Sequence record: OM718002.1 | Strand: one strand, 5' to 3' | DNA length: 64,000 nucleotides | Shown: positions 1 through 64,000 of the stretch, in pieces | Position numbering within the stretch: the first letter of the stretch is position 1 | Layout of the letters: each line of letters starts with the position of its first letter | Program-made: the position numbers and the translations under genes | The notes under the pieces: model-generated | The model's input: only the letters and a program-made list of their open reading frames with translations | The model's database searches: none | What the model was told of the DNA's origin: nothing

Positions 1-69
1 CTTTCCATAGTCTTTAGAAGAAGATAAAGGATTACCATCGATCTCAATCAGAACGTCCTCTAGGGTCAT
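1..69 (-). CDS. 5' part of a gene running off the window edge (MTLEDVLIEIDGNPLSSKDYGK...; phiKZ gp143 position)
   Basis: ATG at 69-67 overlaps the end of the o-spanin gene and the frame is open to the window edge; read by hand. Confidence 0.55.
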   Translation of the reverse strand, partial: MTLEDVLIEIDGNPLSSSKDYGK

Positions 70-406
70 GACTATTCTCCAAATTACGTTGACGTTCGTT
101 CCATTCACGCAATTTGTCTACTTGGATATTACATAGTCCAAGTGCATCAGTTTGTAAAAGCCAATGTTCGGTCATAAGTAAGAAACGTGCTTCATTCTCA
201 TCAGTAACCCCAACAGCTTTATATCTATCTAATGCATTGATGATCTCATTAGCTGTAGGTGGGGCTTCTACATCACAAGGGAGAAGCAAACTACTTGGGA
301 TTGCAACTGGTATTTTCACGGGAGGCGGCACAGTAGTGCTCGTACATCCGTTTAGCAATAACATTAATAGACTTATTAATGCTATCTTTTTTTGTGTCAG
401 TTTCAT
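44..406 (-). CDS. Outer-membrane spanin (o-spanin, Rz1-like lipoprotein), 120 aa
   Basis: Start moved to MKLTQKK (ATG 406): basic N-terminus, hydrophobic stretch, lipobox LLNGC, Pro-rich linker (VPPPVKIP), second Cys pattern (LLLPC...LGLCN), overlap with an Rz-like gene. Confidence 0.75.
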   Translation of the reverse strand: MKLTQKKIALISLLMLLLNGCTSTTVPPPVKIPVAIPSSLLLPCDVEAPPTANEIINALDRYKAVGVTDENEARFLLMTEHWLLQTDALGLCNIQVDKLREWNERQRNLENSHDPRGRSD

Positions 407-797
407 GTTTAATCTCAGTAGTGGTACTTTCCCCATTAGTTGTTTTAGCTTTAACCTCAGGCCATACAGGGGGAGTATATCCACGACCTGATAAACTAAT
501 GTACTCATCAATCACCTCAGTGCGTGATTGCGCCTGCTCTTTTTGTATCTCTTTCTTTTTAGTAATTAGTTCAGCTTGAATTTTATCGGAGATACGGTCT
601 GATTCAATCCTAACCTTTTCTGCCGCTTCATAAGATTTAATTTTTCCAATTAAATCTGTAGAGCGAACAAGTTCCGTCTCATAACTATTTTTGTAATATA
701 TGATACCAATTAAGGCACCTATCAGAATAACTAATAGTAACCATATATGCAATGGCACACTACCAATTATTTTTCGTATACCTGCTAATAGGAACAT
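291..797 (-). CDS. Inner-membrane spanin (i-spanin, Rz-like)
   Basis: N-terminal TM (IWLLLVILIGALIGIIYY), coiled-coil-like K/E/Q region, two C-terminal Cys; overlaps the lipoprotein gene. Confidence 0.7.
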   Translation of the reverse strand: MFLLAGIRKIIGSVPLHIWLLLVILIGALIGIIYYKNSYETELVRSTDLIGKIKSYEAAEKVRIESDRISDKIQAELITKKKEIQKEQAQSRTEVIDEYISLSGRGYTPPVWPEVKAKTTNGESTTTEIKHETDTKKDSINKSINVIAKRMYEHYCAASRENTSCNPK

Positions 798-812
798 TGT
801 TGCCTCGAATTG

Positions 813-1376
813 TTAAACAATCCTAGTAAGGTAGTAGTAAGCTATCGCACAAGCATCCATAGAGTGATCATCTAGACTATCTATGTCGATGTTCCATGTG
901 ATATCAGTACGAGAGCGCATTGCTTCTTTAACATCGTCTTTAGTAGTACCCTTTACTTTTTTCATACCAGCATTGATCTTAACTGTGGTCGGATCAATCA
1001 TGTATAAAGGTATAAATCTATCATACTCGTATAATGCTCTATGTACATAGGTTACACATTCTACAAGTACAGCGAAGCTTTGGGCAAACTTACCAAGATA
1101 GTTAGATTCTACAATCACTGCATGTGGCTTTTCTGTATGCAGTATATTTAGTACCACATCACTCATTTGCTGCATTCTAGTGAATCTACTACCATGAACC
1201 TCGGAAATGGCAGCATATGCCGGATTTGTATCTTTAAGGTGGCAAGTAAATGCATTACGTACCACCTTATTACTTCCATCCAACTTATCTTCCAGAATAG
1301 CTATGCCGAGGTTTTGTGAACCAGGGTCTAATGCTAGTACCCGAAATGGCTCATCACTCGCTGGAAGCTTAAGCAT
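813..1376 (-). CDS. ruvC: RuvC-like Holliday junction resolvase (phiKZ gp140-like)
   Basis: RuvC motifs VLALDPGSQNLG, AVIVES, PTTVK, KDDVKEAM and DHSMDACAIA. Confidence 0.88.
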   Translation of the reverse strand: MLKLPASDEPFRVLALDPGSQNLGIAILEDKLDGSNKVVRNAFTCHLKDTNPAYAAISEVHGSRFTRMQQMSDVVLNILHTEKPHAVIVESNYLGKFAQSFAVLVECVTYVHRALYEYDRFIPLYMIDPTTVKINAGMKKVKGTTKDDVKEAMRSRTDITWNIDIDSLDDHSMDACAIAYYYLTRIV

Positions 1377-1378
1377 AT

Positions 1379-2305
<927 letters not shown>

Positions 2306-2342
2306 TTAGTACACTGTACTATTGAGTAAATTTGTAAGAGTT

Positions 2343-2360
2343 CCCCTCCATGTGGAGGGG
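2343..2360. terminator. Intrinsic terminator-like hairpin
   Basis: CCCCTCC-ATGT-GGAGGGG just after the 2371 stop; ATTTATG follows on the + strand. Confidence 0.7.
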
Positions 2361-2370
2361 ATTTATGCTG

Positions 2371-2859
2371 TTAAGCAAATTTTTCAGGAGCACCACGTAC
2401 CATTACACAGATCCATGATTGTCCATTATGGGAACGTTTTACTTCATGTAATTGGGATAGATGAAATACTAATCCTTCACCTTTTCCAATTAATAGTTCT
2501 TCGCCATCTAAAATGAACTTAGCATCAGGTCCAATATTCCAAGCAAGAATAGTACCGGACTCGGGTTTATCTACCCAATAATTCATCTCATCTAGAAATC
2601 CATCTATTTTGGGGAAATCTAAAAACCATACTTGTAATGCTTTGTTAAATAGTTCTTCGCCTAAAATTGGTTTAATTTCTTTACGCTGTTTAGCAGTCCA
2701 ATTAAACCATTTTGAAGTATTATAAACACTACATGCTTTAAGGCCATTAGTGCCAACTCGCATACGGTGGCCATATGAGTCTCTAAATGAAACTTCACCT
2801 TTAAGCTTTGTTAATGTTTTTAGTTCTGTCTTAGATAGAGTCTTAAGTTTAATTGCCAT
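2371..2859 (-). CDS. 2OG-Fe(II) oxygenase-fold protein with degenerate HxD motif (gp138-like)
   Basis: C-terminal DSBH-like pattern GEGLVFHLSQLHEVKRS; aligns by eye to the neighbouring oxygenase but lacks HxD. Confidence 0.5.
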   Translation of the reverse strand: MAIKLKTLSKTELKTLTKLKGEVSFRDSYGHRMRVGTNGLKACSVYNTSKWFNWTAKQRKEIKPILGEELFNKALQVWFLDFPKIDGFLDEMNYWVDKPESGTILAWNIGPDAKFILDGEELLIGKGEGLVFHLSQLHEVKRSHNGQSWICVMVRGAPEKFA

Positions 2860-2867
2860 GTTGTACC

Positions 2868-3428
2868 CTACTCGTAGAGATATATAAGGACGTATCTTTT
2901 ATTTTTAACTGGAGGGACCTCATGTGGCTCTGAACGGATTGGAAAAATAGTAGCCCTACCTGGTACATCCTGATAAAACTCACCATTGATCATTATACCA
3001 TCGCCATTGTCATTTAATGCAATAACCATGTTGTAACGATAAACAGCTTGGTCGATGTGCTCAGGCATACCTGTACCAATTTCATATCGATTGATTAGTA
3101 CTTCGCCTAACCAAGCACCTTCTACCTTAGGTGCAATATGAAATAGTAATTCCCGTAATTCTACTGGCATTTGGTTATGACCTAAAAACCAATAATCACA
3201 TTCAGTGATACCTTTGGTTGGGATACTATTAATTTTTTTCCGATTAAACCACCAGGAATCTTCCAGTGTATCCAGATAAGATACAAGGTCAGCTGCAAAT
3301 TCAGCTGAAAACACGTCCTTGGTCGATCTTTCGTGGGCCGATAAGCTCATGCAGGCCACCTGCATATCGATGTGCTTTCTCAGCGTCGAGATCTTCCCTG
3401 GATTTATAGATAACGTCTGGGCTCTCAA
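2868..3428 (-). CDS. 2OG-Fe(II) dioxygenase (gp137-like)
   Basis: NRYxxGxGMPEHID (HxD), distal PHEV (H) and RYVLIY (2OG-binding R); TTG start with AAGGAGG 6 nt upstream. Confidence 0.72.
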   Translation of the reverse strand: MRAQTLSINPGKISTLRKHIDMQVACMSLSAHERSTKDVFSAEFAADLVSYLDTLEDSWWFNRKKINSIPTKGITECDYWFLGHNQMPVELRELLFHIAPKVEGAWLGEVLINRYEIGTGMPEHIDQAVYRYNMVIALNDNGDGIMINGEFYQDVPGRATIFPIRSEPHEVPPVKNKRYVLIYLYE

Positions 3429-3903
3429 TTAGGGCCTCCTTATGCGCACGATTAGTTCGTTTAACAAGATCAATATAATCAAGCATTTCTTCTAGTTCAT
3501 CTAACTCTTGACCATATTTTTCAGCTAGCTTTTTAATTGCACGTGCAAGGATATTGATTTGCTCAGTCACTGGATAGCGTTCAGTAATTTTGTAAGCTAC
3601 TTTACTATTTAAGTGATCTTCAGTAATCACTTGTGGTGCTTCTTCTTTAGGAACAATCTTCCAATCAGAAAGTGTAGGTTGTTTACCAGGTGTATTACTT
3701 ACGACCACATCATAAGTACCCATTTCTGCTTCAACAAAAATAGTGTGCTCACGTGACTTAGCATCAAATGCATCTAAAGGTAGATAACCCACGCTTTGTA
3801 GGAATACCTCAGATGTACGGTTAAACATTAATAGTACTTTTACTTTATCTTCAGTAGGTGCAGTAGCTAAAGATAGTTCTTGGAGTGATAACGGATTGTT
3901 CAT
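3301..3903 (-). CDS. Tail-fibre-associated protein, possible assembly chaperone (gp136-like), about 200 aa
   Basis: Start moved to MNNPLS (ATG 3903, TAATG overlap with the upstream fibre gene); position directly after the fibre cluster. Confidence 0.5.
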   Translation of the reverse strand: MNNPLSLQELSLATAPTEDKVKVLLMFNRTSEVFLQSVGYLPLDAFDAKSREHTIFVEAEMGTYDVVVSNTPGKQPTLSDWKIVPKEEAPQVITEDHLNSKVAYKITERYPVTEQINILARAIKKLAEKYGQELDELEEMLDYIDLVKRTNRAHKEALIESPDVIYKSREDLDAEKAHRYAGGLHELIGPRKIDQGRVFS

Positions 3904-5294
3904 TATACAAGTGCTCCAGCTCGAATCATCCAACGCCATGTACCATTATTTCTAATTGCTACATATTGCTGGTAATAATAGGCTTCAAAGGGGGTATTGG
4001 TTCTAACACCTACAACAGCGTAAGTGCCTTCAGGATATTTGGTATTATCGGTAAACATCGTATTTAACGTGTTTAATGCTTCTGCTTCACTATTTACCTG
4101 GCCTAAGGTAATAGCTTTAATCTTATCTTTGTTCCACTCTTTAAAAGCTTCAACCCAGTCTTGCCAAGTACCATCGCTTGCGAGATAATATCTTTCAGGA
4201 TCATTTAATATTGATGCATTACCTTTACCTAATGCACCCCATTTAAATACACCGCTAGTTACCTCTTCAGCTGGAATATCTTTTCGAACATCATTCCAGA
4301 AATTCTGATATACCTTACCTGTTCCAGCAACTGGATAACCCTGACTATTGGTAGTAGCACCAATAGTAGTTGCATTAGCTGCTTGTTCATTGATACCTAA
4401 CAATGGAGATATTTTAGAATCCATTACTGGTTTGGTATATGATCCAACTTGGTCAGCTGTGACAACATGTGGGTTATTAAAGTTTTTAATATGTGATGCA
4501 AGTTTAGCCAATGTATCAATATTAAGAATACGATAAATACCACCAATTGGCATGTATTTATTATTTATATTTCTATTAACTGACTCAGCTTCAGTAGCAA
4601 AACCCCAGTTAGATATCTTATCAAGCGGTGGAATTAACTTGAACCGATCATCGGCATGTGGATTATTATAATCAGTTAAGTGTGCTGTAACCCGATCTCT
4701 ATAATCATCTACAGCAGTTTTTGCATCAGCAAGATAAACTTTATAATAATCATCAGCAGCATTATCCATAGCACTTCTACCGACCCGATAAGCATGTGCT
4801 ATTCGGTTTAATTCGGTTACCATTGTATCTGTGCCATAAATCTGCCAATATTCATGGCCATGAGGTGCAGGTGGATATGCATCGGGTTTACCAATAATAT
4901 CATCCCAGGTGAAACTTAATTCATCTAATTCAAGTTTATCAAAAACAGCTTTAAGTTCTAATGCTGAAATACTAAAGAAACCACCAACTGCTCTATATGT
5001 AACTTGGACATTAGGACTAACTTTAGGATCAGTTACTACAACAATACCCATTACTTCTAAACCAGTCATTTCAGATAACTGTGAATAAAGGTAGGTTGTT
5101 TTATATTGATCTTTGTTTAAAGATAAACCAGTCTTCTTATCACGTAGATTAAAGTCCTTTGTATAGAAACCACCATGTGTACACATCAGTACACGGTGTG
5201 TTTTATTAGCAACTTGAATGAGTGTGTGTTCCTCATCTACAATGTAATTAGAAGCCAATTTAGCTTTTAGATCTAATGGTAAAAAAGTAATCAT
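3903..5294 (-). CDS. Tail fibre paralog (gp135-like)
   Basis: Start moved to MITFLPLD (TAATG coupling); shared LPxD..G..N N-terminal domain and two HxxxxxNPH repeats. Confidence 0.75.
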   Translation of the reverse strand: MITFLPLDLKAKLASNYIVDEEHTLIQVANKTHRVLMCTHGGFYTKDFNLRDKKTGLSLNKDQYKTTYLYSQLSEMTGLEVMGIVVVTDPKVSPNVQVTYRAVGGFFSISALELKAVFDKLELDELSFTWDDIIGKPDAYPPAPHGHEYWQIYGTDTMVTELNRIAHAYRVGRSAMDNAADDYYKVYLADAKTAVDDYRDRVTAHLTDYNNPHADDRFKLIPPLDKISNWGFATEAESVNRNINNKYMPIGGIYRILNIDTLAKLASHIKNFNNPHVVTADQVGSYTKPVMDSKISPLLGINEQAANATTIGATTNSQGYPVAGTGKVYQNFWNDVRKDIPAEEVTSGVFKWGALGKGNASILNDPERYYLASDGTWQDWVEAFKEWNKDKIKAITLGQVNSEAEALNTLNTMFTDNTKYPEGTYAVVGVRTNTPFEAYYYQQYVAIRNNGTWRWMIRAGALV

Positions 5295-6667
5295 TATGCC
5301 GGTTCCCCTATATTGGTCCACGTTGATCCCACTTTACGTAAGAATAAAGTATTCCTATAGGAAGTAGCTGTTGTACCATTACCATGCCCAATAACGAACT
5401 CTTGCTCGTAATGGCAGATAGCTAGTGAACCAGGCCACCATTGGTCAGGATCTGAGAAGTATGTGTTATGGAAAGCAATTGCTTCTTGGATAGACTTGAA
5501 GTTAGTATTGTTCCAGTGAACCATCGTCCCTGTTTTCTGGAAGCGATTGAATATAAATCCAAAGTGTGTCCATTGGCCATTAGGCATTAATGTCCAATCA
5601 CGACCTGGCCAAGTCGCTGAGTTACCGATCCGGCCAGGTGCTAGCCGACCAGTCGTCAATACACTTAAAGGCATTTTAGCACGTACCGTTTCACCCATGC
5701 TATAAACATCTTGACCAAATAATAGTTTAGATGTATTAGCTGTTTTACCTTTATCTAATTTTTGATTTAGTAAAATATTAGCTTGGGTAACAGTATATGT
5801 ATTTAGTTGTTCAGCTGTTACCCTGTGTGGGTTAGTGGTAATATCGTTAACGTGGGCTAAATACTGTACTGTATAATTGGTATCAACAGATAACTTCATT
5901 GACCATGGCGTAGCATAGACATTCATGATAGCGCCATTTGGTTGTTTGGCTTGTGTTTCAGTTGCAATACCAGCGTTATAAACATTACCTAATGCCACCT
6001 GCCCTTTACGTGTTTGGTGTGGGTTGGTGGTGGTATCATTGATGTGTGTAGTAAGCCGTGCTTCAATTGTATTCAGATCAGCTTCTATTAGACTTAATTG
6101 ATATTTAAACTCATCTAAAATGGAGTCATATGAGTCAGATGAGCTTTTCTTTAATAAGTCAGTTATTTCTTTTAACTTAACAACTCTAGGTGTAAAACCA
6201 TAAAGTTCCCAATAGGCATGCATATGTCCATTAGGTTTGAATTGGTCAGGAATATCTAAGATATTAGACCAATGTGGTTTACGGGTATTATTTAAAAGAG
6301 CATTAGCATGTTCAGAAATGGAAGGCGCAAGGTTACAGTATATACCACCGCACATCTGAGCATCAATGTAAATATCCTCGTGGACATCTTGTTTTGTAAT
6401 GACAATTACTGAACAAGCTTCAAGTCCAGTCTTCTCGATTACCTCCGGATTAATACCAGTGCACTGATAATCCATCTCTGGATTTAACTCATTTTGCCTA
6501 CCATCTCTGATAACCATTCCTTTAGTATAAAAGTAACCCTTATCCATCACGATGATGCGATAGGGGAATCCTTTCTGTTTTGCTAGTGAATGGTATTCAC
6601 CCTTTGTTCGGTTACTATAACTCTCTCCAGTTTCATCAAATGGAAGAGGTAAAAGTAATGGATTCAT
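5294..6667 (-). CDS. Tail fibre paralog (gp134-like)
   Basis: Shared N-terminus (LPFDETG, GYFYTKG) and NPH repeats. Confidence 0.75.
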   Translation of the reverse strand: MNPLLLPLPFDETGESYSNRTKGEYHSLAKQKGFPYRIIVMDKGYFYTKGMVIRDGRQNELNPEMDYQCTGINPEVIEKTGLEACSVIVITKQDVHEDIYIDAQMCGGIYCNLAPSISEHANALLNNTRKPHWSNILDIPDQFKPNGHMHAYWELYGFTPRVVKLKEITDLLKKSSSDSYDSILDEFKYQLSLIEADLNTIEARLTTHINDTTTNPHQTRKGQVALGNVYNAGIATETQAKQPNGAIMNVYATPWSMKLSVDTNYTVQYLAHVNDITTNPHRVTAEQLNTYTVTQANILLNQKLDKGKTANTSKLLFGQDVYSMGETVRAKMPLSVLTTGRLAPGRIGNSATWPGRDWTLMPNGQWTHFGFIFNRFQKTGTMVHWNNTNFKSIQEAIAFHNTYFSDPDQWWPGSLAICHYEQEFVIGHGNGTTATSYRNTLFLRKVGSTWTNIGEPA

Positions 6668-6678
6668 CTAAACTATCC

Positions 6679-8067
6679 TTATGGAATTACCCAGCCACCT
6701 TGTGAACGGAAACACACGTAGTTAGGAGTATAATCAACGAAAATCAATCCGTTACCAGCTGCCTGGATTTTCTGTTCTTTAATAGTAAAGAATACAGTAG
6801 ATCCAATAGGCCATGTATCTAGATTAGTAAAGTTAGTTCTACAGAAATCTAATGCTGCCTGCACGGATGGTTGTAATCCTAGTGCATAAAACTTTAACTT
6901 AACCGGAAATGAATACTCTGTGGCTAATTGATCAAAATGTGTAAATATACCATTCCCACGGAGCGGTGCTTTCCATTGCCCCATTGTACCAGAACCAATC
7001 CGATTTATATTGATGACATTACTCTGGCCATCACCAGCTGTAAAGTTCACATCGGTATCAAAGTTCTTGCGCATCCACCAAATAAGATCGCTATAACCCA
7101 TTAAAGTAGCAGTAGGTTGCCCTTTAGGTTTATAATAAACCATATTGGTATTAGCCACCGTATCAGTCTTTAAATACTTACCAGTGACCCGTGTATCGAA
7201 ATCACTTTTCAAATATGACTGTACATGTGTATTTTTGACTTTATGTGGATTATCTCGACGAGCTATGTGAGCATTGAGTGGTTTTATAGCTATTTCATCT
7301 AATACACCATATGCTAATTGTGGTGTCAGATAATGCGCATTAGATTGACCTAGCTGAGCAATGGCTGGAGTAGCCAATGGGAAGTTATTAACTAAACCTA
7401 GTTCTACATTAGTTGGAGTGATCTTGTGCGGATTGGCTTTATCTTGAATATGTTTTTCTAGCCTATCATTAAATTTCTTTAAGAATTCATCATAGATCTC
7501 TTTAACTTTACTACGATATTTATCTTCACCATTTGTATCGCCAGCCATGAGTGCTTGTGTTATCCACTCCATCTCATTATTGTAAGGCTGATATGTATCA
7601 AGATGCCATCGTTCACCAACTAACTCACCATCTTTCCAGTATGGTTCATTACCAGTGTAGTCAAGGTCTTTTGGCTTTGGTTTACCATTTGTTTTCCACC
7701 AGTTAATATAATCATCAATAACTGTGAAACTAAAAGCTAGGTCACCACCAACCATGTGAGCTGAAGTATACACTATTGGTGTACTAGGTGTTTTTAAGAA
7801 AACAATTGCTGAGCATATTTCTTGACCAACATATGCACTAGCATCTTTATGATAATAAGTAACAATGTAATCGATATCTTTAACTAAACGATTATATTTA
7901 CCATCATAAACTTCTAACCCTTTTGTATAGAATCCACCATGATATAATTTGATGATTCTATAGTCGAACCCTTGATACTGAACTAGAGTATGTGGTTCAC
8001 TACCAATGAAACAATCTGGATTTGTACCTAATGGATCAAATGGTAATTGTAAAATAGGATTATACAT
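6679..8067 (-). CDS. Tail fibre paralog (gp133-like)
   Basis: LPFDPLGTNP and GGFYTKG N-terminus; two NPH repeats. Confidence 0.75.
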   Translation of the reverse strand: MYNPILQLPFDPLGTNPDCFIGSEPHTLVQYQGFDYRIIKLYHGGFYTKGLEVYDGKYNRLVKDIDYIVTYYHKDASAYVGQEICSAIVFLKTPSTPIVYTSAHMVGGDLAFSFTVIDDYINWWKTNGKPKPKDLDYTGNEPYWKDGELVGERWHLDTYQPYNNEMEWITQALMAGDTNGEDKYRSKVKEIYDEFLKKFNDRLEKHIQDKANPHKITPTNVELGLVNNFPLATPAIAQLGQSNAHYLTPQLAYGVLDEIAIKPLNAHIARRDNPHKVKNTHVQSYLKSDFDTRVTGKYLKTDTVANTNMVYYKPKGQPTATLMGYSDLIWWMRKNFDTDVNFTAGDGQSNVININRIGSGTMGQWKAPLRGNGIFTHFDQLATEYSFPVKLKFYALGLQPSVQAALDFCRTNFTNLDTWPIGSTVFFTIKEQKIQAAGNGLIFVDYTPNYVCFRSQGGWVIP

Positions 8068-8096
8068 AAGAAATACCTTTTAACTGAAACAGCAAA

Positions 8097-8125
8097 AAGA
8101 GACACAGCCAAAAGCTGTGTCTCTT
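8097..8125 (-). terminator. Intrinsic terminator
   Basis: 12-bp stem AAGAGACACAGC/GCTGTGTCTCTT with T-tract on the - strand. Confidence 0.8.
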
Positions 8126-8141
8126 ATGCCGGGTCAGATGT

Positions 8142-8474
8142 TTATAGACGGTCTGCTGCGTCATTAAATAATTTCGCAAGTGGACCGTATATGTGCACTC
8201 GATTATAATCATCTGTCCGTTTAGGAGTCATGTACGTAGTGTTATTGAAACCTTCTTGTGCACGCTTCTTAGTAGCTGGACGATAGTTAGCCACATTACC
8301 AAGACCAATATCTGATGGTTGCAGATTATGTGGGTTACCTCTAGCTGCAATGTGCCCATTGATCCTATTAATAACAGCTATGAATTTATTAAGGACTGCC
8401 TTAGTAAATAAGCCTTGATTACTAATAGAAGCATTTATTTGAGCATCCATCTCTTGACGTGTAACTTCTGCCAT
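8142..8474 (-). CDS. Short tail-fibre-family protein (gp132-like)
   Basis: One HIAARGNPH...IGLGNVANY repeat shared with the 771-aa protein. Confidence 0.7.
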   Translation of the reverse strand: MAEVTRQEMDAQINASISNQGLFTKAVLNKFIAVINRINGHIAARGNPHNLQPSDIGLGNVANYRPATKKRAQEGFNNTTYMTPKRTDDYNRVHIYGPLAKLFNDAADRL

Positions 8475-8486
8475 TTTTAAATCCTC

Positions 8487-10802
8487 TTATGGACCAGTGG
8501 GTGGAGTTGGTTCAATATGTTTCACACGTGTACCCCTGCCATTCCATAATAAGGAGTTATCAGGTGAATCTCCCCAAAACATGACTTGATTCAAAGTATT
8601 TACTGTCACAGTGAAATTATGCCCTGCTGCCAATTGAATATATGGTCCAGCATGATCATCCACGTCACATTGTCCATTATCGTTATTTCCGAAGAAAGCG
8701 ATTTGGCCATCACCATACATCACAGTGTAATGTGTATATAATCCTGATACACCACCAATTGGGTTACTATATACATTAGCAGTTACATCGTTACCACGTC
8801 CATCGAACCATAATGGCGAGATAACCGTAAAGGATGTATCATTACCATTGCGGATGATTTCCATGACATGTACTTTACTAGATTCAGATGTGTAATCTTC
8901 AGAGGCAACTAATGGGTCTATTGAATGCATGATGATGTGGGTGCAACCAATTGACATTGAATCAATAACATGATTCAATGGTTTAATTGTGTTGTTAACA
9001 AAATCATTAAAAGCACTAACGAAGCTTGGGATACCATAAGCTGTATATACATAGTCAGCACTGCTAGCTGGACCTATGTTTACAACAACTGTCATTTCAC
9101 CAGGATAGGTATCTTCAGTATTGGTAAATAAAGCCCATGGTTTATTAGCAGCAGGTACTAATAGTTCAGATGCACCACCTTTAACACAGCGATAAAGATC
9201 TTGGTGCTCAAAGATAGCTGATTCACCTGTTGAACTAAAGATAAACTTACCTGTTAACATATACAGAGATGTTTTATTTGCCCAGATACTTGAAGGGATA
9301 TTCCCATCTATAGGTGCAGTCCATTCTGCTGGAATTGGTATCATCTCATCGACTTTAGTTTCATCGATACATGCTGACTTGGCTACACCATTTTCTACCC
9401 AATACTGACCATATCGGTGAGATACCCAAGATTCCTGAGCATAGCCTAAGCGCTCTGGCATAACTACATAAGGGTTAGCTGGCGATTTAGGATGAACTAT
9501 ATGGTCATCTCTGACAATTGTACAATCCCACCAACTATTAAATCCAGCATAAGCATGGAAACCTGCCATGACACCTTGAATTAATTCCATTCGGTCATAT
9601 TCACTGGTATCATCTACAATAACTGGCAATGTATCTATCTTTAATTGTGCATCATCCCAGTTAGCGTTATAGCCGGCTGCCATCCTTTCAATATCACCGA
9701 ATGATGGGAATTCATCTTTCCATTGCTCAGGTGTTAATCCACCAAAGGTAGAAGCATCACCACCACCTAGTCCCGCCAGTAGTTGATCAACTTGTGTTTT
9801 AGTATATGCATTAACCTGGTCGGCAGTTACAACGTGTGGGTTATTTTCATTACTAATATGTTGATTAAGTTTCTCTTCTAGTTCATTAATTCTAGAAGCA
9901 TCACCAATCTGACTATAGAGAATAGATGCAGTATAAGGTGTTAATAATACCGAATCATTAGTTACATCTACCGCGGTAGTTGGTGTTGCAGCTGGATAGT
10001 TAGGAACATTACCTAAATTAATATCAGCTGCTGTTAGACCGTGTACGTTACCCCTAGCCGCTATGTGAGCATTAAGTGGATTTACGGCAAACTTATTGAC
10101 TAATGCTAATGTACCACGTGGGTTCGTAAATAGATCATTACGATTAGCATCTAAATGCTGTTGATCAGTTGCCATCGCATAGTTTGGAACTAGTGCCAAG
10201 CCAACTTGTGCTTTAGTTACCCTGTGTGGGTTATTATAATCACGAATATGTTGGTCAGTTGTACCGGCAGCCGCAGCACGGATAGCTTCTATAATACCTT
10301 CGATACCTTCAAGAATCTCTTTACTACCTACTAATGAATCAATAGGTTGATTGTGTTCTAAAGGTGGGAAAGAAGCAGGTAATGGACCAATTGCACCCCA
10401 TGACCGAATCAAGGGGTTATACTGTTTGCGTGCAAGCTCAGCCAGGATCTGTTGATTACTAAATCCCCATTGCCCACCTATTGTACGATAATCCATACCA
10501 ATCATAGCGTTTATCGAACGCTTCATGATACGTATAGATCCAGCGATAGGTCTACCTATCGATTCCATAGCTTCAATAAACCAATGCCCAATAAGGTAAT
10601 CAACACCTTCTACATAAGTCTGATTGGTCAGTGGGTTAAATAGTCGTAATGAATCTACAAAGAAAGGTGCAGCAAATGGTATAATGAAATAATAATCATC
10701 ACCATCTGGTACCTGGAGAGTTTGGCGCTCACCTTTAATAAAGTTCTGGGGATTTGTTCCATTGGGGTCGAATGGATATAACCCAGTTTCACCGTGGGCC
10801 AT
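8487..10802 (-). CDS. gp131: Tail fibre/tip protein with C-terminal beta-propeller
   Basis: 771 aa; YPFDPNGTNP N-terminus, three NPH/NVH repeats and RCC1-like C-terminal repeats (FFGNNDNGQCDV, QLAAGHNFTV). Confidence 0.82.
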   Translation of the reverse strand: MAHGETGLYPFDPNGTNPQNFIKGERQTLQVPDGDDYYFIIPFAAPFFVDSLRLFNPLTNQTYVEGVDYLIGHWFIEAMESIGRPIAGSIRIMKRSINAMIGMDYRTIGGQWGFSNQQILAELARKQYNPLIRSWGAIGPLPASFPPLEHNQPIDSLVGSKEILEGIEGIIEAIRAAAAGTTDQHIRDYNNPHRVTKAQVGLALVPNYAMATDQQHLDANRNDLFTNPRGTLALVNKFAVNPLNAHIAARGNVHGLTAADINLGNVPNYPAATPTTAVDVTNDSVLLTPYTASILYSQIGDASRINELEEKLNQHISNENNPHVVTADQVNAYTKTQVDQLLAGLGGGDASTFGGLTPEQWKDEFPSFGDIERMAAGYNANWDDAQLKIDTLPVIVDDTSEYDRMELIQGVMAGFHAYAGFNSWWDCTIVRDDHIVHPKSPANPYVVMPERLGYAQESWVSHRYGQYWVENGVAKSACIDETKVDEMIPIPAEWTAPIDGNIPSSIWANKTSLYMLTGKFIFSSTGESAIFEHQDLYRCVKGGASELLVPAANKPWALFTNTEDTYPGEMTVVVNIGPASSADYVYTAYGIPSFVSAFNDFVNNTIKPLNHVIDSMSIGCTHIIMHSIDPLVASEDYTSESSKVHVMEIIRNGNDTSFTVISPLWFDGRGNDVTANVYSNPIGGVSGLYTHYTVMYGDGQIAFFGNNDNGQCDVDDHAGPYIQLAAGHNFTVTVNTLNQVMFWGDSPDNSLLWNGRGTRVKHIEPTPPTGP

Positions 10803-10896
10803 GGTTGCCCTCCTTTAATAAAACGCTATTGCGCAATTTGTTAGCGTAATGATGTGAAATTCACATAGGATTGTCCAATCATTCCATGGAGACTAA

Positions 10897-12183
<1,287 letters not shown>

Positions 12184-12191
12184 CGTCATAA

Positions 12192-12212
12192 GCCCTCCCG
12201 TAATGGGAGGGC
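12192..12212. terminator. Bidirectional terminator between convergent genes
   Basis: CATAA-GCCCTCCC-GTAAT-GGGAGGGC-A-TTATG. Confidence 0.8.
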
Positions 12213-12229
12213 ATTATGTTGTTTAGAAA

Positions 12230-14923
<2,694 letters not shown>

Positions 14924-14943
14924 CTAAATTTTAAAGTGAGTAA

Positions 14944-17124
<2,181 letters not shown>

Positions 17125-17131
17125 GGAGCGA

Positions 17132-18007
<876 letters not shown>

Positions 18008-18015
18008 GGTGTGTA

Positions 18016-18459
18016 ATGGCTGATACAAGAGCTGAATTAGTAGCTGCTTGGAATGTGGCTAATAAACCTAAAGATAATAATGGTAAGCCTAGGGATTTAA
18101 CTGTTGATGATGTTGAATTTATAGGGACTGATACATTCTTAGCAACTGGTACAAATGCCAAAACAACAATGAGAGCGAAGACCAGTTCACTTTATTTTAA
18201 AGGTGAGACAGTTATTTACTTTAATAGACGCTCTTTACCAGAGTACTGTCTTGGTATAAAAGTACCGGGTAAACCAACTGACTATACTGATAATTTAGAA
18301 GTAGCTGAAAAATTAAGAGATGTTTACGGTATTCCATTTATTATAGATGAGATACAACCGCAACCTATTACTGGGAATACGGTTACGATACATCCATACT
18401 TTAATAACTTGTCGTGGATACCAACAATACCAGTAACTCTTGAATTTGAAAGCAGTTAA
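18016..18459 (+). CDS. Virion structural protein (gp126-like)
   Basis: GAGGTG RBS; IYFNRRSL motif resembles the preceding gene's domain. Confidence 0.6.
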   Translation: MADTRAELVAAWNVANKPKDNNGKPRDLTVDDVEFIGTDTFLATGTNAKTTMRAKTSSLYFKGETVIYFNRRSLPEYCLGIKVPGKPTDYTDNLEVAEKLRDVYGIPFIIDEIQPQPITGNTVTIHPYFNNLSWIPTIPVTLEFESS

Positions 18460-18481
18460 ATAAAAAAAAATAAAGACATAG

Positions 18482-18503
18482 CCCCTCTCCATGCGGAGAG
18501 GGG
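18482..18503. terminator. Bidirectional terminator between convergent genes
   Basis: CCCCTCTCC-ATGC-GGAGAGGGG with T-rich tracts in both orientations. Confidence 0.8.
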
Positions 18504-18523
18504 TTTATGCCATTACTTAATTA

Positions 18524-19156
18524 TTACCATTCAACCTTAAATTCACCGCATTTAAATGACAGTTTATTAGATCGATGATCTCGCCCAAACCAACATCCTT
18601 CCTTGGTAACTGCATCTGCGATTTGTGGTTTAACCATATTGTTTTTGTATGATTCACGAAGTGCAGTATATAGGGCTTTATGACATGTTTCGAAGAATAC
18701 CTTATTAATAGGATTCTTATCATTAACTCGTGCTAGTGAATGTTTATCAAGAAGAGTGTGCATTCCAATTGAATACTTCTGGATAGTTTCTAGATCTTTC
18801 TTAAGCGCCCAGATACCATAAGTTACTTTTAGAGAAGTATTAGCTTTGGTTGATGGAATAAATGCTGATGGGTCATCAATCATTGGTGCTAATTGCTCAG
18901 TGGAATATGGATTATAAGAAAGATATTGTTGGCCATCCCAAATATACATATCCATTGTATCTTGAACGACATATAGAACTAGAACTTTACCATTTGCCGG
19001 TAGATCACATTTTGTATTTACTTCTACAGTGTCATTAAAATCTGGTTTATAGTTACTATAACTATTCATCAATACCACATCATCGAATAGTCCTGCCATA
19101 TTCACCGTATTTTTGTTTAGTAATTCTTTAAAGAATTTATTCATTTTAGCTAGCAT
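18524..19156 (-). CDS. Hypothetical protein (gp125-like)
   Basis: AAGGAG RBS; 210-aa ORF. Confidence 0.7.
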   Translation of the reverse strand: MLAKMNKFFKELLNKNTVNMAGLFDDVVLMNSYSNYKPDFNDTVEVNTKCDLPANGKVLVLYVVQDTMDMYIWDGQQYLSYNPYSTEQLAPMIDDPSAFIPSTKANTSLKVTYGIWALKKDLETIQKYSIGMHTLLDKHSLARVNDKNPINKVFFETCHKALYTALRESYKNNMVKPQIADAVTKEGCWFGRDHRSNKLSFKCGEFKVEW

Positions 19157-19208
19157 TGTATTACTCCTTTTTTACAATATTTGATTAAACTATACATTAC
19201 TCATAAAT

Positions 19209-19230
19209 AAGCCCCTCCGAAGAGGGGCTT
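19209..19230 (-). terminator. Intrinsic terminator, cUUCGg loop on the - strand
   Basis: AAGCCCCTC-CGAA-GAGGGGCTT directly after the 19237 stop. Confidence 0.8.
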
Positions 19231-19236
19231 TCATGC

Positions 19237-21402
19237 TTATTTGATAAGCTTAAGTAGAACAGCATTATCAACAAGAGCGCCACGAATAACTTGTAGATAA
19301 GATCCATCAGCAGTGATAATGTACATTTTGTGGGTACGTGCATCATCTGAATCTTTAGAGCTATTTAGACGCTTTGCCATTCCCATGATTACTTGAGTAA
19401 TCTTAGGTTCAGTAAGTTTACTGATAAGCACTGCTTTCTCGGTATAAATATTTAGGCAGGATAGTTCCTCAAGGCGCCAGCCAGTTTGGAAACGCACTGA
19501 TAGATCTAGAATAGAATTACCTTCTTCTGGATCAATATTAACACACATACTCCGTCCAACAATAAACGGAATACTAGCGGTAAATTTATCAGCTACTGAC
19601 TTACCCTTCTTACCGATCAGATATGCGATAAGGTCACCGATATCTTCACAGAAGTCATCAATGGTTACCTTCTGACTCATTGAATCAGCCAGGAACTCAT
19701 TAACTGCACTGGTGAGCCTTTCAACTAGGAACCGATAGTAGCGTTGAGCCAGCTTACCATCTAGCATTAGTTGCTTAAGGCGCTTTGCAATTAGATGCGG
19801 ATCGGGTTCTTTTCGAATATCCTCGATCTCATACATGACTTCAGTTGAAGCATCAAATGGATGGGATGATGCTGCGCGATACTCATGTGCTGGAACTACA
19901 TCATCTTCGCTTAGCTCAAGTGCTTCACGAACTGCATTGAGTGCACCAGCTTCTGCTTCAAGATTATTTGCACAAGCAATATAACCTTCTAGGATAACTG
20001 GATCATGTTCACGATTATCAGTTAACCCAGCATCATTTGGTGAAAACTCTTCGGCTACTTCTTTAACCGGTTTGGCATCACCCATAATGGTAGATAGCTT
20101 ATAACTGGTTGCAGTACGCGCACCACCACCACGATGTGCTTGACGACGGAGATCATCTTGAAGCTCATGCTTTAGATAATCCATTTCCATGTGATTCTCC
20201 CACTTACGATATACTTCATGTACAGTGTTATCAGGCCATTTAGCAAGGAAGCGACAATATACTGCCGGATCCATTAGGATGCTGTATGGATTAGCTGAAC
20301 TAGCAGTACGTACCCAATCAGGTTTATCTGCAACTAGATGAGCAGGTCGGATTTCAATGCCACCTGGATTATAGATAACATCCATCGGACGATCTTTATT
20401 AATTACAAATCCATTGGGTACATAATAGTTCGGATCGAATACGAGTTCTTTCACATCTTGAGGGATGGGTAGATCCGTATTATCATTAGTTACAGTATTT
20501 GCATTTTGTTGTAGTTCAGGTAGAATCATTACATCACCTCCACCAGGGATTGTATCATAACTACTATTTGGAGATACTTCAACAGTGGCACCCCAAGAGT
20601 CTTTAGGTTGCATGACTGGTTTGTTTTCCAGGAAAGGAGAAGAACCAGGTACGTCATATGCAGCATTTGCAATTGATGGACCAGTGTCATGATTAGTTGT
20701 TGGTGTATATGCCCCTGGAATGTTCAGCTGCGGATTAGCCATGGTAGCCGGTTGACCATAGGTCTGTTGGATACCTGCGTTAATTGGAGGTAGTTGTGAA
20801 CTCATGCCAGGACGACCCATTGCTGCACCCATCCCAGGGAAACTTCCAGGCTGTACACCAGGTTGTTGATATCCACCCTGCATCATGGTGTTACCACCCA
20901 TACGCATCTTTTGGATATCTGATTCAATCTGCCCGATTACACCAAGTGCCTGTTGGATATTCGGCATTAGATGTTGAACTAGACTTTGTAGCTGCGGGAA
21001 GGTTTGAGCACATTTACCAACAAAACCAGACCATACTAGAGATGCAGCTTGCTGCATTGCCTGCTGTGGGTTATTCACCATTTGACGATGAATAAATAGA
21101 AACTCTAGAAAGTCAATAACTTTCTGAGCCCACTGCTGATAATAGTTATTCTGAAAACCATTACTAGATAGCAGATTATACGCAAATGCATGAAGCTGGG
21201 TGGTAGTAGCAGCATTTTGAGCATTCAGCCGGAACAGCCCAATTACACCATTGAAATATGGTTGTAGTTGAGGATGTTGTTGATGTGGTGATAACTGTAG
21301 CGGTAGGCTAAACAGATAATTCCCATTAGGTAGGTTAGGATCGAAAGTACTGGTATCTACACTCTCAAAATCGACAGGTAGATTGTACTGTGCATAGTTC
21401 AT
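19237..21402 (-). CDS. Hypothetical protein with Q/G/M/P low-complexity region (gp124-like), 721 aa
   Basis: Long ORF directly downstream of the nvRNAP subunit gene. Confidence 0.75.
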   Translation of the reverse strand: MNYAQYNLPVDFESVDTSTFDPNLPNGNYLFSLPLQLSPHQQHPQLQPYFNGVIGLFRLNAQNAATTTQLHAFAYNLLSSNGFQNNYYQQWAQKVIDFLEFLFIHRQMVNNPQQAMQQAASLVWSGFVGKCAQTFPQLQSLVQHLMPNIQQALGVIGQIESDIQKMRMGGNTMMQGGYQQPGVQPGSFPGMGAAMGRPGMSSQLPPINAGIQQTYGQPATMANPQLNIPGAYTPTTNHDTGPSIANAAYDVPGSSPFLENKPVMQPKDSWGATVEVSPNSSYDTIPGGGDVMILPELQQNANTVTNDNTDLPIPQDVKELVFDPNYYVPNGFVINKDRPMDVIYNPGGIEIRPAHLVADKPDWVRTASSANPYSILMDPAVYCRFLAKWPDNTVHEVYRKWENHMEMDYLKHELQDDLRRQAHRGGGARTATSYKLSTIMGDAKPVKEVAEEFSPNDAGLTDNREHDPVILEGYIACANNLEAEAGALNAVREALELSEDDVVPAHEYRAASSHPFDASTEVMYEIEDIRKEPDPHLIAKRLKQLMLDGKLAQRYYRFLVERLTSAVNEFLADSMSQKVTIDDFCEDIGDLIAYLIGKKGKSVADKFTASIPFIVGRSMCVNIDPEEGNSILDLSVRFQTGWRLEELSCLNIYTEKAVLISKLTEPKITQVIMGMAKRLNSSKDSDDARTHKMYIITADGSYLQVIRGALVDNAVLLKLIK

Positions 21403-21437
21403 GTGAATAATACCTATTAAGTAGTTAAAGATTTAAT

Positions 21438-23069
21438 TTATTTTGCACGGAACATTAATTGAGCGTTGTCAATTATTTCACGCACTTCTTCACGACGTTC
21501 AACTAGTCCAGTTGGACCCACTTTGGTATACATATTAAGCCTACCTCGACCATCCGGGTTGTTCTTAGGTTGGTTTTTATATTGACCTACCTCAGCAATA
21601 GATGCGTGAATAATCCTAGATGAGTCATTGATTAGAGACTTATTATGAGCCTTAGCTGTTTTAGCGCGATCCTGTGTAACTAGGATAGATGTCCCTTTAA
21701 TCAACATACTGGAGTTTGGATTACTCATTGTATCGAGTTCACCATGGTCCACTGTTAATCGTTTAATAGCTGTCTGTAGTTTAAAAGAACGTTTTAAACC
21801 TTCGTTTAGCTCTTGTACAGTCCATTCACGATCACGCCTAGACTGGAACATATAACCAAACATACTTACAGCATAGTTAAACTCTGACATCAAGTAATGC
21901 AGTACTGTTAACCTTTTACCATACATACTAGTTTCATCAATATCAGTAGCATAAAGATGATGAGCCAAACTAGTCATGATCTCGTAAAGAAGTTCCCAAA
22001 TAGTACTTACATTGACACCAACTGTTTTAAGTTCTTCAATAGTCATTTCGTCTAGTGAATTACAGAAACTGTGTAGGTGTGAATCAATGTTTTCCTCTAC
22101 TTTACCTTGGTGCTCAAAATCACCAAACACCATGTGACCTAGGATAACACGCCATAAGTTGGTACTATCTACATATTCAGGTCGAGTAAACCGCATTGGA
22201 AATGCATCGACCACATACCAGAAACCAGCGATAAGTCGTGTGGCAAAAATAGATTCTTGATGACGAGGTATAACAAGAACCATTTCACCGGTGGGATGTT
22301 TGCCTTTTAATGTTGCACTGGAATAAATATTCCACTTTTCACGTGGATATTCTTCTTCAGGAAAATCAGACAGCAGTCCACACTTAACATCTACATTAGC
22401 CCATTGTTTGAAAGTTTGAGTTACTCCAAACTGACAGAAGAAATAATGAGCTAAACATGACTCAATATGTGGTCGATTATCCAGATCTCGTTTAGTACGC
22501 TTAGCCATTTCATTGTGAATCTGTGACCAGATCACATACATGATTTTACGCTGACCATTGCACATGTAATGGTGGTCAGTTTGTTTAAAGGTTAGCTTAG
22601 TACGACGAAACGGGATGAAGATGCTATCATTAAGTACAGAGAACCCAACATCAGTTAATACTGGTGAACCGATATATTTCGCACCATTGATAGTTACCAT
22701 ATTGCCTCTCTTGAAAGCTGGTAACAACATTGGACGAGGATAAAGCATTTCCCCTTTATAACTAAACATTAGGTCAATCATGTACATGTCAGTTGGAGCA
22801 ATATTGGCAATACGCTTAGCATTATATTCCCGAGTAATCTCTTCAAAATGCTTAAGCGGTGTACATGCACGATTGCCTTCATATTTGAAGCCATCGGGAA
22901 ATAGAACTGAACTGATATCAAATAAAGAATCAATATAACGCCTGGTCATATTAACACCAGTATTTGGATCACGAGTCATGGTGTGTTCGACTGTGATACC
23001 ATTTGCTAGTGTTGGATTCATGCAAGGCGTATTTTCACGAATCTTTTCAATTAGAAATGGATCCGGCAT
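21438..23069 (-). CDS. gp123: Non-virion RNA polymerase beta-like subunit, N-terminal part
   Basis: 543 aa; beta-like motifs (VTINGAKYIGSPVL, HASIAEVGQ...PDGRGRLN); AGGAG RBS. Confidence 0.88.
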   Translation of the reverse strand: MPDPFLIEKIRENTPCMNPTLANGITVEHTMTRDPNTGVNMTRRYIDSLFDISSVLFPDGFKYEGNRACTPLKHFEEITREYNAKRIANIAPTDMYMIDLMFSYKGEMLYPRPMLLPAFKRGNMVTINGAKYIGSPVLTDVGFSVLNDSIFIPFRRTKLTFKQTDHHYMCNGQRKIMYVIWSQIHNEMAKRTKRDLDNRPHIESCLAHYFFCQFGVTQTFKQWANVDVKCGLLSDFPEEEYPREKWNIYSSATLKGKHPTGEMVLVIPRHQESIFATRLIAGFWYVVDAFPMRFTRPEYVDSTNLWRVILGHMVFGDFEHQGKVEENIDSHLHSFCNSLDEMTIEELKTVGVNVSTIWELLYEIMTSLAHHLYATDIDETSMYGKRLTVLHYLMSEFNYAVSMFGYMFQSRRDREWTVQELNEGLKRSFKLQTAIKRLTVDHGELDTMSNPNSSMLIKGTSILVTQDRAKTAKAHNKSLINDSSRIIHASIAEVGQYKNQPKNNPDGRGRLNMYTKVGPTGLVERREEVREIIDNAQLMFRAK

Positions 23070-23078
23070 TATAAACTC

Positions 23079-24161
23079 CTAAACTTTTGGCAAAATTAAA
23101 TCCATCAGTGAACCTACAATTTTAATGGATGATACTAGATCAGAGGCAATGGAGTTTAGATCACCCCATTTTAGACCATGAATCAATACAACATCTTTTG
23201 GTTTGAATTCTTTATCAAACGTACCAGCTGCTTTTTCCTGGGCTTCCCTTTCCTTAATATCAGCCGCTGTTAAGAGTGCAGTCTTAAGACGTTCAATAAC
23301 TTTCTTATCTTTAATTCCAACCATTGCAGCAGCTTCTTCATGTGTTCTAAAGAAACCATTTTCATGGAACTGTTCAGGAGGTATTACATATCTCTTTTCG
23401 CCATTATGACTAATACATCCATGCTTACCACGGATATTAACAATAAGACCAGGATCTAATGATGGATTGTAGATTGACTCAATGGCCATAATTCTGCCAG
23501 CCATTACATAAAACAATTTATCTGGTTTATTGATGTCAGTATTATACGTTAAAGAATATGTTTCATTCCATACTTGATTAGAAAGTGCTTCTTCTTCTGG
23601 ACTAAGTCCGCTGTAACCAGGAGGACTAATATTTCTATTTGGATAAAATTCAAAATACTGACTATACTCAGTTTTAAATACTTGGATACCTAAACTCTGA
23701 ATCCAACCACCATGATACTGATCTACTAGTTTTGATAAGTCAATTGAATACCAAATAGTAATCTCAGATAGCTGGTTATTAAACTGATCGAATGTCTGTC
23801 GACTAAACGACTGAATATATTCTAACATTTCCTCAGGTGTAAAACCTGGAATAGATTTAGCCATAACTTCATAGTTAAAACTATCATCACCACTCCATCG
23901 GTAAATGACCTTAACTACTAGTCTATTAGACATTACATACTTACGGGATGTCCCAATATTGATAGCGTGACCAGATGAATCGACTACAGTAATACGATGA
24001 AATGATTCATTCCGATACTCAACAAAACGTGAGACAGGGAGATTCCAATTAGCGTATGGATCACCCTTAGTGTATGCAGTTCCCGATTTCTTATCATACG
24101 GGTGATCGATAGTAGGCTTAACTGATACTTGAGTAAGCCCCGCAATTTTTAGTGTTACCAT
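23079..24161 (-). CDS. Hypothetical protein (gp122-like), 360 aa
   Basis: Long ORF in the early operon with gp123. Confidence 0.7.
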   Translation of the reverse strand: MVTLKIAGLTQVSVKPTIDHPYDKKSGTAYTKGDPYANWNLPVSRFVEYRNESFHRITVVDSSGHAINIGTSRKYVMSNRLVVKVIYRWSGDDSFNYEVMAKSIPGFTPEEMLEYIQSFSRQTFDQFNNQLSEITIWYSIDLSKLVDQYHGGWIQSLGIQVFKTEYSQYFEFYPNRNISPPGYSGLSPEEEALSNQVWNETYSLTYNTDINKPDKLFYVMAGRIMAIESIYNPSLDPGLIVNIRGKHGCISHNGEKRYVIPPEQFHENGFFRTHEEAAAMVGIKDKKVIERLKTALLTAADIKEREAQEKAAGTFDKEFKPKDVVLIHGLKWGDLNSIASDLVSSIKIVGSLMDLILPKV

Positions 24162-24570
24162 TGAAATCTACCTTAATCACAACGGCCTCCAAATCTACAA
24201 TGTTGGGGAGCCTCTTTTTAGTTTGATGTACGGACCTTCCCTTAAAGGATTCACTCTTTTCCTTATTACTTGATTTCTGCCATTTATGCGGGTCACTCGA
24301 ACAATATAACTTTTCGGTGGCCCGCTTAAACTGTTTTTCTTGAAGGATCTCCTCAATGTTTTTCTTGGCATAATCAGTAATAAAGTCCTCTAGCCCTTTG
24401 GGCATAAAGGCATCCTGAACAGGATGGAATTCTTCAAAGAAAGTATTAATGTATTTATCATCATCTACGGTAGACATCTTATTATCTACCATGGTATTTT
24501 TTTCTATAAGAGATACCCTTAGGGCATCTTGCCATCTTTCGATGACTTCTGGAAATAATTGAACGTTCAT
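24118..24570 (-). CDS. Hypothetical protein (gp121-like), 150 aa
   Basis: First ORF after an early promoter; 44-nt overlap with the next gene. Confidence 0.65.
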   Translation of the reverse strand: MNVQLFPEVIERWQDALRVSLIEKNTMVDNKMSTVDDDKYINTFFEEFHPVQDAFMPKGLEDFITDYAKKNIEEILQEKQFKRATEKLYCSSDPHKWQKSSNKEKSESFKGRSVHQTKKRLPNIVDLEAVVIKVDFNGNTKNCGAYSSIS

Positions 24571-24613
24571 TTGGATTAACCTATTTTTAAATTAGAAGAT
24601 CATGATCATTACT

Positions 24614-24621
24614 GTAATATA
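24614..24621 (-). promoter_or_regulatory. phiKZ-type early (virion RNAP) promoter core TATATTAC
   Basis: AAAAAAGTTTAAGATC-TATATTAC on the - strand, 44 nt upstream of the operon containing nvRNAP gp123. Confidence 0.7.
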
Positions 24622-24656
24622 GATCTTAAACTTTTTTTAATGTAATACAACATAAA

Positions 24657-24676
24657 GCCCTCCCCGAAGGGAGGGC
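24657..24676 (-). terminator. Capsid gene terminator, cUUCGg loop
   Basis: GCCCTCCC-TTCG-GGGAGGGC-TTTATG on the - strand. Confidence 0.82.
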
Positions 24677-24685
24677 CTATGTCTG

Positions 24686-24766
24686 TTACTCTTCTAACTT
24701 CCGGGCATTACCGTCTTCCAAATAACGGATAGTCCCATTTTCTAGATAACGGTAACCCTTTCCAGC
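24686..24766 (-). other. In-frame 26-codon extension after the capsid UGA (candidate readthrough tail AGKGYRYLENGTIRYLEDGNARKLEE)
   Basis: Translated by hand; open from 24766 to TAA at 24688-24686; internal peptide repeat; no ATG or RBS of its own. Confidence 0.6.
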
Positions 24767-27010
24767 TCACGGCTTAAGATCAGCAAGCTTACCGTTGAAC
24801 TGAGTTTCGCCCATGACTTTCTGGAAGCCAGTGATCTTGAACTCTAGCGCGAACGGAATGTTGTTGACGTGTAGGTTGAACGGAATGGCCGCGATTTCGC
24901 GAGTAACCTGGTGACCACCACGAGTGATCGGTAGGTCAGCGATAACAGTAGATACGTAGAAGAACTGGCCCCAGGAGAGGATGTCGTTTTCTTGTTGTAC
25001 TGCGCGGGTCGGAATTACAACTAGCTTACCATCAAATAGCTGGTTGTTGGTGGAAACGATATCGTACTTGAGATAAGCACCTAGAGTACGGTCGTCACCT
25101 TTAGTCATTAGATAGTTAGCAATCTCTTTGTCGGAGCAGAAGAGATACATCGGAGTTTCATCCTGGTTACCGGAGATAACACGGAAGGCAGCTTCAATGT
25201 TGGAATCACGGTGAGCCGGGAATAGCTCAGCTTTAACACAGTTTAGGATCGCAGCGCAAACGTCGTCCCAACGATCTTTAGACTTGATGGTGTCGATGAC
25301 TTTCTCAAGATCTAGTTCTTTGTAACGATAGGTCGGACGCATTACAGCGGATAGTGCACCTTCGATGATACCAAACTTCGGACGGTTGTAACCATTGTGT
25401 ACAACTTCACGTAGTTGAGCAAGGTAGTTAAGCATGCGCTTAACAGCGTTGTTGCTGTTACGGATGTTGGTGTTAACAGTTAGAGCTTTAACAACCTCAC
25501 CCGGACCTTCATCGGTCATGGTGTCCATCGGTAGAGTTACAGGAGCGTGCATCGGGATCGGATGACGGAACTGTAGTGCACGGGTCTGTAGTAGGTGACC
25601 ACGCTGACGACGGTTAGTGTTGGTGAAGCGAGTATCTAGTTCGAAACCGATAACAGCTAGGTCAGTTAGCTGATCTAGAATAGCTTTAACAGCCGGGTCA
25701 GCATTATCCATTACCTGGCCATCTTCGTTTAGAACTTTATCGACGTAAGTGTCGGTAGCACCAAACTTAGAATCGCCTTTGGATAGGCTGATAGTACCAC
25801 CAAAACCAACGCTTAGACGTAGGCTTAGTTTAGCAGTCTTAAGGTCGTTAATAACGCCATCAGCTGAACCGTCGATGAAAGTGGTATCGCCACTAACAAC
25901 AAGGTCATCGCTATCGAAACGGATAACTGCGTTCCGGGTATCACCAACTAGATCGGGCTGGAACACAGCGCGAGGTAGACGGTCAACCTTGAACTTAACA
26001 ACTTTACCGCCGAGTAGAACGAATAGGTTCTTTAGACGACCAGCCGGATCAATGGTGTCAGAAACTTCAAGCATGCCACGCTGAATGAGTAGGTTAGCAT
26101 TGGAGTTACCCATTAGATCAAGACGTACGTTCGCTTTTAGCGGAGCAGTAGTGATAGTTAGGTTCTGCTCGTTCTTGATGGTGTACGGAGGAACAAGAGC
26201 CGGGTCTACGAAGAAGTCAGCATTGGAACCAGCCGGATCTAGGGCAGGAATTAGTGCAATGCTTTCGTCGTCGAGGATGGAAGGATCACGATAGGCTTCT
26301 ACCATGTTCACTTCTTCGTTATCCATCTTAACGCCGGATACTTCGTGGTAAACGTCTTTCATTACAGCGATGTAAGGAAGAACCTGAACAACACCACCTT
26401 CAATCGGGTTGATAACGGTGGTCGGATAGATACGCTCAGCGAATTCATCCTGACGGCTAGCAGCTAGGTTATAACCAATAGTTACAACACGGAAATCACG
26501 CTGTGACTTCTCGTTATAGTTCTCTAGGCCAACACCATTTTCGAATACTTGAATGCCACCAGCAGGGCCATTGAACTGATGCTGTACAACCTTAACATGA
26601 TCTTCATTAGAAGCTTTAGCTTTGGTAATACCACGTAGTGCACGGATATATTTAGTTTCATCAGCACAGGCGATAGCAGCCATGGTAGCAGCAGTGATTT
26701 GGTTCTCACGGACACGTTCTTCACGAGCACGTACTTGAGGATCACTGGAACTTACTCGTTCGAAACCATAGTCGTTAACGAGCATTTGCATTTTGTTATA
26801 AATTGCAGCGGCATCTTGAATGTCGGTAGCTTGCACGGTACCGAAGTTTTCATGTGAAATGCTGCTAATAAGGGAACGACCTTGACTAACAACGCTGTCA
26901 TTTAGACCAATTTCACTTTCTAGGCGGCCAATGAAATCTTCCATTGAGAAGACTTCGTAATTCTTTTCGCCTTTGTGTTTAAACAGTTCTCTTAGGGCAT
27001 GTACGCTCAT
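24767..27010 (-). CDS. gp120: Major capsid protein
   Basis: 747 aa; GLE163|NY prohead-protease site; strong high-expression codon bias. Confidence 0.93.
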   Translation of the reverse strand: MSVHALRELFKHKGEKNYEVFSMEDFIGRLESEIGLNDSVVSQGRSLISSISHENFGTVQATDIQDAAAIYNKMQMLVNDYGFERVSSSDPQVRAREERVRENQITAATMAAIACADETKYIRALRGITKAKASNEDHVKVVQHQFNGPAGGIQVFENGVGLENYNEKSQRDFRVVTIGYNLAASRQDEFAERIYPTTVINPIEGGVVQVLPYIAVMKDVYHEVSGVKMDNEEVNMVEAYRDPSILDDESIALIPALDPAGSNADFFVDPALVPPYTIKNEQNLTITTAPLKANVRLDLMGNSNANLLIQRGMLEVSDTIDPAGRLKNLFVLLGGKVVKFKVDRLPRAVFQPDLVGDTRNAVIRFDSDDLVVSGDTTFIDGSADGVINDLKTAKLSLRLSVGFGGTISLSKGDSKFGATDTYVDKVLNEDGQVMDNADPAVKAILDQLTDLAVIGFELDTRFTNTNRRQRGHLLQTRALQFRHPIPMHAPVTLPMDTMTDEGPGEVVKALTVNTNIRNSNNAVKRMLNYLAQLREVVHNGYNRPKFGIIEGALSAVMRPTYRYKELDLEKVIDTIKSKDRWDDVCAAILNCVKAELFPAHRDSNIEAAFRVISGNQDETPMYLFCSDKEIANYLMTKGDDRTLGAYLKYDIVSTNNQLFDGKLVVIPTRAVQQENDILSWGQFFYVSTVIADLPITRGGHQVTREIAAIPFNLHVNNIPFALEFKITGFQKVMGETQFNGKLADLKP

Positions 27011-27082
27011 TTTTTATTCCTACGTAGGATGAGTTTTTGGTTTAAAAATTTGGGTCTACTAAGCATCTTTTCCGGAATCAAC

Positions 27083-27616
27083 CTAGCAGCTCTCCAAATA
27101 ATAGGTAAAAATTTGTGTTGACGCCACGGATTCACGTGGGCGGGTGTTCAACATTTCATTTATCATACTATCAAAGAAAGTATGGTTAAGTTGAATTGAG
27201 ACACGTCTAGGATCGCTACTTGCAATGTGCGCACTCTGCTGCACCGCAACCCACAGATTCTCATCTACAGGATATAGGTAATAATCGTACACTAAATTAC
27301 GGTTACCTGCATCCCTAAGTTCATTAGTCGCTAGGCGGCTCTCTAAACGATTGTGTAAATCCTTCATCTTAAATTGTTCAGGACCGTCTATTTCACCTAA
27401 CTCAGCAACTTTGATTATCGGGCTTACTGCTAACTTAATATCTAGTTTTTCTGGTAATAGAAAGGGGAAAGCAGTTAAAGCCTGATGTATCTCCGCAAGA
27501 TCATTTACGGAGGTTTCGGAAACTATATAGTTGGTGTCTAACAATTTGTTAAATTGTACACCTGCTGTTTTATATGATTCAAAAACAGCTTTTGGCATAA
27601 CCAGAACTTGGGTCAT
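27083..27616 (-). CDS. gp119: Minor head protein
   Basis: 177 aa between capsid and DnaB; downstream of the P119L-like promoter. Confidence 0.75.
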   Translation of the reverse strand: MTQVLVMPKAVFESYKTAGVQFNKLLDTNYIVSETSVNDLAEIHQALTAFPFLLPEKLDIKLAVSPIIKVAELGEIDGPEQFKMKDLHNRLESRLATNELRDAGNRNLVYDYYLYPVDENLWVAVQQSAHIASSDPRRVSIQLNHTFFDSMINEMLNTRPRESVASTQIFTYYLESC

Positions 27617-27639
27617 TGTGAAAGTACCTATATTGTAAC

Positions 27640-27698
27640 TTTAGGCTTTTGGGAACTGTCTACATAGCAATATAGCAAATACATTCACTAAAATTACT
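27640..27698 (-). promoter_or_regulatory. Late (nvRNAP) promoter P119L; TATG core at 27666-27663
   Basis: - strand reads GTAATTTTAGTGAATGTATTTGCTATATTGC-TATG-TAGACAGTTCCCAAAAGCC, matching from memory the phiKZ P119L template. Confidence 0.75.
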
Positions 27699-27755
27699 AG
27701 CTATCTAAATGATACACTGTACATCTCTTAATTTCACAATTGGAAATCTATAAAA

Positions 27756-29303
27756 ATGTCAAGTCCAAAACAATTACTCGTTTCATGTATCACTCTATTA
27801 TGTTTAGAAAATCGAGAAGATTCTCCAGTGGAACCATCCAATGAATTGGTTACTGAGATTCTTGATACTCTAAATGATAAGGGTGGTACATTAGATGTAG
27901 ATCATGGTCGACAAACATTTTTAGATCTTCGTAATCTACTAGTGGATCTAAATAAGAAACAGAAAGCATATTTCCCAGCTACCCAACAGGTATTACAATC
28001 ACTACAAGTATGTTGTCGTGAAGAAAGTTATCTATACGATGCTGTTAAAAATGCAGTAGAAGAAGAATTTCCAAATGGCATGGCATTAGCCATGCGTGTA
28101 ACTTCATATCGTCGTGATCTAAATAGCTACTTAGCTGATGAGAAGGTAAAAGCTATTGTAAAAGAATGTTCATCAAAAATTCTTTTCAATAGAGGCTCTG
28201 CTGATATTCCGGCAATCATTAATGAAATGGCAACCAGAGCTGACCCATATATTCGCGCGCGTGCTGAAGAGAAACACCCAGCTGAAATGGGTGCACTTGA
28301 TTTTGGTAATTTAGATTCTATTGAAGGCTTCTTTGAGGAAGCTAAAACTATTCTTTCCCCAAATGGTGCTTTCCGTACTGGATGGAAAGGTTTTAACAGG
28401 ATGCTTGGTGATCTGGGTGCATTAAAACGTGGTGAATTTATTATCGGTGGTGGCCTACAACATCAATATAAATCTGGCGTTTCTATGAGTCTATTTTGCC
28501 ATGTGTGTCTATTTAATAAACCATACATGCGTGATATCAATAAGAAACCATTAGTAATGTTTATTACTCTTGAGAATGAGATTCCGGATAACCTTATTTT
28601 CATTTATGAGTATATTTACGAAAATGAAACAGGTATCAAGGTAGATCGTAGTTCTATTAGTAAAGCTGAAGCAGCTGAATATGTATCAGCTCGTCTCCGT
28701 GAAAATGGTTTTGAACCAGTAATGTATCGTTTTGACCCAACTGAATTTACGATTGCTGGTTTAGTTAACTACCTAGATACATATCAAGCACGTGGTTATG
28801 AACTACAATATCTCTGCGTAGATTATCTAAACATGTTGCCTAAAACTGGATTAGTGACCAGTGTAGCAGGTGATGACGTTCGTCTCCTATTTAGGCGAAT
28901 GCGTAACTATACTGCACCACGTGGTATCACATTCTTTAGTCCGCATCAGTTAAGTTCTCAGGCATTAGAACTAATCAGGGATAATATCCCACCAGAAGAC
29001 TTTGTTAAACAAGTTGCTAACAAAGGTTACTATGACGGTTGTCGCCGACTTGGACAAGAACCTGATCTGGAATTCTTCTTCCACATTGTTAAAGTAAGTG
29101 GTAAGTATTATCTAACTGTACAACGTGGTAAACACCGTAACGTTGTAAGTGATAGTAAGCATCACTATTTTGTTATGCCGTTTGATCCAGACCGTATCGG
29201 TGGCATTAGATGGGATATCGATAAAGAAGAAAACAATTACATGGATTTCGTACCAAGTCTTAGTAATATGCAAGCAACTGGTGGAGATGACTGGGGATAT
29301 TAA
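27756..29303 (+). CDS. dnaB: DnaB-like replicative helicase (gp118)
   Basis: SF4 motifs GWKGFNRMLG, FITLEN, LCVDYL, FFSPHQL and QRGKHR; variant Walker A GLQHQYKS. Confidence 0.88.
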   Translation: MSSPKQLLVSCITLLCLENREDSPVEPSNELVTEILDTLNDKGGTLDVDHGRQTFLDLRNLLVDLNKKQKAYFPATQQVLQSLQVCCREESYLYDAVKNAVEEEFPNGMALAMRVTSYRRDLNSYLADEKVKAIVKECSSKILFNRGSADIPAIINEMATRADPYIRARAEEKHPAEMGALDFGNLDSIEGFFEEAKTILSPNGAFRTGWKGFNRMLGDLGALKRGEFIIGGGLQHQYKSGVSMSLFCHVCLFNKPYMRDINKKPLVMFITLENEIPDNLIFIYEYIYENETGIKVDRSSISKAEAAEYVSARLRENGFEPVMYRFDPTEFTIAGLVNYLDTYQARGYELQYLCVDYLNMLPKTGLVTSVAGDDVRLLFRRMRNYTAPRGITFFSPHQLSSQALELIRDNIPPEDFVKQVANKGYYDGCRRLGQEPDLEFFFHIVKVSGKYYLTVQRGKHRNVVSDSKHHYFVMPFDPDRIGGIRWDIDKEENNYMDFVPSLSNMQATGGDDWGY

Positions 29304-29312
29304 CAACATAAA

Positions 29313-29332
29313 GCTCTCCCTTCGGGGAGAGC
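29313..29332 (+). terminator. Intrinsic terminator, cUUCGg loop on the + strand
   Basis: GCTCTCCC-TTCG-GGGAGAGC 9 nt after the dnaB stop. Confidence 0.78.
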
Positions 29333-29357
29333 ACTATAATTTTAATAGGTAATCTAA

Positions 29358-29726
29358 ATGAGTGCAATTGATAATTTAGTAAATACTTTAAGAAAGAATA
29401 TTAGTGAATGTAGAAAGTTTAATCGACCCCTATTTGCACGTGTATATGCCGCATCACAAAATTACGATAAAATCCGTTATGCTGTGGCAGAAGAAGCCCA
29501 TTATTTTAAATATGGTAAATATGCAGAAGGTAATAACCTCAATATCGATGAACTTATCAGTGATCTATATCTGTACTACACTATCTATGTCGATGTGATC
29601 CGTAAACCTTTACCTGATCCTAATGGGGATTTCATCAGTATTGTAAATCAAGATCATTACACGCATATATACTGGGATTTAGATCGGTGTGAATCTATTC
29701 CAGATGATGTAAAGGAGTTAATGTAA
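29358..29726 (+). CDS. Hypothetical protein (gp117-like)
   Basis: AGGT RBS; 122-aa ORF. Confidence 0.65.
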   Translation: MSAIDNLVNTLRKNISECRKFNRPLFARVYAASQNYDKIRYAVAEEAHYFKYGKYAEGNNLNIDELISDLYLYYTIYVDVIRKPLPDPNGDFISIVNQDHYTHIYWDLDRCESIPDDVKELM

Positions 29727-29727
29727 T

Positions 29728-29964
29728 ATGTACTATGGTAATGTTTATATTATCTTTATTGGTGGTTTATTAATATTTATCCTAGGATTGGTATTTGGAG
29801 GAATACTGGGAGAAGAGAACAATAACGTATATAAACTCAAATCCCAACAATTTGAATACTGCGTTAAAAATAAACAATCAAAAAATAATGACAGTGAAAA
29901 TATCCAAGTTATTAAAGTATGCGCAGAGTCTATTGTACTCCTATATCCGACTAATGAAAAATAA
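29728..29964 (+). CDS. Small membrane protein (gp116-like)
   Basis: AAGGAG RBS; N-terminal TM (VYIIFIGGLLIFILGLVFGGIL). Confidence 0.65.
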   Translation: MYYGNVYIIFIGGLLIFILGLVFGGILGEENNNVYKLKSQQFEYCVKNKQSKNNDSENIQVIKVCAESIVLLYPTNEK

Positions 29965-29971
29965 AGCATTT

Positions 29972-29991
29972 AAGCCCTCATAGGAGGGCTT
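29972..29991 (+). terminator. Intrinsic terminator
   Basis: AAGCCCTC-ATAG-GAGGGCTT-TTATG. Confidence 0.78.
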
Positions 29992-30579
29992 TTATGTCGT
30001 ATGGCTAATATGCTAGTGAATAACGAATAAAATCGATTATAGAGCAAATTAGAAGGTATTAAAGGCATAAAGAAAGTCTATCTCTAGACTTATTATTTTT
30101 AATTAAAAAAAAATATAATCTATACTGTGTCTCCTTTTAGGGAGACAGTATGTATTAGCTAACGCTATTAGAATAATGCTAATATTGTTTATTATTAGAA
30201 TAAGGATATACCTTCGGTATAGTTTATTATGAAATAAAAGCCCCTACGGGGCGATCCGATTCATCAGTTCCACATTAGGTAATATTCATGAGTAATATTT
30301 GATTACCAGTATTACTCAATGATACTGGTAATAATATACTAGGTTATTAACAATATGTATTGATTATTCTGATTAAGTCAAATTAGTTAATAAACAAATC
30401 AATTATCAACGAGTGATAACTGGTATTGATTACTAGCTAAAGAGATTAATTAGGATATCTACATGAGGAGTCGCTACCCCATGTATACTGGAGTGTCTCT
30501 TTAGCGGGAGACTTAACTCCACTTGGGAGCCGCTTTAGCGGGCGGCTCTCACTTAAACAAAAAAAGAATTCAGATAAGT
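29992..30579. other. Non-coding, AT-rich, hairpin-dense block (candidate origin or ncRNA locus)
   Basis: No ORF of 60 aa or more; lies between convergent terminators; at least seven inverted repeats. Confidence 0.45.
30499..30542. repeat. Direct repeat CTTTAGCGGG x2, each spanning the loop of a hairpin
   Basis: Copies at 30499-30508 and 30533-30542, in stems GTCTC/GAGAC and GAGCCGC/GCGGCTC. Confidence 0.85.
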
Positions 30580-30599
30580 CCCTCTCCTGAAGGAGAGGG
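30580..30599 (-). terminator. Intrinsic terminator
   Basis: CCCTCTCC-TGAA-GGAGAGGG next to the 30608 stop. Confidence 0.72.
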
Positions 30600-30607
30600 G
30601 TTGTTTA

Positions 30608-30913
30608 TCATAGGCTTCTCCTTTCGGTTACATAGAACTTCTTCTGATCCATGTCAGTGTCCGTTACTATGAAATTGTCGAAGGGGTTGATGGATACGGC
30701 TAAACTTGCGTTGTTGACGTATCCTATCGTAGGACCAGCCCAATAACCAATGAAGTGACCTTTACGATCTCGACATTGGATAACATTATCAGCGTGTATT
30801 TTCGCAACTGACATGCTATGGGTTGATCCATCGGGTCTCTTGAAAAAGAAACCCACATCCTGCATTCTGTGCAGGTCAGGGCTAACATTGTTAGCGGTAA
30901 CTGGAATTAACAT
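30608..30913 (-). CDS. Hypothetical protein, 101 aa
   Basis: GAGGA RBS; structured upstream region. Confidence 0.65.
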   Translation of the reverse strand: MLIPVTANNVSPDLHRMQDVGFFFKRPDGSTHSMSVAKIHADNVIQCRDRKGHFIGYWAGPTIGYVNNASLAVSINPFDNFIVTDTDMDQKKFYVTERRSL

Positions 30914-31043
30914 GATGGTTCCTCTTGTTAATCCAAGCCCATTTGGGCGAAAATGTTGAGTATTTTTTACTCAACGGCATATAGCCCTACTGTTGCAGCA
31001 GTAGGGCTAATTCTTTTATTCTTAAATGTTTAACTGAATAAAT

Positions 31044-31065
31044 GCCCTCTCCCGAAGGAGAGGGC
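31044..31065 (-). terminator. Intrinsic terminator, cUUCGg loop
   Basis: GCCCTCTCC-CGAA-GGAGAGGGC after the 31079 stop. Confidence 0.78.
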
Positions 31066-31078
31066 TTATGTCGTTGAT

Positions 31079-31354
31079 TTATTTAACCAGCGATGGTTCC
31101 CTAATACGAGAGATGCATAGATAATTACTATAATCGCTAGGGTCGTACTCATCATACCCTAGACAACTTGTATGGATATATTCAGTACTGATATTAATCA
31201 TATCAAGAGTAATACCATCACCCCATTTCTTAGTTGCCATCTTGATAATATCGGCGATAGTATTGGCCACATAACAATCACCCAAGACATAAAAGGTATC
31301 TTCGGTATCATCCGGACGAAAATAACGAATACCATTCTGTGTATATTCACCCAT
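31079..31354 (-). CDS. Hypothetical protein, 91 aa
   Basis: GAGGA RBS; 1 nt from the upstream small ORF's stop. Confidence 0.7.
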   Translation of the reverse strand: MGEYTQNGIRYFRPDDTEDTFYVLGDCYVANTIADIIKMATKKWGDGITLDMINISTEYIHTSCLGYDEYDPSDYSNYLCISRIREPSLVK

Positions 31355-31355
31355 G

Positions 31356-31499
31356 TTAATTATCCTCTTTTCCTTCTTGGGTATGATGAGCGGGCTCTAC
31401 CCAGTAAAAATCAATAAACAGATCAACTGGTTCACAGCCGACCGCCTCACTGTCATCGGCCCATTTACTTTCATCTGCGATAATTTCTTCATTGGTCAT
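31356..31499 (-). CDS. Small acidic protein, 47 aa (below ORF-track cutoff)
   Basis: AAGGAG RBS then MTNEEIIADESKWADDSEAVGCEPVDLFIDFYWVEPAHHTQEGKEDN*; translated by hand. Confidence 0.65.
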   Translation of the reverse strand: MTNEEIIADESKWADDSEAVGCEPVDLFIDFYWVEPAHHTQEGKEDN

Positions 31500-31538
31500 T
31501 TGTATTTCTCCTTATTTACTATATTGAATATTGTTTAG

Positions 31539-31751
31539 TTACATAGTCCAATTAGTGGCTTCATCAACCATGTCAGCTGCTTCTTTATCAGAAGCATTCC
31601 AGAGTTTATCAGCCCATTCTTTATCCATTTCATTTTGGATATTTTCAAGACGCATGTAATTATGCCATGCCTGACCCAGGCGAAGATTCTTATTATTTTT
31701 GTAATAAATTCCAAACTCACCACGAACTGATGCAGGAATTGAAATAGTCAC
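31539..31751 (-). CDS. Hypothetical protein, 70 aa
   Basis: GTG start overlapping the upstream stop (GTGA); RLGQAWHN motif. Confidence 0.65.
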   Translation of the reverse strand: MTISIPASVRGEFGIYYKNNKNLRLGQAWHNYMRLENIQNEMDKEWADKLWNASDKEAADMVDEATNWTM

Positions 31752-31909
31752 TTTATAATCTCCTTAGTTACTATCTGACGTGCTTCTTTATAAGAAATAT
31801 TCGGATTATCATTGATGTATTTAAGAACTTTCTGATGTATAATGTTCTCTCGCTCAGTTAGTTCTTTTACTACTCTTTTAAAATAACCTGGTGATCGTTT
31901 CATAGTCAT
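31748..31909 (-). CDS. Small basic protein, 53 aa (below ORF-track cutoff)
   Basis: MTMKRSPGYFKRVVKELTERENIIHQKVLKYINDNPNISYKEARQIVTKEIIK*; ATGA and GTGA coupling at both ends. Confidence 0.65.
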   Translation of the reverse strand: MTMKRSPGYFKRVVKELTERENIIHQKVLKYINDNPNISYKEARQIVTKEIIK

Positions 31910-32133
31910 GGTTCTTCGATTAACAAGTTATTTGCCTCGAAAAAGAATGGGGCTGACCAGCTATAATCTGGTTCATTTACCAGTTTTACACTGTTCTTGG
32001 TTTTGATAATCTTGCGATCATACCGCCAGTTTTGTGGTCCATGTTTAGGAATAGTGTAGTATTCACCATCGGGTAGATTAGTGGCTTTTTCCCATCCGAG
32101 TTCTTTAATACTAAACTTTTTATCAGTTGTCAT
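31906..32133 (-). CDS. Hypothetical protein, NLPxG-HGP family copy 1
   Basis: Start moved to MTTDKK (AAGGA RBS); paralogous to 32489-32752. Confidence 0.65.
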   Translation of the reverse strand: MTTDKKFSIKELGWEKATNLPDGEYYTIPKHGPQNWRYDRKIIKTKNSVKLVNEPDYSWSAPFFFEANNLLIEEP

Positions 32134-32196
32134 TTTCTTTATTTCCTTGCTGTCATGAAACCACCCGGTGGCCGTATCAAGCTGCGTCCCCATGGT

Positions 32197-32481
32197 TTAT
32201 ACTGCACGTGGGATCACTGATATCTCAAGAGTCAGATCAGCCGCGTCCAGTAGGTTTACCAGGGCGTCCAGAGAGAACTTGTCAATCTTGCCTTTGAGAA
32301 GATCATTCAATCTCGGTTGCGTAACATGTAGGCGAGCAGCAGCGTCTTTTTGCGGAAGATCCCAGCCCTTTATAGTACGGGTGAGAGCCCGCATGAGTTG
32401 GGAACGGATACGTAGGTTTTCAGTTTCTTTTGTCGAGTCAACTAGTGTATCCCAGACACCGGGAGTGCATTCGTTTGCCAT
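32197..32481 (-). CDS. XRE/HTH_37-type helix-turn-helix protein, HigA-like antitoxin
   Basis: VWDTL..ENLRIRSQLM..QKDAAARLHVTQPRLNDLLKGKIDKFSLDALVNL matches the bacterial HigA2-like pattern; GAGGT RBS; about 50% GC by hand count. Confidence 0.82.
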   Translation of the reverse strand: MANECTPGVWDTLVDSTKETENLRIRSQLMRALTRTIKGWDLPQKDAAARLHVTQPRLNDLLKGKIDKFSLDALVNLLDAADLTLEISVIPRAV

Positions 32482-32488
32482 TTATTTA

Positions 32489-32752
32489 TTACCTCTTGAG
32501 GTAAATGCTCGGATAATAAACTACATTATATTTAAAGAAATCACTTACCTTGAATTTTATGTTCGGTGCAGTGATTAGATAACAATAATCACCATCAACC
32601 ATAACGCGTCGATCATGGCTATATACCCTAGGACCATGTAACGGAGAAGTTACATAAATTCCATTGGGAAGATTCCGTAAATCGTCTTTATTCAGAAACT
32701 TACCATTAGGATTTATAGTTAATGGATAACAACCAGGATTAAGTTTATGCAT
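32489..32752 (-). CDS. Hypothetical protein, NLPxG-HGP family copy 2
   Basis: GAGGTG RBS; NLPNGIYVTSPLHGP...DRR. Confidence 0.65.
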   Translation of the reverse strand: MHKLNPGCYPLTINPNGKFLNKDDLRNLPNGIYVTSPLHGPRVYSHDRRVMVDGDYCYLITAPNIKFKVSDFFKYNVVYYPSIYLKR

Positions 32753-32768
32753 ATTTCACCTCTTTTAT

Positions 32769-32793
32769 AAACCACCCTTATATAGGGTGGTTT
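32769..32793. terminator. Bidirectional terminator-like hairpin
   Basis: AAACCACCCT-TATAT-AGGGTGGTTT; the long T-tract is on the + (antisense) side. Confidence 0.7.
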
Positions 32794-32799
32794 TTTTTT

Positions 32800-33075
32800 C
32801 TATTGACCAATATACGTGCTGGTGTATAATTCAATGGTTGGTTTATGAATGGTCAGATTATATTTCTTAGCTAAATCATCAATATCCCTGGAACAATCAA
32901 TGAATTTGCCAGTCTCTCGATAGCGCATCACCCATGAACCCCGAAATGGTGCATCATCCAATGGATTAATACCATATTCACGACATATCACAATTGCTTC
33001 ATGTCGTGGAGTAGCACCAGTAGTGACAAAGTGATTTTCATAAACTGGGATCATCGATACATCTTTATTGCTCAT
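32800..33075 (-). CDS. Hypothetical protein, REYGINP family copy 1
   Basis: GAGG RBS; paralogous to 34069-34320. Confidence 0.7.
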   Translation of the reverse strand: MSNKDVSMIPVYENHFVTTGATPRHEAIVICREYGINPLDDAPFRGSWVMRYRETGKFIDCSRDIDDLAKKYNLTIHKPTIELYTSTYIGQ

Positions 33076-33116
33076 AATAACCTCTCTAAAATTACCTGAA
33101 GGGATATGTATGATAT

Positions 33117-33614
33117 TTATTTTTGTTTTTGACTGATCATGGAGGCATTAGTGAAGTAATATAACGCGTGTTTCCAATCTTGAGGGTCATATGTGCACTT
33201 ATGTGCAATCACATAAGCACCATCAATTTTTTTGAACAAGCGTACCATGATCACCTCATCCATATCAATCCCGTTATGTACAGTTTGATAATTCAGTCTC
33301 ACCAACATGTCATCTACATTGGTTTTCAATTGGAGACCGTCTTTGAAGAAATCACGAATACCATCCATGATTTGTTCATTACGAGACAGTATGTTTTCAG
33401 AGATCTGTTCGAATATACCCCTTGCGCCGATTAAACGTAACTGGTCGTAATTGGGTTCACCCATACAGATGGCTTCATCATCATGGTTACACATCTTCTC
33501 CAGTAGAACAATAGGGTTATAATCCCAAGCAACCCCACCAGTTACAACAGAGGTCAAATAGCCATAGAGACTGAGTTCACTGTCACGCTCATTTGCAGGA
33601 ATCATGCGGTTCAT
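33117..33614 (-). CDS. Hypothetical protein, about 165 aa
   Basis: Start moved to MNRMIP (GAGGA RBS). Confidence 0.65.
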   Translation of the reverse strand: MNRMIPANERDSELSLYGYLTSVVTGGVAWDYNPIVLLEKMCNHDDEAICMGEPNYDQLRLIGARGIFEQISENILSRNEQIMDGIRDFFKDGLQLKTNVDDMLVRLNYQTVHNGIDMDEVIMVRLFKKIDGAYVIAHKCTYDPQDWKHALYYFTNASMISQKQK

Positions 33615-33649
33615 AATTAACGATCCTCGTATTGGTGTTGCAGCATAGC

Positions 33650-34033
33650 TCAGCAAGTCTCTTGAGCTTTCTCAAAACTAGCCATCGAGCGGGTGCGCGC
33701 ACGCTGTAGAATAGACAAGCCGTATTTTTTGAACTTCTTCTTGTGGATGAAACCAAGGCGTTCGTAGATGAAGTCTTTACGGTCGGCGCGAGGTTTACCA
33801 TCAGCTACGATACCACGGTCGAAAAGAGCCCAGAACAGAGCGCTTTCATCATGCAGGTAGTTGGCCATTTCCTGAGGCCACTGAACTGCGCATAGAGCAA
33901 CGATTTGTTCAAGTAAACCACTATCTGAGATGGCATAGTACTCACGACCCTGAACATAGTTCATTTTGTCGAAGTTGCACATAGCCAGTTTGCCAGTACC
34001 CTGGTTGATTTTCTTTTGAATGTGTTCGTTCAT
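33650..34033 (-). CDS. Hypothetical protein, 127 aa, elevated GC
   Basis: AGGT RBS; about 47% GC by hand count. Confidence 0.7.
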   Translation of the reverse strand: MNEHIQKKINQGTGKLAMCNFDKMNYVQGREYYAISDSGLLEQIVALCAVQWPQEMANYLHDESALFWALFDRGIVADGKPRADRKDFIYERLGFIHKKKFKKYGLSILQRARTRSMASFEKAQETC

Positions 34034-34068
34034 GGTTTGACCTATTTTCAGATTTGGATTAATTATAG

Positions 34069-34320
34069 CTAGACGAAGGTATTGCGTTCGAATTGGATGG
34101 AATTACGTTCAACAATATCGTTGAGGTATTTATCATTGTCGATAAATTCCCCAGTGAGCATGTTACGCAGAACCCAGTTCCCCCGAAGTGGTATACCGCT
34201 GTTAGGGTTGATCCCGTATTCACGCATCAAAATCCGACGATTGTGGTCAACACCTGGCTCCATGTAAGATTCACTGATAAAACATTCCACCATGTTGATA
34301 ACTTCTTTAGATTCGCTCAT
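34069..34320 (-). CDS. Hypothetical protein, REYGINP family copy 2
   Basis: AAGGA RBS; REYGINP..P.RG.WV.R...TG.FID. Confidence 0.7.
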   Translation of the reverse strand: MSESKEVINMVECFISESYMEPGVDHNRRILMREYGINPNSGIPLRGNWVLRNMLTGEFIDNDKYLNDIVERNSIQFERNTFV

Positions 34321-34391
34321 TGACTTATTCCTTCTTTTGCAGGTATTATGTAATACGATAATGGATTATGGCTTTAACCATCAGATCCTTT

Positions 34392-34814
34392 TCACGCAGT
34401 TGGTTTGAATGGATTTGCACTACGACTACGTTTTTGATATGAAATTAGTGCATCCCATACATTATCGGCTGATACATATTCAGGCATAGCTTTTTCATCA
34501 TTGTAACTGACACGGTATGCCTTAGCCACACCTGTGCTATCTACAATGTGTACTTTTTCAATGACAAATGCTTTTCCAGAAGGCCCAGGGATATGTAATC
34601 CTCTTTTAAAAAGTTCTTCAAGAATGCGTTCTAATGCAATTTTAGCATTAGGGTAATCATTATCAAGTGACTTAATACCACCTTTAATTTTATTACCTAG
34701 GTCACTTAGTGCCTTTTTAAAAACACTAACATCATGATCAAAACATTCGAGAGTGTGATCGAAGTTTTGCATGAGCGCTATTAGTAGACCATTAGGAAAT
34801 ACTACTTTTGACAT
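34392..34814 (-). CDS. Hypothetical protein, 140 aa
   Basis: AGGTG RBS; operon context. Confidence 0.7.
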   Translation of the reverse strand: MSKVVFPNGLLIALMQNFDHTLECFDHDVSVFKKALSDLGNKIKGGIKSLDNDYPNAKIALERILEELFKRGLHIPGPSGKAFVIEKVHIVDSTGVAKAYRVSYNDEKAMPEYVSADNVWDALISYQKRSRSANPFKPTA

Positions 34815-34824
34815 ATATCACCTA

Positions 34825-35181
34825 TTAGTAAACAGTTGGGAATGTTTGTAGGAACCAATCATTAATACGTGTATTAACACTAGTTCCATGTTCAGGTGCT
34901 ACTTTAAAACCAGCAACGATATCCTGTAACTCTTCAGTGAGTTTGTTGTGCACTTTACCTTCACAATCGATAAAGTCTTCTGCGGTTGGCATAACCTCAG
35001 CGCGAATGACAGAGGCGCGCTTAGAAAGCATTGTAAGAATTTCATTAGACACTGAAGCAGCATTACGCAACTTATTGATTTTCACATCAATAACAGTTTT
35101 GTGATAGATTTTACCAACTGCGCACATGGCAACTGAACCAACAAAAATACCAAGATAGAGTGATACTTTATCAATATTCAT
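34825..35181 (-). CDS. Small protein with N-terminal membrane anchor
   Basis: MNIDKVSLYLGIFVGSVAMCAVGKIYHK. Confidence 0.7.
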   Translation of the reverse strand: MNIDKVSLYLGIFVGSVAMCAVGKIYHKTVIDVKINKLRNAASVSNEILTMLSKRASVIRAEVMPTAEDFIDCEGKVHNKLTEELQDIVAGFKVAPEHGTSVNTRINDWFLQTFPTVY

Positions 35182-35242
35182 TTTGTATACCTATTTACGT
35201 TTATTGAAGTGATTAAAAAATATTACGATGTAGAAAATAAAA

Positions 35243-35260
35243 GGGAGTCCGAAGACTCCC
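35243..35260 (-). terminator. Intrinsic terminator, cUUCGg loop
   Basis: GGGAGTC-CGAA-GACTCCC with T-tract on the - strand. Confidence 0.78.
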
Positions 35261-35268
35261 ATTATCAG

Positions 35269-35709
35269 TTACACATCTGACACATCATCGAACAGATCAA
35301 GTTGTTTCCGATTACGTCGTTCTTCTTCTTCGATACGACGATTCTCTTCTTCAATCTCTTTCTGCCTTTTGACAAGCCGCCTGTGCAGACTCATTTGCCA
35401 TGCAGTATCATAACGGCATCGCACTGACTCAATATATTTAAGCCCTACTTCATTAATGCTCTCAAGAAGATCCAGTGACACAAGTGTCTCCTTGGAAGCA
35501 TTAATACTAGCTTTAAGATAATGAATCATTGCAGTTGCAGGGTGGAATGGTAGCTTATCTACATCGATCGTTTTCTGATAGGCTTTCAATCTATGTATAA
35601 TAATTCGTCCATAATAGAATTCATAAAGTTTTTCTCTAGAATCCCAAGCAAGCTTACCGAGTACGGCTCCACTTACCATCCCTAATGTAAGAGATAGCTT
35701 AGAGTTCAT
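35269..35709 (-). CDS. Protein with N-terminal membrane anchor and C-terminal charged coiled coil
   Basis: Start moved to MNSKLSLTLGMVSGAVLGKLAW (AAGGA RBS); C-terminal KRQKEIEEENRRIEEEERR. Confidence 0.65.
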   Translation of the reverse strand: MNSKLSLTLGMVSGAVLGKLAWDSREKLYEFYYGRIIIHRLKAYQKTIDVDKLPFHPATAMIHYLKASINASKETLVSLDLLESINEVGLKYIESVRCRYDTAWQMSLHRRLVKRQKEIEEENRRIEEEERRNRKQLDLFDDVSDV

Positions 35710-36016
35710 TGTTAATTGCATCCTTAATCCAGTTACGGATTTTTGATTTAATTCGATGTTTATCACTGATGGTGTTAAACATATTCAATCCATCATTAAT
35801 GACATCCATAAGCTCTGCTTCAATTAAGTCCGCCATTACTTCCACGGTGCAATTATCTGAATTAGTTTTGATATGCTCAGAATAGCCCTTTACTTTTTCA
35901 CGGATACTCTTTTCTAATTTAATCTCATTATAAACAGTCACACCAACTTCGAACACGTAGATGGTGCCGGCCAGCATGAGACCAGTTTTTACAACATTGC
36001 CGATAATGGAAAGCAT
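35699..36016 (-). CDS. Small protein with N-terminal hydrophobic anchor
   Basis: AGGA RBS; GLMLAGTIYVFEVGVTVY. Confidence 0.7.
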   Translation of the reverse strand: MLSIIGNVVKTGLMLAGTIYVFEVGVTVYNEIKLEKSIREKVKGYSEHIKTNSDNCTVEVMADLIEAELMDVINDGLNMFNTISDKHRIKSKIRNWIKDAINNEL

Positions 36017-36061
36017 GATAATATCCTATTAGTTAATGAATGTAGATTTATTTCGATTATA

Positions 36062-36223
36062 TTAAAACTTGATATTTAGAACACGTTTAGCTATTACAAT
36101 ACCAACATATACTCCTAATGCTATCTCCGCATATTTGGTGATGACATTTACGATCTTCTTAGGTTTAGGTGCCTCAGGTACATCCGCGATAAGTTTTTGA
36201 AGTTTAACTTTATCAATATTCAT
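36062..36223 (-). CDS. Small membrane protein, 53 aa (below ORF-track cutoff)
   Basis: AAGGA RBS; MNIDKVKLQKLIADVPEAPKPKKIVNVITKYAEIALGVYVGIVIAKRVLNIKF*; translated by hand. Confidence 0.65.
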   Translation of the reverse strand: MNIDKVKLQKLIADVPEAPKPKKIVNVITKYAEIALGVYVGIVIAKRVLNIKF

Positions 36224-36264
36224 TTGTATTTTCCTTTTTACATTAATTTAAGATTTAACAAACT

Positions 36265-36304
36265 CATTCAAATATAATTTTATTATTGTAATTATATTTG
36301 AATG
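36265..36304. repeat. Perfect 15-bp inverted repeat with 10-nt spacer
   Basis: CATTCAAATATAATT (36265-36279) and AATTATATTTGAATG (36290-36304). Confidence 0.85.
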
Positions 36305-36321
36305 GGGCCTCAATGAGGCCC
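36305..36321 (-). terminator. Terminator-like hairpin
   Basis: GGGCCTC-AAT-GAGGCCC after the 36331 stop. Confidence 0.6.
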
Positions 36322-36330
36322 TATCCATTT

Positions 36331-36669
36331 TCACATCTTACGAACTGTATCGAATACTTGATTCGTATAATCATCACCATAAATGGTCGACAGCTTATCA
36401 CGAATTACATCCAGTCGATGTTTTTCAATATTGCTCTCAGCAACGGCACTGTCCGTTGTCTCAGTCATTGCAGTATTGACGAACATCATGAACTCATCTG
36501 ATTCGCCATACTCTTTTGAAATACTTTTAAACTGATCCCTGAAACCCATGAGTTTGTCAAAGTTGGCTTTAGTTTCCTTAGCCTTCTTATAGATAACATA
36601 CCCAGTTCCAGCCAGTGATGCAGTGGCCAGAAGAAAAGATACACCTTTTGCAATCGTATTGAATTTCAT
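36331..36669 (-). CDS. Small protein with N-terminal membrane anchor
   Basis: AGGA RBS; GVSFLLATASLAGTGYVIYKKAK. Confidence 0.72.
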   Translation of the reverse strand: MKFNTIAKGVSFLLATASLAGTGYVIYKKAKETKANFDKLMGFRDQFKSISKEYGESDEFMMFVNTAMTETTDSAVAESNIEKHRLDVIRDKLSTIYGDDYTNQVFDTVRKM

Positions 36670-36703
36670 AATAAATATTCCTATTTACTAATATTAAAAC
36701 TAT

Positions 36704-37150
36704 TTAATAGTTTCTGAAATGTTCACAAGTCGTTACTTCTTTCAGTCGTTTGATGATGTAATCTCGACTTTTATTGAATTGAAGTTTCTTTGCGTCATCC
36801 AGTTCATCCCATTGTGTAATTCTGGCCAGTTCAGGAACATTGTCATATTTTGCTTTGTTAAGTTTTTTAATCATGTCCCATACATAGCAACCTTCGATAA
36901 ACCACAAAAGACTCGTGTATGTATCCTTGTCAATTAAATTTACTCCATAAAGACTAAGGTCAACCTTGGCTTCTTCTGCCATTTTAATGGTTTTCTTATA
37001 ATTATCAAATACATTGTGGAGGTTATGCTCTTCGCCACTGCTATCACAGTTTTCAATAGCTTTCATCAACTCCGGAAATGTATCACTATAGAACTTGATC
37101 AATTTACGAGTAATCGCCTCTTGCACTTTCTGCTTTTTAGTCTTTGCCAT
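36704..37150 (-). CDS. Hypothetical early protein, 148 aa
   Basis: AGGTGG RBS; first gene after an early promoter. Confidence 0.72.
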   Translation of the reverse strand: MAKTKKQKVQEAITRKLIKFYSDTFPELMKAIENCDSSGEEHNLHNVFDNYKKTIKMAEEAKVDLSLYGVNLIDKDTYTSLLWFIEGCYVWDMIKKLNKAKYDNVPELARITQWDELDDAKKLQFNKSRDYIIKRLKEVTTCEHFRNY

Positions 37151-37208
37151 TTTATTTCCACCTATTTACATTAAGTTGTATGATAATGTTTACAGTATTG
37201 TCACAAAT

Positions 37209-37216
37209 GTAATATA
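37209..37216 (-). promoter_or_regulatory. Early promoter core TATATTAC
   Basis: TTTTAAACAG-TATATTAC on the - strand, in an intergenic gap after a terminator. Confidence 0.72.
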
Positions 37217-37248
37217 CTGTTTAAAATGGTTTGAATATACGACATAAA

Positions 37249-37268
37249 GCCTTCCCCTGAGGGAAGGC
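37249..37268 (-). terminator. Intrinsic terminator
   Basis: GCCTTCCC-CTGA-GGGAAGGC; TTTATG follows on the - strand. Confidence 0.78.
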
Positions 37269-37273
37269 CAATG

Positions 37274-37762
37274 TTAAACCGATGAATCTATCCACGGTGG
37301 ATAAACAACCACAATCTGGTTAGGCATGTGATTAGACCAATCTTCAATGATAGTTCTAACATCAGAGAAATCTAATCCACCATTAGCACACCCTAGAGGT
37401 GGTATGATAATTTTCCAATCTGGATGAATACAGTCTTCTTCATTTTCCGCAGAATCCGATACGTTCTCCATCATCCACTCTAGACCACGTTCAATGAAAC
37501 TAATTTGAGATGGGTTCCGCCAGTTATCCTTAGTAGGAAACATCATGAAACGTTTACCATCGGATGCTTTGTAAATAACCGGATTACCAATAGTAATAAT
37601 TCTCTTTTTGCAATCGTGTTTGTATCTTTCAAAAAGTTCAGGATACTTTTCTTTAAACGATTTGGCTAAACCAGCGCCCATGACGCCAACAACATTAACA
37701 GTGATTAGATAAAGATCACCAGGTACATTGAATATATCTTTACCTATAATAAATTCAGCCAT
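37274..37762 (-). CDS. Macrodomain ADP-ribose hydrolase, DarG-like (gp104-like)
   Basis: NVVGVMGAGLAKSFKEKYP, FPTKDNWRNPS and IPPLGCANGGLDF motifs. Confidence 0.85.
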   Translation of the reverse strand: MAEFIIGKDIFNVPGDLYLITVNVVGVMGAGLAKSFKEKYPELFERYKHDCKKRIITIGNPVIYKASDGKRFMMFPTKDNWRNPSQISFIERGLEWMMENVSDSAENEEDCIHPDWKIIIPPLGCANGGLDFSDVRTIIEDWSNHMPNQIVVVYPPWIDSSV

Positions 37763-37842
37763 GATAATGGCTCCTTCTACAAGAGTACTAATGAGAAGAT
37801 CAAAACATAGACCTTCTCATTAGATTGGGTGCATTTCCAGGC

Positions 37843-38235
37843 TTATTGGATTTCTGGATTAGCGTTGTAGAAGCCAATATAAGCCTTATTAAATTTCAAG
37901 TAATAATTATACTCTGAAGGCTCACCAGTTATTTCCCTAAATACCTTAGCAGTTATAACTTCGAACTTAGAACGCCGTAGCATTGGGAATAATTTCTTAC
38001 TGCGCGATAGCTCACACAATCTAATCGAGATAGCTTGATCTTTAAATAAACCTGATTTAGTAAAGAAAGCACCTTCATGAAGCCATTGAATTACTTCATT
38101 GAAGTCTGCGCGCCATTTCTTATGCTCATTTAAAGTTTTACCATTTATAAGATACCATAAAGCTCTAACTTTAGATCCAATAGTAAAAATACCTATTACC
38201 ATTACTGCTAGACATATAGCAATTATAAATGACAT
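37843..38235 (-). CDS. Membrane-anchored hypothetical protein (gp103-like)
   Basis: Start moved to MSFIIAICLAVMVIGIFTIG (AGGAGG RBS). Confidence 0.65.
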   Translation of the reverse strand: MSFIIAICLAVMVIGIFTIGSKVRALWYLINGKTLNEHKKWRADFNEVIQWLHEGAFFTKSGLFKDQAISIRLCELSRSKKLFPMLRRSKFEVITAKVFREITGEPSEYNYYLKFNKAYIGFYNANPEIQ

Positions 38236-38396
38236 ATGTCCTCCTAAATACCATTGAAGATTAAAGTTCCTATTAGTGAGAGAATGAATAACACGACCAC
38301 ATGATGAAGTTTTATCCATGTTTCAGGTACTACCGGTTGTTTAGGTTTATTTAAAGGGATGTTTTCCATGTATATACTCCACATTAGTGCATATGT

Positions 38397-38404
38397 GTAA
38401 TATA
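38397..38404 (-). promoter_or_regulatory. Early promoter core TATATTAC
   Basis: CTTAAACAG-TATATTAC on the - strand; same TTAAACAG flank as the 37209 copy. Confidence 0.68.
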
Positions 38405-38408
38405 CTGT

Positions 38409-38831
38409 TTAAGATCTTTCAAATACACCTTTCCAATTAGTAGGTCTTGGATAGGACCTAGGTAGTGATTCAGAATGTATAATGAATCCCTCGATATCCC
38501 CTTCTTTTGTTTTAACAGCAACTATATCTTTGATAATACCTTTTATTTGTAATAAGCTATTCATAATCTCACGATAGAGTTGATCAAATCTATTTGCAAT
38601 GATATTAGGATTTATTGGATAACCACAAATTGATTTATAGAAACTACACATTACATCATTGTATCTATCTGGAACACATGTCCAAAAGAAATTATGTCGT
38701 TCTTTAATATAAAGAATGATCAAGTAGTTAAGATCATCTTCATCTTTTGCGGTATAATTAAAGTATTGTTTTAATTCAGAAAAGAATTGTTGTGACCACC
38801 TCACATCAACTCGTATAAATAGTTGTTCCAT
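38409..38831 (-). CDS. Hypothetical protein (gp102-like)
   Basis: Start moved to MEQLF (AGGTG RBS), downstream of a terminator hairpin. Confidence 0.62.
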   Translation of the reverse strand: MEQLFIRVDVRWSQQFFSELKQYFNYTAKDEDDLNYLIILYIKERHNFFWTCVPDRYNDVMCSFYKSICGYPINPNIIANRFDQLYREIMNSLLQIKGIIKDIVAVKTKEGDIEGFIIHSESLPRSYPRPTNWKGVFERS

Positions 38832-38847
38832 AATACACCTAAATAAA

Positions 38848-40821
<1,974 letters not shown>

Positions 40822-40825
40822 GGTA

Positions 40826-43881
<3,056 letters not shown>

Positions 43882-43916
43882 TTAAGATCATAAGATCATG
43901 GTCTAACAGCATAAAA

Positions 43917-43935
43917 GGGAGCCATGAAGGCTCCC
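43917..43935 (-). terminator. Intrinsic terminator
   Basis: CATAAAA-GGGAGCC-ATGAA-GGCTCCC-CG-TTATG. Confidence 0.75.
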
Positions 43936-43946
43936 CGTTATGTTTG

Positions 43947-46397
43947 TTACTTAATGGCACGATTCACAGCAGTGTTAATTGCATTGGTAAGAGCTACAAT
44001 GTAATCAACTAGAACGGTGTGGTTTTCAGCCGATTGGCCAACAACTTCCCATACTGCACTAGCTAGTTGCCGGACTTTCTTTTTACCGGCTTTACTATCC
44101 ATGCTAGCCACTTTAGAGATATCACGGTTAGCTTGGTCAAGACGACGTACACCGCGGTTACCGCTAACTTTTAGAGAGGCATTACCAAGACCAATTAGAA
44201 CTTTAGAAAGTTTCATTAGTTCAGTAACGTCCTTACGGCTAACTTTAGCAGTAGTAGTACCGGTAGCACCCCATTCACCAGTTGGAAGTGCAATAGCAGC
44301 TAATCGTTCAATATCTTTACTAGTGCGACCAGTTACATCACGGCCAGACTTCTCGAAGGTAAAACTACCTTCTAGTTTTCCACTGATAAATGAACTCTCA
44401 GGATATTTCTTAACAGGTACTTCTAATTTAGTTGCTTCTTCTAGAGCCTTATCAATAGCTTCTTCACTATCAGCTTCAATAGCAGTTGATAGGTGACCAA
44501 CTAAACGTTCGATGTATTCACCATCGATTTTGAAGCATTTGTTAATAATATCGCTAATACGACGAACTTCTCCAGCAACACCGCGTACTAGATTATCATC
44601 ACCTTTTAGAATACCATTAATTTTGATTTCTTTATTTTCAAAATTATCAGTATCTTTAAGCTTAACTAGAAGTTGGTCAGCTTTAGTATTAGCTGCGGCT
44701 AGTTCTTTTTGGTTAGCTTTAACATGGATGGATGCATTTGCACCTTCAGCAATGTTGTCGATAATATTTCGAACAAACTTACCAATAGTGCTATTAAATG
44801 ATTCTAGCGAAGTAACCATCGCCTTATAGTAATCTTCTAGATTACCATAACCATAATCTTCCATTGCTGGAACACCAGGTGAATAGACATCAAAGGCGTT
44901 ATGCAGGCGTTCTAAACAGCTATTAGCATGTACGATGAACTGAGGACTATATTGCTTATGTTCTAGGCCATAATGTAGAATCTCAAGCATGGATTCATTT
45001 GATGCCTGCTCTTCAAGTAATTGACCAATGGTTTTCTTACCATCTTCAATGTCATCTTCAAGCTTATCGGCTTCTTCAACTGCCTCATCAGCAGTCTCGT
45101 CAGCTTCTTCAACATCATCTTCAGTTACTTCTACGTCAACATCCGGGATGTCAATTTCACCTTCAGCTAACTTTTCTTCGATGTCATCTTCTGAAACGTC
45201 ATCATCTGTTTCTGCAACAATTGTTTCACTGTCGTCTTCAACAGCACCTTCTTCAATTGTTGGTTCGGAAATAGTAGATGCCGTTTCGGTTTCAGCAACT
45301 GTTTCTTCAGTTTCAGCTTCATTGATTAATACATCAGTAGAATCACTGTCATCATTAGTTAATTCTTCTTCAGCTTCATCCCGAACTTCTTCCAATTCGC
45401 TTAAGCCTTCTTCAGCTACTTCTGCTGTTTCGGCAGCTTCTTCTACAATTGGATCAGTTACAGCTACTTTTTCATCAACTGCTACGATTTCATCTGGTTC
45501 AGCTTCAGCAGGAACACTTTCAGATTCCGCCTCTACTACTTCAGCTACTTCACTATCAGTTGTATCCGGCGTATCTTCTACGGTTTCAACAACTTCTGTT
45601 TCAGCATCAGCTACAGCTGGTTCAGTAATTTCGACTTCTTCTGTTTCAGTGATCTCTGTCTCAGGTTCATCATTGGAACTTTCATCAGCAGTTGTTTGCT
45701 CAGCACCGGCTTCTTCAGGAGTTACATCGTCATCAATACCAGGGACTGCTTCACTTACAACTTCACCAGCATCTAACACTTCATCTGGTAGTGTATCCAT
45801 GGTTGATGAAACAGGTTCATCACCAGCTGGAAGTTCCTCAGATAGTGGTGCAGGCGGTGGAGTTTCGTCACCAAGTGGGGTTTCTTCAGTGGGGGTTAAT
45901 TCCACTGCTGTTTCACCAGGTGCTTCTGCAACAGGTACTAGTTCAGTATCATCAGCCGCATCTTGTGCAGCTTCAATAATTTCAGTGGTTGAATCTAAAA
46001 CCTCTTTACCGCCTTCAGAAATTGTACCGATTTCTTCAGCGATTTCAGCTTCAGCAACTTTAACTGCTTCTTCGCCTTCTTCGACACTAGTGGTAGCTAG
46101 CGGTTCAGGAATACTTTCCTCAACAACAGTTTCTTCTGGTACAACTTCTTCAACAATTACTGCTGACTTATCAGCAGCATGTGCTGTTTCTTCATGTTCT
46201 TCAGCAGAGATAATATCAGTATCTGTTTTAACAGTTTCATTCTCAATAGTTGCAGATGCATCATTATCTTTCTTTAAATCTTGAACTAGTTCATGATCAT
46301 CTTTAACAGATGTCTCGACTTTGGATACATCCTGTTCCACAGCCGTACCATCTTGGTTCTCAAGGCTGGCTACATATTTGTGAATATTTACCATCAT
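43947..46397 (-). CDS. gp97: Inner-body/ejection head protein with very long acidic propeptide
   Basis: 816 aa; D/E-rich N-terminal ~480 aa; SLE532|S site before a folded C-terminal domain. Confidence 0.78.
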   Translation of the reverse strand: MMVNIHKYVASLENQDGTAVEQDVSKVETSVKDDHELVQDLKKDNDASATIENETVKTDTDIISAEEHEETAHAADKSAVIVEEVVPEETVVEESIPEPLATTSVEEGEEAVKVAEAEIAEEIGTISEGGKEVLDSTTEIIEAAQDAADDTELVPVAEAPGETAVELTPTEETPLGDETPPPAPLSEELPAGDEPVSSTMDTLPDEVLDAGEVVSEAVPGIDDDVTPEEAGAEQTTADESSNDEPETEITETEEVEITEPAVADAETEVVETVEDTPDTTDSEVAEVVEAESESVPAEAEPDEIVAVDEKVAVTDPIVEEAAETAEVAEEGLSELEEVRDEAEEELTNDDSDSTDVLINEAETEETVAETETASTISEPTIEEGAVEDDSETIVAETDDDVSEDDIEEKLAEGEIDIPDVDVEVTEDDVEEADETADEAVEEADKLEDDIEDGKKTIGQLLEEQASNESMLEILHYGLEHKQYSPQFIVHANSCLERLHNAFDVYSPGVPAMEDYGYGNLEDYYKAMVTSLESFNSTIGKFVRNIIDNIAEGANASIHVKANQKELAAANTKADQLLVKLKDTDNFENKEIKINGILKGDDNLVRGVAGEVRRISDIINKCFKIDGEYIERLVGHLSTAIEADSEEAIDKALEEATKLEVPVKKYPESSFISGKLEGSFTFEKSGRDVTGRTSKDIERLAAIALPTGEWGATGTTTAKVSRKDVTELMKLSKVLIGLGNASLKVSGNRGVRRLDQANRDISKVASMDSKAGKKKVRQLASAVWEVVGQSAENHTVLVDYIVALTNAINTAVNRAIK

Positions 46398-46496
46398 GTT
46401 AATATACCTTCTGTACAGAGTTTATGAGTTATGCTATTCGTCTTAGTCATAACTCCAAGCGACGAACGTTAACATTCAAAATATTGCGCTGGAATC

Positions 46497-47612
46497 TTAC
46501 TTTAGATTTTCATCGCATACATTGAGTATGGCAGTCAAATTACGACATGTTAATTTAAATAGGTCGTGATAAGGAATAGCCAACCAATCAACATATGTTT
46601 CTACCAATGAAACAAGTTCTTGTATTTCTCTATCAGGTCGCCCTTCATTACGAGCACGTGTTAGTTCATCTCTAAACCTGATTAATGCACCTTTAAGAGT
46701 CCTTAACCGTTCATTTCGACGAGTACGCATTGATGCAGCATTTGCACGATTGATCTTATCAACTACCTTAACAACTCGATCAATAATACTTTCAGTAACT
46801 TGATGGTTGAAATGTTCAAATTCTATTTCGACTGGTAGTGGTCTAGGGGTTTCTTCAGATGGAACTAACCGTGAAGAAATATCCCTACACTGATCATAAG
46901 CACTTGCATTCTTATCGGGATTATAGTTAATTACAATTTGATGATTACCTAGCAAATGCAATGATACAAATCGATTACCTTGATCGCGATAAACAGATGG
47001 TGTGGTTATTTTAGTTGGGGCACTATTTAATAGTAGTTCTGCTAAAGCATCTGGACTAGCATTTGGATTCATATACGAAGGTATGATATTAGCTGGCCTT
47101 AGAATCACATTGTCTAATCCATTGATATACCCATCAACTACTGTCTCCAATACGCGTAAGTGAGATAACAAATTAGCACTATTGGTAATAGGTTTATATC
47201 TAACACTTAAGTTCTGAATACGAGTTGTAATTAGAAATGTAGGATTCTTATTTTTACGAGTTCTAGCACGACTGTTAACTCGTAAGTTTTCTGCTCGAAT
47301 TGCAACATATTCAGCAGTAGCTGCTAGCACTACTCCACTATCCATCAGTTTCTCAATAGTGGTAACAAATAGTTTTATAACTCGATCAATAACATGTTTA
47401 ATAGTATCACTAATATCTTCAGTAGATACAACATCCTCTAATTCTTTGATAACCCCTTGGATCTGATTATAATCTTCCATACCGCCTAATAGATCCATCA
47501 CTCGCCTAGCTAACGCTTCATCGCCTGATAATAAATCTGCAAGTCTTTTAGGTTCATCAAGATCAATAATCATTTCATCTGGAGTATCTTTATAAATATC
47601 AATTAATTCCAT
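46497..47612 (-). CDS. Head protein of the ejection-protein paralog cluster (gp96-like)
   Basis: 371 aa; STE|DISD site; AGGAG RBS. Confidence 0.7.
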   Translation of the reverse strand: MELIDIYKDTPDEMIIDLDEPKRLADLLSGDEALARRVMDLLGGMEDYNQIQGVIKELEDVVSTEDISDTIKHVIDRVIKLFVTTIEKLMDSGVVLAATAEYVAIRAENLRVNSRARTRKNKNPTFLITTRIQNLSVRYKPITNSANLLSHLRVLETVVDGYINGLDNVILRPANIIPSYMNPNASPDALAELLLNSAPTKITTPSVYRDQGNRFVSLHLLGNHQIVINYNPDKNASAYDQCRDISSRLVPSEETPRPLPVEIEFEHFNHQVTESIIDRVVKVVDKINRANAASMRTRRNERLRTLKGALIRFRDELTRARNEGRPDREIQELVSLVETYVDWLAIPYHDLFKLTCRNLTAILNVCDENLK

Positions 47613-47630
47613 TGCTAACTCCTAACATAA

Positions 47631-47654
47631 GACGGGACTCTTCCGAGCCCCGTC
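47631..47654 (-). terminator. Intrinsic terminator, GNRA loop on the - strand
   Basis: GACGGGGCTC-GGAA-GAGTCCCGTC-TTATG; pairs fully only on the - strand (one G-U). Confidence 0.75.
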
Positions 47655-47673
47655 GATATGTCGTCACTTATCA

Positions 47674-49317
47674 TTATTCTGCTTGGAATTTAGTGTTAAT
47701 TACACTATTATAAAGTCCAGTTGCAGTATTTGCGTAACGCATTGCTTCACGAATAATGGAGTCATGTTTAGGTGCACTATCTGTAATAATAGATGCTACC
47801 TTACGTGATACTTCTTCGATCTGTTCTTTAGAAACATCGTCGATTTTATCACTCTCTAGTTTCCGTGAAAGTTGATCAACATCATCTTCAAGTTGCTTAA
47901 TGGCTTTAACAATATTCCGACCGCCAGTGATAACATCAGCTGCATCATCAACCAGATTACGTAGAGCTACCGCTTCTTTCTTAGCTTGACTCTTATCAAA
48001 GTTCTTTAAAGTCACTTCAGTGCCAGGTTCTGCGGCTGTCTCATCATCCGTTAGATATACTTGAGTAGCAGTCGTAGTTACAAGTTTATTACCCGGTAAA
48101 GTGTTAGATGTACTAGCGTAGTGTTTGAGAGGTCCATCTTGAAGTTTGTCCATCTTCTCAACTAGTTCACTAGCATCATTACGCTCTGGATCCCAAGCTT
48201 TAAGCACAGTACCAATATTCGTTAGGTAGGTAGCATAGTCTTTTGCATATACAGATGCCATCCATTTAACGATAGGGCCATATCCAACGTTAGCTGAAGG
48301 CTGAATGAATTTACCATTAGCAAATACGGGTCCACCATTTTTAACAGGAACCGTTAATTCACTGGGTATATTTTCAAACTTAGCATTTTGGATAGCTAAA
48401 ATGAGTTCATCAACTTTTACACTCACACGCGGTACACTATTCTTAAGACTATCCCATACGTGGCTAATAATTTCACGTAGTTTAGCAATAGCTTTCTTGA
48501 TATAAGCAAGCGCCTTACGACTTAACTCTTTAATATCCTCAGTTGAAATCTTAACTGGATATAAATGACTTTTACCACCAGTCGTATAGTTTTCTAATGA
48601 GCTAGTTAAAGTATTATCACCAAGTACATGACGATGTGGTAAGAGTGCAGAATGAATAAATGCAGCTGTACTCTGACTGATACCATTCATACCAGCTTGT
48701 CGAACAAGAGCTTTAATTGACTCTAGGGCATATGCGGTATTTAGACCTTGATTGATATCTTGCACTGCTGTAGTAACTACTTGTGCATTACCAATGTCCA
48801 TGAAATCAGTAGGTTTATCCATATCCACTGCAACAGCGATCTGTGGCACCACGCCATTATGTGCTAGTGGAATAGAACTATCTTTAGCAGCCTGGTCAGC
48901 AATTTGCTGAGTTACTGTCTCACCACCTTGTGGATCCTCTCCTTCAGCACCTGCTGGAATAACTGTTTCAACAGCAACATTAGGTTGTTCAGGAATAGGG
49001 GGTACTTCTGTTACTACATCTGTTTCAACTACAGCAACTGGCACAGCAGGTTGTTCGACTAGAGTAGCAGCTGGAGTCTCAACAATAACACCATTATTAG
49101 GAGTATTAACAATAGTGGTATCTGCTTCTACTGGTGCAGTTGGTGTAACACCAACATTATTGTCAGCTACATCTTGAATAGTATTTTCAGGTACAGCGTC
49201 TTCAGAAGTGCAATCACCACTAGTCATGGCTGCTACTTTATCAACTGCTGTTTCAGGAATAGGTACCTCAGTATAGTCTTCTAGACTATCTAGATACTCA
49301 TTGAGTTTAAATGTCAT
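47674..49317 (-). CDS. gp95: Inner-body/ejection protein
   Basis: 547 aa; acidic propeptide, AGxxGISxxxAAF motif, SLE|NY and STE|DI sites. Confidence 0.78.
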   Translation of the reverse strand: MTFKLNEYLDSLEDYTEVPIPETAVDKVAAMTSGDCTSEDAVPENTIQDVADNNVGVTPTAPVEADTTIVNTPNNGVIVETPAATLVEQPAVPVAVVETDVVTEVPPIPEQPNVAVETVIPAGAEGEDPQGGETVTQQIADQAAKDSSIPLAHNGVVPQIAVAVDMDKPTDFMDIGNAQVVTTAVQDINQGLNTAYALESIKALVRQAGMNGISQSTAAFIHSALLPHRHVLGDNTLTSSLENYTTGGKSHLYPVKISTEDIKELSRKALAYIKKAIAKLREIISHVWDSLKNSVPRVSVKVDELILAIQNAKFENIPSELTVPVKNGGPVFANGKFIQPSANVGYGPIVKWMASVYAKDYATYLTNIGTVLKAWDPERNDASELVEKMDKLQDGPLKHYASTSNTLPGNKLVTTTATQVYLTDDETAAEPGTEVTLKNFDKSQAKKEAVALRNLVDDAADVITGGRNIVKAIKQLEDDVDQLSRKLESDKIDDVSKEQIEEVSRKVASIITDSAPKHDSIIREAMRYANTATGLYNSVINTKFQAE

Positions 49318-49404
49318 GTTATTTCCTCAAGGAATTTCTTTGCGCGCGTTTAACAATAAACCATAGAATTAGGTACTTAGATAAAAATGAACACTTAGAT
49401 ATAT

Positions 49405-51750
49405 TTATTGGCCATATCTTTCTAATTCCATATTACAAACAGCATTTCGTTGCTTTGCAATTCTGAGTAGATGGGAAATGTGGGTTGAGTACTCGGGTTT
49501 TATATCCCGAGCAAATTCAGCAGCTATCCTTAGAATAGCATCTGCATCTTCCCGAGCACCTTTCCATACTGTCTTAGAGCGTCGTCCATCCAATCCTTCT
49601 ATCTCAGATGCTACAAGCCTAAGTCTTTCTAGAACGCGCGCTTCAGCTTTAAACAACTCTCCTAAGTCACGAATCTGTACTTTGTTTTCGTCAAGTGTTT
49701 TCCTAACGATAGCTGGATCACGTATTTCAATAGAAATACTTTCAGGAGCAGCTTCTTGATCAGACTCTACCAGACGTGGTCCGAACTTGTCTTTGACAAA
49801 TGTCAACTTAACATTACCTGGTAGTTCAGTACCATTAACTTTGTCAAACATATGGCCATTGCCGATGGCATTGAAAGACTCATCAAACTTATCTAAGTTG
49901 TCAGTTTCAAGATCATAGTTCTTCAACATCTTAACAGCTCGATCAATATTACTGAGAGCAGTGGTCGGCCAATCCCTAGCTAGAAACGTACTGACTTTCC
50001 TTTCACAAGACATGTCATCGAGAATGAATTCTCCGCAAAGATATAATAGCTTAGGACTATTTATCTGCAATGTCATATTAAAGTCTGGGGCAGCCCGTTC
50101 GTTAGATACTCTAATGCCATTTGCTAGTTTCTTCGCCTTATCAATCAATTCATCAGTCTCAGTGAGAGTAGAATTGATACCAGAGAGCATGCGCTGACCA
50201 AATGCCTTAGCCTCATCAATGAACTTAATGATCAGCGCTAATAGCTTTTTTCCAAGGGCCTCCAGACGCTCACCAAGGTCTTCCAGAGAAGGTTGGATAA
50301 ATGTCATAGCACTTCTAGGGGAAGCGTCGTATTTCTCATTAGAGATGTCTTTACGACCAAGATAACGATCAATGCTTTCCAGAGCGACATCCATGAATGC
50401 AGCTGACTGGCGAGTAATACCTTTATCACCCGCCTCTTTAATGAGACCAATGAATTCTTCAAGAGTAGTGCGCATCGATACTACTTGATCATACTCACCA
50501 CCAATATTAGTAGCTGGATCAGAATCACTAACAAAATTTTGCTCATGATTAATGGAAGGTACATCTTCAGGCAGATCTGGAAGATTACTTGGGTTCTGGC
50601 GGGTATCTAGATTACTGCTATCGATTACTTCAGCCGATTCAACGGAAATCTTACCTTTAATCGAATTATCAATCCACTTGGCACATGCGTAGATAGCTTG
50701 AGAGAAGCATCCTTCTGCTCGCCACCATTTCATGCGCTCATCTGGACTAGATCCAACTGGATAACTTACCACAGATAAAACAAGTGTATTCCATTTGTCG
50801 TAAGATACCTTACCTTTCGGATTGGTAAGGTCATCAGACCACATATAACGACTTACTTGTTCTTTTACCTCATCGAGGTCCAGTCTTACCTTGGTAAGTC
50901 CATCCAGCAGTTTAAGAATTTGGTCCAGTGCTTTAGTAGCTGTTACCTCATCCAATGCTGGAAGCTTGTCCGGTCCTTCACCATTATAACTTGGGATGAC
51001 AACATTATCATTACGGAATATAGCTTTACCGGAATACCCTTCAGCTGGCCATGGTAATTTGGGGAAAGCTGGTTTTTTGAGCTTAGCCAGCATGGCATTG
51101 GCTTCAGCATAAACTTCATCACTTAGGTTGGACGCGTTCTTATTCAGGTAATCAAGAATCGGTCTAGTCATACCAAACCACTGATTCAAAGTTTCCTTCA
51201 TCTTTGCATCCTGTTCAACGAATTTAGCGTTTGCTTGAATAGCATCTAGGATGTCAACCTTACCATTAATGATTAGTCGGTCAGAAATACCTTTACCAGA
51301 AATATCACCCTTAACAAAGGTCTGCTTCTTCAACCAATCCAAAGTAAAATGATCAATGATATCCCTAGCGAGGTGGGATACAGATGTGTAACTGTTAAAT
51401 AATTTCTTTTGCTTACCCCGATTAGCTACGCCGAAGAACTTCTTAATTGAATCAGAGAAGCCTTCATTTGATACGATGTATGTTTTACCAAATGAATCAA
51501 CTTCAGTAACTAAACCACGATCTGATTTCCAATGGATGTTAGGTTTATGTGCTTCTTTAACATCTAACCCATTATTAGTTGCTTTTACATCATTTGGTAA
51601 TTCATCAATTAACTTGGCAGCTTCTTCTGGTTCTTTAGATATTTGTTTGTCATCTATAGCAGCGTGCTTTAGTTTGGCTTTCGCGACTTTTTCTTTTACT
51701 TCGACAACACCATAACCTTCTAAACTATCAAGTAACTTATTTAAGTTCAT
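49405..51750 (-). CDS. Ejection-family head protein with two apparent mature domains (gp94 position)
   Basis: 781 aa; SNE96|G, SVE371 and SLE490|D sites; second half aligns by eye with the gp93-like neighbour. Confidence 0.72.
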   Translation of the reverse strand: MNLNKLLDSLEGYGVVEVKEKVAKAKLKHAAIDDKQISKEPEEAAKLIDELPNDVKATNNGLDVKEAHKPNIHWKSDRGLVTEVDSFGKTYIVSNEGFSDSIKKFFGVANRGKQKKLFNSYTSVSHLARDIIDHFTLDWLKKQTFVKGDISGKGISDRLIINGKVDILDAIQANAKFVEQDAKMKETLNQWFGMTRPILDYLNKNASNLSDEVYAEANAMLAKLKKPAFPKLPWPAEGYSGKAIFRNDNVVIPSYNGEGPDKLPALDEVTATKALDQILKLLDGLTKVRLDLDEVKEQVSRYMWSDDLTNPKGKVSYDKWNTLVLSVVSYPVGSSPDERMKWWRAEGCFSQAIYACAKWIDNSIKGKISVESAEVIDSSNLDTRQNPSNLPDLPEDVPSINHEQNFVSDSDPATNIGGEYDQVVSMRTTLEEFIGLIKEAGDKGITRQSAAFMDVALESIDRYLGRKDISNEKYDASPRSAMTFIQPSLEDLGERLEALGKKLLALIIKFIDEAKAFGQRMLSGINSTLTETDELIDKAKKLANGIRVSNERAAPDFNMTLQINSPKLLYLCGEFILDDMSCERKVSTFLARDWPTTALSNIDRAVKMLKNYDLETDNLDKFDESFNAIGNGHMFDKVNGTELPGNVKLTFVKDKFGPRLVESDQEAAPESISIEIRDPAIVRKTLDENKVQIRDLGELFKAEARVLERLRLVASEIEGLDGRRSKTVWKGAREDADAILRIAAEFARDIKPEYSTHISHLLRIAKQRNAVCNMELERYGQ

Positions 51751-51787
51751 TTACAATTCCTCAAGAATACTTAATTACATAGCATAA

Positions 51788-51809
51788 GAGGAACCCCGAA
51801 GGGTTCCTC
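51788..51809 (-). terminator. Intrinsic terminator, cUUCGg loop
   Basis: CATAA-GAGGAACCC-CGAA-GGGTTCCTC-A-TTATG. Confidence 0.8.
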
Positions 51810-51819
51810 ATTATGTTTG

Positions 51820-53127
51820 TTACTTCTCATCATTCTCAGGTGCTTTAGAAGTTTCTTTGCCGTACGCAGCTAATTCATGTTTAACAATAAATGTATACTG
51901 CGCAGCGATGCATTTAGCAATATAGTTAACTAGTGCACTATTATCAATACCACCAATATTCAGTGCATCACGCGCTGTTTCTTTTGACATGCCTGCTTCG
52001 TCAGGATTCCAATCAGCTAGGGCCTTTTCAAGATTCTCAGCAATCTTGTAATCAATCTTATTAAAGTCCTGTAGTTTAATAACAAGACCTTTAAGAATAT
52101 TAAGATGTGCTAAGATTTTACTCGGTGCACGGACATCAACTTCAACTTCATGTAGATCCGTTTCCCCATCACCCTCAACAACTTCCCACTTATTCACACC
52201 TGACTTAGAAGAAGTAACTTCTAACTTAACATTACCAGGAGCTTTCTCAACGGCTTTATTAATATCTTCAGCCATCTTAGCTTGTAAATCACTGGTGACT
52301 TGATCAATATCAATAGACTTGTCACCTTTGAGATAACGTACTCCAAGTTCGCCATATTTCCTAAGAGCAGATACATACTGAGTTGAGAATACAGTCATGA
52401 AGTCTGCAATAGTCTTCGGATTATTTGCAATAAAGCCACTACTAGATACCATATACTCAGAAGGAGTGAACTTAATCTCTTCTTTCTTTAGATCACCGGC
52501 TTTGAGTGATTTAATAGCATCAATAGTTTTAGTAATACGCATATCGAGTGCAATCAGCTTAGGATTAAAATCTTTAATCTTCTGCTTTATCATTGCAACA
52601 ATTTTCTTGATAATCTCTAAAGCTTTCTTACCTGCTTCTTTTAGTTTCTCTTTGAGATCCTCAAGAGAGATAACAGCTGCTTTCTGAATAGCGCTGCGTG
52701 GAGAAGCATCGTAATTCTCAAGCGCGGCAGTGAGTCCAGATTTTTCAATACCTAGGATACGATCGATTGATTCCATGCCAACATGCATGAAGGCAGCTGC
52801 TTGTCGAGAGATACCATCTTCACCAGCTTGAAGTAAAAGACCTTGGAACTTTTCAAGTGCTTCTTTAGCATCTTCAATTAGCCCTAATTCATCTTCAGCT
52901 TGAACAATAGTTACTTCAGTATCTAATGCAGTTGGTTGAATAGCATCATCTGCATCAAGAACTTCTTCTACGGGATTATTTTCAATCTGATCTACTTCTG
53001 CTAAAACGGATGATACATCAGCAGAAGTTTTATTTTCAACGACTAATTCAACATCACCATGAATCGTAGTGCCTTGATCTTCAATTGATTCAAGTGATAG
53101 TTTGTCTAGCATTTTAAGTAGAGACAT
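51820..53127 (-). CDS. gp93: Inner-body/ejection protein
   Basis: 435 aa; AGEDGISRQAAAFMHV motif; ALE|NY and SLE|DL sites. Confidence 0.8.
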   Translation of the reverse strand: MSLLKMLDKLSLESIEDQGTTIHGDVELVVENKTSADVSSVLAEVDQIENNPVEEVLDADDAIQPTALDTEVTIVQAEDELGLIEDAKEALEKFQGLLLQAGEDGISRQAAAFMHVGMESIDRILGIEKSGLTAALENYDASPRSAIQKAAVISLEDLKEKLKEAGKKALEIIKKIVAMIKQKIKDFNPKLIALDMRITKTIDAIKSLKAGDLKKEEIKFTPSEYMVSSSGFIANNPKTIADFMTVFSTQYVSALRKYGELGVRYLKGDKSIDIDQVTSDLQAKMAEDINKAVEKAPGNVKLEVTSSKSGVNKWEVVEGDGETDLHEVEVDVRAPSKILAHLNILKGLVIKLQDFNKIDYKIAENLEKALADWNPDEAGMSKETARDALNIGGIDNSALVNYIAKCIAAQYTFIVKHELAAYGKETSKAPENDEK

Positions 53128-53132
53128 GTTAA

Positions 53133-54455
53133 TTACCTTACCTGGGAGGGATTATTTACTTGTTCTTGCGTAGGTCTTTGAATTGGACGCTGGTAAGCTT
53201 TTAATTCTAACTCGGTCACGAATACTAGTCGACCCATTACTCTGACTAAACCAGCAAGAGCATTACTAAAATCTGTTACAACGCGACTTACATTATTGAT
53301 CATTAATGTAATTGAATTAATGATATTTGAGATAGCAGGGATGCCATCAGGTGCATCAGGATCTTGAACTTTTGCTTGACGATTTCGCATATTAGATTGT
53401 TGTGCCCGAATCCTACCAGCTTGTTGACGATTAGTCTCGGCTAACTGCATTAACCTACCAAATTCAAAATCTAGTTTAGTTGCATAATCTTTTCTAGCAT
53501 CTATACGTTTAGCCATTTCGCTTAATAATACTAACCGTCTTCCAATTGAACTCGTATCATTAACCTTAAAGGTATTGTTACCTTCAGGTGCATCCTTCAT
53601 AGTAGGAATAGTATAAAACTTAAAGGCAAAATCACGGACAGTATTTACTAAAAAATCCCAATCCCTGATCTCTTCAGTCTGTGTTTCAGTTGGCCCTGCG
53701 CCAAATAAAGTCTTATTACCTTGAACTGGCATACTACGATAAACTGTAGAACTTACTCTAAATCTATCATCTTTCTTAATAGGTACTGCACCCTTCATCC
53801 AGTTCTTAACATTAAACTTACTAAAGTCTTGTGCAGCTCTATCAGTCCATTTTTCATCAAATGATAATTTCCTAAGGATATCCGCTACAGATTGGATATA
53901 CAAGAGTAGGGATTTATCATAGAAAGCTATCAAGTTGTTAACTTGCATGAGTATCGGATCAACTGTAGTCGGTTCGAATTTACCATCAATACTAAATCGT
54001 TTAGTATTTTTAAATTTTAATTCTTGCTTAAATGGCTCATGCTTAATATTTTCAGCTCTTTCTAAAAGCATGTTTATTCGTTCAAGAGTACGTTGATTAC
54101 CTTGTGTAATAACACGTGCATACTCTTTTAACTCATCTCGATGCTTTGCTTGGGATTTTTTCATTTCATCCCAGGTATTTCGTGCTGTCTTAGATAGATC
54201 TTCTAATGATACATTCTCAGTTTTTAGAATGTGTTCACTAACAACATCTTGGTTATCTGCATATTTTTGAAATAAGCCATCGGTATAGGTTTTAACTAAA
54301 ATGTCTTTTTCAGTGCATTCTAATCTACTTTGAATATCTTCAATTGATGGCAATAATTCTTTTAGATATCCATCGCATGTAGCGATCATATCGACGGGGC
54401 TGTCCCCGTCGATTGATTCAAGTAAGACCGAATGACTAAGTGAATTATTAGTCAT
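53133..54455 (-). CDS. Head structural protein (gp92-like)
   Basis: 440 aa; GAGGA RBS; SLE|DL site. Confidence 0.7.
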   Translation of the reverse strand: MTNNSLSHSVLLESIDGDSPVDMIATCDGYLKELLPSIEDIQSRLECTEKDILVKTYTDGLFQKYADNQDVVSEHILKTENVSLEDLSKTARNTWDEMKKSQAKHRDELKEYARVITQGNQRTLERINMLLERAENIKHEPFKQELKFKNTKRFSIDGKFEPTTVDPILMQVNNLIAFYDKSLLLYIQSVADILRKLSFDEKWTDRAAQDFSKFNVKNWMKGAVPIKKDDRFRVSSTVYRSMPVQGNKTLFGAGPTETQTEEIRDWDFLVNTVRDFAFKFYTIPTMKDAPEGNNTFKVNDTSSIGRRLVLLSEMAKRIDARKDYATKLDFEFGRLMQLAETNRQQAGRIRAQQSNMRNRQAKVQDPDAPDGIPAISNIINSITLMINNVSRVVTDFSNALAGLVRVMGRLVFVTELELKAYQRPIQRPTQEQVNNPSQVR

Positions 54456-54464
54456 AGATAGTCC

Positions 54465-54995
54465 TCAGTCCTTATCTATTACTTCTACAGATCCAAATAG
54501 TAGATGTAGGGTATACATTAGATCATTCATACCGTTTTTGTGTTTAACCCAATTCTGGATCATTGAAACAGTATCTAGATCTAATTTTAACTCATTAAAG
54601 AGAGTAGCAATTTCAGCGCGCGGTTCAATGAGTTGTGCACCAGCATCTGGTTCAGTAGCTAGTAACATTGGCCATTGGGTAATTGAAATACGTCGATGAC
54701 CCGTAGCAATGTATCGAACAGTATCTAATAGGAATTGATAATTATAACTATCGATATTACTATTATTGTCCTGTAGAATAAACCAATTATAGTTTCCGCT
54801 AAAAAGACGGATAGCACAAGCTAGGACTTTCTTATGGAATTCCCAATATGCCGTTTGTGCAGGAAAGTTGGTAAAGATAAGATATAGTTCTTCAACTTGA
54901 GGATCACCGGGACGAGCAGTGAACCGTGAAATGGCCTGTTGTTGACCACCTGAGTAATTACGACCAAATGGGCGTACAGCATTAGTTGCTGGCAT
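54465..54995 (-). CDS. Minor head protein (gp91-like)
   Basis: Start moved to MPATN (GGAGG RBS). Confidence 0.65.
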   Translation of the reverse strand: MPATNAVRPFGRNYSGGQQQAISRFTARPGDPQVEELYLIFTNFPAQTAYWEFHKKVLACAIRLFSGNYNWFILQDNNSNIDSYNYQFLLDTVRYIATGHRRISITQWPMLLATEPDAGAQLIEPRAEIATLFNELKLDLDTVSMIQNWVKHKNGMNDLMYTLHLLFGSVEVIDKD

Positions 54996-55009
54996 ATCAA
55001 TGCCCTCCA

Positions 55010-55942
55010 TTAGTGACCAAGAGATAGTAGATCACGATGGTTAGCAAAGAACTCAGATGCGCGATCTTGGATCATACCTAGGCGATAGTTATAATCAGAG
55101 ATACGAATTTCATACTCTTTAATAAGCTTCTGTAGGCGTGCATCCACTTTACCATTACTTTGCATTTCCCGCATTTCTTGTAAACGTAGCTGAAGTGCAA
55201 GGAATTCTTGCTCAGCTTCTTTAAAACGTTCAACCTGATACTCAGCTAAGAACTTGCCAAATAGCACGAACGGGTTCTGACGAGGTGAGAAGCCATCCAT
55301 GTTAAGTGGATCACGTTGAGCTATAGAGAGAGCACTCACAGCTACATCATAAGTACCTTCATTGACTTCAGCACTAGATGCACGACTTAAGCGTTGTTTC
55401 AGTTCATTAGTCTTAAGACTCATTGCTGGATACAGAGTAATGAATTGCGCCATATTAGTGTATAGCCATTCTTTCTCAGCACGAGATGATTTTAATTCTG
55501 TAGCCTTACCTAATTTCATTGCTTCTTGTGCAATTAGATTTAGTAGTAGTTTACGGCCATAACGAATATAGAAACTAAGACCATCAACAAAACGTAACAT
55601 GTTTGCACGGTCAAAGGTTAGATTAGAGTTAGTAAACTGAATAGCAAATAAACGCCGGATTTCGCTTTCGATCATATCAAAGCTACCACGAATATTTGAA
55701 AGAGTATCCAGTACTAGTTTAATCGGTTCAGTATTAAAACTAATCGCTCGCCGTAGTTCAGTAGATAACCGCATACCTAAATCTGATTTAAGTTGCATAT
55801 TACCAAATACTTCACCTACATCGTCAATAATTGGTGCGAGAGTTGCATCATATTCTTCACGTAATGAACGGATTTGATTTAATAGTTCACGACGTTCAGT
55901 AACTGGTGCGAGTTCACGTACATAATCAATAATTCTCATCAC
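55010..55942 (-). CDS. gp90: Inner-body head protein
   Basis: 310 aa; C-terminal coiled coil; synteny. Confidence 0.7.
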   Translation of the reverse strand: MMRIIDYVRELAPVTERRELLNQIRSLREEYDATLAPIIDDVGEVFGNMQLKSDLGMRLSTELRRAISFNTEPIKLVLDTLSNIRGSFDMIESEIRRLFAIQFTNSNLTFDRANMLRFVDGLSFYIRYGRKLLLNLIAQEAMKLGKATELKSSRAEKEWLYTNMAQFITLYPAMSLKTNELKQRLSRASSAEVNEGTYDVAVSALSIAQRDPLNMDGFSPRQNPFVLFGKFLAEYQVERFKEAEQEFLALQLRLQEMREMQSNGKVDARLQKLIKEYEIRISDYNYRLGMIQDRASEFFANHRDLLSLGH

Positions 55943-55949
55943 TCAGTCC

Positions 55950-57113
55950 TTAAATATTGGTAGACATGGTTTTATTCATCATTTTAAAGATCTCAGTGAT
56001 ATCCGGACCTTTATTCTTTTCAGCCATTTTAATTTCATCAAGTCGGTGAGATGTAGATAGATCAACCCCACGATGATAAATAGTTACTCGCTCATAACGG
56101 TCATCAATAACAACAAGCATCATTAGATAGCTATTGTCAAAGATCTTTTGCCGAGTGGCGAAATCATCAATACGACCATAAAGAGAATTAGAAGCAGCTT
56201 TAAGAGTTGAAGTTGATACAATCGCGATATTTGATGCATCTGCTAATGAAACCGTACCACTGCGAACTGATTGTTTCCAGTTGTTACGGCGGCGATCGGT
56301 GATTTGTTTATAAACACCTGATTTATCATTCATTAGAATGCGATAATGTTCATCGATCATATCTTGACCTAGAACGAAGTCACGCCAGAATTTAATTTGA
56401 CCAGTTTTTACTAGAAATAGGCGATGTAGCCAAGTATCTCGTCCACCAGCACTAAAGATGTGCGCAATAATCTGAGGACTAACAGCGGCTGGAATTAAAC
56501 GGATCATAACAGGAATTTTAGCTTTCTGCTTTCCTGATTTAACATCAACGTTAACCAGCTTACCAACGGCAAGGTTTTCAACTTCATAAATCTTTTGTGT
56601 ATCACCACTAGAAATACTTTGTGCACTTGTACTTTCGTCATTCGCTTCCATTGAAGCTACCCAACGCTCATGTGAGTGTTCAGCGACGATATTTGGTAAA
56701 TGCACAGGCTTCTCAAAAGACTCTAATGAAGGAAGACCATCAGAATACTCTTCGGCAGAGAATACACTAGTGCGAGTTACACCTGTACGGTTAGGATTAA
56801 TAGTATCGAATACTTTTAAAGTATCAATCTTATCCACACCTAGAAGCATATTAACAGCTTGTAGATAATAACCAGTAAAAGACGATGAAACAAATTTCAT
56901 AACGTCTTTCATGTAAGGTTGATCAACTAAGGTTTGGTCTACGATGACCAATGGTTCAACACGAGTTGGACGTGCTAGATCGGTTAGAGAAGAAATCTCT
57001 ACACCATTTTTAGTGGCTTGTAGGACAGTCTGCATTAGACCACGTACACCTTGATCAGCAGCAACAGTCATCAGAGCAGAACTTACTGCTCCGGCGATTA
57101 CAGGTAATGGCAT
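55950..57113 (-). CDS. gp89: Inner-body head protein
   Basis: 387 aa; SME|AN and SLE|SF sites; synteny. Confidence 0.72.
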   Translation of the reverse strand: MPLPVIAGAVSSALMTVAADQGVRGLMQTVLQATKNGVEISSLTDLARPTRVEPLVIVDQTLVDQPYMKDVMKFVSSSFTGYYLQAVNMLLGVDKIDTLKVFDTINPNRTGVTRTSVFSAEEYSDGLPSLESFEKPVHLPNIVAEHSHERWVASMEANDESTSAQSISSGDTQKIYEVENLAVGKLVNVDVKSGKQKAKIPVMIRLIPAAVSPQIIAHIFSAGGRDTWLHRLFLVKTGQIKFWRDFVLGQDMIDEHYRILMNDKSGVYKQITDRRRNNWKQSVRSGTVSLADASNIAIVSTSTLKAASNSLYGRIDDFATRQKIFDNSYLMMLVVIDDRYERVTIYHRGVDLSTSHRLDEIKMAEKNKGPDITEIFKMMNKTMSTNI

Positions 57114-57149
57114 TTTTCTCTTCCTATATGGGTTTGCAGAGAGTTATAA

Positions 57150-61121
<3,972 letters not shown>

Positions 61122-61129
61122 GGTCATAA

Positions 61130-61149
61130 GCCCTCCCCTAGGGGAGGGC
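61130..61149. terminator. Bidirectional terminator between convergent genes
   Basis: CATAA-GCCCTCCC-CTAG-GGGAGGGC-A-TTATG. Confidence 0.8.
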
Positions 61150-61162
61150 ATTATGTTGTATT

Positions 61163-62452
61163 TTACATTGCATAACCACGTTTAAAGTCATCAATGACTT
61201 TATCAAATCGACGCTGCCATTCGCGAATAGCATCATTGAAGCCATGGATCTTATAATCTTCACTAACTACTTGTGCACACTTACCATAATAGTTAAGTAC
61301 GCAGCTAGCTGCTAGATATTGTGCTTGAGAATATTCAAACATCGTATCAGTAATACGACGCATACCTTCAAGGGAGGTATTAATTAATTGAACAGACTCA
61401 CCAATAGCATCAATAGTTTCTTGACTATAGTTACGTGATAGTTGCTTTAATTTACGTAAAGCATCACTACTATTGCGATATGCTTTTAACAAATCATCAA
61501 GTGGTGCGACAAAACGATCTTTTAATAGATGTGAGTTTTTCCAGAAATTCTTATCGGGGAAATCTGGAATGCTTGAACGATCAGAATATACTGTAGATAG
61601 TTCATTGCACCGGGTAGCTAGTTTACCAATCTCACGGATGTTGACAATAGGCATAAGTGCACGATAATCATCACCATTGTAATTAACATATTCAATGATA
61701 GTGCCAACTAGCTTTTCCATTGTACCTAGTTCAGTACGTGCTTCATTATTAATATTAATGATTTCTTTCTGGTAGTATACACTACCAAATGCAGCAGCAT
61801 ATACACGACTAGCTAGGATTTTAGGATCATCAATGATTGATTGTGCAATTGCATCAAACTTTTCTATTAATGCATCCTTTCGATTACCTAATCGATTTTT
61901 AACTAGTAACTCTTGAAAGAGAGTACGTGCTTGATCAACTGCCCGGACAATCTTTCCATAACGAGTTGCTACAACAACATCACGCTTCTTAAAATCACTA
62001 ATCCAACGCATCAGCTTAGCAAATAGTTCCATTAGTTTCTCAAACCAAGTCTTAAGAGTATTAATGATGGTAGCCATCACTGCCTCTTGAGAAATAGTCA
62101 CATTAAGAGTACTACGGGTTGGTGTAAACATAGAAGCATATTGCTCAAGTGAAGCTACTGCTTTCTTAGGAGCTTCAAACCCTTCAGTGCTCATGCGCTT
62201 AACTAATGCTCGAATACCATCAACATCTGGTTTTGATACGCCTTCAAGTTTAGTGATTGCATAAATATCAGATAGCTGATGAATCGCTTCGACAGCTACA
62301 CACATCTTAGCTAAAATTTCAGGAGCCGAGGCACTTGAAACAGTCTCTTCTTCGCCTTCAACCATCTCTGGTTGGTTCTCATCAAAGAAAAGTTTTTCCT
62401 CTTCGACATCTACTTCTTTAACATGAGACATGGGTTTAACCTCACTCATCAA
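61163..62452 (-). CDS. Head protein with acidic propeptide (gp86-like)
   Basis: 429 aa; SLE|QY and SQE|AV sites. Confidence 0.7.
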   Translation of the reverse strand: MMSEVKPMSHVKEVDVEEEKLFFDENQPEMVEGEEETVSSASAPEILAKMCVAVEAIHQLSDIYAITKLEGVSKPDVDGIRALVKRMSTEGFEAPKKAVASLEQYASMFTPTRSTLNVTISQEAVMATIINTLKTWFEKLMELFAKLMRWISDFKKRDVVVATRYGKIVRAVDQARTLFQELLVKNRLGNRKDALIEKFDAIAQSIIDDPKILASRVYAAAFGSVYYQKEIININNEARTELGTMEKLVGTIIEYVNYNGDDYRALMPIVNIREIGKLATRCNELSTVYSDRSSIPDFPDKNFWKNSHLLKDRFVAPLDDLLKAYRNSSDALRKLKQLSRNYSQETIDAIGESVQLINTSLEGMRRITDTMFEYSQAQYLAASCVLNYYGKCAQVVSEDYKIHGFNDAIREWQRRFDKVIDDFKRGYAM

Positions 62453-62891
62453 TACTACCGATTAATTGATTTAATGCATTACCCATGTCTGCTTGGATAC
62501 GGTTATAATCTGGGCCATTAACAACGGCAGAGACAATATTGATATCATCGACAGTTAGATAATCATTAGCGGTATCAGATGTCAGTACAGCTTTGACAAG
62601 ACATGGATCAGTAATACCGTTGATAAGACTTTGGCGAATGCGAAGAATATTGTTAAAATAGGTTACGGCTAGTTTAGTATCAACTGCAATATTCTCATTA
62701 ACTTTACTTAAGATTTTCTTAAATTTAGCAACAGCTTTATCCTGTTGTTCATTGAAATCAAGTAAAATCTCAAATGGAATCTGTAATGCCACCGCATTAG
62801 CTAGGAGCATTGCGCGGGTTTTACGATCAGAACCACCTAAGTTAGGCAGTTGCTTTAGAATACGGGAAAGTTCAAAACCTAATTGTTGCAT
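62442..62891 (-). CDS. Minor head protein (gp85-like)
   Basis: 149 aa; coupled to neighbours. Confidence 0.65.
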   Translation of the reverse strand: MQQLGFELSRILKQLPNLGGSDRKTRAMLLANAVALQIPFEILLDFNEQQDKAVAKFKKILSKVNENIAVDTKLAVTYFNNILRIRQSLINGITDPCLVKAVLTSDTANDYLTVDDINIVSAVVNGPDYNRIQADMGNALNQLIGSIDE

Positions 62892-62902
62892 GATTTTTCT
62901 CT

Positions 62903-63970
62903 CTATTTAGTTAAGCGGTAGGCTCTTACAAATAAGTCATTATTTAATAGACTTTCTAAAGTATCTTCTAATTCAGTAGCCCGTTTATCTTTACGACGCT
63001 GGGGACTAAGGAAATCTAAAATTTTATCAAAAATGGTCCACTCATTAGCTAAATCATTTATCAATGAATCAATTACTTTAATGTCATCATCAATTCCTGG
63101 TTTTAGTGATGAGTCCTTTACCCATTTAAGTTGTGCTACTAGATCTTGTTTAATTTTCATTAAACGTTGTCGTTGTTTGTCATAACGTGAACTAATTGGA
63201 TCATATCCAACTTTTAAATTACCGGCAATGATACCTAGTGTAACAGGTAAACCAATGATCATAAATAGACCTTTGAATACCTCAGCAGTAATATGGCTAG
63301 AAACAGATTTATATTCACGGTCATTATAATACCGACCTGATTTAGTTAATGCCGTTGCCAGTGGCCTTCCATAACCTAATCGAGTGGCGAATAAATCAGC
63401 TAATTGTTCATCGCGTTTACGTGATTGAACATCACCAGTTAAATGCGGACGTTGCGCTTTCTTAAATGATGATAGAATGACTTTACGAATATTTCCTTCA
63501 GTCCTATCATTAGCAAACTTCTCATAATCGGCTGGATCAACGTTTTTCTTTAACCATGTTTCATCCAATAATTGAATCTTATACTTATTAGCTTTCCTAC
63601 CCTGTAAGATAAGTATACCTTCAGTAAGTGCGTAGTTAAGATAGACGTAGTCACCCATTGTAGCCAGTGTTTCCCAACAATGCCCAATTTCATGTAATGT
63701 AATGGCAGTAGCTTCTGCTATACTAACACGGTTAATAGCCGATAATAAACCAATAGATAAACCGACCTTGTATTTAAAAGTTGAAACAGCCTCACCCGTA
63801 ACTTTTAAATTTGTTAAATCAATATTAATGAATGTATTGACACCTTGCTCAGTTGCTAAAGTAACTCGATTAATATTGTCAAATTTACTACCAGTATGTC
63901 CAACTGTAAAGGATGTGTATGCACCACCCATTATACCCTGATCATCCAGGTGTGTAAACTCTATATTCAT
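62903..63970 (-). CDS. Head protein with zincin metallopeptidase motif (gp84-like)
   Basis: TLHEIGH (HExxH), distal EQLADLFATRLGYG, hydrophobic segment GLFMIIGLPVTLGIIAG; GAGGA RBS. Confidence 0.68.
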   Translation of the reverse strand: MNIEFTHLDDQGIMGGAYTSFTVGHTGSKFDNINRVTLATEQGVNTFINIDLTNLKVTGEAVSTFKYKVGLSIGLLSAINRVSIAEATAITLHEIGHCWETLATMGDYVYLNYALTEGILILQGRKANKYKIQLLDETWLKKNVDPADYEKFANDRTEGNIRKVILSSFKKAQRPHLTGDVQSRKRDEQLADLFATRLGYGRPLATALTKSGRYYNDREYKSVSSHITAEVFKGLFMIIGLPVTLGIIAGNLKVGYDPISSRYDKQRQRLMKIKQDLVAQLKWVKDSSLKPGIDDDIKVIDSLINDLANEWTIFDKILDFLSPQRRKDKRATELEDTLESLLNNDLFVRAYRLTK

Positions 63971-64000
63971 ATTGAGGATCTTAGAAACATCATCACTCAG

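What the first reader, a model, noticed from the sequence alone, without database searches (positions are those of the whole stretch)
24686..24769. Hidden C-terminal extension of the major capsid protein: candidate UGA readthrough isoform
Seen: the capsid ORF ends ...LADLKP-TGA and the same frame stays open for 26 more codons, AGKGYRYLENGTIRYLEDGNARKLEE, ending in TAA. The peptide has an internal repeat (RYLENG / RYLEDG / RKLEE) with differing synonymous codons, which suggests selection at protein level. It has no ATG or RBS of its own. The terminator starts about 10 nt after the second stop, the spacing seen after gp93 and gp97, but about 90 nt after the UGA. Established: capsid isoforms made by recoding exist (Qbeta A1 by UGA readthrough, T7 10B by frameshift), and UGA is the leakiest stop. 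Inference: a fraction of capsid subunits carry a 27-residue tail that could act as a decoration or docking peptide. I do not recall this being described for phiKZ-like phages.
Basis: partly seen in the sequence, partly recalled or inferred. Interest (0 to 1): 0.9.

Follow-up and report, generated by a model that had tools for sequence, protein, structure and literature searches.

The report
Conserved readthrough tail on phiKZ capsid protein
The major capsid gene of phage phiKZ and its relatives ends in a leaky UGA stop followed, in the same frame, by a short peptide that evolution has kept, so some capsid subunits probably carry a hidden tail that has not been described.

Summary
The window is phiKZ. 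Capsid gene gp120 (24770-27010, minus strand) ends in TGA, 26 in-frame sense codons follow, then TAA, then the terminator.

In one genome this is not remarkable: 18% of phiKZ ORFs have 26 or more open codons after their stop. The comparison is what matters. Among 58 distinct capsid 3' ends, 28 carry the same peptide pattern (linker, then RxLE[D/N]Gxx twice, then RxLE), and all 28 have TGA. Twenty-six without it have TAA (Fisher p 8e-12). On the capsid tree, loss of the extension and a switch to TAA go together.

Invariant Arg, Glu and Gly columns keep a free third codon position. Indels are in whole codons. No start codon is conserved.

The same tail is the ordinary C-terminus of the virion protein gp143 family (DUF7941). 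Two distant relatives have an Ig-like Big_2 domain at this position.

I found no suppressor tRNA, no conserved RNA structure, and no paper describing this.

Best reading: selected UGA readthrough makes a minor capsid isoform with an exposed docking tail. No protein evidence exists yet, and the tail's function is inferred.

The parts
24770..27010 (-). Major capsid protein gene gp120 (747 codons), the upstream part of the proposed readthrough unit.
   Evidence: ORF list. Pfam PF25620 PhiKZ_MCP, 758.7 bits. 100% identical to PHIKZ120.
24767..24769 (-). First stop codon, UGA, followed by G. This is the proposed leaky stop. The last sense codon is Pro.
   Evidence: TGA in 28 of 28 relatives that carry the tail; the fourth base is A in 19, G in 8, C in 1 and T in none.
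24689..24766 (-). 26-codon in-frame extension: a short Gly-Lys-Gly linker, then two RxLE(D/N)Gxx units and a final RxLE unit.
   Evidence: Conserved in frame across genera. Invariant R, E, G, G columns with a variable third position. A profile of the extensions matches gp143-family tails at 25-32 bits in four of the six orthologues searched (Psa21 14 bits, 201phi2-1 no hit), against 7.8 bits or less for background.
24686..24688 (-). Second stop codon, UAA, which ends the extension.
   Evidence: In every relative the second stop lies a few to about 60 nt before the terminator hairpin.
24703..24758 (-). RNA hairpin inside the extension, starting about 11 nt after the UGA. Its role is unproven; it may be a by-product of self-complementary Arg and Asp-Gly codons.
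   Evidence: For the phiKZ extension alone, z is -4.7; the mean z over 27 relatives is -1.97. RNAalifold finds no covariation.
24645..24678 (-). Intrinsic terminator of the capsid transcript (10-pair stem, 4-nt loop, U-rich tail). The mRNA therefore contains the whole extension.
   Evidence: An equivalent hairpin follows the extension in all relatives.

Best explanation
The capsid mRNA runs through the extension to the terminator. Most ribosomes stop at UGA and make the 747-residue capsid protein. A minority decode UGA with a near-cognate host tRNA and add 27 residues: one at the UGA plus the 26 encoded ones. This gives a minor capsid isoform. The added piece is a short flexible linker followed by three RxLE(D/N)G-type units, the same tail that ends the DUF7941 virion protein gp143. 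The capsid C-terminal arm sits at the capsomer centre, and in pentons it touches the external protein gp244. The tail is therefore probably exposed on the outside of a few capsomers per head, where it serves as a docking peptide for whatever also recognises the gp143 tail. Shown: the anatomy, conservation of the peptide, coupling of the tail to TGA, the shared motif, and the absence of a start codon, suppressor tRNA or covarying RNA element. Inferred: that readthrough happens, its frequency, surface exposure, and the docking function.
For: (1) The extension is present in frame after the capsid stop in 28 distinct lineages whose capsid C-terminal parts (last 200-300 residues) are down to about 58-61% identical. 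It is 24-30 codons long, with indels in whole codons.
(2) Across 22 of these sequences the other two frames hold 34 and 30 stops in the same stretch.
(3) Columns R7, E10, G12 and G21 are invariant; R16 and E19 hold in 20 of 21, and R25 in 18 of 21. G12 and G21 use all four GGN codons and R16 uses both CGN and AGR.
(4) pN/pS is 0.62 in frame, against 0.87 and 1.10 in the shifted frames.
(5) Stop codon against tail: TGA with tail 28, TAA without tail 26, TGA without tail 3, TAA with tail 1; Fisher p 8e-12. On the capsid tree there are about 7 changes of tail state, coupled to stop-codon changes.
(6) Three losses inside tail-bearing clades are deletions of the extension with the flanks kept and the stop now TAA.
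(7) The extension profile hits gp143-family C-termini at 32.4, 31.6, 31.3 and 25.9 bits, with a weaker 14.4 bits for Psa21 and no hit for 201phi2-1; the next best hit in 153 kb of phiKZ read in six frames is 7.8 bits. Nearly all of 46 full-length gp143 homologues end in this tail, some with degenerate units.
(8) Relatives L068/L081 and L074 carry a Pfam Big_2 Ig-like domain in frame after the capsid stop, and L074's ends in the same tail.
(9) No in-frame start codon is conserved.
(10) phiKZ tRNAs are Thr, Asn x2, Asp, Met, Pro and Leu only.
(11) The C-terminal arm lies at the capsomer centre and contacts the external gp244 in pentons (PMC11297242).
Against: No peptide, ribosome footprint or cryo-EM density for the extension is on record, and the published capsid model ends at residue 747. 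Constraint is moderate (median dN/dS 0.45, against 0.15 for the capsid's last 100 codons). No relative has a sense codon in place of the stop. The extension has been deleted in several lineages, so it is dispensable. The extension RNAs tend to fold (mean z -1.97), so some conservation could act at RNA level. The sequences are phylogenetically related, so the Fisher p overstates independence. The function and binding partner are untested.
Confidence: 0.75

Rival explanations
1. The stretch is an untranslated 3' region. Its conservation reflects an RNA or DNA element, such as a stabilising hairpin or a protein-binding repeat, and the open frame is a side effect.
For: Extension RNAs fold better than shuffled versions (phiKZ z -4.7, mean -1.97, 9 of 27 below -2). 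Constraint on the peptide is only moderate. There is no protein evidence.
Against: RNAalifold gives -2 kcal/mol with no compensatory pairs and Rfam finds nothing. Third codon positions vary freely at invariant residues, and Arg switches codon family. Indels are in whole codons. The same peptide ends a real protein family. An RNA element would not require TGA rather than TAA.
Confidence: 0.08
2. The extension is a separate tiny gene, translated by its own initiation or by reinitiation after the capsid stop.
For: In relative L081 an ATG lies at codon 3 of a 203-codon extension, so independent initiation is possible there.
Against: In the 28 tail carriers no ATG, GTG or TTG is conserved in frame; the first codons are GCT, ACT, AAG, AGG, GAC and similar. 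No ribosome-binding motif is evident before it. The GTG that overlaps the TGA opens a different frame, which is not conserved. A free 26-residue peptide would not explain the strict in-frame position or the tie to TGA.
Confidence: 0.05
3. The extension is a decaying relic of a once longer capsid C-terminus, cut off by a nonsense mutation and no longer made.
For: Distant capsids have constitutive C-terminal tails of 10-35 residues. L074 has a 95-codon Ig-like extension behind a TAA.
Against: A relic should gather stops and frameshifts. Instead the frame and key residues persist across lineages whose capsid C-terminal parts are only about 58-61% identical. Where the tail is lost it is deleted and the stop becomes TAA.
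Confidence: 0.05
4. The UGA is decoded by a dedicated system, either selenocysteine insertion or a phage suppressor tRNA, rather than by near-cognate leakage.
For: UGA is the codon used by both systems, and a hairpin begins about 11 nt after it in many relatives.
Against: No covarying hairpin and no Rfam hit. phiKZ's seven tRNAs include no UGA reader. 35 of 166 phiKZ ORFs end in TGA, so general suppression would be costly.
Confidence: 0.03

Closest known systems
Q-beta A1 (readthrough coat protein of an ssRNA phage)
   Same: The coat gene ends in a leaky UGA. A small share of subunits carry an in-frame C-terminal extension that is built into the virion (established knowledge, from memory).
   Different: That is an RNA phage with a T=3 coat, a long extension (about 200 residues) and an essential role. 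Here it is a dsDNA jumbo phage with an HK97-fold T=27 capsid and a 26-residue repeat tail that some lineages have lost. There is no sequence relation.
Luteovirid/polerovirus coat-protein readthrough domain
   Same: A minor capsid component made by stop-codon readthrough of the coat gene, exposed on the particle and used for interactions (abstracts of 10.1101/2024.10.14.617924 and PMC6264904, listed).
   Different: Those are eukaryotic plant RNA viruses with a UAG stop, a large structured domain and known RNA stimulators. There is no homology.
Frameshift-derived capsid extensions of tailed phages (T7 10B, T3, Lactobacillus A2, Listeria A118/A500/PSA)
   Same: dsDNA tailed phages make two capsid products from one gene. 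The extension is often an Ig-like surface domain (PMC5009743). Relatives L068 and L074 carry exactly such a Big_2 domain at this position.
   Different: Those use a -1 or +1 frameshift at a slippery site. Here the extension is in frame 0 behind a stop, and the other frames are closed.
C-terminal tail of phiKZ gp143 and its family (DUF7941 N-domain proteins)
   Same: The same three-unit RxLE(D/N)G tail sits at the extreme C-terminus. The profile match is 25-32 bits for four of the six orthologues searched.
   Different: gp143 makes the tail constitutively on a DUF7941 N-domain (Pfam; the fold matches a 150-residue chain of PDB 9xqd, phiKZ outer baseplate, most likely the gp127 N-domain, E 1e-6). 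The capsid gets the tail only by recoding and has no DUF7941 domain.

Membership tests
Stop-codon readthrough capsid isoform (Q-beta A1 type) | The coat gene ends in a leaky stop codon (UGA or UAG). | tested here: met
   TGA in the window and in 28 of 28 tail-bearing relatives. The fourth base is never T.
Stop-codon readthrough capsid isoform (Q-beta A1 type) | An in-frame downstream segment has a conserved coding signature and no start of its own. | tested here: met
Stop-codon readthrough capsid isoform (Q-beta A1 type) | The extended protein is detected and present in virions. | not testable with these tools
   No proteomic or footprint data could be reached, and the papers searched do not mention it.
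Frameshift-derived capsid extension (T7 10B type) | The extension lies in the -1 or +1 frame, reached at a slippery site. | tested here: not met
   The conserved peptide is in frame 0; the +1 and +2 frames carry 34 and 30 stops across 22 sequences.
Selenocysteine recoding | A conserved SECIS hairpin directly after the UGA. | tested here: not met
   No covarying structure and no Rfam match. Individual hairpins exist but are explained by the codons.
Phage stop-codon reassignment by suppressor tRNA | The phage encodes a tRNA that reads the stop. | tested here: not met
   ARAGORN on 153 kb of phiKZ, plus the record's tRNA numbering t01-t07: Thr, Asn x2, Asp, Met, Pro, Leu. 127 kb of the genome was not scanned directly.
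DUF7941 (PF25613) proteins | A DUF7941 globular N-domain. | tested here: not met
   The extension gives no Pfam hit. It shares only the gp143-type tail.
Ig-like (Big_2) capsid decoration appended by recoding | A Big_2 domain in the extension. | tested here: not met
   Not present in phiKZ. Present in relatives L068/L081 (37 bits) and L074 (30 bits), against a cut-off of 22.8.

The most novel reading that the evidence does not exclude
The RxLEDG tail is an address peptide shared by a few capsid subunits and by gp143. It docks on a DUF7941 N-domain or another common receptor. Readthrough would then place anchoring points for gp143/DUF7941 fibres on the head, or it would link the number of heads made to the gp143-holin lysis timer.
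Probability: 0.2. Interest if true: 0.85.

Novelty: new variant of a known kind. Interest (0 to 1): 0.8.

Why it matters
phiKZ is the model jumbo, nucleus-forming phage. Its capsid has been solved at 3.5 A and its virion proteome has been catalogued, yet no paper in the library searched mentions a second capsid isoform.

Minor capsid proteins made by recoding are known from RNA phages (readthrough) and from small tailed phages (frameshift). A conserved UGA readthrough in a dsDNA jumbo phage would extend that principle. It would add a component to the phiKZ head and give a natural example of selected stop-codon leakiness in Pseudomonas.

The shared tail also gives a concrete lead on gp143, a virion protein not located in the phiKZ virion cryo-EM atlas searched here, and on how DUF7941 proteins attach.

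The claim can be tested directly on existing mass-spectrometry and cryo-EM data.

Tried and rejected
- **Second tBLASTn match in each phiKZ genome:** it is the antisense reading of the same stretch, not a second locus.
- **GTG overlapping the TGA** (a 20-codon ORF, 24708-24770): its frame is not conserved in relatives.
- **Covarying RNA structure or known RNA family:** none found.
- **tRNAs:** none in the window, and no suppressor in the phiKZ tRNA cluster.
- **A fused form with a sense codon at the stop:** none among 120 capsid homologues.
- **Goslar's 28-codon extension:** it has no relatives in the phage collection, so its conservation could not be judged.
- **Transcript 3' ends from ONT-cappable-seq:** no supplementary files are held for that paper.
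- **Folding the extension:** not possible. It is 26 residues, below the 30-residue minimum, and it may not be joined to the capsid across the stop. gp143 was folded instead.
- **gp126 and gp127** (DUF7941 proteins in the window, 18016-18459 and 17135-18007): they lack the tail.

Full report
**What is there.** The window is phiKZ: the 541-bp region around the finding (24560-25100) is 100% identical to AF399011. On the minus strand, the major capsid gene gp120 (24770-27010, 747 codons, Pfam PhiKZ_MCP at 758.7 bits) ends Pro-UGA-G. The frame then stays open for 26 codons (24689-24766) up to a UAA (24686-24688). A strong terminator hairpin (24655-24678) starts 8 nt later. The peptide is a short Gly-Lys-Gly linker, two RxLE(D/N)Gxx units and a final RxLE. 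It has no start codon of its own.

**Is it more than chance?** Not within one genome. Among 166 ORFs predicted in 153 kb of phiKZ, 113 end in TAA, 35 in TGA and 18 in TAG, and 18% have at least 26 open codons after the stop. The case rests on comparison.

**Comparison across relatives.** I collected capsid 3' ends from several sources:
- annotated phages;
- IMG/VR;
- metagenomes;
- contigs that encode capsid homologues.

This gave 58 distinct sequences.
- Twenty-eight carry the same peptide pattern directly after the capsid stop, in frame, 24-30 codons long, followed by a second stop and then the terminator. They include phiKZ, PhiPA3, PA1C/PS119XW, Phabio, 201phi2-1, Viktualia, Psa21, RVTF4, Noxifer and uncultured lineages. 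Their capsid C-terminal parts (the last 200-300 residues) are down to about 58-61% identical to phiKZ.
- All 28 have TGA. The fourth base is A in 19, G in 8, C in 1 and T in none. The phiKZ background for TGA-ending ORFs is A 13, G 12, T 9 and C 1.
- Of the 30 others, 26 have TAA and only 0-19 open codons.
- Three have TGA followed by an unrelated in-frame extension: Goslar 28 codons, FLC9 18 codons, L068/L081 203 codons.
- One (L074) has TAA followed by 95 in-frame codons that end in the same tail.
- The Fisher exact p for TGA against tail is 8e-12. The lineages are related, so this overstates independence.
- On a neighbour-joining tree of the capsid, the tail changes state about 7 times and the stop codon about 9 times, and the changes go together.
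- Three losses inside tail-bearing clades (L085, L078, L099) are deletions of most of the extension. The capsid end, terminator and downstream promoter region are kept, and the stop is now TAA.

**Coding signature.**
- Across 22 of these sequences the other two frames contain 34 and 30 stops in the same stretch.
- Length differences are whole codons.
- Columns R7, E10, G12 and G21 are invariant; R16 and E19 hold in 20 of 21 sequences and R25 in 18 of 21.
- The two invariant Gly columns use all four GGN codons. R16 uses both CGN and AGR, and Leu columns use both CTN and TTR.
- pN/pS is 0.62 in frame, against 0.87 and 1.10 in the shifted frames.
- Median dN/dS is 0.45, against 0.15 for the capsid's last 100 codons. 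Constraint is real but moderate, as expected for a short motif tail.
- Within the 47 Phikzvirus genomes the extension is invariant, except that 8 genomes have it one residue shorter. In the three isolates compared base by base, the capsid differences within the 541-bp stretch are all synonymous.

**Alternatives for how it could be read.**
- No in-frame start codon is conserved.
- The GTG that overlaps the UGA opens another frame, which is not conserved.
- RNAalifold finds no covarying structure and Rfam finds nothing. The extension RNAs do fold individually into a hairpin that begins about 11 nt after the UGA (phiKZ z -4.7, mean -1.97). This follows from self-complementary Arg and Asp-Gly codons, and I cannot tell whether it also helps readthrough.
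- phiKZ's tRNAs are Thr, Asn x2, Asp, Met, Pro and Leu, none of which reads UGA.
- From established knowledge (recalled, not tested here): UGA is the leakiest bacterial stop, a C-terminal Pro and a non-U fourth base weaken termination, and tRNA-Trp is the usual near-cognate reader.

**The tail is a real protein module.** The 26-mer also matched the extreme C-terminus of annotated virion structural proteins in Noxifer and Phabio. These are orthologues of phiKZ gp143, which lies just outside the window, upstream of the endolysin gp144.
- Nearly all of 46 full-length gp143 homologues, down to 31% identity, end in the same three-unit tail, some with degenerate units.
- A profile built from 27 capsid extensions scores phiKZ gp143, Noxifer gp141, Phabio gp216 and PhiPA3 gp162 at 32.4, 31.6, 31.3 and 25.9 bits, and Psa21 gp197 at 14.4 bits; 201phi2-1 gp228 gave no hit. 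The best unrelated hit in 153 kb of phiKZ read in six frames is 7.8 bits.
- The gp143 family has a DUF7941 N-domain: two orthologues score above the Pfam cut-off, while phiKZ gp143 itself scores below it. An AlphaFold model has mean pLDDT 90, with the tail at 76-86 and a period-8 beta-bridge pattern. Its only significant PDB match is a 150-residue chain of 9xqd, the phiKZ outer baseplate, most likely the gp127 N-domain (E 1e-6).
- Another paper calls gp143 a regulator of the holin gp142 (PMC12894885).
- gp143 is not mentioned in the phiKZ virion atlas.

**Support from more distant relatives.** In L068/L081 the capsid TGA is followed in frame by a Pfam Big_2 Ig-like domain (37 bits) plus another domain. 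An ATG at codon 3 leaves the mode of translation open. In L074 a Big_2 domain (30 bits) plus the RxxEDG tail follows a TAA with no early start. Ig-like domains added to capsid proteins by recoding are a known theme in tailed phages, so far by frameshifting (PMC5009743). Many distant capsids instead carry constitutive low-complexity C-terminal tails. The capsid C-terminus is therefore a variable display site in this family.

**Where the tail would sit.** In the 3.5 A capsid structure the C-terminal arm (residues 728-747) forms a six-helix bundle with a 9 A pore at each hexamer centre. In pentons it reaches the external protein gp244 (PMC11297242). An extension would therefore project from capsomer centres, most likely outwards. 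At low occupancy it would vanish in symmetric averaging.

**Mechanism and confidence.** Best reading (0.75): selected low-level UGA readthrough makes a minor capsid isoform with an exposed RxLEDG docking tail. The anatomy, conservation, coupling to TGA and shared motif are shown. Readthrough itself, its level, surface exposure and the partner are inferred. The tail is accessory, since several lineages have lost it.

The rivals each fail to explain several observations together:
- an untranslated element (0.08);
- a separate tiny gene (0.05);
- a decaying relic (0.05);
- a dedicated decoding system (0.03).

**Novelty.** Searches for phiKZ with readthrough, jumbo phage with stop-codon readthrough, phiKZ with ribosome profiling, and capsid readthrough in tailed phages found no description of this. 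The two structural papers and the 201phi2-1 transcriptome paper were searched directly and do not mention it either. I class it as a new variant of a known kind: capsid isoforms made by recoding.

Noticed in passing
L081:2498-3112 (IMGVR_UViG_3300043122_000192; same contig as L068): The capsid TGA is followed in frame by 203 codons: a Pfam Big_2 Ig-like domain (37 bits) plus an unknown domain of about 130 residues. An ATG at codon 3 leaves open whether it is read through or started separately.
   Followed up: partly
L074:1393-1683 (IMGVR_UViG_3300037502_002993): The capsid stop is TAA-C, yet 95 in-frame codons follow that encode a Big_2 domain (30 bits) and then the RxxEDG tail, with no early start codon. 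This could be UAA readthrough, a recent nonsense change or an assembly error. It rests on a single contig.
   Followed up: partly
L029:1286-1375 (Goslar) and L032:1295-1354 (Burkholderia phage FLC9): Both capsid genes end in TGA-A with 28 and 18 further in-frame codons before the terminator. The peptides are unrelated to the phiKZ tail. Goslar's has no relatives in the phage collection, so conservation could not be judged.
   Followed up: partly
L037:401-934 (phiKZ gp143, genome 145693-146226, just outside the window): In nearly all homologues gp143 and its family end in the same three-unit RxLE(D/N)G tail on a DUF7941 N-domain. Recent papers call gp143 either a holin regulator or a fibre-cloud protein. 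The tail itself does not seem to have been discussed.
   Followed up: partly
window 24645-24685 and the equivalent place in all relatives: The capsid terminators share conserved flanks (CAUA before the stem, UUUAUG(C/U)CGU after it) that lengthen the stem. This looks like a family-wide terminator design.
   Followed up: no
window 24703-24758, minus strand: The extension RNA forms a long hairpin because the Arg and Asp-Gly codons of the repeat are self-complementary. For the same reason, the antisense translation resembles the peptide itself.
   Followed up: partly
Proteins P0064-P0120 (distant capsid homologues): Many distant phiKZ-type capsids carry constitutive low-complexity C-terminal tails rich in Asp, Glu, Thr, Gly and Pro, 10-35 residues long. 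The capsid C-terminus appears to be a general display site.
   Followed up: no
window 17135-18007 (+) and 18016-18459 (+): gp127 and gp126, the two other DUF7941 proteins of phiKZ, lie in the window (Pfam 98 and 39 bits). They lack the RxLEDG tail but are candidate receptors for it.
   Followed up: partly
window 21438-24161, minus strand: The 360-codon ORF 23079-24161 ends in TAG, and the next ORF (21438-23069) starts three codons later in the same frame. This is probably ordinary gene packing.
   Followed up: no

Follow-up and report, generated by a model that had tools for sequence, protein, structure and literature searches.

What is an antitoxin gene of bacterial type, standing without a toxin, doing in the genome of a lytic jumbo phage? 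The question is raised by a 94-aa open reading frame with an ATG start, located at 32197..32481 (stop codon included; minus strand) of a stretch of DNA of 64,000 nucleotides, which was analysed at its full length and is referred to here as the window. The window comes from a phiKZ-like jumbo phage: the 4 kb tested were 100% identical to Pseudomonas phage Churi, and phiKZ is ~98% identical to the window. In phiKZ the gene is PHIKZ114, and we call its product gp114. GenBank records label it variously as an HTH, XRE or DNA-binding protein or as a transcriptional regulator, and our literature search found no publication mentioning or discussing PHIKZ114 and no functional data on the gene. An initial annotation had described it as an orphan HigA-like antitoxin, apparently horizontally acquired, which either neutralises or represses a host toxin-antitoxin (TA) module or was co-opted as a phage repressor. 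As a putative assignment made from sequence, this choice between host-TA neutralisation and repressor co-option fits all the evidence presented below.

In line with that description, gp114 is a bacterial-type XRE-HTH protein. It scored 97.3 bits against the Pfam family HTH_37 (PF13744), well over the curated gathering cutoff of 27, with residues 14–89 aligned to model positions 3–79 of 80 and so over most of the model, and it matched PHROG 2339 with E=1.7e-29. The GC content, earlier put at about 50% against AT-rich surroundings, is 49.1% (140/285; GC3 45%) in a window of 37.7% GC, and just 0.8% of 285-nt windows are as GC-rich. The NCBIfam search returned no match for gp114 and none for the bacterial antitoxin, PADLOC returned PDC-M64C alone (E=0.03), and the CI-like matches in PHROG were weak (E ~1e-3). 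A CI/Cro-type repressor of a temperate phage, which would sit in a lysogeny switch with a divergent partner repressor and an integrase, was considered and rejected, as the gene stands in a co-directional early block and no operator-like repeats occur nearby.

The gene belongs to a run of small early genes that all point the same way in the genome of this lytic jumbo phage. It begins 7 nt past the gp113 homolog (32489..32752, minus strand) and ends 3 nt ahead of the gp115 homolog as annotated (31906..32193, minus strand). Both neighbours match phrog_10237, which agrees with the earlier placement of the gene between two copies of an unrelated paralog, and their identity of only 32% indicates that they are old paralogs. 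For gp115, the ATG at 32133, with AAGGAAA before it, is more likely to be the native start; the phrog_10237 profile alignment to gp115 begins at residue 21, and in the OMKO1 annotation the start is the internal ATG. An Rfam scan of positions 30000–37500 found nothing.

The initial annotation had noted that no RelE/HigB toxin flanks the gene, and this absence turned out to reach much further. Using the bacterial partner toxins as tblastn queries, we found no gp49-, HigB- or RelE-like toxin or toxin remnant in the 64-kb window (the best E, ~0.7, is noise). Among 50,697 phage records, the same toxin search matched Mycobacterium prophages, Zymomonas elements and a few others, and no Pseudomonas phage carried a gp49-like toxin. 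The protein is therefore an orphan across the whole phiKZ group, not just in the window, and it lacks the operon with a cognate toxin that is a trait of gp49/HTH_37 antitoxins.

To place gp114 among its bacterial relatives, we searched 5.8 billion proteins and obtained 1382 matches, the best non-phage ones being 80–86% identical and overwhelmingly from Pseudomonas. These nearest homologs are antitoxins paired with gp49 toxins. The expectation that the family is encoded downstream of RelE/HigB-type toxins was confirmed in each of the bacterial loci first inspected (12/12), where the homolog follows, at a distance of ~106 nt, a gene for a 108–109-aa protein of PF05973 (gp49), which belongs to the RelE superfamily; the antitoxins encoded in this position are 64–86% identical to gp114. 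The settings of the 12 loci were chromosomal islands with DUF1173, integrases and MvaT, and small Rep3/ParA plasmids, and the plasmid copies are annotated in PLSDB as 'type II toxin-antitoxin system RelE/ParE family toxin' and 'XRE family transcriptional regulator'. When one genome per species was scanned, a gp49 gene stood directly upstream of the homolog in 14 of 19 bacterial loci, including every locus of at least 50% full-length identity for which upstream DNA was present. The same holds for two of the loci closest to the phage gene, L038 (at 106 nt) and L040, the latter on the complete P. aeruginosa chromosome CP113974.1. Thus, gp114 is closely homologous to proteins whose genes come directly after that of a gp49-family toxin.

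Toxins of PF05973 are ribosome-dependent mRNases with a toxin-first gene order, and one member acts in an abortive-infection TAC module (PMC11980606). The 'HigA2' label of the initial annotation is right at the superfamily level only, since V. cholerae HigB-2 belongs to PF06296 and not to PF05973 (PMC11980606). A strict assignment to the V. cholerae HigA2 family was rejected: the partner is of PF05973, and no sequence or fold relation was found, VcHigA2 being absent both from the PDB sequence matches at E≤1 and from the best 50 fold matches listed for gp114 or the family profile.

In P. aeruginosa, the antitoxin P0405 and the toxin variant P0391 each occur on at least 1000 contigs, another toxin variant occurs on 426, and several variants are found on hundreds of contigs each; the pattern-based scan of species-representative genomes found no P. 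aeruginosa locus. Taken together, these results identify the module as a common accessory element of the phage's host species. Its toxins are diverse, with 78% identity between the L038-type and the L002-type. In PADLOC the toxins gave weak NsnC-like matches (E 1e-3 to 6e-6), which we did not count as a known defence system. As the island neighbours of the pair at L040 had no PADLOC or Pfam matches, with no known defence genes alongside the toxin, a 'defence island' setting is unsupported. CrlTA of P. aeruginosa WK172 was rejected as the donor module, because it consists of overlapping genes for 121 and 107 aa, compared with 108 and 94 aa and a 106-nt spacer in the module described here.

What the phage carries is a captured segment of bacterial or mobile-element DNA of ~352 bp, delimited by blastn and alignment to about 32148..32499 (minus strand; bounds good to a few bases). 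Its nucleotide identity to L038, L039 and L040 is 87–88% over ~353 nt (blastn), and the homology stops sharply on both sides; for the chromosomal locus L040 the values are 88% at the nucleotide level and 86% between the antitoxin and gp114. Upstream of the gene, the segment includes an 18-nt leader (32482..32499, minus strand) with a Shine-Dalgarno-like AAGAGG, and within this leader lies the stop codon of gp113, of which the captured DNA includes just the last codons and the stop. Downstream, it includes 49 nt of the 3′ flank of the bacterial antitoxin gene (32148..32196, minus strand), which now form the first ~15 codons of annotated gp115. Homology to TA loci ends 18 nt upstream of the ATG, and the captured piece contains no toxin gene and little of the spacer. 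Compared with the uncharacterised P. aeruginosa gp49-HTH_37 pair on CP113974.1 (antitoxin P0405, toxin P0271/P0391), gp114 has the same length, HTH, leader and ribosome-binding site, but it is without the toxin partner, the 106-nt spacer and the promoter, has a GC content of 49% versus 56%, and is remodelled in its N-terminal 21 residues.

The phylogenetic position of the phage copies is consistent with a bacterial source. In a neighbour-joining tree, the phiKZ-type and OMKO1-type copies form one clade, sister to P0005/P0009, and the next sequences out are chromosomal antitoxins of P. aeruginosa and P. nicosulfuronedens. The phage clade is thus placed deep within the Pseudomonas radiation, nested inside the Pseudomonas TA antitoxins rather than set apart as a phage-only clade with native codon usage. 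Among Phikzvirus lineages OMKO1 diverges most (91% identity in the region), yet its junctions are identical, and the gene is present and intact in 47/47 Phikzvirus genomes. Six extra records that appeared to be Phikzvirus without the gene were rejected, as they match just the left end of the query. In both PhiPA3 and EL the flanking paralog occurs just once and an HTH_37 gene is missing, and their regions are too diverged for the pre-insertion site to be reconstructed. The common junctions in OMKO1, the carriage throughout the genus and the absence in PhiPA3 and EL point to one capture, in the ancestor of the genus.

The substitutions in the phage copies indicate the direction of transfer. At sites where the bacterial sister and the outgroup agree, 21–23 changes were GC→AT versus 2–4 AT→GC, and the sister branch had 3 changes in all. 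This excess is amelioration toward the AT-rich phage genome, and the spectrum establishes that transfer ran from a bacterium or mobile element to the phage. With donor type, direction and both junctions identified, the horizontal acquisition first suggested by composition is well supported, and we firmly assign gp114, on the strength of these alignments, as an orphan, bacterial-type, horizontally acquired gene.

The captured gene is expressed without delay. In the RNA data of Gerovac et al. (PMC10914614, Fig. 3b source data), PHIKZ114 stands at 0.6/0.3 before infection, 502/451 at 2 min and 1792/1716 at 10 min. The canonical early genes PHIKZ005–023 share this time course, and PHIKZ001–004 stay at 3–25 (PMC10914614). 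A rise like that of the canonical early genes identifies PHIKZ114 as an immediate-early transcript, and gp114 has, at the transcript level, the early expression of phage orphan antitoxins; in the accessible portion of the mass-spectrometry tables, gp114 protein was not found. The gene is also under purifying selection. Between the phiKZ-type and OMKO1-type copies there are 13 synonymous and 7 nonsynonymous changes, giving an omega of 0.16 (Nei-Gojobori). Between these phage lineages omega is 0.44 for codons 1–21 and 0.06 for the remainder; the N-terminal estimates (0.44–0.64) are raised, yet remain below 1, and do not separate adaptation from relaxation.

To discern what such a protein might do, it is helpful to consider its predicted structure. 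The AlphaFold2 model of gp114 has a mean pLDDT of 86.6, with helices at residues 17–39, 44–50, 55–62 and 71–80 followed by an extended tail. Codons 1–21 (32419..32481, minus strand) encode an N-terminal segment predicted to be disordered (pLDDT 48–65), the part that contacts the toxin in solved relatives. Codons 22–94 (32200..32418, minus strand; pLDDT 93–98) encode the long helix alpha2, the HTH (about 32296–32352), alpha5 and the extended C-terminal tail, and constitute the putative DNA-binding and dimerisation core. The model displays an N-terminal segment, putatively toxin-neutralising, and then an HTH domain, the layout of an antitoxin, although the segment has changed at 8 otherwise near-invariant positions. 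The best solved folds in Foldseek were 2a6c (NE_1354) and 2o38, two HTH_37 proteins from structural genomics (TM 0.70–0.86, rmsd 0.9–1.4 Å, 34–40% identity to gp114), although 2a6c, unlike gp114, lacks the greater part of this segment; the antitoxins HipB, M. tuberculosis HigA2 and S. pneumoniae HigA came next.

The nearest solved toxin-antitoxin pair is S. pneumoniae HigBA, in which the toxin chain 6af3_A is matched by the bacterial partner toxins with E=0.017 and the antitoxin chain 6af3_B is collinear with the antitoxin profile. S. pneumoniae HigA contacts HigB through an N-terminal strand, alpha1 (W10) and alpha2, and dimerises through its C-terminal strand (PMC7984235). By the collinear profile match, W10 of gp114 corresponds to the W10 contact seen in 6AF4 (PMC7984235), and the two proteins are alike in the order of their elements, namely an N-terminal strand/helix with Trp10, alpha2, HTH, alpha5 and C-terminal strand (6AF3/6AF4; PMC7984235; Foldseek TM 0.55 over 80–84 columns). 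They differ in that the sequence relation of the antitoxins alone is not significant (E ~0.3), the host is of another phylum, and gp114 is partnerless. A similar logic is found in V. cholerae HigA2, with its toxin-first gene order, where a disordered N-terminal segment precedes the HTH domain and by itself neutralises the toxin (PMC5416850). There, however, the disordered segment is longer (36 residues), and the toxin, HigB-2, is of PF06296 and not PF05973.

It is in this putative toxin-binding segment that the phage protein has changed. Within the gp114 family, bacterial proteins are most conserved over their N-terminal 24 residues; in the phage lineage the reverse is found. Residues 1–21 hold 9 of the 14 differences between gp114 and its nearest bacterial sister (Fisher p=3e-4) and 5 of the 7 by which the phiKZ-type and OMKO1-type proteins differ (p=0.006), compared with 2/12 to 2/24 in bacterial pairs. 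A three-taxon estimate of dN for codons 1–21 was 0.179 on the phage branch versus 0.032 on the bacterial branch, the corresponding values for codons 22–94 being 0.044 and 0.052. Set against 111 close bacterial homologs, which are 86–100% invariant at the sites concerned, the phage proteins have 8 residue states of their own (positions 2, 5, 7, 8, 12, 17, 18 and 20), with a different replacement in each of the two phage lineages at position 12; in residues 22–94, comparison with the same 111 homologs revealed no phage-only state.

Much has nevertheless been kept: alongside these 8 changes at near-invariant positions, gp114 retains the family-invariant anchors E4, V9, W10, L13, E19, N22 and L23 and the length of 94 residues. 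In the recognition helix no residue differs from the host antitoxins, and residues 22–85 show zero changes between the two phage types. Such N-terminal remodelling may represent retargeting or stabilisation, or it may represent lost toxin binding with the DNA-binding core retained.

That phages use orphan antitoxins as counter-defence is already established, for Dmd, AdfN and AdfM. The case of AdfM is the closest at hand, as it is phiKZ gp104, a proven orphan DarG2-like antitoxin (PMC13309987), and a homolog of its macro domain lies at 37274–37762 of the window, in the same leftward block and ~4.8 kb from gp114. Like gp114, AdfM and AdfN (the latter of T4-like phages) are antitoxin homologs present without a toxin in lytic phages (PMC13309987, PMC11825919). 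Unlike gp114, they are enzymes that reverse the DNA ADP-ribosylation made by DarT, with AdfM working inside the phage nucleus, whereas gp114 is a non-enzymatic HTH protein that would putatively sequester an mRNase in the cytoplasm. T4 Dmd (cited in PMC13716836) is an early phage protein that replaces the labile host antitoxin and blocks an RNase toxin (RnlA/LsoA); it is non-homologous to the host antitoxins, whereas gp114 is a direct homolog of one (86% identity). Carriage in a lytic phage, absence of a toxin and homology to a host antitoxin are thus features which gp114 has in common with orphan antitoxins.

Two further lytic Pseudomonas phages carry comparable genes. These are pf16 gp179, which is the best viral fold match of gp114, and HRDY3 XDJ15184, both HTH_37 proteins encoded in blocks of small genes with no adjoining toxin. 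In contrast to the Phikzvirus copies, they are only ~44% identical to gp114 and sit on separate deep branches, which indicates independent captures.

We conclude with moderate confidence that gp114 is a putative decoy antitoxin protecting cytoplasmic phage translation. This reading is based on the capture of the antitoxin alone, the commonness of the module in the host, the purifying selection on a gene now fixed in the genus and its immediate-early expression, and further on the retained anchors, the precedent of AdfM and the separate acquisition of orphan HTH_37 genes by the lytic phages pf16 and HRDY3. An ancestor of Phikzvirus copied the antitoxin half alone, with its ribosome-binding site, from a gp49 (PF05973)/HTH_37 type II module, of a kind that rides on Pseudomonas genomic islands and plasmids and is common in P. 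aeruginosa. Made early, from a gene transcribed within 2 min of infection, gp114 would accumulate in the cytoplasm as a dimer, where its N-terminal segment and helix alpha2 would bind the host's gp49-type ribosome-dependent mRNase. The toxin would in this way be held inactive when infection stops the resupply of the labile host antitoxin. Phage mRNAs, which are translated outside the phage nucleus and so beyond the shelter of its shell, would thereby be protected, and the unchanged recognition helix may also allow gp114 to occupy the operator of the module. Several points were counted against a decoy function. The strongest constraint sits on the DNA-binding core, and this TA module is at most a candidate for phage restriction, its toxin giving only weak NsnC-like matches in PADLOC and having no known defence genes as neighbours. 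In addition, the 8 changes fall in the putative toxin-binding segment, and binding to the original toxin could consequently be weakened or lost.

A more specific form of the decoy reading, a refinement of it rather than a true alternative, is that the N-terminus was reshaped by diversifying selection into a retargeted or stabilised decoy. We regard this form as unlikely, even though phage-unique states number 8 in residues 1–21 and zero elsewhere, position 12 has changed differently in each lineage and most of the differences between lineages (5/7) lie in the same segment. The aim of such reshaping might have been to cover several P. aeruginosa gp49 variants or to evade the proteases to which bacterial antitoxins owe their lability, a proposal that we hold to be equally doubtful. 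The variation of the host toxins, with 78% identity between the L038-type and L002-type and several variants on hundreds of contigs, would suit the former. The counts are small, however, with 5 nonsynonymous and 3 synonymous changes in the segment between phage lineages, and an omega above 1 is not demonstrated.

The main rival explanation, in our view less likely than the decoy, is that gp114 is a co-opted DNA-binding regulator, whose toxin role has lapsed and whose HTH has been kept to bind host DNA, such as the operators of the host's gp49/HTH_37 modules or other host promoters, or phage DNA early in infection. The pattern of constraint lends itself to this explanation, because the HTH core and dimerisation tail are the most constrained parts (omega 0.06, residues 22–85 unchanged between lineages), the recognition helix is the same as in host antitoxins, and an N-terminus that is near-invariant in bacteria and fastest-evolving in phages is what loss of toxin constraint predicts. 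Transcriptional regulator is also the label chosen by the GenBank annotators, and CrlA, an antitoxin that P. aeruginosa has from a different family, does not need its toxin to act on phages (PMC9127804). Yet the invariant N-terminal anchors and the exact 94-aa length persist despite long residence in the phage, and omega of the N-terminus is below 1.

Candidate binding sites may also argue against the regulator. The window has nothing like the repeats that precede the bacterial loci: GTCGAC, tentatively identified as a repeat ahead of some of their toxin genes, where the true operator may differ, is not matched by a repeat in the window, and single GTCGAC sites are not enriched there (4 found versus 5.4 expected). 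The palindrome at 36265–36304, proposed by the initial annotation as a possible target, does exist and has perfect arms of 15 nt, but it is AT-rich, 4 kb away and unrelated to TA loci, and its link to gp114 is unsupported. Nor are promoters of the sigma-70 type enriched in the window (28 found versus 26.7 expected), as is expected of a phage that uses its own polymerases. Transcription by these phiKZ polymerases is not known to involve HTH repressors, a point counted against the regulator. Finally, repression of the host TA operon alone would probably deplete the antitoxin and so harm the phage.

The reading of gp114 as a neutral passenger, a functionless leftover of horizontal transfer, is highly improbable and effectively excluded: it would suit a small gene within an accessory block for which no phenotype is reported, but not one that is intact in all 47 genomes, has an omega of 0.16 with 13 synonymous changes between lineages, shows strong compositional amelioration without decay and is highly transcribed early.

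Returning to the decoy antitoxin, its most far-reaching version is that gp114 represents the first proteic, sequestration-type decoy of a type II antitoxin in a nucleus-forming phage, captured from the host, remodelled at its N-terminus for coverage of multiple toxins or escape from degradation, and guarding cytoplasmic translation. We put this forward tentatively, at slightly under an even chance. What would be new, if true, is that such a phage had taken a type II HTH antitoxin directly from a module whose toxin is a RelE-superfamily mRNase.

Nucleus-forming jumbo phages evade defences that target DNA, but their mRNAs and translation stay exposed in the cytoplasm. The clean capture, selection and immediate expression of gp114 suggest that jumbo phages are under pressure from the ribosome-dependent mRNase toxins that common accessory TA modules encode. 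If the decoy reading is true, RelE-superfamily mRNases of accessory islands would be a real selective pressure on these phages, and, together with AdfM, gp114 would indicate that a second layer of counter-defence in phiKZ-like phages is built up from collected orphan antitoxins. The analysis corrects the database label 'HTH DNA-binding protein / XRE regulator', and it supplies a candidate counter-measure in phiKZ, the best-studied model, and in relatives that are under study for therapy. It also details the birth of an anti-defence gene, from a 352-bp fragment with donor type, junctions and direction identified to the subsequent remodelling of what would be a single interface.

At the 5′ end of annotated gp115 (32133-32196, minus strand), the annotated start, an ATG at 32193, lies within the captured bacterial 3′ flank and lacks a Shine-Dalgarno sequence. 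A native AAGGAAA does precede an internal ATG at 32133, corresponding to residue 21, which is also where the alignment of the phrog_10237 profile to gp115 begins and is equivalent to the start given to gp115 in the annotation of OMKO1, the most divergent Phikzvirus lineage. Therefore, the first ~20 residues of the annotated protein may be untranslated or a by-product of capture.

Divergence between phiKZ-type and OMKO1-type genomes varies in a mosaic fashion across this region. Identity is 91% over the gp112-gp115 stretch (31500-33200) as against 98.5% immediately to its right, and gp110 (33650-34033), itself a GC-rich outlier (GC 46.6%, GC3 52%), shows zero synonymous differences between the two types, while its neighbouring genes have dS values of 0.1-0.65. 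Such a pattern suggests recombination. Three further stretches of the window, whose mean GC is 37.7%, also reach a GC of at least 47% over 285 nt (20561-21085, 24631-26505 and 45611-46105); these could represent other acquired or otherwise unusual genes.

With an A-run at one flank and a T-run at the opposite one, a 10-bp, GC-containing hairpin between gp112 and gp113 (32769-32793) resembles a bidirectional terminator; in this candidate role it would mark the boundary of a transcription unit starting with gp113-gp114. Further along, an inverted repeat with perfect 15-nt arms and a 10-nt spacer (36265-36304) lies in AT-rich DNA separating two small genes of the minus strand and is partially overlapped by a second, GC-richer hairpin (36299-36327). 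The inverted repeat bears no resemblance to the upstream regions of bacterial toxin-antitoxin loci.

Some homologs of gp114 carry bacterial names and are nevertheless phage DNA inside bacterial assemblies. These copies of the phage gene, namely locus L016 (a 380-bp contig of an Agrobacterium sp. assembly) and proteins P0002-P0004, share 94-100% identity with it, are found on tiny contigs or on one contig of 281,755 bp, and should not be counted as bacterial homologs. Among bacterial antitoxin genes, those of loci L002, L004 and L008 are conserved over their first 63 nt (21 codons) even at synonymous sites (dS 0.16-0.25), whereas synonymous sites in the remainder are saturated. This difference hints at constraint on the nucleotide sequence of the 5′ end, for example through a structure in the RNA, control of translation or a regulatory site inside the gene.

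The leftward gene block that contains gp114 also encodes, ~4.8 kb away, a 162-aa macro-domain protein (37274-37762, minus strand; Pfam Macro, 30 bits). This protein is a homolog of phiKZ gp104 (AdfM), which was shown by experiment to be an orphan DarG2-like antitoxin (PMC13309987). HTH_37 genes were identified in two other lytic Pseudomonas phages, the 158-kb myovirus pf16 (gp179; locus L036, 1962-2279) and the 314-kb jumbo phage HRDY3 (XDJ15184; locus L037, 1986-2276), with no toxin neighbour at either locus. Both genes form separate deep branches in the family tree and, judged from this placement, orphan capture of the HTH_37 antitoxin family looks recurrent.
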